From the NCBI GenBank assembly GCA_021498095.1, contig JAIZWK010000001.1, positions 1,170,001 through 1,202,000 on the forward strand: a stretch of 32,000 nt of DNA. The letters run 5' to 3'. This DNA is from Candidatus Harpocratesius repetitus (GTDB taxonomy: Archaea > Asgardarchaeota > Lokiarchaeia > Sigyniarchaeales > Promethearchaeaceae). Both the position numbers and the translations under genes were made by a program. Below, in pieces: positions 1-32,000 of the stretch. Each line of letters begins with the position of its first letter. Positions within the stretch are counted from its first letter, which is position 1. The notes beneath the pieces are model-generated. The model was given only the letters and a program-made list of their open reading frames with translations, made no database searches and was not told where the DNA came from.

Positions 1-1062
1 ACCTTCATAAGAGAACGATAAATTTTCAATAGATAAGATCGGTTCAGTTCTACTAAAAGAGTTTTTCCTTATATTTTGTCCCCGTTCTTCAATTTTTGAA
101 GGTAATTCATTAATTAAAAATTGATTTTGCTTTTCAATCACTTGGTCATTTAATAATTTTAATTGATTTTGGCAGTATTTCCTTAAATACTCGAGCTGCT
201 CCGTCTGAGTTATGGGTATTGCTGATATTTTTTGTTGTTCTTCTTTTTTATTCTCTTTTTCATTATTATCAGTATCTTGATGAGAGTAAAACCAATGTAA
301 AAGTACCGGAATATCTATTCCTAATCGATATAAGACATCTTGTTTAAGTAGAGTAAAAGTTGGTTCTTTTGATTGGAGTTTGCCTTCATTAATAACGATG
401 ATTTCATCCACCGCGTTTAAAACATATTCCAAACGATGCTCCGAAATAATAATCGTTTTTCCTTCATCTTGCTGTAACTGAACTAATAAATGCATGATAT
501 CTGAAGCTGTGAGAGGATCTAAGCTGGATAAAGGTTCATCGAGTACAATTATTTCTGGATTTAATGCTAAAATGGAAGCAATTGCCACTCTTTGCTGTTC
601 TCCTCCACTTAATTCATAAGGAGAACGATTAAGTAAATTCTCAATTTTAGTTAATTTAATTGCTTTATTAATTTGTGCTGAAATATGTTGTCTTGAATAT
701 CCTAAATTTTCAAGAGCAAATGTTAATTCCCTTTCAACAGACATGGAAAAAAGTTGATTTTCGGGATTTTGAAAAACAGTACCCACGTGTTTAGATAATT
801 GTGCTGGTGAAGAATCTATTGAATCAATACCTTTGATTTTCACATATCCAAAAAACCTACCATGATAAAAATGAGGAATAAGACCATTAATAGCACGAAT
901 TAATGATGTTTTTCCAGATCCTGTTGGACCGGCTAATAAATAGAATTTTTTAGGTTCAATGATTATATTTATTTTGTTTAATGCTAATTGTTTGCTTGTT
1001 TTATATATAAATGAAAAATCTTGACATTCTATCGGATTTAAAATTGTTGATGTTGAGATCAT
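1..1062 (-). CDS. ECF-type ABC transporter ATP-binding protein with two fused ATPase domains (3'-truncated by window edge; absent from ORF track)
   Basis: Manual translation from ATG at 1062: Walker A GPTGSGKT, Q-loop FQNPENQ, signature LSGGEQQR, Walker B IVLDEP, H-loop SEH. After a linker, a second domain begins (PILSIENLSFSYEG) at the window edge. No stop in 1-1062. Confidence 0.9.
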   Translation of the reverse strand, partial: MISTSTILNPIECQDFSFIYKTSKQLALNKINIIIEPKKFYLLAGPTGSGKTSLIRAINGLIPHFYHGRFFGYVKIKGIDSIDSSPAQLSKHVGTVFQNPENQLFSMSVERELTFALENLGYSRQHISAQINKAIKLTKIENLLNRSPYELSGGEQQRVAIASILALNPEIIVLDEPLSSLDPLTASDIMHLLVQLQQDEGKTIIISEHRLEYVLNAVDEIIVINEGKLQSKEPTFTLLKQDVLYRLGIDIPVLLHWFYSHQDTDNNEKENKKEEQQKISAIPITQTEQLEYLRKYCQNQLKLLNDQVIEKQNQFLINELPSKIEERGQNIRKNSFSRTEPILSIENLSFSYEG

Positions 1063-1071
1063 TGAAGTTAC

Positions 1072-2187
1072 CTACAGTAGAAATTCGCGAAGTAGTTTTA
1101 AGAGTTTGGATTCAATAATTGGAAAGAAAAAAGCATCGAATTCTTGTTTGTTTGGTCGTTTTGCTTGCTTATCAAAAAGATTTGAGTTTTGTTTAATTGA
1201 TTCTAATGTTCCATAAGCACCAGCTGCACCATCATGCCCTCCTCCTGAACCTTGCCATTGATTTCCAAATTTAGTCATGAATTTTCCAAGGTGAAAATCA
1301 AAATTTTGTATGACTTCTTCGCGTACTCTTCCAGAGATTCGGAAAAGTAACTTTTTTCGCTCAAATGCAACAACAAAAGCAATATCTGCTCCTAAATCTA
1401 TTAATGCTTTGCATGCAGATGCTTCATAGCTACTAACATGACTAATTGCAACAATCATCCTATTTACATAATGAAGGTCTGATAGTCGTTTTGCTGCTTT
1501 CAATCGAGCTATTTTTTCAGGACGAGCCATTTTATTTGTCAAAGCAACATTTATTTCAGAAATCTTTATTTCTCTATCTAATAAAATCTTTGCGTTATCA
1601 AGTGTTCGTGCATTAGCATAGCGAAAATGACCTGTATCGGTAATAATACCTGCTAAAAGAAATTTTGCAATATTAATATCTGGTTCATATTGTAAAGTAC
1701 GGTAAAATTCAATAATAATTTCAGTTGCTGATGAGTAATCGGGGAGAATATGCATGTAATCATAACGTATTGATGCATTAAGATCAATATGATGATGATC
1801 AATAACCACAATATGATCAATTTCAATGATTTTTTTTGTAGAGTCGATAGAATATGGTGCACCTACCATTTCATAATCAGAAGTATCCACCATAATCATA
1901 AGTTCTATATGTTGAGGCCACTCCTTTTCAATAATACTTAAAGGAGAATCAAAATTGAAATGCTGAAATATATTTGCAGCTGTTTTATTTAGTTCAGGAA
2001 GTACGATTTGAATTGGAAAATTAGGACGTTTTTGGGCGATTAAACCTTTCAAACCTAATGCTGATGCCAATGCATCAGGATCAGCATTGGTATGAGCTGT
2101 AATAATTGCTGATGATACTTGCTCTATTAACGAAAAAAGATCTGAGAGAAAATCTTCATGTCGAAAAAAATCAGCAAAATAGCTCAT
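1072..2187 (-). CDS. DHH/DHHA1 family phosphoesterase (NrnA-like)
   Basis: Motifs HTNADPDALAS, MVDTS, IDHH, GIITDTGHF and C-terminal GGGHDGAAG; lies downstream of prefoldin beta, as is common in archaea. Confidence 0.9.
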   Translation of the reverse strand: MSYFADFFRHEDFLSDLFSLIEQVSSAIITAHTNADPDALASALGLKGLIAQKRPNFPIQIVLPELNKTAANIFQHFNFDSPLSIIEKEWPQHIELMIMVDTSDYEMVGAPYSIDSTKKIIEIDHIVVIDHHHIDLNASIRYDYMHILPDYSSATEIIIEFYRTLQYEPDINIAKFLLAGIITDTGHFRYANARTLDNAKILLDREIKISEINVALTNKMARPEKIARLKAAKRLSDLHYVNRMIVAISHVSSYEASACKALIDLGADIAFVVAFERKKLLFRISGRVREEVIQNFDFHLGKFMTKFGNQWQGSGGGHDGAAGAYGTLESIKQNSNLFDKQAKRPNKQEFDAFFFPIIESKLLKLLREFLL

Positions 2188-2226
2188 ACAATCACCTTCT
2201 TCTTAATTGAAAAAAAGTTTTCTTTA

Positions 2227-2595
2227 TTATGTATATCCTTGTGCTTTGAAAATTTGTTCAATTTTTTTTCGCTTTTCTTCAAATTGTGCTTCAATGCGAT
2301 TTTTATTATTTTTTAAGGATTTTATTTTTAATTCTAAGTTTTCTTTGGCATTTCTTGTGGATTCAAGCAGTTCTCCTTTAGATTTTTTGATAAAAAGCCC
2401 ACCTACAGCTTTATAAATAATTGCATCTTCATTTGCTTTTTCCAATTCATTCAAGGCTTGTTCCATGTCTTTGGCTTGAAGTTCCATCGATGTGAGTTGT
2501 TGGGTGAATAACTCTAATTGTTTTTGAATTTTCTGAAAACGGAGGATCTCTTGTTGATCTTGGGGAGAGAATTTCATATTTGAGGGGTTTTCCAT
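2227..2595 (-). CDS. pfdB: Prefoldin subunit beta
   Basis: 122 aa with coiled coil - beta hairpin (IYKAVGGLFIKK) - coiled coil, typical of prefoldin beta. Confidence 0.93.
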   Translation of the reverse strand: MENPSNMKFSPQDQQEILRFQKIQKQLELFTQQLTSMELQAKDMEQALNELEKANEDAIIYKAVGGLFIKKSKGELLESTRNAKENLELKIKSLKNNKNRIEAQFEEKRKKIEQIFKAQGYT

Positions 2596-2985
2596 AAGCT
2601 ACATTAATCATATCCTCAATTTCAAATTTGTGGTTTTAAAAAATTTCTTAAATAAATTGAGAATTTATTCAATTTCAATTAAAAATAGGAATTTTTAACC
2701 TTTAGATCTAAAAAAAATTCCTATCGCAAATAAAATGCTTAGTTTTAATTTTATCAGAATAATTCAACTTCAAATTAACTTTGAAGAGAGTAAAATAGAA
2801 GAAATAGATGATTTTTAAAGATAAAGGATCAATTAAGAGAAAGCCTATTTTTTAAATTATTCCTAAATTATCTTTCAAAGAATTGTCTTTGGCAAATTTA
2901 TTGAAATTTAGGAATAAAACGTAGATTTTTTTAATCATCTATTTCAAGTCAGTTCGCAAACCGATGTTTTGGAAATGTTTAAATC

Positions 2986-3843
2986 GTGTCGATCATGTGT
3001 TATCCTATGGTAGGACGCCCTAAAAAGGAATACCCTCCATTATTCGAGCCATTATGCATTAATTTCGAAGATGGAAGGGAAGAAATTCTAGAAATAATAC
3101 CTGTTTTGTGCCCAGAATGTCGCTCTGCTGTCGTCGGAGTATATGGCACTCATAAACGGAAAGGAAGAAGGGTTCAATATTATCAGTGTAAAAATCCTGC
3201 ATGTTCATTCAATAAAACTCACAATACTGCCCGACAATTTGCCTTGACTACATCTGGAGGTGTCAGAGAAGTGCTTGACGGCATGCTTGGCAAGATGACA
3301 AAAGAAATCATGAAAGGAAAAATCAGCCAGAGTGCTATAGCCGAAAAATATGGAGTTTCTGATGCTCTTATCTGCTATTTACGTTCTAAGATAGAGAAAA
3401 CAATTTCAAATCTGCAGGGATTAAAAAATCTGGTTGTGGAATTAACGAATGATACTGCGGTTGCAGAAGATGAAACTTTCATTCGAATTAACAGTGTACC
3501 GTTTTATATTATCATGTTCACGGGCTATACCAGTCATAAAATTCTTAGAATAAAGGTTTCAAAAACGAGGAACGAAAAAGACATCCGTGAAGTCTTTGAG
3601 GAAGCGAATCGAAATACAAAATTGCCGATAAATGTAGTTACTGCCGATGCATGGGGTGCTACACAAACAATGAGCAAGAATTTAATGCGTAAAATTACCT
3701 TAGTAATTCATAAGCATAAAAAACCCTATGATAAGGCTGTTATTTGGCATATTGATTATGAAAAAACGAAGCGGATAATCACTAAAATAGGTCTCAAAAC
3801 CAATTTTTTAAAAAACGGGGCAAGAGAGAGTATTTTTACTTAG
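2986..3843 (+). CDS. IS transposase, N-terminal part (Zn ribbon, HTH, first two catalytic Asp); likely start ATG 3007
   Basis: CPEC...YGTHKRKGRRVQYYQCKNPAC resembles the IS1 InsA Zn ribbon; HTH ISQSAIAEKYGVSDALI; DDE motifs AEDETF and VTADAWG. Confidence 0.85.
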   Translation: MSIMCYPMVGRPKKEYPPLFEPLCINFEDGREEILEIIPVLCPECRSAVVGVYGTHKRKGRRVQYYQCKNPACSFNKTHNTARQFALTTSGGVREVLDGMLGKMTKEIMKGKISQSAIAEKYGVSDALICYLRSKIEKTISNLQGLKNLVVELTNDTAVAEDETFIRINSVPFYIIMFTGYTSHKILRIKVSKTRNEKDIREVFEEANRNTKLPINVVTADAWGATQTMSKNLMRKITLVIHKHKKPYDKAVIWHIDYEKTKRIITKIGLKTNFLKNGARESIFT

Positions 3844-4376
3844 TGAATGAAGATAATTTAAGTCTACCAGTACCAAAAAAGCGGGGAAGACCAAAAGGAG
3901 TGAAGAACGGGCAAGGAAAACAAAGAAAAAATCTAAAACCAAAAATGAAGCGAGGAAGGAAAGGCCTCTTTACAGTTTTTGACAGAGGAAAACGGGGATA
4001 TGCCAAAATTGACCCTTCTCGTAAAACTCTAATATTGGCAAAAGGTGTGCTTCCTGCAGTTGCAGCTGCTTTTAGGGAAACACAAGACTTATTTTGGAAA
4101 AAGTCTATATCAAATAATCTAGCGGAGAATATAAATAGTGTGATTGAGACTCGTGTTCATTTAACTGGGCCTAAAACAGCTGAGGGTTTAGAACTGCGAC
4201 TTCGGGCATTTATTATCGCCAGAAATAACCCAGAAATCTTTGAAATTGCATTTGTCTCGCACAAATTTAGTCCAAAAATTCTCTTTAATGAATGGAATAA
4301 TTCAGGAATTAAACGACTATTTCAATTAAACGAAAATTGGGGGAAAAAAAATCAAACCGAGGTGTTAATGAATTGA
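3843..4376 (+). CDS. IS transposase, C-terminal part (-1 frame relative to the upstream ORF; carries the catalytic Glu)
   Basis: NNLAENINS fits the DDE glutamate motif. This frame is open from 3786 and overlaps the end of ORF1 across a T6A6C run, so it is probably not an independent gene. Confidence 0.8.
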   Translation: MNEDNLSLPVPKKRGRPKGVKNGQGKQRKNLKPKMKRGRKGLFTVFDRGKRGYAKIDPSRKTLILAKGVLPAVAAAFRETQDLFWKKSISNNLAENINSVIETRVHLTGPKTAEGLELRLRAFIIARNNPEIFEIAFVSHKFSPKILFNEWNNSGIKRLFQLNENWGKKNQTEVLMN

Positions 4377-4522
4377 TCCTTCGTTATTAAAAATAGCCAA
4401 GAAATACTTATAAATCTCATTATCATATATTTTAAAAAGAGTATAAATCTATTTTTTTTTTTGGAGATTAATTATTTTTATGTTCTATGTTTAAATTTAT
4501 GTTTTAACAAGGTGCTTATATT

Positions 4523-5494
4523 ATGAAAAAAAATAAAATTACAATTGGGATAATTATACTTGCATTTTTCGTTGCATTTTTAACTATCCCTCAAGTGGTT
4601 GTTGCAGCAGATGATACCAGCCTTTCAGATGTTATAGATGCTGGTAAAATTGTTGTTGGTGTTGATGCTGCGTATCCACCATTTGAGCAAAAAACTGGTG
4701 ATGTAGTTGAAGGATTTGATCCTGAAATAATGGCTTTCATTGTTGATGATATGGGAATTGAAGTTGAATGGATGGATGTGGCTTGGGATACTATTTTTAC
4801 AGGCCTTGCTGCAGGAAATTATGATTGTGTTATGTCTGCAGTTACAATTACAACTGAACGGATGGAATCAATGGATTTCACCCGCTGGTATTATTTTAGC
4901 ACTCAAGCTGTAATGGTTACACTTGATAATCCAAAGAACATCACAACTATTGAGGATGTAAATAACGCATCAGTCAAAGTTGGAGTACAAATTGCAACAA
5001 CAAGCCAATGGTATTTAGAAGATGAAGAATATGCTTCAGAAATGGTCTCGTTTGCTACGATTACCTTAGCAATTGAAGCACTCAGTTCAGGAACTGTTGA
5101 TGTTGTTTTAGGTGATTTAGCTACTTTAGTTGCAGGTCAATCTTCGAATCCTGGGAATTTTGAAATTGTCGATAAATTTAGTCCTGAGGCTTTTGGAATC
5201 GCATGTCAAAAAGGATCAACCGCTTTAGTTAATCGAATAAATGAAGCTTTAGATAAGTTATTAGGAGATGATCCTTATAATCCAGAATTTTCTGCTTATT
5301 ATAATACAAGTCATGCTAAATGGATGAATAGTTCAGTGTTTGTTGATTTGGATCAATTGAAAATTGCATTAGATGAATTAAATACAGGAAGTTCTGGACC
5401 TACCATTAGTGGTGCATCAATTTTCTCAATGGTTGCTGTAATTATAATTCCTGTTTATGGGTTAATTCGAAAATATAAGAAAAAACAATTATAA
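4523..5494 (+). CDS. Polar amino-acid ABC transporter substrate-binding protein (GlnH/PBPb family)
   Basis: GVDAAYPPFE, GFDPEI, WDTIFTGLAAGNYD, SAVTITTERMESMDFT; N-terminal signal peptide and C-terminal TM helix with basic tail. Confidence 0.93.
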   Translation: MKKNKITIGIIILAFFVAFLTIPQVVVAADDTSLSDVIDAGKIVVGVDAAYPPFEQKTGDVVEGFDPEIMAFIVDDMGIEVEWMDVAWDTIFTGLAAGNYDCVMSAVTITTERMESMDFTRWYYFSTQAVMVTLDNPKNITTIEDVNNASVKVGVQIATTSQWYLEDEEYASEMVSFATITLAIEALSSGTVDVVLGDLATLVAGQSSNPGNFEIVDKFSPEAFGIACQKGSTALVNRINEALDKLLGDDPYNPEFSAYYNTSHAKWMNSSVFVDLDQLKIALDELNTGSSGPTISGASIFSMVAVIIIPVYGLIRKYKKKQL

Positions 5495-5597
5495 TTACCT
5501 TGTTTTATGTTAGAATTCCTTTTTTTCTTTTTTCATTATTCTCATCTATTCTTTGAACTATGATTCTAAATCAATAACAATGGAGATATGTAATTAA

Positions 5598-6530
5598 ATG
5601 GAAAATTCAAATGAAAAAATAGAAATACAAGGCCCTTTATCAACAAATCGAAGAAGACGTGCGTTAGGTTTCACAAATATTAGTTTTGGATGGTGGATTT
5701 TAAGTATATTCGTTCTTTTGATTATCATTGGATTTATAAGGAAAATATTTACCCCTAATGCTAATTATTTTGATGTTTTCATATGGATTATTAATTTATT
5801 TTTAATGCCATTTGGGCTTTCATTAGGAACAATCGATTATCGCGCTCCAATAATTTTACGGGGTTTAGCCGATGGTGCATCTTTGACATTTATAATAAGT
5901 ATTTTAAGTGTGGTTGTAGGATTTTTCTTAGCTGCTTTACTTGCTATTGTTCTTGTCAATAAGAATCATTTATATGGTTTGAAAATATTAGCTCAAATGT
6001 ATGTAGATTTTTTCCGTTCTACACCTTTATTGGTTCAAATTTTGATAGTATATTTTGGATTTGCTCAAATATTTGGTAATATAATACGAAATTTAAATAT
6101 TCCAGGCTTTTCTTATGAAGTTTTTGCTGGAACTTTGGCTTTAGCACTTAATACTGCTGCATATCAAGCAGAAATTATACGGAGCGGAATATTAGCAATA
6201 CCTACAGGTCAAACAGAAGCTGCTAGAGGTTTGGGATTAACATCTTCACAAACAATGAGATATGTAATATTACCCCAAGCAATAAGGTTAATTGTTCCTC
6301 CTTTAACAAACGAATTGATTAACGTATTGTTAAATAGCTCATTGGTTTCTGCGATTGGAGTAGTGGAGCTTACAAAGATGTCTCAGACATTACAAGCAAA
6401 ATATTTTCTTTGGCAAGTATATCTAATTGGTGCGTTATTCTATTTTGTAATTGCCTATACTTTATCAAAAATTACTAAAAAATTGGAAATAAAATTAAGA
6501 ATTCCAGGATTAGGTGTAGCAAATGACTGA
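5598..6530 (+). CDS. Polar amino-acid ABC transporter permease (HisM/GlnP family)
   Basis: FFRSTPLLVQ, NTAAYQAEIIRSG, EAA loop GQTEAARGLGLT, ILPQAIR, LLNSSL. Confidence 0.95.
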   Translation: MENSNEKIEIQGPLSTNRRRRALGFTNISFGWWILSIFVLLIIIGFIRKIFTPNANYFDVFIWIINLFLMPFGLSLGTIDYRAPIILRGLADGASLTFIISILSVVVGFFLAALLAIVLVNKNHLYGLKILAQMYVDFFRSTPLLVQILIVYFGFAQIFGNIIRNLNIPGFSYEVFAGTLALALNTAAYQAEIIRSGILAIPTGQTEAARGLGLTSSQTMRYVILPQAIRLIVPPLTNELINVLLNSSLVSAIGVVELTKMSQTLQAKYFLWQVYLIGALFYFVIAYTLSKITKKLEIKLRIPGLGVAND

Positions 6531-7308
6531 AGAAAAAGTACATGAAAATTTATCAGGAACGGAACCTTTGATAGAAATAAAGAATCTCTATAAATTCTTT
6601 AAAGATTTTCAAGCAATTAAAGCACCAGGTGTCAATTTAAAAATATTTCCGAAAGAAGTATTAGTTATTATTGGAAGTAGTGGTTCAGGTAAATCGACAC
6701 TTTTAAGATGTATGAATCGCTTGATTGAACCTACTTCTGGGCAAATATTTTTTGAAGGTGTTGAGATCACAAGTCGTTCTATAAATATAGATGAAATCCG
6801 AAGGAATATCGGTATGGTTTTTCAGCAATTTAACCTATTTATGCATCTAACTGTTGGTGATAATATTAGACTACCTTTGCAAAAAGTTTTAAAACTTCCA
6901 GATGATGAAATTGAGAAGCGAGTTAAACAAGTGTTAGAGACTGTGAATTTGCTTGAAAAACTTGATAATTTTCCTGGTGAATTATCCGGAGGTCAACAAC
7001 AGCGGGTTGCTATTGCTCGAGTACTCGCAATGCGACCAAAATTAATTTTCTTTGATGAACCAACTTCAGCATTAGATCCCGAATTAACAGGGGAAGTATT
7101 ACAAGTCATGAAAAGATTAGTTACTGAATTTCATTATACTTTAGTTGTTGTAACTCATGAAATTCCCTTTGCAAAGGAAGTAGCTTCTCGAGTTATTTTT
7201 ATGGATGAAGGAGAGGTTATTTTTGAAGGAAAACCAACAGTGGTTTTTGATAATCCTCCGAATGAACGTTTACGCAAATTTCTCTCAAAAATCTTAGAAA
7301 TGAAGTAA
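6523..7308 (+). CDS. Polar amino-acid ABC transporter ATP-binding protein (GlnQ family)
   Basis: GSSGSGKST, FQQFNLF, LSGGQQQRVAIAR, FFDEPTSALDPEL, VVTHE; overlaps the permease stop by 8 nt. Confidence 0.96.
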   Translation: MTEEKVHENLSGTEPLIEIKNLYKFFKDFQAIKAPGVNLKIFPKEVLVIIGSSGSGKSTLLRCMNRLIEPTSGQIFFEGVEITSRSINIDEIRRNIGMVFQQFNLFMHLTVGDNIRLPLQKVLKLPDDEIEKRVKQVLETVNLLEKLDNFPGELSGGQQQRVAIARVLAMRPKLIFFDEPTSALDPELTGEVLQVMKRLVTEFHYTLVVVTHEIPFAKEVASRVIFMDEGEVIFEGKPTVVFDNPPNERLRKFLSKILEMK

Positions 7309-7372
7309 TTTCCATTCAATTCTTTTTTTTATATATTAAATTTGAAACAACGTTCTATTAAATCTTCAATTT

Positions 7373-8707
7373 TTGATTCAAAGTGAAAAATGTGCTTTAA
7401 ATCCAATCCAATTTGGGATCTCGCTAATAATTTCTTTGTTTCAAATATTTAAATCCTTTATATTTGTCAAAAGTCTTATATTCTCAAATGCTCCAAGATT
7501 ACATATGGGTAATCCACTAAATGGAATTATTATTATCGATTTAACTCGATTATTGCCTGGTCCTTATTGTACTATGATTTTAAGCGAGTTAGGAGCAAGA
7601 ATCATTAGAATTGAAGATCCTAATTATATTTATAGAGAATTTCCCCCTTTTTATTTCAGAGGAAAAGAAAAAAAATCCATCTTAAATACAATTTTGATGA
7701 AAAATAAGCAATCGGTTGCGTTGAATTTAAAAAATCCTACTTCACTAAAAATTTTTTATAAATTAATATCAAAAGCAGATGTTATTATCGAGAGTTTTCG
7801 CCCTGGAAAAACCGCTGATTTAAAGATTGATTATCCGACATTACAAAAAATCAATCCTTCCATTATTTATTGTTCTTTGACTGGGTATGGTCAATATGGA
7901 TGTTTGGCGGAAAAACCAGGTCATGATCTGAATTATATGGCGCTTTCTGGTAATTTACTTTTAAATAATCAAAGAATTTTTAATAAAGATAATGAAAATC
8001 CTCCTCCTGTTGTTCCAGGATTTCAAATGGCTGATTTAGGTGGGAGTTTATATAGTGTTATTGGAATTTTATCTGCATTATTCGCCAGAAATAATCACCC
8101 TAATCGATTAGGGCAACATATTGATGTATCAATGTTAGACGCTTGCTTTTCTATGAATCCAGTTGCATTAGCTTATACATTTGCTGGTGTTTCTCAAATG
8201 AATAATATTTTGATTGGTAATCAGCCGTTTTATAATATTTATAAGACAAAAGATGGAATATTCTTATCAGTTGCTGCTATAGAACATAAATTCTGGGAGA
8301 ATCTCTGTGATGGTTTGGAATTTCCCGAATATAAATCTAAACAATACGGCACTTTGCAGGAACAACTTAATATTATTGAAAAATTTTCAAAGAAATTTCA
8401 ATCAAAAACACTAAATGAATGGTTGGAATTATTCAAATCAAAAGAAGCATGTATTACCCCTGTTTTAAGTTTTAAAGAATCGGTTAATCATCCACAAATA
8501 ATTGGACGTGAAATTATTGATAAGTTTGAAGATCCTGATGTTGGAACTATAAATATTCTGAGAATTCCGATTAGATTCTCGCATTTTTCTTTACAATCAT
8601 TAAAGGAATCTCCAAAAATTGGAGATAATACTAAGGAAATTTTATTAGAACTTGGATACTCTGATAAGGCCATTTTAAATTTTGAAAAAAGTGGTTGTTT
8701 TCGATAA
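7373..8707 (+). CDS. CoA-transferase family III (CaiB/BaiF; AMACR-like); likely start ATG 7505
   Basis: IDLTRLLPGPYCTMILSELGARIIRIE, ADVIIESFRPG, SLTGYGQYG, catalytic Asp in GHDLNY. Confidence 0.92.
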   Translation: MIQSEKCALNPIQFGISLIISLFQIFKSFIFVKSLIFSNAPRLHMGNPLNGIIIIDLTRLLPGPYCTMILSELGARIIRIEDPNYIYREFPPFYFRGKEKKSILNTILMKNKQSVALNLKNPTSLKIFYKLISKADVIIESFRPGKTADLKIDYPTLQKINPSIIYCSLTGYGQYGCLAEKPGHDLNYMALSGNLLLNNQRIFNKDNENPPPVVPGFQMADLGGSLYSVIGILSALFARNNHPNRLGQHIDVSMLDACFSMNPVALAYTFAGVSQMNNILIGNQPFYNIYKTKDGIFLSVAAIEHKFWENLCDGLEFPEYKSKQYGTLQEQLNIIEKFSKKFQSKTLNEWLELFKSKEACITPVLSFKESVNHPQIIGREIIDKFEDPDVGTINILRIPIRFSHFSLQSLKESPKIGDNTKEILLELGYSDKAILNFEKSGCFR

Positions 8708-8776
8708 TAAAAATGTTATTTCTTTTTTTGCTAACTTCTTGTGATTTATATGATCTATTAATATACATTAAGTAGA

Positions 8777-9577
8777 ATGGTTTCTGCTGAATTTTTAAGA
8801 GATTTATCCATATGTCAAGACATTTTTCGACAAAAATCTCCGTTCAAGAATAAATTTGATGTGAAATTCTTAAAATTTTTGCTTTTAGAAAAAATGTCAT
8901 ATCAAAAAGTAAATCCACAAAATTCGAAAAAACATGTCTTAATTCTTGATTTAGATGGAACTGTAATTGATAATCAATATCGGCAATATAAAATTTATAA
9001 AAATATTTTAGTTCAGCAATATCCATTTCTGAAATCTTCAACCTTGACGTTTGAAGAATATAAAAAAAAGAATCCTTATTCAATTCTTTCACTATTACCA
9101 CCTTTTAATGATTCAAATTCCCAATTTCTTCAAATAAAACAAAGATTTTTGAAAGAATTTTTATCAAATAAATTCTTACATTTTGATCGGGCATATTCTG
9201 GAGTAGATAATTTCATTCGATGGTGTATTGATAAGAATATATACTTGATATTTTTGACTGGAAGGATTGAAAAGGCGATGAAAAGTGAAACATTGAAGAT
9301 TATTGAAAGATATTTTCCGTTTTTATCCAAACAAAACTTCGTTTTACAAATGAAAAAATCTTTTGATGAAGAAGATTATATTTTTAAGCAAAATTTTTTG
9401 TCTACTATTAACCGAGATAATAATTTGAATATTATCGGATTTATTGATAATGAAGCAGATATATGTAATTTAGCTGAAAAAATTTTACAAAATTCTTTAA
9501 TTATCCAGTTTAAATCACAACAATCAAATGATTCCTTCTTCTCAGGTAATAAATTATATTCTTGGGAAAATCTATAA
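8777..9577 (+). CDS. HAD-superfamily hydrolase; likely start ATG 8894
   Basis: Motif I LDLDGT, motif II FLTGR, acidic motif IV GFIDNEAD. Confidence 0.8.
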   Translation: MVSAEFLRDLSICQDIFRQKSPFKNKFDVKFLKFLLLEKMSYQKVNPQNSKKHVLILDLDGTVIDNQYRQYKIYKNILVQQYPFLKSSTLTFEEYKKKNPYSILSLLPPFNDSNSQFLQIKQRFLKEFLSNKFLHFDRAYSGVDNFIRWCIDKNIYLIFLTGRIEKAMKSETLKIIERYFPFLSKQNFVLQMKKSFDEEDYIFKQNFLSTINRDNNLNIIGFIDNEADICNLAEKILQNSLIIQFKSQQSNDSFFSGNKLYSWENL

Positions 9578-9603
9578 AATGATCAAATTTTTTATTTGAA
9601 AAA

Positions 9604-10494
9604 TTGATTAGAAATCAAAGAGTGATCATTTTGACAAAAAAGCAACAAATAAAAAAAAAGACTCCTCCGCGTTGGAAGGTTCATATTGTATACAATATGA
9701 GGGAAAGAAAGCGAATAGTTGATCCTATCAGAAGACAAAAACCAAATTCTTTATATTATATGCATTTTGATGACGGAAATCGTATTGATATTAATTTAAA
9801 AAATAGAGATGAAAATTTAGCTAAAATTCGAAAAATATTACCTGACTGTGAAATCCATGAAATTGGAATAAATTATCTGGATTATTATCAAATTATTGGA
9901 AATATTGCAAAAATTATCAATAGTGAGCAAAAATCACATCCAGAATGTGAAGTAAAATTTAAAATAAATTTAGGAACTGGAAGCAAAATGGTAGCCATCG
10001 CAAATATTGATGCACATCGATTATGGGATAATATTGAAATTGTTTATCCTTACAGCGATGATTATGATCCTGCTGCAGATTCAATGCATAAGGGCACCGT
10101 AAAGGCTGCGGATCCACCAAAATTTGAATTTAAACATCCTAATCGTCTGTTGATTCAAGCTCTTCAAATAATATATACTTTAAGACAACAACCAAATAAG
10201 TTTGGTCACAAACTTAAATTTGTGGAATTAAGAGAACTATTTTACTATATTTATGAGATATATAAATTAATTAGCGTGAAACCAAATGAGGATTTACGTA
10301 AATTGAACAGTAGCCAATATATGCAATTGAATAGAATTATTATAGAAAAATTGGAAAAAAATTGGAGTTTTATTACAACACAAAAAAGCGGGAGAAATAA
10401 ACGCGTGTTTCTAACTGAGGAAGGAGAAAAGATGGCTCAAGTTTTTGTAAATTATGATTATGGTATTGATTTATCTCTCATTAAAAGAAATTAA
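9604..10494 (+). CDS. DUF6293/HFX_2341-like regulator (CARF/Csa3-like N-terminal domain plus C-terminal winged HTH)
   Basis: KVHIVYNMRERKRIVDP N-terminal strand-helix, CARF-like loop INLGTGSKMVAIA, and C-terminal wHTH (LEKNWSFITTQKSGRNKRVFLTEEG). Family recalled from motif pattern, not searched. Confidence 0.65.
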   Translation: MIRNQRVIILTKKQQIKKKTPPRWKVHIVYNMRERKRIVDPIRRQKPNSLYYMHFDDGNRIDINLKNRDENLAKIRKILPDCEIHEIGINYLDYYQIIGNIAKIINSEQKSHPECEVKFKINLGTGSKMVAIANIDAHRLWDNIEIVYPYSDDYDPAADSMHKGTVKAADPPKFEFKHPNRLLIQALQIIYTLRQQPNKFGHKLKFVELRELFYYIYEIYKLISVKPNEDLRKLNSSQYMQLNRIIIEKLEKNWSFITTQKSGRNKRVFLTEEGEKMAQVFVNYDYGIDLSLIKRN

Positions 10495-10584
10495 TCAATT
10501 TATTTTTTTTTAACCAAATTCTTTTATTTTCAGAGTTACTTTTTATTAATAGGTACGAATATTTAGGTACTTTGAGGAAATAAT

Positions 10585-11610
10585 ATGAGTTCTTGTGAAA
10601 ATATCGTGGGACAGACGATCCAAATACTACAAAATTATCGTTATCAAGTTTTTGAATATCAAGATAATTTTGATCTCTGTTTTGAGATATTAGCAAGGCA
10701 TCATTCTCCTCGTTCTCCTAATTTATTGATTAAAATTGTGGATAATATTGATAGCATTCGAAATTATTACCTGAACGAATTAAAAATTGTAAGCCATCTC
10801 ATCCAGGCATTACCTCTCTTAATTGCATCTCGAAATCGGCACTCTTTATTGGAGGATGGGAGTATTTATTTGCGAGATGGTCTAGTTTCATTAAATTTTG
10901 AGACTTTTTCTAACGTAATCAAAAATCCACAGATTCCAATTGCAATCGCCAAACAAGGAGGATTATTTTATAATATTGATGGCGAAAAATTAGCGAGATT
11001 GCGGGAAAATAGGCAGATTTCTCGAAAAAATCTTGCTGAAAAATTAGGCGTTTCCACTAAAGCAATTTCACAGTATGAAAAAAATAGAATGCGGGCTTCG
11101 TCTGAACGTGCTAAGAAAATGGAAGATATATTAGGAGAATCAATAATATTACCTTTAGATTTCTATTTGTTTATAAAAGATACTTTGTCATCAATTAAAT
11201 TAAATGATTCTTTACAACGTCGAATCACAAAAAAGACTGAAGAGTTTATGAAAGAAATTAATGAAATTGTTGCTGATACAGGTTTTAAAGTTTACTGGAC
11301 TCGCAGTTCTCCTTTTGATCTCTTTATCTATGAAGAATCAGATGAAGATCTAACAAAAATACAATATAAACTCGTTGGTGGAACTCAAATGGAAGAAATC
11401 GAATCTGATAAAAATTCAGATCTTAAGCGCCAATTCCTTCCAAATATTTCCATTCATAAAGTTGATGGTGCTATTATATTCAATGATGAAATTTTTAATG
11501 AAAAAAAGGCGAGAAAGTATAAAGTACCTTATCTTTTTCCTAAAGAATTGCGTGAATTAGAATATCCTGAAAAATTTCATAAAAAAATTAGGAAAAGAGC
11601 TCAATACTGA
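10585..11610 (+). CDS. Conserved archaeal HTH transcriptional regulator (COG1395 type)
   Basis: N-terminal restriction-endonuclease-like domain (CFEILAR...LLIKIVDNIDS) and central cro/C1 HTH (LARLRENRQISRKNLAEKLGVSTKAISQYE). Confidence 0.82.
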   Translation: MSSCENIVGQTIQILQNYRYQVFEYQDNFDLCFEILARHHSPRSPNLLIKIVDNIDSIRNYYLNELKIVSHLIQALPLLIASRNRHSLLEDGSIYLRDGLVSLNFETFSNVIKNPQIPIAIAKQGGLFYNIDGEKLARLRENRQISRKNLAEKLGVSTKAISQYEKNRMRASSERAKKMEDILGESIILPLDFYLFIKDTLSSIKLNDSLQRRITKKTEEFMKEINEIVADTGFKVYWTRSSPFDLFIYEESDEDLTKIQYKLVGGTQMEEIESDKNSDLKRQFLPNISIHKVDGAIIFNDEIFNEKKARKYKVPYLFPKELRELEYPEKFHKKIRKRAQY

Positions 11611-11683
11611 TTTTTAATTTTTCTTAAGAAAATTCTGCTTAAATTTCAAAACATTGATATGAATTAAAGCGTTTTTGTGAATT

Positions 11684-12364
11684 ATGCGGATTGCTGGGTT
11701 AGACGAAGCAGGAAGAGGGCCTGTAATCGGGCCATTAGTAATTGGATGTGTCGTTTATACTGATGAAACCATCCACAATTTAGAAGAAATCGGCGTTGAT
11801 GATTCAAAATCCTTAACTCCGCGAAAAAGGGAAATAATGGCTAAGAAAATAAAAGAGACGTGTGATTATTATAATATAATTATACTTACTCCCGAGAAAA
11901 TAAATGAACTTCATTATTCAAATCATCTGACTTTAAATCAGATGGAAGAAAATTTTTTTGCCGAACTTCTTAATTCTGTAGATCCGTCTCCAGAAATTGT
12001 CTATTTAGATGCTTGTGATATAATCGAAGATCGATTTGGGCGAACAATTCAATCCATGTTGCAATTTAGACCAAAGAAAATGATATCAAAGCATAAAGGT
12101 GATTCTATTTTCAAAATAGTTGGTGCTGCTTCGATTCTCGCTAAAACTATTCGAGATCATGAAATTGAAAGATATAAAGAAGAATACGGTGATATTGGCT
12201 CTGGGTATTCAAGTGATCCAAAAACTCAGAAATTCCTTTATAGATACTATAAAAAATATCAAAGATTTCCCCCAATTGTTCGAACATGGTGGAAAACTGC
12301 TGAAAATATCAAAAAACGGGTAATGAATGAGAAAATGCAGAAAAAAATTACTGATTTTTCATAG
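11684..12364 (+). CDS. rnhB: Ribonuclease HII
   Basis: GLDEAGRGPVIGP, DDSK, KGD, AASILAK, GSGYSSDP; C-terminal PIP box QKKITDF. Confidence 0.97.
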   Translation: MRIAGLDEAGRGPVIGPLVIGCVVYTDETIHNLEEIGVDDSKSLTPRKREIMAKKIKETCDYYNIIILTPEKINELHYSNHLTLNQMEENFFAELLNSVDPSPEIVYLDACDIIEDRFGRTIQSMLQFRPKKMISKHKGDSIFKIVGAASILAKTIRDHEIERYKEEYGDIGSGYSSDPKTQKFLYRYYKKYQRFPPIVRTWWKTAENIKKRVMNEKMQKKITDFS

Positions 12365-12371
12365 TTTTTTT

Positions 12372-13070
12372 TTATGGATGTTCCAAATATCTTCCAAATA
12401 AAACTATATGGTCATTTTGGAATTTTTCGATTGATACATTATCCATTATTTGCATTCCTGCAGCTTCTAACTTATTTATTTCTTTTTCGAAAATCTCATT
12501 AGGATTAACAGTAGTATCAATACTTCTCGATTTAATTGCATAAATGAATTTTCCTTCTTTTGGTTTTAAGTAACGATAGATATTTTTAATAAGAATTTCT
12601 GTTTGATTTGGTTGTGCCACATCTTGAAATATTACATCGATTCTATCATAAATATAAGGTGCGTATTCATAAGGGTGATTTGCATCTGCTAATATTGGGA
12701 TTACATTCGGGCGATCTGCACAATTTTGAACCAATTCGCGTAATGAGCGCGCAGAGAATTCAACAGCATAAATTATGCCATTAGTTATAATATCAGAACA
12801 GTGACTCACTGTAGTTCCACTTGATGCTCCTAGATATAATAAACGACTATTGCGATCTAAGAATATTTTTCGTGCATTTGCTCTTATACTTGCTCCCAAT
12901 TTAGATCGATAGGGATTCCATTCTCTGTATTGTATTCCATTTTCTTCAAATAGTTTTTCACCATAAATTGTTCGATTTGTATCTAAATTGACTGTATATA
13001 ATCGAAAATTATCATTTGGTCCACTAATAAAAACCCCATCAAATTTAGGATGTCGACGAATTCTACCCAT
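12372..13070 (-). CDS. flpA: Fibrillarin-like rRNA/tRNA 2'-O-methyltransferase
   Basis: YREWNPYRSKLGA, LYLGASSGTTVSH, YAVEFS, PILADA, FQDVAQP. Confidence 0.97.
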   Translation of the reverse strand: MGRIRRHPKFDGVFISGPNDNFRLYTVNLDTNRTIYGEKLFEENGIQYREWNPYRSKLGASIRANARKIFLDRNSRLLYLGASSGTTVSHCSDIITNGIIYAVEFSARSLRELVQNCADRPNVIPILADANHPYEYAPYIYDRIDVIFQDVAQPNQTEILIKNIYRYLKPKEGKFIYAIKSRSIDTTVNPNEIFEKEINKLEAAGMQIMDNVSIEKFQNDHIVLFGRYLEHP

Positions 13071-14371
13071 TAATTATACCTCCTTTTTGCTTTATCGTAT
13101 GATTTTTGTCTTGATCTGTGATATTGGTTTTTGTTTTTTCTTCCTTTTTTATGAAAACTCTGCTTACCTCGTGAAGGGGAACGTTTTGGATGTGATTCTT
13201 TTTTCTTTTTTGGAGGTCGTGGAAATTGTTTTTGGATAAGTTTTATTTTCTTATCAATTTGCTCCTTGATATTTTCTCCGATAAATTCTCCTTTATAATA
13301 ATCCACCTTCGCTAAGATGCTTATTTTTCCTGCCACCATTCGGGCAATTTTTCCCCTTAAATATGATTTTTCTGTCCGTATTTTATTCCATTGAAATAAA
13401 ATTCCGTATTTTGGTGTTTTTCCACCTGATCGCATCGCTTTGAATAAAGCTTTTTCTGCTCCTAACATTTGTAATGTACTGGAAGAAATATGTGCCAAAT
13501 GTTCTAAACTTCCAGCAGATGCAATCATTTTCCCCGTAATTTGTGAACCCAAAACTGCCTTTAAATTTGGCGCAATTTCATCTAAGGTATCTGAAATATA
13601 TTGTTCAAGTTGTTTTCTATATTCACTAACGCTAATTATTTGTTTTGCCAATTGTTGAATGGGATTAAAATCAGAATCAACAAGATTTCCTCCCATTGAA
13701 CGTTTTGCTTTCAAAACTAATTCTTCAATTTTAGCATCAGAAGTAGAAAATACAGATTTTAATTTTTCTGAAGTGCATTGATTTCTCGAACCAATGTTGT
13801 CAATGAAAAGAGCAAACTTGTGATTATCATCAATGAGCTTATCTGTTAATTCAGGAAAATGCAATCCATACCATTCACGTAATCTATTTGAGAGGAAATT
13901 TACTGTTTTATCTAATTCAATAATGGTATCTACAGCTTGTTTTACTAAAAAATCTTTTTGAGTGGCTGTTTGAGAAATTTGATTTCGAATAATAAATTCG
14001 GATAAAACCTTTACTCGTTCTCTTAACTTATTTGAAGCAGTTGATAGACGATATTGGCTGAAAATTGCTCTTAAATTTTCATATAACTTCCTAAAAAGCT
14101 CGTCATCTGTGATAATTTCGCATTGAAATTGTTTAGTTTGATCGATACTTTTTTTTAAAACTGGATGTTCAGTAATTATGGTAGAAACTCCCTTTTCTTG
14201 TAATTCATTTAAATATTTCTGGAATTGATCAGGAATTGAGCCAGATGACAGTAGTTTATATGAATTTGATAAATCTACAATTGGTAAATCATGCAGTCCA
14301 ATTGTAATTGGATCGTTTTGCTCATTAAATGCAACAAAACCATAAATTGTGGGAATTAAATAGGCTTTCAT
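13070..14371 (-). CDS. nop5: C/D box sRNP protein Nop5 (Nop56/58)
   Basis: RLREWYGLHFPEL, APNLKAVLG, STLQMLGAEKALF, PKYGILFQ, RGKIARMVAGK; TAATG overlap with flpA start implies translational coupling. Confidence 0.96.
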   Translation of the reverse strand: MKAYLIPTIYGFVAFNEQNDPITIGLHDLPIVDLSNSYKLLSSGSIPDQFQKYLNELQEKGVSTIITEHPVLKKSIDQTKQFQCEIITDDELFRKLYENLRAIFSQYRLSTASNKLRERVKVLSEFIIRNQISQTATQKDFLVKQAVDTIIELDKTVNFLSNRLREWYGLHFPELTDKLIDDNHKFALFIDNIGSRNQCTSEKLKSVFSTSDAKIEELVLKAKRSMGGNLVDSDFNPIQQLAKQIISVSEYRKQLEQYISDTLDEIAPNLKAVLGSQITGKMIASAGSLEHLAHISSSTLQMLGAEKALFKAMRSGGKTPKYGILFQWNKIRTEKSYLRGKIARMVAGKISILAKVDYYKGEFIGENIKEQIDKKIKLIQKQFPRPPKKKKESHPKRSPSRGKQSFHKKGRKNKNQYHRSRQKSYDKAKRRYN

Positions 14372-15072
14372 ATCGTTCTATTATAAGTAAACGATCGGGG
14401 CAAAAAATTTTTCTGGTTTTCAACACCTTTTTTCATATGGCTAATTGGAGTGCAAAATCAAAAGTTCTTATCTCCTTTCCAAGCAAATTATGGTTACATC
14501 GAACAAAGAAATATCCTTATCTTCAATTTACCATAAAGGCTTTTGTCCCTATCAGCCATGATCCGTTCGTAGGGAATTCTCTAGTCTCAATACAAGGAAC
14601 TAATCCTGAAACTTTTATTTCAGAGTTGGATGACCATCCTTCGTTAATTTCTTACTCAATAATGGAAAAAAAGAAAAATTTAATAATAATTAACACTCAC
14701 ACGAAGGATCCATTTCTTTTACGAGCAATTGTAAAAAATATGATTTTAGTTAATCTTCCTGTTTTAGTTAGTAATGGAATAGCAGAATTTAATATTAGTA
14801 GTTCTCGGCGAAATATCGACAATTTTATTAAAGACTTAGAGTTGCACGGGCTGAAAGTTGAATTAAAAAGGTTAGGTAATTATTCTGAGAATTTAATTGA
14901 GCAAATTCTCACTCCACGCCAATTTGAAATTTATTTACATGTAAAAGATAAGGGTTATTATGATACACCTCGCCAGATCACACTTTCTGAACTTGCTAAT
15001 GAATTACATCTTGCAAAATCTTCTCTTTCAAGCATGCTTCAACGAATTCATAGTAAATTACTTGGAAATTGA
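14329..15072 (+). CDS. Bat-type (HTH_10) transcriptional regulator; likely start ATG 14437
   Basis: C-terminal LTPRQ...GYYDTPRQITLSELANELHLAKSSLSSMLQR; the ORF-track start overlaps the nop5 start, so the later ATG is preferred. Confidence 0.85.
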   Translation: MQQNHKLWELNRLSYRSIISKRSGQKIFLVFNTFFHMANWSAKSKVLISFPSKLWLHRTKKYPYLQFTIKAFVPISHDPFVGNSLVSIQGTNPETFISELDDHPSLISYSIMEKKKNLIIINTHTKDPFLLRAIVKNMILVNLPVLVSNGIAEFNISSSRRNIDNFIKDLELHGLKVELKRLGNYSENLIEQILTPRQFEIYLHVKDKGYYDTPRQITLSELANELHLAKSSLSSMLQRIHSKLLGN

Positions 15073-15089
15073 TAAGAACTTAATTCGAC

Positions 15090-16088
15090 TTGATCAGTAT
15101 CCCAACCTTTATAGTACGTTTTGTATTTTCTTACTATGATATGAATAATTCTTTATCATGTCAGATAGCTGGGATATTATTTCCAAATCCAATTATTTTA
15201 GCATCTGGTATTCTTGGTATAACTCCAGGGTCTATGTTACGCTTAGCACATGCAGGAATTGGTGGAATTACCACAAAGACGGTAGGACCTCGTGTTAGAC
15301 CTGGATACAGTAATCCAAGTATTATTGAAATTGGTGAAGGAACATTTCTAAATTCTGTTGGATTGGCAAATCCTGGAATCGATCAAATGGAGATAGAAAT
15401 TAAGGAATATAAACAACAATCTTCTATTCCTCTTATTGTGAGTGTATTTGGAGATGGACCTGAAGGATATGCAGAAATTGCAAGGCGCGCAGAAAAAGCT
15501 GGTGCAGATGCTATTGAAATTAATATATCTTGTCCTCATGCTGAAGTGGCTTCAATCGCATTATCCGAAGAATTAACAATAGAGTTTACTAAAGCGGTAA
15601 AACGGGCAGTTTCTATTCCAGTATTTGCGAAGTTGACTCCTAATATTGCGGATATTATTCCTATAGCAAAAGCAACAGAAAAAGCTGGTGCTGATGCAAT
15701 TGTTGCAATAAATACATTACGAGGTTTAGCTTTGGATTATAAGACAGGTCGACCGCTTCTTTCTCATGGAATTGGAGGGCTTTCTGGAAAAGCAATCAAA
15801 TCAGTAGGTGTGCGAGTAATTTATGAACTTTATCCACATATTTCAATACCTTTAATTGGAGTTGGTGGTATTTTTACTTGGCAAGATGTCTTAGAGTATA
15901 TATATGCAGGAGCGAGTACAATTCAGATTGGTTCTGCCCTCTTTCAAGGTGATGAAATTATACCAGAAATATTAGATGGTCTTTTTGAGTTCTTAAAAGA
16001 AAACCAAATAGAAAATTTAAACCAAATTCGGGGAAAAGCACATGAATATAGTTCTGAACTGGAGGTGATGCCAAAAGAATGCCTATAA
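15090..16088 (+). CDS. pyrD: Dihydroorotate dehydrogenase, family 1B catalytic subunit; likely start ATG 15141
   Basis: NPIILASG, NSVGLANPG, catalytic NISCPH, KLTPN, INT, GGLSG, IGVGGI. Confidence 0.95.
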   Translation: MISIPTFIVRFVFSYYDMNNSLSCQIAGILFPNPIILASGILGITPGSMLRLAHAGIGGITTKTVGPRVRPGYSNPSIIEIGEGTFLNSVGLANPGIDQMEIEIKEYKQQSSIPLIVSVFGDGPEGYAEIARRAEKAGADAIEINISCPHAEVASIALSEELTIEFTKAVKRAVSIPVFAKLTPNIADIIPIAKATEKAGADAIVAINTLRGLALDYKTGRPLLSHGIGGLSGKAIKSVGVRVIYELYPHISIPLIGVGGIFTWQDVLEYIYAGASTIQIGSALFQGDEIIPEILDGLFEFLKENQIENLNQIRGKAHEYSSELEVMPKECL

Positions 16089-16996
16089 AACCCAATTTAG
16101 ACTATCGTCTCAATAAACCTTTTTCAACTCCCATATTAGAAATAATTGATGAATCATCTTCTGTAAAAACTTTTAAAATTAAATATAATCCTATTTCAAA
16201 GTCAATATCTTATATTCCGGGTCAATTTGTTATGGTTTGGGTTCCTGGAATTGATGAAATTCCCATGTCGATCTCAAAATATTCCGATAATGGAATGATC
16301 TCAATTTCTGTGGCCAAAGTCGGGGAAGCCACAGAAAAATTATTTGAATTGAAAGTGGGAGATATTATTGGAATTCGTGGGCCGTATGGAAATGGATATT
16401 CGGTTCGTCCAGGTACTGCGGTTATTGTAGGCGGTGGTATTGGAATGGCTTCAGTATTACCATTAATTTACCATATTAAAAATTTAGTTGGTTATTCAAA
16501 TGAAAATGAAATTAAAACAGATCAAGTAATCTGTATTGAAGGTGCAAAAACTGAAAAAGACCTTATATATTTGGAGGAATTAACCGATTTGTTTTCAGAT
16601 TCCTCTGATTTTTATGTCTGTACAGATGATGGCTCTTATGGTTTTAAAGGGTTTACAACTGAGAAATTAGTCGAGATCTTAAATCAAAAGAGTAATCAAA
16701 AAAGTATTCAAAAACAGATCGATTCAAATGCTTCTTCTATCACAATTTATGCTTGCGGACCTGAAATAATGCTTAAAAAAATTGTGGAAATTGGCATGCA
16801 ATATAATTTAGATGTGCAGGTAAGTCTTGAGCGGATGATGAGATGTGGCTTTGGTATTTGTGGATTATGTGCTTTAGATCCTACTGGGTTGCTCGTCTGT
16901 CGAGATGGTCCTGTGTTTACTGCCAATCAACTTAAGGATTGTAGTGATTTCGGTAAAATTCACCGTGATTTTTCAGGAAAACCTTATAATATCTAA
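16079..16996 (+). CDS. pyrK: Dihydroorotate dehydrogenase electron transfer subunit
   Basis: PGQFVMVW, RGPYGNGY, GGGIG, CTDDGS, CGP, [2Fe-2S] motif CGFGICGLC...VCRDGPVF. Confidence 0.94.
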   Translation: MPIKPNLDYRLNKPFSTPILEIIDESSSVKTFKIKYNPISKSISYIPGQFVMVWVPGIDEIPMSISKYSDNGMISISVAKVGEATEKLFELKVGDIIGIRGPYGNGYSVRPGTAVIVGGGIGMASVLPLIYHIKNLVGYSNENEIKTDQVICIEGAKTEKDLIYLEELTDLFSDSSDFYVCTDDGSYGFKGFTTEKLVEILNQKSNQKSIQKQIDSNASSITIYACGPEIMLKKIVEIGMQYNLDVQVSLERMMRCGFGICGLCALDPTGLLVCRDGPVFTANQLKDCSDFGKIHRDFSGKPYNI

Positions 16997-17022
16997 ATAT
17001 AAAAACTAAAGTATGTAAATTT

Positions 17023-17817
17023 GTGATTTCAATGCCTTCAAAGGATGAGAAAACTCAGGAAACTTTTACAAATGGCCAAAACGTGTGGAAAGATACCCAG
17101 ATTTCCCGCGATTATTTAAAGGGAAGTCGGGCTGCCATTCCTTTCGCAAAAGAGGAAATCGAGATTATACAAAATATTATTAGATATGCTTCGATTTCTG
17201 TGAATTCAATATTGGATATTGGTTGTGGAGATGGAATCTTGGGATGTGCTCTCTGGGAAAAATATCCAAATGCTGTAGTAACTTTTTTAGATATTTCAGA
17301 AATAATGTTAGAAGCAACAAAAAAGAATATTCAAAAACTAAAAATAAAAAATGCCTTATCTCACTCCCATTTTTACATACATGATATGCAAAATGCTAAT
17401 TGGGTTGATGATTTAAAACAATTCGCTCCATTTGATATCATTATTTCTGGTTTTGCAATACACCATCTTACTCATCGAAGAAAAAAAGAAATTTACGGTG
17501 ATATTTATGATTTATTATCAAATAATGGTTTTTTTCTCAATCTGGAAAGAGTAGAATCTGCTTCTTCTCTTGGTGTTGTTCTAAATAATGAAAATTATAT
17601 TGAAAATTTATATATATATCATAAGCTATCTAATCCTGATATTTCTCGGGAAGAAGTTGCAGAGAAATACTATTATCGCCCTTTAAAACAATCAAATATA
17701 TTGGCTCCAGTAGAACTTCAAACTCAGTGGTTACGAGAGCTTGGATATATTGATGTTGATATTTTCTTCAAAATTTATGAAATCGCAATTTTTGGCGGCC
17801 GTAAACGGTTTTCTTAG
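17023..17817 (+). CDS. Class I SAM-dependent methyltransferase (substrate unknown)
   Basis: Motif I ILDIGCGDG, acidic FLDIS, FDIIISGFAIHH, GFFLNLE. Confidence 0.88.
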   Translation: MISMPSKDEKTQETFTNGQNVWKDTQISRDYLKGSRAAIPFAKEEIEIIQNIIRYASISVNSILDIGCGDGILGCALWEKYPNAVVTFLDISEIMLEATKKNIQKLKIKNALSHSHFYIHDMQNANWVDDLKQFAPFDIIISGFAIHHLTHRRKKEIYGDIYDLLSNNGFFLNLERVESASSLGVVLNNENYIENLYIYHKLSNPDISREEVAEKYYYRPLKQSNILAPVELQTQWLRELGYIDVDIFFKIYEIAIFGGRKRFS

Positions 17818-17898
17818 CCTTCATATATTATCGAAAAAAACAAATTCCATGCGATTTTTTTATTATATATACCTTTTTGGATGGAAACTTGATCACAA

Positions 17899-19578
17899 AT
17901 GAATTCTTCTACTTCTCCTGAAGTTAAAGAGGATAAAACCTTTAAAACAGCTCGGGATATTATAAAATTTCTATTAACACACCCAAATACTTCAAAAAAG
18001 CAGCTAACGGCGGTAAAGTGCAAAATTGGGAAAAAGTATGGATTTCCCTCAGTAATCCGTAATTCACAAATCTTGGATCATGCCAGTGAGGATGAGCAAA
18101 TTAAATTACGCCATATTCTTCGCCGTAGGTTGACTCGAACATTATCTGGCGTTTCGATTGTTGCAGTAATGACTGCTCCTAATCCTGCAGGAGCACATAG
18201 CTGTCCTGGAGAATGCATTTTCTGTCCTGGTTCCGATTCTCAACCAAATCAAAAGGTTGCTCAATCTTATACAGGGAGGGAGCCTGCTGCAATGAGATCT
18301 GCAATGTATCATTATGATTCATATTTACAGACACTTCACCGGTTGATTGATTTACAGCAAATTGGTCATCAAGTGGATAAAATTGAACTGATAATAATGG
18401 GTGGAACTTTTCTATATGCCCCGATTGAATATCAAGATGATTTTATGCATGGATGTTTTGATGCCATTTTAAATTTCCGTAAACCTAATTATAATGATCA
18501 TAAAAGAACTTCAAATTTATCCACAGCAAAACGTTTATTGGAAACTGCTGAAACCAGACTAATTGGTATTACCTTTGAAACACGCCCAGATTATTGTTTT
18601 GAAGAACATATAGATCGTTTGCTCGAGTTGGGAATTACACGGATAGAAATCGGAGTCCAAACCACAAGACAAGAAATATTGGATTTCGTTCACCGCAATC
18701 ATACTGTAGAAGATAGTATTCGAGCAATTCAAGTTGCAAAAGATAGTGGAATTAAAGTTAATTGTCACATAATGCCAAATTTACCGCTAAGTTCTCCTGA
18801 AATTGATTTTCAAGTATTTCAAGAAATTTTTAATAATCCTCATTACCGCCCTGATATGCTCAAAATTTACCCAACATTGGTCGTTGGTGGTACTGAATTA
18901 TATAAATTATATCAACAAGGAAAATATACTCCCTATCCGCAAGATAAGGTGATTGAATTGATTGCAAAAGTAAAGGATTCAATTCCTCGTTATATTCGGA
19001 TTCAACGAATTCAAAGAGATATTCCTATGGATTTGATTATTGATGGAGTGAAAAACAGTAATCTTCGACAAATTGTGAATAACTACATGCAAAAGCATGA
19101 TATGCACTGTAAGTGTATCAGATGTCGAGAAGAAGGGTTTCAAGCACTCTCTAAAGGAACAATGAGTCATCCAGTTAATTTTGAAGATATTAAGTTTTTT
19201 CATGAGACATATGAAGCATCTGATGGTTTGGAACATTTCCTATCTTATGAAAATTCCGATCAAACAGTTTTGATCGGCTATTTACGTTTAAGATTTCCTT
19301 CAGATCGTGCCCATCGCCCTGAGATTACTGAATCAAAAACTGCCATTGTACGAGAAATTCGAGTTGTTGGAGAAATTGTTCGTCATGGTTCAGCACCTCA
19401 AAAGAGTCAAATTCAACATAGAGGTTATGGAAAAAAATTGATGAAGAATGCAGAAAATATTGCATTCGAAAACGGTTTTGATAGAATTTTAGTAATTGCT
19501 GGTATTGGCGTTCGAGAATACTTTTATCATCTAGGTTACTCTCCATATGGGCCATATGTCGTAAAAAATTTAAATTAG
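17899..19578 (+). CDS. elp3: Elp3 tRNA uridine(34) acetyltransferase (radical SAM plus GNAT)
   Basis: CPGECIFCPG (CX3CX2C), QSYTGREPA, IMGGTF, FETRPD, EIGVQT, KIYPT, RIQRDIP, QHRGYGKKLM. Confidence 0.96.
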   Translation: MNSSTSPEVKEDKTFKTARDIIKFLLTHPNTSKKQLTAVKCKIGKKYGFPSVIRNSQILDHASEDEQIKLRHILRRRLTRTLSGVSIVAVMTAPNPAGAHSCPGECIFCPGSDSQPNQKVAQSYTGREPAAMRSAMYHYDSYLQTLHRLIDLQQIGHQVDKIELIIMGGTFLYAPIEYQDDFMHGCFDAILNFRKPNYNDHKRTSNLSTAKRLLETAETRLIGITFETRPDYCFEEHIDRLLELGITRIEIGVQTTRQEILDFVHRNHTVEDSIRAIQVAKDSGIKVNCHIMPNLPLSSPEIDFQVFQEIFNNPHYRPDMLKIYPTLVVGGTELYKLYQQGKYTPYPQDKVIELIAKVKDSIPRYIRIQRIQRDIPMDLIIDGVKNSNLRQIVNNYMQKHDMHCKCIRCREEGFQALSKGTMSHPVNFEDIKFFHETYEASDGLEHFLSYENSDQTVLIGYLRLRFPSDRAHRPEITESKTAIVREIRVVGEIVRHGSAPQKSQIQHRGYGKKLMKNAENIAFENGFDRILVIAGIGVREYFYHLGYSPYGPYVVKNLN

Positions 19579-19627
19579 CAAAAAAATAGTTTGAAATTAC
19601 ATGAAAAAAAACAAGAAAGATATTCCT

Positions 19628-20662
19628 TCAAGATTTTTTAATATGAACTGGATTATGTTTAAGAATAAAAGTAAAACCTAATGTTCGAAATGCTTCATCC
19701 ACAATATCTTTATTTAAAGCACAAGTTTCGATATATTTTATATTATATTTTTCTGCTAAGGCTTGACCTTGCTCTGCTGTAATTTTTCGTTCATTTACCA
19801 AATCGATTTTATTTCCAATGAGAATTAATGTGATATCTGGTACAGCAGTGGTGGCTTCTTTATACCATTCTTTAACATTTTCGAATGTCTCTGGACGGGT
19901 GACGTCAAATACCAAGAAACCCGCGCGTGCACCTGCATAATAGGAATTTCTTACTGGTCGAAAAATTTCCTGTCCGCCCATGTCAAATATGCTAAAATCT
20001 ACACTGATTTCCCACATTGGAAAATTCATATGCTTGGTCATAATATTAACGCCAATTGTAGATTTGTAATCATCGTTTAATTTCTCATTGACAAAATTCT
20101 CAACTAACGTTGTTTTTCCCACACTTGTATCTCCACCCAGAATAACTTTCATTGAAAACCTGCCTTTTTCTAAGTGTATTACGTGATGGTCTGAATCTTC
20201 AGGATTTTCAGAAGATTGAATATTAAATTCTGGTATAACCATGCTTACTTCTTTTCCAAGATTAATCCGAGCCACTTTTTCTGCTGAAAGGAAAATATAT
20301 GGAAAGACTTCAACTACATTTGCTTCTAGTGGGCAGAGAAATACAAGTAAAGCATCAGGTCCAGCTTCAGAATAGATAATTCGACCAAATTGTGTCGAAA
20401 AAGTGTATACTCCAACTTTACGGGATTCAAAATTTACTGACTCTTGAACCATTTTTGTATCCATTAATTCTTCCAGTTTTTCTTTCAAATTTTCATCCAT
20501 ATTTGATTGAAATAAGTATGTAATTTTTTCATGAGTAGGACTTAGTATTAAAACTCCATATAATTTATCAGAAAGTGTCTTAAGTATGGAGTTGATAAGT
20601 AGATTTAATCGGAAAACATTTACCATGTGATTTTTCACCATATAATTTCGTTTATCACTCAA
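19628..20662 (-). CDS. Rab-like small GTPase with N-terminal Roadblock/LC7-like domain
   Basis: G1 GDTSVGKTT, G2 YKSTIGV, G3 DMGGQ, G4 NKID, G5 ETCAL. The N-terminal about 135 aa ends in IYSEAGPDALLVFLCPLEANV, a Roadblock-like beta-beta-helix pattern. Confidence 0.85.
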   Translation of the reverse strand: MSDKRNYMVKNHMVNVFRLNLLINSILKTLSDKLYGVLILSPTHEKITYLFQSNMDENLKEKLEELMDTKMVQESVNFESRKVGVYTFSTQFGRIIYSEAGPDALLVFLCPLEANVVEVFPYIFLSAEKVARINLGKEVSMVIPEFNIQSSENPEDSDHHVIHLEKGRFSMKVILGGDTSVGKTTLVENFVNEKLNDDYKSTIGVNIMTKHMNFPMWEISVDFSIFDMGGQEIFRPVRNSYYAGARAGFLVFDVTRPETFENVKEWYKEATTAVPDITLILIGNKIDLVNERKITAEQGQALAEKYNIKYIETCALNKDIVDEAFRTLGFTFILKHNPVHIKKS

Positions 20663-20778
20663 ATTACCTTAGAAAAAAATAATCATTATTAACATTAATA
20701 TATTCACTTTTCATTTAATTAGTAAATTTATTTTTCGAAATTTTCCAATTTTAAATAGCTACATAGAGTAAAGGAAAT

Positions 20779-20934
20779 ATGGATCAAAAAGAATTTTCTT
20801 TAACTGCATTAGTTAATCAACTGAACGAATGTTTAGAGCTGCGAAATGTTCGTCAATGGCGAACTTTATCGAAATTAGTAACAAAATATTATATTTCAAA
20901 AATATTTGAACGCCAGCATTCTAGTAAGGATTAA
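20779..20934 (+). CDS. Putative 51-aa small protein (below ORF-track cutoff)
   Basis: ATG 20779 to TAA 20934: MDQKEFSLTALVNQLNECLELRNVRQWRTLSKLVTKYYISKIFERQHSSKD. AAGGA lies just upstream and the ORF fills an otherwise empty gap. Confidence 0.4.
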   Translation: MDQKEFSLTALVNQLNECLELRNVRQWRTLSKLVTKYYISKIFERQHSSKD

Positions 20935-21013
20935 TCATTTTTTTAAATCAAGAATTGTTAAGAAATCGAGATTTAGACTACAATATAATAATTTTTTTTG
21001 TTTTTGTAATTCT

Positions 21014-21697
21014 TCAAATATTTTTTAAAAGTTCCAGTAATTTCGGTAGTGGTTTTTCTTGTTTTACGAAATATGGTGTTTTAAATTCATCTTTTTGATG
21101 CTTTGAAGAGACTACTGCAATAGAATGTGCACCTAACCGATTTGCAGTTTCGATATCTGACGGATGATCTCCAACAATGCATATTTCTGAAGCGTTCAAG
21201 CCGTAATATTTGAGGAAAGACGATGCATGTGCAGGGTCTGGTTTGATTTTTGAAGTACGATCCCGTCCAATTATTACGTTTGGATCTGGAAAATACTGAT
21301 AAATACCTGCCTGCTGTAATGAAATCATGGCATTTTTGCTGGTGTTTAAAGTTATAATTCCTAATTTTAGATTAGATTGGGTTAAATATTCAAGAACCTT
21401 ATCCATATCTGGAATAATTTCTGCTTTTTGAGCCGCTATGAATTCTTCTTTTGCAATAAGTTGATCAACCATTTTTCGAATTTCCAAAACCTTTTCCATT
21501 GAATAATGCTTTTTTTGAATAAAATAGCTGGATGCTTCATTAAGCATTTTCAAAACAAATGATTCTGTGCTGAGAATATTTTTAGGATAACCTTGTTCCT
21601 CTAGAATTTGGATTGTTTGTAATCTACATTTTTGGTAATTAATTTGAAAATGTATCAAAGTTCCATCCAGATCGAATAAGACGCCTTTTAACGCCAT
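21014..21697 (-). CDS. HAD family phosphatase (phosphoglycolate phosphatase-like)
   Basis: FDLDGTL, GIITLN, KPDP, VGDHPSD. Confidence 0.88.
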   Translation of the reverse strand: MALKGVLFDLDGTLIHFQINYQKCRLQTIQILEEQGYPKNILSTESFVLKMLNEASSYFIQKKHYSMEKVLEIRKMVDQLIAKEEFIAAQKAEIIPDMDKVLEYLTQSNLKLGIITLNTSKNAMISLQQAGIYQYFPDPNVIIGRDRTSKIKPDPAHASSFLKYYGLNASEICIVGDHPSDIETANRLGAHSIAVVSSKHQKDEFKTPYFVKQEKPLPKLLELLKNI

Positions 21698-21873
21698 TTG
21701 AGTGAACCAATATTTTATAATAGATAAATAATTGGAAAAGAATAAGAAATTTGAATTGAAGCCTAATTAATTGCTAAGGTCCAATGCTTTTTTGAAATCT
21801 TTATCATTTTTTCACTTATTCACCAAAGCGTTATAAAGTTCGAAATCTAATTATTATTGATTTGATCTGAATC

Positions 21874-23646
21874 ATGCCTGTTAAATATCCCGTTCCATCT
21901 GATCGACCATTTTTTCATGGTAAATATTGGCCTATAGGCGTTCCTCATCAACTTGATATTGATTTTACAATCACCCTACCTGATATGCTAGAAAGTTCTG
22001 TTAAAAAATGGCCGGATGATCCTGTAATTTGGTTCTTAGATACATTTGTTTCTTATTCTCAGCTTAAAAATTACGTTGATTCGTTGAAAAAAGCCCTATT
22101 TAAGATTGGGGTTCGAAAAGGAGATGTTATTTCTTTGCTTTTACCAAACTGCATCCAATATGTGGTAAGTTATTATGCGATAACTTCCTTAGGCGCAGTT
22201 GTTTCTGGAATCAACCCTACCTATTTTCCATTAGAAGTTTTTCATCAACTCCAACTGACAGAATCACATAAAATAATTGTATTAGATTCTCTATTTGATG
22301 AAAAAATAAAACCATTCAGTTCTGAATGGGAATTTGATTGGATAATTGAAACAAATATTGTTGATTTAGCTAAAGGTATGTCTAAAATTAAGAAAACTTT
22401 CGGAAAATGGCTGAAAAAAATTCCAACTGGAAAAGTTAATCATCCCAAGGTTTATTCATTCGTTAATTTGATGAAAGAATCTTCAGAATTCTCAGATGTT
22501 CCTTCAATTTTAATTAATGCTTCTGAAGATGTTGCTACATTAATCATGACAGGTGGAACAACTGGAATTCCAAAAGCAGCAGAATTAACTCATGAAAATG
22601 TTGTCAGTAATGCAAAACAAGCGGGAATTTTCATTACACAGCATTCAGATCCATCGGGAAATATACATTTAGGGCACCATTCAGGATTAATCGGAGTTAT
22701 TCCGTTGTTTCATAGTTATGCTCATACTATCGTGATGAATGCAGTTATAAGTGTGGGTGCTTGGATGATTCTTTTTCCCATTCCCCCTCCTGCAAAGGAA
22801 CTTGTAAAAACACTTCATCGCTTACCAAATCTTAATTATTTCGGTTATGCAGGTGTTGAGTTACTTTTTCAGCGAATAATTGACTTACCCGAAGAATTTC
22901 TAAGAAAATATCCCTTGGATAATCTATTAAAATTAAATTTATCGGGAGCAGGACCCTTGCATTCATATGTTAGAAAACCCTTTGAAGCAAAAACAGGTAC
23001 ATTAATTACAGAAACATATGGATTAACCGAAGCATCACCGGGAGTAAGTATTAATAATATTTATGGTCCTCGCGATATAGGAACAATTGGAACCCCTCTT
23101 CCTGGCACTGATTGGGAAATATTTCCTATTAACAATTTTGAGCAAGGACCAATAAAAGAAATTGGGCCTGACTATTTTGGCGAAATATGTGTTTCTGGAC
23201 CACAAATTATGAAAGGGTATTTTCGTAATCCTTCCCAAACTGCTGAAACAATTAAAATTTGGGATAAAAGACGTTGGTTGTTAACAGGAGATATTGGGTA
23301 TATGGATGTAGAAGGTAGAATTATTATTTTAGATCGAAAGAAGCAGTTGATCAAAGTTGCAGGTCACCCGGTATTTCCGTCTGAAGTCGAAAATTTAATT
23401 GGTAAACATCCAGGTATATTAGAAGTGGCAGTTACAGGAGTCCCAGATAAAAAGACAGGAGAAGCGATTAAAGCATGGATTGTGCAAAAACAAGATTACC
23501 CTTTTGAATTATCTGCAGAATTGTTAAAAAAATGGTGTAAAGAGAATATAACTTCTTGGAAAGTTCCTAAATATTTTGAATTCATCTCAAATTTACCCAA
23601 GAATGCAATTGGCAAGATTCTCCGCCGTAAATTATCTTCTGAGTGA
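21874..23646 (+). CDS. fadD: Long-chain fatty-acid--CoA ligase (ANL superfamily)
   Basis: P-loop MTGGTTGIPKA, ETYGLTE, TGDIG, RKKQLIK, catalytic Lys in PKNAIGKILRR. Confidence 0.9.
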   Translation: MPVKYPVPSDRPFFHGKYWPIGVPHQLDIDFTITLPDMLESSVKKWPDDPVIWFLDTFVSYSQLKNYVDSLKKALFKIGVRKGDVISLLLPNCIQYVVSYYAITSLGAVVSGINPTYFPLEVFHQLQLTESHKIIVLDSLFDEKIKPFSSEWEFDWIIETNIVDLAKGMSKIKKTFGKWLKKIPTGKVNHPKVYSFVNLMKESSEFSDVPSILINASEDVATLIMTGGTTGIPKAAELTHENVVSNAKQAGIFITQHSDPSGNIHLGHHSGLIGVIPLFHSYAHTIVMNAVISVGAWMILFPIPPPAKELVKTLHRLPNLNYFGYAGVELLFQRIIDLPEEFLRKYPLDNLLKLNLSGAGPLHSYVRKPFEAKTGTLITETYGLTEASPGVSINNIYGPRDIGTIGTPLPGTDWEIFPINNFEQGPIKEIGPDYFGEICVSGPQIMKGYFRNPSQTAETIKIWDKRRWLLTGDIGYMDVEGRIIILDRKKQLIKVAGHPVFPSEVENLIGKHPGILEVAVTGVPDKKTGEAIKAWIVQKQDYPFELSAELLKKWCKENITSWKVPKYFEFISNLPKNAIGKILRRKLSSE

Positions 23647-23727
23647 AGATAGAAATATTAAGATTCTTTTTCATTTTTCTTTGTAAATTCATGAAAAATT
23701 TTAAAAAAAGCTTTTTTAACCATTACA

Positions 23728-25140
23728 ATGAATCTTTTCTTCACCAATTCAAATTTGGGTAAATTTTTTGAAATTTATGCCCAGATTGAAAATTTTGGAA
23801 GAAATCAACAAAAATGTGATAATTCAATGACACAACTTAATAATGTCTACATTGTGGATTATGTTCGCACTCCTTTTTCACGATCTCGACCGAAAAGTCG
23901 AGAACGAAGTGCATTCAGCGAAATTCGTGCAGATCAATTGGTGGGATATACACTTCGGAATATGTTTGAGCAACGTATGAAAGATAAAGTAGCTCCTGAA
24001 GATGTTTCGGAGTTTGGATACGGTTGCTCTTTTCCAGTTGGAACAAATTGGCCTTATGCTGCACGCAATGCTTGGTTTTCAGGAAATATGCCTCCAAGTG
24101 TGCCTTCTCTTTTCTTTGATCGTGCTTGTGGTTCAGCTATGTCAGCTATGCATCATGGTATTCTATCAATTCAGACTGGTGATAATGATATCTTTGTGGC
24201 TTCAGGAGCTGAACATATGTTTATGGAGCCTATGGATCCAACGCTACAGAAAAACATGGTTGCGCCAAAACATTTGATTATAAAAAGTGAAGGAAATTTC
24301 TGGTATCGGGATGATATTGATATCATGACTGGCATGAGCATGGTTCAAACTGCTCAAAAATTATTTGAATATGAATGTGATCATATTTCAATTGAAGATA
24401 TGGCTAAATTTGGAGTAACCAGTCATAATTGGGCTGAAAAAGCACTAGATGAAGGCTATTTCAAAGGTGAAATCGTACCTGTTCTAGGACACAAAGAAGG
24501 AAATTTGGAAGAAGAATGGCTTGTTGATCACGATTTGGCGATTCGAAGAGGTGCCACCCTTGAAAAGACTCTTTCATTACCTGCAGTAAGTACTCCTGGT
24601 TATATGGGAGGATATAAGCATAAACGATTCAAACGTAAAGAATACAAGGAACGTTTTGGTACCAAGAGTGGTGTTATTACTCCCGGAAATTCTTCTCCCT
24701 TAAATGCTGGAGCAGCAACTATGATGCTTGCTTCAGAAGAAGCGGTGAAAAAGCATGGATTGGAACCCATAGCTCGTATTGTTTCCATGGGGTGGGCAGG
24801 TGTAGATCCTTCGGTAATGGGTCGTGGACCAGTTCCAGCCACAGAAATGGCTTTGAAAAAGGCTGGTTTAAAAGCAGAAGATATTGATTATTGGGAAATT
24901 AATGAAGCATTTGCAGTAGTTGTATTAAATGCTATGCATCACTTCAATATTCCAAGAGAAAAGGTAAATGTAAAAGGTGGAGCAATTGCAATTGGTCATC
25001 CTCTGGGCGCAAGCGGAGTAAGGCTTCCTGGAACATTAGCGCGTATTCTTAGAGAAAAGAAAGCAAAATATGGTGTTGCTACTTTGTGTTGTGGCAGTGG
25101 ACAAGGTGTTACCACCATAATTGAAAATCCTGATGCTTAA
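23728..25140 (+). CDS. Thiolase (acetyl-CoA C-acyltransferase); likely start ATG 23827
   Basis: VYIVDYVRTPF, catalytic Cys in RACGS, NSSPLNAGA, EINEAFA, GHPLGASG, LCCGSGQG. Confidence 0.94.
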   Translation: MNLFFTNSNLGKFFEIYAQIENFGRNQQKCDNSMTQLNNVYIVDYVRTPFSRSRPKSRERSAFSEIRADQLVGYTLRNMFEQRMKDKVAPEDVSEFGYGCSFPVGTNWPYAARNAWFSGNMPPSVPSLFFDRACGSAMSAMHHGILSIQTGDNDIFVASGAEHMFMEPMDPTLQKNMVAPKHLIIKSEGNFWYRDDIDIMTGMSMVQTAQKLFEYECDHISIEDMAKFGVTSHNWAEKALDEGYFKGEIVPVLGHKEGNLEEEWLVDHDLAIRRGATLEKTLSLPAVSTPGYMGGYKHKRFKRKEYKERFGTKSGVITPGNSSPLNAGAATMMLASEEAVKKHGLEPIARIVSMGWAGVDPSVMGRGPVPATEMALKKAGLKAEDIDYWEINEAFAVVVLNAMHHFNIPREKVNVKGGAIAIGHPLGASGVRLPGTLARILREKKAKYGVATLCCGSGQGVTTIIENPDA

Positions 25141-25193
25141 TAGATATAAGAATATTATTTTGGTTGAATTCACCCTTTTTGTTTAAAACATTA

Positions 25194-25205
25194 TTTTTTT
25201 TTTTT
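25194..25205 (+). terminator. Oligo(dT) tract, candidate archaeal intrinsic terminator after thiolase
   Basis: T12 run about 55 nt downstream of the thiolase stop codon. Confidence 0.4.
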
Positions 25206-25323
25206 ATAAAAGAAAGAGTTCTTGAAAAACAAAAAATGTGATAAAAAGGATGATATAAAAACTTACAAATAAAAATGGTATAATAACAATTAAATCTTCA
25301 ATTTTAAATGTTTTTTAGGAGTT

Positions 25324-26193
25324 GTGATGAATATGGGAAAATTTAATGGAAAAATCGCCTTAATTGGTGGAAATCTGGGAAAAATTAAAAAAGATAAATT
25401 TAAGATTGGATTGGGTGGTGTAATTGCCAAACAACTCCAAGATGAAGGAGCACAAGTTTGTTTAGTTGACCTTGATTTTGCGGTAACTCAAGCTTGTGTT
25501 TCTAGTTTAGGTGGTTCTGCAAAAGCCTATGATTGTGATCTATTAAAAGATCGCTCATATGAAACTGAAGAATATGTTGATGAACGAGGAAGAACGAAAA
25601 CAAGGGTTATTTGGAAAGATAATCCTGCATTGACCATGGTTAATCAAATTGTTGATGAATTTGGAAGACTCGATATTCTTATTACAAATTTTGATAAATT
25701 TGAACGAGTACGATTGGATGCAAGCGATAATGCACTATTTGATGAGCTACGTGATAAAAATATAACTCCTACCTTCCATCTACTTGCAGCTGTTCGAGAA
25801 CAATTTTCAACTCAAACTAAAACTCAAGGAACTTATGCAAAGGTAGTTATGCTAACATGCATGGTCGGGAAAGCAGGTATGAGTCTGGGTGCTCTGTATT
25901 CTGGATTTAAAGCAGCTATTATTGGGTTAACGAAAAGTATGGCTCGAGAATTCGGACGTTTTGCAAATGTAAATGCTGTTGCATTTGGTCCCCTTGCAGA
26001 GAAGAAAATGCAAGGTCCCAAAGAAAAAACTAAAGATGGGTTTATGGTTACTCAAACTGATATGTCAAAACAACCAATTACCTTTGAAAAGGTGGCACCT
26101 TTAGTATGCTTCTTAGCATCTGATGATGCAATTGCAATCTCTGGTCAAATTATTAGTGTTGATGGGGGATTATGGTTGAAATTGGAGCAATAG
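25324..26193 (+). CDS. Divergent short-chain dehydrogenase/reductase (SDR)
   Basis: Interrupted Gly motif GGNLG...IGLGG, LVDLD, YxxxK (YSGFK), NVNAVAFG, SGQIISVDGG; NNAG is replaced by TNFD. Confidence 0.85.
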   Translation: MMNMGKFNGKIALIGGNLGKIKKDKFKIGLGGVIAKQLQDEGAQVCLVDLDFAVTQACVSSLGGSAKAYDCDLLKDRSYETEEYVDERGRTKTRVIWKDNPALTMVNQIVDEFGRLDILITNFDKFERVRLDASDNALFDELRDKNITPTFHLLAAVREQFSTQTKTQGTYAKVVMLTCMVGKAGMSLGALYSGFKAAIIGLTKSMAREFGRFANVNAVAFGPLAEKKMQGPKEKTKDGFMVTQTDMSKQPITFEKVAPLVCFLASDDAIAISGQIISVDGGLWLKLEQ

Positions 26194-26205
26194 GAGGAAA
26201 TCAAA

Positions 26206-26997
26206 ATGAAAGAATTATTAAAAGATAAAGTTGCGATTATTACTGGTTCAGGACGGGGTATTGGCAAAGGCATTGCGACCTTCTTTGTAGAACAAGGTGC
26301 TAAAGTTGTCATTAATGATATCGATCCTGCCCCGTGCAACGAAACAGCTGAAGAATTACGCGCTATGGGCGGTGATGTATTAGCAAGCCCATGTGATGTC
26401 ACAAATAAAGAACAAGTAGAAAAAATGGTTGCTGATACCATTGCTAAGTTCGGAAAAATCGATATATTGGTAAACAATGCTGGTACCTCTCGGGATGCCT
26501 TAATTCACAAAATGGATGATAAACTATTGCGATTCATCATTGATGTCAATTTAAAGGGTACCCATGTTTGTACTCAAGCAGTTATGCCTGAATTTATTAA
26601 AGAAGAGCGCAAGGATGAATTTAAGAAAATTATCAATTTTGCTTCCACAACAGGCGTTTCGGGAAATATCGGACAAGCGAACTATGCTATTGCCAAAGGA
26701 GGTATTATCGGCTATACCAAAGCTGTTGCCCGTGAATTTGCTCGATATCGCGTTTGTGTGAATGCTGTTGCACCAGGCTTCATTGAAACACGGATGACTC
26801 AAGAAAAGAAGCCAGGTATGAAATTAGGGCTTCCACCTGCTATTCGAAGTATTGCAATTAATGCCATTCCATTTTCACGTAATAAAATTGGTGGGCGCCC
26901 AATCGATATTGCCAGAATTGTAGCATTTTATAGTTCTGATCTCTCAAATTGGGTTACCGGCCAATTAATATTAGGCGATGGTGGCGCGTTTATATAG
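26206..26997 (+). CDS. Classical SDR, FabG-like 3-oxoacyl reductase / 3-hydroxyacyl-CoA dehydrogenase
   Basis: TGSGRGIG, INDID, NNAG, ASTTG, YAIAKGG, NAVAPGFIET. Confidence 0.92.
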   Translation: MKELLKDKVAIITGSGRGIGKGIATFFVEQGAKVVINDIDPAPCNETAEELRAMGGDVLASPCDVTNKEQVEKMVADTIAKFGKIDILVNNAGTSRDALIHKMDDKLLRFIIDVNLKGTHVCTQAVMPEFIKEERKDEFKKIINFASTTGVSGNIGQANYAIAKGGIIGYTKAVAREFARYRVCVNAVAPGFIETRMTQEKKPGMKLGLPPAIRSIAINAIPFSRNKIGGRPIDIARIVAFYSSDLSNWVTGQLILGDGGAFI

Positions 26998-27072
26998 AAA
27001 TATGTAAAAATTCTATTATTGATCATTTGATAACTCGATAACCCAAATTTTTTTCACTTTATTTTCATTATA

Positions 27073-27819
27073 TTGAATATTATTATGGGATTAATTTTGA
27101 AATTCCGTTCAAATCAACAAGATCAATGGAATATCTTCTATCGGCATATTTTTGATGTTTTTCGGGAAGGAAAGATGATTGCTTTTCCATGGGGGAAAGC
27201 GGGATATGGTTTAGCTGGAGACCCAAGTAATCCAAGTATTTTACAGATATATTGGGATTTATATGGCGAAAATTTCGTTGAAAATGTAATATTTATCGGA
27301 GATTCAATCAAAACCTTGTCTCAATGGGGATTATTAAGCGATCTTGCCATTAAAGTTGCTGAATTATATTGGCCAGGGGATCTCGTGATACATGTCCCCT
27401 TTATCCATTTAGAAGAAAATCCTTTGCAAGAACAAATTTTCTCTGCCAATCCAGAATTAGAAACAAGTCTTTTACAGCGATCGGTCTATCTTTTAGTTCC
27501 ACGGCATCCTGTTGCTCAAAATTTCTTTTCTTATCTAATTGATCATGGATATCCTCCTCTATTAATGGGAAATTTTGCCGCTATTTCATCCAATTTCAAT
27601 GCGCAAGATGCGGTTACTGTGATGAATGAATTCGGTAATGAGTACTTAGGAGTTGTTGCTGATGCAGGTCGTTTGCAGAAAAGTAAAAAAGTGTATCCTG
27701 CCACTCAAGTGGCGATATTCGATGAAGATTTCCTCCAAATTGAGATAGAAGGGTTGATTTCTGAAGCAAATATATTTGATTCCTTTCCTAATTTAAATTT
27801 GGAAAAAGATGAATTCTAA
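27073..27819 (+). CDS. YrdC/Sua5-fold protein with degenerate active site (alternative start ATG 27085)
   Basis: Scaffold motifs are recognisable in order (GKMIAFP...YGL, YWPGDL, PRHPVA, VVADAG) but canonical catalytic residues are substituted. Confidence 0.75.
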   Translation: MNIIMGLILKFRSNQQDQWNIFYRHIFDVFREGKMIAFPWGKAGYGLAGDPSNPSILQIYWDLYGENFVENVIFIGDSIKTLSQWGLLSDLAIKVAELYWPGDLVIHVPFIHLEENPLQEQIFSANPELETSLLQRSVYLLVPRHPVAQNFFSYLIDHGYPPLLMGNFAAISSNFNAQDAVTVMNEFGNEYLGVVADAGRLQKSKKVYPATQVAIFDEDFLQIEIEGLISEANIFDSFPNLNLEKDEF

Positions 27820-27825
27820 TTTGAG

Positions 27826-28413
27826 ATGAACAGAATAATGCAAAAATTCAATTTATTAGTTTCAACTGCTCGTGAATTTGAGGAACAAGCCAAAACCGAA
27901 CTATGGTTCAATTTAATGTCGCTTGGCGATCCCAATCCAATTATTTACAAATCCAATTTTCAAGGTCTAATTTTAGGATATACAAATCTTCCCCCTCGAC
28001 GTTTAATTTATTATCTGCGTGATGTGATTACTTCTAAGGATGTGAATTATATTCAATTCATTCAAAAAATTTATCCAATCGACCTTGTTACGGCAACAGA
28101 ATTACCCGTAATTAAAGAAGCGGTCTTAGAATTAATCGCAGAATCTCAAATTTGTCATGTTCCAACATCAAAATTTCGTATTACCGTTAGAAAACGTAAT
28201 TCGCCTTTACGACCTGAAGATATTATTAATTCTATCGCACCTCTTATTTCTAATCCAGTTGATTTGAAAAATTTTGATTGGAACTTGCAATTTGAGATCC
28301 TAGGCAAACAAACTGGTATTGCAATACTCTCAAAGGACGACATCTTCAAGCCAATCAGTGAGCGAAGAGATCTTTTATATGTAAATGATAGTACATGGAT
28401 GGATGAAATGTAA
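27826..28413 (+). CDS. Stand-alone THUMP domain protein (Tan1/THUMPD1-like)
   Basis: FNLLVSTAREFE, IQKIYPID, KFRITVRKR, VDLKNFDWNLQFEILG. Confidence 0.88.
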   Translation: MNRIMQKFNLLVSTAREFEEQAKTELWFNLMSLGDPNPIIYKSNFQGLILGYTNLPPRRLIYYLRDVITSKDVNYIQFIQKIYPIDLVTATELPVIKEAVLELIAESQICHVPTSKFRITVRKRNSPLRPEDIINSIAPLISNPVDLKNFDWNLQFEILGKQTGIAILSKDDIFKPISERRDLLYVNDSTWMDEM

Positions 28414-28531
28414 GCTGCGATTTTTTAACTATTTGTTTGCTTTTTTTTCTGAATTCGAGGATACTAAATTAAACTTCAATTAAAATCAAATTTATTCTTG
28501 TTTTTCTAAATTATTATTTTTAAAGAATGAG

Positions 28532-28655
28532 TGGCCCCGCACAGAAGCGGATCAAACTGATCCGTAAAAGTAGATACCTCCGAAGGAGGTGAAATCAAGT
28601 CCGACCTTTAAAGCCGGACATCCAAAAAGACAAAATAAATTCCGTGCGGCAGCCA
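28532..28655 (-). ncRNA. Candidate structured non-coding RNA of unknown class (strand tentative)
   Basis: 124-nt island of about 48% GC (hand count 60/124) in very AT-rich DNA. Ends 28532-28546 and 28640-28655 pair, enclosing three hairpins (28547-28565, 28576-28590, 28599-28619). Four internal mismatches are G-U pairs on the minus strand. Confidence 0.6.
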
Positions 28656-28919
28656 TATTTGTGTTTTATTTTTTCAATTCTTTATTTTGGCGACTTGCAT
28701 TCAATAAAGTGACTCAAGTCTAAATAGTTTAAAGTAATTTCATCTAATAAAATTTTGGCGAAAGAAGAATTAGTTCTAGAGTATCATAAATTTTTCCTTT
28801 AAATAAAAATGCAGAAAAATTCAAATAAAATATAGGTAAATTAAATTTATATTTACGGAACAACAGCACTATATGTTAATAATTTGATTGAATTTGTATA
28901 AAGAAGAGATGTAAGAATA

Positions 28920-30167
28920 ATGGAAAAAAGAAATAATAATAATCGATTGCGTGTTGGGATTCTCACTGGTGGTGGAGATTGTCCTGGTTTAAATGCAGTG
29001 ATTTACGGTGCTTTACTCCGTGCATCTGAGGAATCTTCAAAGCAAGTTGAAGTAGTAGGAATTATTAAGGGCTGGAAAGTGTTTAATTTTCCAAAATCAG
29101 AATTGACTAAAGAATTAGTTGATCATTATACTCAAGTGCTTGATATTGGAGAATTGGATGATCTTCACACCAAAGGTGGCACAATGTTGTATACATCGCG
29201 CACAAATCCTTTTAAAGCAGTTGCAAAGCTTAAAGATCCCCAAGAAAGGGAACAATTAACAAAAAAAATCGGGGAAGATTTAGCTTCCAAATTCCAAGAT
29301 TTGAATATAGATGCGTTAATTGCAGTTGGTGGTGATGATACTTGTGGAGTGGCTGCAGCAATGTATAAATATGGTGGTGCGCATATTGTGGCTTGTCCTA
29401 AAACAATTGATAATGATTTAGCAGGGACTGATTTTACTTTTGGTTTTTTCAGCGGAGCCCAATTAGCGAGTAATACTTTAGATAACCTTACTACTACAGC
29501 GCATTCTCATCAGAGAATTTTTGTGGTAGAAGTAATGGGTCGCGATGCAGGTTGGTTAACATTATATTCCGGCCTTTCAAGTGGGGCTGATATTATTCTA
29601 TTACCCGAAGTTCCTTTTGATTTTGAACATGATGTTGTAGATGTATTGAAGAAACGGGCGAACGCAGGTTATAAATTTCATATTATTGCATGTTCAGAGG
29701 GAGCCTATCCTAATCCTGAATCATTAGAGCGAGATTTTACCACGATAAGTCAAAAAGATATTGAAGCATTACCAAAAGATAGTTTTGGAAATCCTATTTT
29801 ATCAAAATTGAATATGGCTAGCAAAATTGAAAAAGAATTGCAGAAACGCGAAGATATTAAACAGTATTTTAATGAAAGACATGCACATTATGAAATTCGA
29901 TCTGTAGTTTTAGGACATACAATGAGATCTGGCACTCCAAATGTATATGATCGCGTTTTAGGTTTACGCTATGGGTATCACGCTATGGATTACGTAATCC
30001 AGGGCCAATTTGGAAAGATGACTTCGTTACAAGGGACTGAAATAGAACCGGTAGATATTGTAGAAGGATCTAAGAAACGTTTGATTCCTCTTGATTCAGA
30101 TTTGTTGAAAATTAAAGAAGCTATGATTTCGGTGAAACACAAAAGCAAAGAAAAATTGTTCAAGTAA
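28920..30167 (+). CDS. pfp: PfkA-family 6-phosphofructokinase, predicted pyrophosphate-dependent
   Basis: TGGGDCPGLN, GGTMLYTSR, GGDDT, PKTIDND, EVMGRDAGW, LGHTMRSG. Confidence 0.9.
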   Translation: MEKRNNNNRLRVGILTGGGDCPGLNAVIYGALLRASEESSKQVEVVGIIKGWKVFNFPKSELTKELVDHYTQVLDIGELDDLHTKGGTMLYTSRTNPFKAVAKLKDPQEREQLTKKIGEDLASKFQDLNIDALIAVGGDDTCGVAAAMYKYGGAHIVACPKTIDNDLAGTDFTFGFFSGAQLASNTLDNLTTTAHSHQRIFVVEVMGRDAGWLTLYSGLSSGADIILLPEVPFDFEHDVVDVLKKRANAGYKFHIIACSEGAYPNPESLERDFTTISQKDIEALPKDSFGNPILSKLNMASKIEKELQKREDIKQYFNERHAHYEIRSVVLGHTMRSGTPNVYDRVLGLRYGYHAMDYVIQGQFGKMTSLQGTEIEPVDIVEGSKKRLIPLDSDLLKIKEAMISVKHKSKEKLFK

Positions 30168-30582
30168 GATGTCGTATCTGTTTAGTATTCTTTTTTTTTC
30201 TAAATTTTATATATTAGAGGTTATAGCAGAATTCAAAGAATTGAAGGAAATCCGAAAATCTTCTCTAAATTTTCCACAATCCCCAAATCTATCCTAATTT
30301 TAAATTTGTCGAAAGATAGTTAAAGAAAAAAAATAAGATTAAGTCAATAATTCAAAGAAAAATGATAAAAATATGAAATTATTAATCGAATTTAAGATTG
30401 TAAAAATACCGACTCAAATAATAATTGGATGCATGGAAGTATTGTCATGAAAATTGGCTCAAAAGATAGATTTTGATTAAATTAAAAAAAATTACTAAAG
30501 CCTCATTAATAAAAGGAAAAATTAGGAGAAATTAGAGAAAATTAGAAAAAATTTGATTCTTTTTTAGCTATTTTCAAGAGAT

Positions 30583-31623
30583 TCAATCGTTTACATTTGT
30601 ATTTAAGAGTTTCTTGAATTTAGGTTGTACTAGAAGTATTATGATCGCTACACCAAAAGTTCCTCCAAAAATGCCCAAGTAATATCCAGGAATTGAAGAG
30701 GTTGCATCACTTGGTATTTCAGGATGTTCTAAAGCCCAAAGATTATATTCTATCATATCAATATATGCTGATATCGTTGTATCATTGGTCGTTTTCATAC
30801 CTAAGAGTGGGATTCCCCATACAATACTGGAATTCATATCTCGAGCCAGTTGAAGTACAAGAGAATTGTCCAGGTTTGTTTGACTAACGATGGTTGTACA
30901 GTTTTCTGCTTTCATAATATCTTTAATAGCTTGAATATGCTGAGGACTTGGCTCTACATCATGTTGTTCTTCTATTATTGCTATTCTTTGTATTCCCAGA
31001 AGATCATAAAGGTACATAAACGATGGATGGTGGACAACCACCTTTAAACCTGCATACTTATCCTTTTCTGAATTAATTTCTGTAAGAAGATTATCTAATT
31101 TCTTTATATAGTTGCTGTATTGTTGTGTCAAAAGTGTTTCGTCTTCAGAATTTAATAATTCCTTAAATGCAAGATATATATTATGAGCCATTTCTTTTGC
31201 GATTTTTGGAGACATCCAACCATGGGGATTTTCCATATTTAAAAGTGGGTCTTTTTCTACCATGCTTTCATTCATAACAGAAACAATACATAAATTTGGG
31301 TTATCTGTTAGCACCGTCTCTTTATAATTATTCCACCAAGGTTCTAAATCAGAGCGTCCCATCAGAAGAAGAACATCGGCTTCCATTAATGCATTTATTT
31401 CGGATTGTACTGGTTCATATGTGTGTGGATCCTCCGTTCCTTCAACAAGAACTGCTGTAATATCGATGAAATTTCCTCCAACTTGCTGAGCAAAGTCTTG
31501 TAATAATTCTGTTGATGCAACTACTTTGATTTGGGATGAAGACTGTGCATTTACTGATGATGGGGTCATAGATAGAATAATCAATGAAAATAGGATAAAA
31601 TATACCCTTTTTTTCTTAATCAT
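30583..31623 (-). CDS. Metal (Zn/Mn/Fe) ABC transporter substrate-binding protein, ZnuA/TroA family
   Basis: Reads on the minus strand (CAT at 31621-31623, TCA at 30583-30585). Ligand motifs DPHTYEP, NPHGWMSP, VHHPSF; signal peptide; C-terminal IPGY plus TM helix and basic residues. Confidence 0.92.
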   Translation of the reverse strand: MIKKKRVYFILFSLIILSMTPSSVNAQSSSQIKVVASTELLQDFAQQVGGNFIDITAVLVEGTEDPHTYEPVQSEINALMEADVLLLMGRSDLEPWWNNYKETVLTDNPNLCIVSVMNESMVEKDPLLNMENPHGWMSPKIAKEMAHNIYLAFKELLNSEDETLLTQQYSNYIKKLDNLLTEINSEKDKYAGLKVVVHHPSFMYLYDLLGIQRIAIIEEQHDVEPSPQHIQAIKDIMKAENCTTIVSQTNLDNSLVLQLARDMNSSIVWGIPLLGMKTTNDTTISAYIDMIEYNLWALEHPEIPSDATSSIPGYYLGIFGGTFGVAIIILLVQPKFKKLLNTNVND

Positions 31624-31682
31624 AATGGTTTTCCTCCTGAAAAATACAGCTTATATTCAATAAGATTTAATGATATTTTAAA

Positions 31683-31702
31683 TTTTACGATGTATCGTAA
31701 AA
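31683..31702. promoter_or_regulatory. 20-bp palindrome, candidate operator between divergent metal ABC genes
   Basis: TTTTACGAT-GT-ATCGTAAAA: perfect 9-bp arms with a 2-nt spacer, just upstream of a TTTATAAA box at 31721-31728. Confidence 0.5.
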
Positions 31703-31766
31703 ATTTATAAGAATCGAAAATTTATAAATAATAAGTATACATAAGTACCTAAGGAGATAGTTAAAG

Positions 31767-32000
31767 ATGAGTGGGGTTCTTGAATTTTTTCAAAATTTGC
31801 AATATGCCTATCTACAAAGAGCTTTGTTTTCTACCATCATTGTGGGAATTGTATGTGGATTGATCGGAGTATTTATTATACTAAAAGGAATGAGCTTTTT
31901 AGGGGCTGGAATTGCACACAGTTGTTTTGCCGGAGGTGCTTTAGCTATTTTATTAGGAATAGATCCATTTTTCACCATTTTTCTTTTTGGTGAAGCGACT
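31767..32000 (+). CDS. Metal ABC transporter permease, ZnuB/MntB family (3'-truncated by window edge)
   Basis: Manual translation from ATG 31767: MSGVLEFFQNLQYAYLQRALFSTIIVGIVCGLIGVFIILKGMSFLGAGIAHSCFAGGALAILLG; AAGGAG at 31751-31756. Confidence 0.9.
   Translation, partial: MSGVLEFFQNLQYAYLQRALFSTIIVGIVCGLIGVFIILKGMSFLGAGIAHSCFAGGALAILLGIDPFFTIFLFGEAT

Follow-up and report, generated by a model that had tools for sequence, protein, structure and literature searches.

A predicted structured small RNA with a conserved U-rich four-way junction in one family of Lokiarchaeia

In RNAs bound by Sm proteins, the Sm consensus is a single-stranded PuAU(4-6)GPu element flanked by helices (the U7 site reads AAUUUGUCUAG and the consensus AAUUUUUGGAG), and a composition of nearly pure U is typical of protein sites such as those of Sm/Lsm, La and similar proteins. 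An invariant block shared by all members is the pattern of the bacterial Qrr1-5 and OmrA/B RNAs, and riboswitch aptamers and small ribozymes typically combine, at multi-helix junctions, conserved joining strands with helices that covary freely. In box C/D sRNAs, box C (RUGAUGA) and box D (CUGA) form a K-turn beside the terminal stem, and H/ACA sRNAs have an ACA three nucleotides from the 3′ end, a pseudouridylation pocket and a K-turn or K-loop. Eukaryotes have no closer known relatives than the Asgard archaea, yet to our knowledge almost nothing is known about the non-coding RNAs of this group. We have analysed a stretch of 32,000 nucleotides (hereafter the window) from the Lokiarchaeia archaeon Candidatus Harpocratesius repetitus, for which an initial annotation had proposed an unannotated four-way-junction RNA between a THUMP gene and pfp. 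Covariation in homologues bears this proposal out. As far as can be judged from sequence, 28533-28654 on the minus strand is a gene for a stable structured small RNA of ~122 nt with a four-way junction.

The RNA is read from the minus strand of the window, with its 5′ end at 28654 and its 3′ end at 28533 (122 nt; first letters GGCUGCCGCACGGAA, last letters UUCUGUGCGGGGCC). The limits given previously, 28532-28655, do enclose the element but are one flanking base too wide at each end, since the true limits from helix to helix are 28533-28654. The gene and its flanks contain the following features, in window coordinates.

28533-28654, minus strand: predicted structured small RNA gene, 122 nt, four-way junction (fold, covariance model, covariation and G-U asymmetry)
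28640-28654, minus strand: 5′ strand of P1, RNA positions 1-15, with a bulged G at RNA position 5 (fold and covariation)
28619-28638, minus strand: J1/2, U-rich invariant strand UUAUUUUGUCUUUUUGGAUG, RNA positions 17-36, the last G closing P2 (conservation)
28599-28619, minus strand: P2 hairpin GUCCGGCUU/AGGUCGGAC, RNA positions 36-56 (fold and covariation)
28591-28598, minus strand: J2/3, conserved strand UUGAUUUC, RNA positions 57-64 (conservation)
28576-28590, minus strand: P3 hairpin ACCUCC-UUC-GGAGGU, RNA positions 65-79 (fold and covariation)
28565-28575, minus strand: J3/4, strand AUCUACUUUUA, RNA positions 80-90, with conserved YUUUUA at its 3′ end (conservation)
28548-28564, minus strand: P4 hairpin CGGAUCA-GUU-UGAUCCG, RNA positions 91-107 (fold and covariation)
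28533-28546, minus strand: 3′ strand of P1, RNA positions 109-122, with CC at its end (fold and covariation)
28681-28688, minus strand: TATA-like A/T box AAAATAAA, −34 to −27 from the first G (position; putative promoter)
28522-28532, minus strand: 3′ flank ACUCAUUCUUU, pyrimidine/U-rich tract (likely terminator)

The minimum free energy of the element is −53.3 kcal/mol, compared with −31.0 ± 3.3 kcal/mol for its dinucleotide shuffles (ViennaRNA, z −6.76; 0 of 200 shuffles as good), and its complement, the plus strand, folds worse (−41.4 kcal/mol, z −6.5). The minimum free energy fold is made up of the terminal helix P1, the hairpins P2, P3 and P4, and a weak GUCU/GGAU mini-stem. P1 has 14 bp with one bulged G, and its 5′ strand starts with GG in almost all copies. 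The terminal helix of about 14 bp with one bulge and the three hairpins listed in the initial annotation are all recovered in this fold, and the window copy has exactly the four G-U pairs that had been counted. The mini-stem corresponds to a candidate mini-hairpin within J1/2 (GUCU-UUUU-GGAU), which is predicted by the fold and whose sequence never varies. The G+C content is 0.49 over the element and reaches 0.42 in 120-nt profile windows, compared with 0.2-0.3 in the flanks.

In BLAST searches against relatives, homologues over the full length of the element came from the same genus, with identities of 86% and 75%, and from two further genera, a single genome often having several. A first covariance model (R1) was built from an alignment of five sequences (A2) whose structure was set by hand; 16 full-length matches were realigned (A4), and the model was rebuilt from A4 (R2). 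The covariance-model score of the window copy is 123-138 bits. In A4, which was fitted to a covariance model and so favours the structure somewhat, standard pairs occupy 96.3% of the cells, as against 71% in shuffled alignments and 39-43% when the partners are slid by 1-3 columns; 28 of the 34 pairs change on both sides among the 16 homologues, as against 18.3 in shuffles, and the covariation score is 0.742, as against 0.243 (0 of 500 shuffles reach the observed values). Pairs that change on both sides are found in all four helices (P1, 12 of 13; P2, 7 of 8; P3, 6 of 6; P4, 3 of 7). In P4, the pairs without covariation (about 3-4) are invariant, and in P2 all the cells of A4 (100%) pair. The compensatory changes that the initial annotation had named as a check are thus seen in 16-26 homologues, and the size of the effect together with the slid controls leaves no doubt about the predicted structure, despite the model-fitted alignment. 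The family also tolerates variation around this structure: the P2 loop accommodates a 20-nt insertion in the second copy of the source genome, P3 is variable in length with large insertions in three paralogues, and two subfamilies have the P1 bulge at position 5, whereas a third has it at position 10.

It is also evident which strand is the functional one. Among the paired cells of the family alignment, 44 G-U and 4 A-C combinations are counted on the window minus strand, and the counts are reversed on the opposite strand, which identifies the minus strand as the functional strand. The flanking signals agree with the minus-strand reading as it was originally put forward. Of the 24 copies inspected, most have a box of A and T only at ~−34 to −25 relative to the first G (AAAATAAA in the window copy), and ATTTTTATA is conserved at −33 to −25 in the GGCAAUUU subfamily; archaeal TATA boxes sit at about this upstream position. 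A U-rich or pyrimidine tract directly follows the 3′ end of every copy, with 5-9 T in the first 12 nucleotides. Position and conservation make the A/T box a likely promoter and the U-rich tract a likely terminator. Transcription would start at a G that is preceded by T or A, i.e., with a purine, and both ends of the RNA are predictions, the 5′ end at the first G and the 3′ end within the U-tract. The oligo(T) stretch at 28656-28690, past the plus-strand end of the element, had been held against the minus-strand reading. The stretch is real, but on the minus strand it is the A/T-rich putative promoter region and does not count as evidence against that strand.

The element is located in a 506-bp gap between a gene for a 195-aa THUMP-domain protein (27826-28413, plus strand), with which the RNA gene is convergent, and a PFK-family gene (28920-30167, plus strand), from which it is divergent. 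This is the position between THUMP and pfp that had been described, and the two orientations indicate that the RNA gene is not a leader. The stand-alone THUMP gene is preceded at a distance of 6 nt by a gene weakly assigned to the YrdC/Sua5 family (27073-27819, plus strand; Pfam 28.6 bits, just above the cut-off); THUMP is conserved across the order, and its YrdC-like partner is found in at least the genera g1 and g5. In several genomes, the strand opposite the RNA gene carries spurious open reading frames of 44-114 aa (28589-28723, plus strand, in the window, with equivalents at loci L045, L047 and L050). If gene-calling programs reported these frames as hypothetical proteins, the RNA gene would be hidden.

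No model in Rfam 15 (4227 models) matches at its gathering score anywhere in the window, the region around the element (28350-28950) gives only noise (E 1.9-9.5), and ten paralogous loci searched with E up to 5 give nothing on the RNA position. ARAGORN finds no tRNA in the window. With both programs negative, the earlier statement that the element matches no known RNA family holds. The Rfam tRNA model misses the element and finds a genuine tRNA beside one paralogue, and the junctions of a tRNA cloverleaf, with its 7-bp acceptor, anticodon loop and T-loop, are far shorter than the strands of 20, 8 and 11 nt in the element. Likewise, RF00001, the model of the 5S rRNA with its three-way junction, has no match to the element and recovers three 5S genes elsewhere in the source genome. 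The closest approaches to a box C/D RNA on inspection of the alignment are GGAUG before P2 and CUUGAUU after P2, the latter a D-like box with an extra U. A K-turn built from them was rejected because U faces U, which leaves no canonical stem beyond the G.A pairs, and there is no conserved CUGA near the 3′ end. An H/ACA assignment was rejected as well, as none of the helices is followed by a conserved ACA and the sequence beyond the 3′ end is variable and rich in U. Inspection for a K-turn, a tetraloop receptor or a T-loop found none. A literature search returned no description of this Lokiarchaeia RNA. The RNA family is therefore new relative to Rfam 15 and the searchable literature. As a family of structured small RNAs that stand alone and are probably components of RNPs, it is of a known kind; its conservation pattern and its lineage are new.

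The rRNA genes of the source genome have an unusual layout. One 16S and one 23S gene are unlinked and ~77 kb apart (724577-726072 and 802841-805945), and in a second pair (2300729-2305614) the 23S gene is directly upstream of the 16S gene on the same strand. The three 5S genes (1399892-1400758) are arranged in tandem with a period of ~375 nt, apart from both rRNA sets.

The RNA family comprises ~26 good copies, spread over five genera that all belong to one Promethearchaeaceae-like family of Lokiarchaeia. R2 matches are found in 10 of the 13 genomes of family f1 (genera g1, g4, g5, g6 and g7) and in none of the 137 genomes from the remaining three families in the order (f2-f4). In other Asgard families, represented by ~125 genomes of a 151-genome sample of the phylum, there is no convincing match and one marginal match (E 0.08); apart from the latter, the RNA was not found across about 270 Asgard genomes outside f1. 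An exact-motif scan of 185,579 species genomes recovered true members only in Promethearchaeum, Lokiarchaeum and related sources, i.e., Promethearchaeum syntrophicum MK-D1, other Promethearchaeum metagenome-assembled genomes (MAGs), Ca. Lokiarchaeum ossiferum B35, a “Promethearchaeota archaeon” MAG and a few archaeal MAGs. Viral contigs gave three pattern matches, none of which is a family member, and a metagenome scan with a loose three-block pattern gave one true member (L192) in 80 loci among the matches listed. Weak model matches of 15-23 bits in six genomes (G003, G004, G009, G014, G022 and G243) were not accepted as family members. The one in G004, which partly resembles UUUUGGAUG-hairpin-CUUGAUU, is a chance match in coding sequence, with even conservation of its flanks and a codon-like pattern in G009 and G003.

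The copy number ranges from one to five per genome. In P. syntrophicum MK-D1 (NZ_CP042905.2), copies are located at 4255038-4255164 (minus strand), 2676512-2676636 (minus strand), 1734428-1734562 (plus strand) and 1882150-1882270 (plus strand), and in Ca. L. ossiferum (CP104013.1) at 2878173-2878296, 3151873-3151992 and 2498076-2498198 (all minus strand). BLAST within the source genome, a check that had been suggested at the outset, gives one full match and not many dispersed copies, and the covariance model adds one divergent copy, i.e., two in 4.36 Mb. This second copy (C1:1595228-1595364, plus strand, equivalent to L059:1501-1637) scores 58.6 bits and has the same four-way fold (z −5.5); a TniQ-like ORF fragment is located ~1 kb upstream of it. 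The window copy is the orthologue of copies that lie between THUMP and PFK genes in seven genomes of three genera. The other paralogues sit among unrelated genes (Rad51, a P-loop protein, a TPP enzyme and unknowns), and no recurrent neighbour of different paralogues was found in the neighbourhoods examined. A tRNA gene in MAG G008 (L052:1775-1847, minus strand) is convergent to an RNA copy, ~150 nt from the 3′ end of the RNA. In Ca. Lokiarchaeum ossiferum, a degenerate partial copy (L062:1412-1494, minus strand, 21.5 bits) directly follows a full copy (L062:1501-1623). This partial copy was left over from a tandem duplication and illustrates the way in which the family expands. In the Promethearchaeum MAG G012, the 5′ strand of P1 in one copy (L064:1501-1620, minus strand, also L044) has been replaced by unrelated sequence, so that there is no terminal helix, and P4 has mismatches; this copy is probably a decaying paralogue.

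The strands that join the helices are far more conserved than the helices. J1/2 (UUAUUUUGUCUUUUUGGAUG) shows at least 95% identity in each column among 26 copies from five genera. It contains the AUUUUG that was noted at the outset as well as a second such run, UUUUUGG, and the linker that had been singled out is in fact the most conserved part of the molecule. In J2/3, (C)UUGAUUU, the core UGAUU is present in all good copies, and YUUUUA is conserved at the 3′ end of J3/4. Conserved sequence in the helices is found in the closing G-C pair of P2 and, in P4, in the two basal pairs (C-G and G-C) and the apical CA..UUG. Between the window copy and the other genera, the junction columns are 83-95% identical and the paired columns 38-74% identical; by comparison, the neighbouring THUMP proteins are 50-55% identical. 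The alignments show that selection keeps the predicted helices as helices only, their sequences turning over, and keeps the junction strands letter for letter. A frozen U-rich junction among freely evolving helices is an unusual conservation pattern. A tiny open reading frame, from the AUG of GGAUG to the UGA of UUGAUU, is in frame over 6-8 codons in many copies, but on reading the copies its peptide is unconserved and its frame is lost in G002, and we rejected it.

These results could be explained by an RNA that serves as a protein-bound RNP scaffold, with the U-rich junction as the binding platform for one or more proteins; this is the explanation we prefer, tentatively, at a little below an even chance. 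The U-rich junction would be the working part of the molecule, and the helices would act as a scaffold that presents the junction and protects both ends. The junction would form a composite platform on which one or more proteins assemble into a small stable RNP. The presence of three separate conserved strands, together with the conserved helix-closing pairs and the P4 apex, points to a composite surface rather than a linear seed, and the nearly pure U composition of the junction, for which no complementary partner was found, favours an RNP. A U-binding Sm-like ring is the most obvious candidate binder, and any sequence-specific RNA-binding protein would fit too. G, C and A are invariant at some positions as well, and a homomeric Sm ring alone would leave these unexplained. 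Other points that count against a protein-bound scaffold are that no gene recurs beside different paralogues, that a contiguous invariant stretch shared by paralogues is equally a mark of base-pairing sibling sRNAs, and that the U-rich strands could instead form a tertiary core of their own.

The initial annotation had drawn attention to Sm-like proteins as a speculative link, and the source genome has three LSM-domain genes (C1:930209-930403, 1310123-1310341 and 3783077-3783277) and one weak match. Relatives that lack the RNA have 3-4 LSM paralogues too, and there is no signal of co-distribution. AUUUUG and UUUUUGG are invariant and are predicted to be mostly unpaired between P1 and P2; compared with the Sm consensus, J1/2 is missing the flanking purines. 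Binding of an Sm-like protein is compatible with the sequence. A more specific proposal, which we regard as rather unlikely, is that J1/2 represents tandem Sm-type sites (AUUUUGU and CUUUUUGG) and that the RNA is the core of an Sm-ring RNP in Lokiarchaeia. If so, it would be an independently evolved archaeal counterpart of the eukaryotic Sm-class snRNPs and the first RNA with a defined, sequence-specific Sm site from any Asgard archaeon, and its three other conserved elements would recruit further factors or RNA partners. The confinement of the RNA to part of one Lokiarchaeia family indicates that it was invented recently within this lineage. It is thus no forerunner of eukaryotic RNAs and cannot be the ancestor of the eukaryotic snRNAs.

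Alternatively, the RNA could act in trans by base pairing, in the manner of bacterial sibling sRNAs, with the invariant J1/2 and perhaps J2/3 and J3/4 as seeds for A/G-rich mRNA sites, in which case many targets would freeze the seed and an Sm-like protein could be the chaperone. Genomes with several paralogous genes, all of them equipped with a likely promoter and a U-rich tract at the 3′ end, are what would be expected of such RNAs, as is one invariant, contiguous and predicted largely unpaired block of 18-20 nt common to paralogues that otherwise drift. However, the 4.36-Mb source genome contains no site complementary to the block with up to two mismatches, except in the genes of this RNA and in one A/T-rich intergenic look-alike, and complementary 10-14-mers are not enriched over reversed-word controls (Watson-Crick pairs, source genome). 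Duplexes rich in U:A pairs would be weak, and a seed would not need conserved helix-closing pairs or a conserved P4 apex. We therefore consider base pairing in trans unlikely, albeit with an appreciable probability. A guide role on rRNA was rejected, as shuffled seeds form stronger duplexes with 16S and 23S rRNA than the three junction strands do. Sites that nearly match the invariant block itself, at 1774671, 1475187, 3541241, 3551421 and 3046421, were also discarded, none of them having the family fold. The same conserved strands, presented by freely covarying helices in a multi-helix junction, could instead make up a self-contained tertiary core that binds a ligand or metal, or catalyses in trans, as a sensor or ribozyme would. 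However, there is no Rfam ribozyme or riboswitch match even with E up to 5-10, and U makes up almost all of the conserved strands, with few A, G or C, which sets them apart from known catalytic or ligand-binding cores. Furthermore, the covariation screen of the alignment found no extra covarying (tertiary) pairs, and a cis-regulatory role is at odds with a gene that stands alone, ends in a U-rich tract and has a convergent gene downstream. Such a core is, in our judgement, improbable.

The remaining readings place the function on the other strand or deny it. On the plus strand, the element lies 120 nt past the THUMP stop codon, this strand folds as well (z −6.5), and the order THUMP-RNA-PFK is found in seven genomes of three genera, so that the plus strand could provide the YrdC-like/THUMP operon with a terminator or a structured 3′ UTR, or could form an RNP with the THUMP protein. 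This is largely refuted and very improbable. The count of G-U over A-C (44 to 4) favours the minus strand, and the A/T box and U-tract fit that strand. THUMP proteins are encoded across the whole order, and 57 of the 62 genomes of f3, a family without the RNA, have one; most paralogues of the RNA have no THUMP neighbour. In three genomes from which the RNA is missing (G004, G009 and G037), the next gene abuts THUMP with no intergenic gap, and in G001 and G005 the RNA and THUMP are on different contigs. A functional link with THUMP/YrdC was accordingly rejected, and the THUMP adjacency is inherited gene order, not a demonstrated functional link. A dispersed DNA repeat or MITE, which the initial annotation had listed as an alternative, or a functionless cluster of chance hairpins would account for the several copies in some genomes, the degenerate tandem remnant in L. 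ossiferum and the TniQ-like fragment ~1 kb from the second source copy. However, the two copies in the source genome are mutually divergent, neither terminal inverted repeats nor target duplications were observed, synteny of the orthologue extends over three genera and viral contigs contain no members. Moreover, the massive compensatory covariation and the strand asymmetry indicate selection on an RNA, and we regard the repeat as refuted, with a negligible chance left to it. The rest of the probability goes to something else.

Returning to the protein-bound scaffold, an RNP of this kind, especially one bound by Sm-like proteins, would provide a handle on RNA-protein machinery in the lineage for which biology of the snRNP type is most disputed. 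Since the RNA occurs in both of the model organisms in culture, P. syntrophicum MK-D1 and Ca. L. ossiferum, bench tests are possible now, and RNA-seq of P. syntrophicum MK-D1 exists (PMC7015854). The covariance model is ready for annotating these genomes.

When compared with described RNAs, the element shares features with several and differs from each of them. Like the Y RNAs and the nematode stem-bulge RNAs, it is ~100-130 nt long, with a long bulged terminal helix, a large pyrimidine-rich interior, a U-tract at the 3′ end and several paralogues. In Y RNAs, however, the conserved part is the Ro-binding bulged stem and the loop varies, whereas here the stem varies (12 of the 13 P1 pairs change on both sides, so that the bulged terminal helix is not conserved in sequence) and the loop is invariant. 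Neither does the Rfam Y_RNA model match the element, and the TROVE/Ro domain (PF05731), which was matched in control genomes, has no match in the source genome (93.6% complete, one contig). With the Hgc RNAs it shares an intergenic position and a local peak of G+C in an A+T-rich archaeal genome, but it matches neither HgcC/E/F/G nor any other Rfam family and has no C/D or H/ACA boxes. The bacterial sibling sRNAs are also lineage-restricted paralogous genes with a likely promoter and terminator and a shared invariant single-stranded block; the RNA described here differs from them in its archaeal host, its far more elaborate conserved four-helix fold and its three conserved strands, and in that no targets were found. 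The comparison with Sm-class snRNAs is likewise two-sided. The element has no significant similarity to snRNA models (SmY, at 12.9 bits and E 3.6, is noise), and its candidate site lies within a four-way junction and lacks the flanking purines. Yet it resembles these RNAs in its length of ~120 nt, its several paralogues and its invariant single-stranded U-rich block between helices; AUUUUG and UUUUUGG resemble the U7 site and the Sm consensus, and Sm-like proteins are encoded in the source genome.
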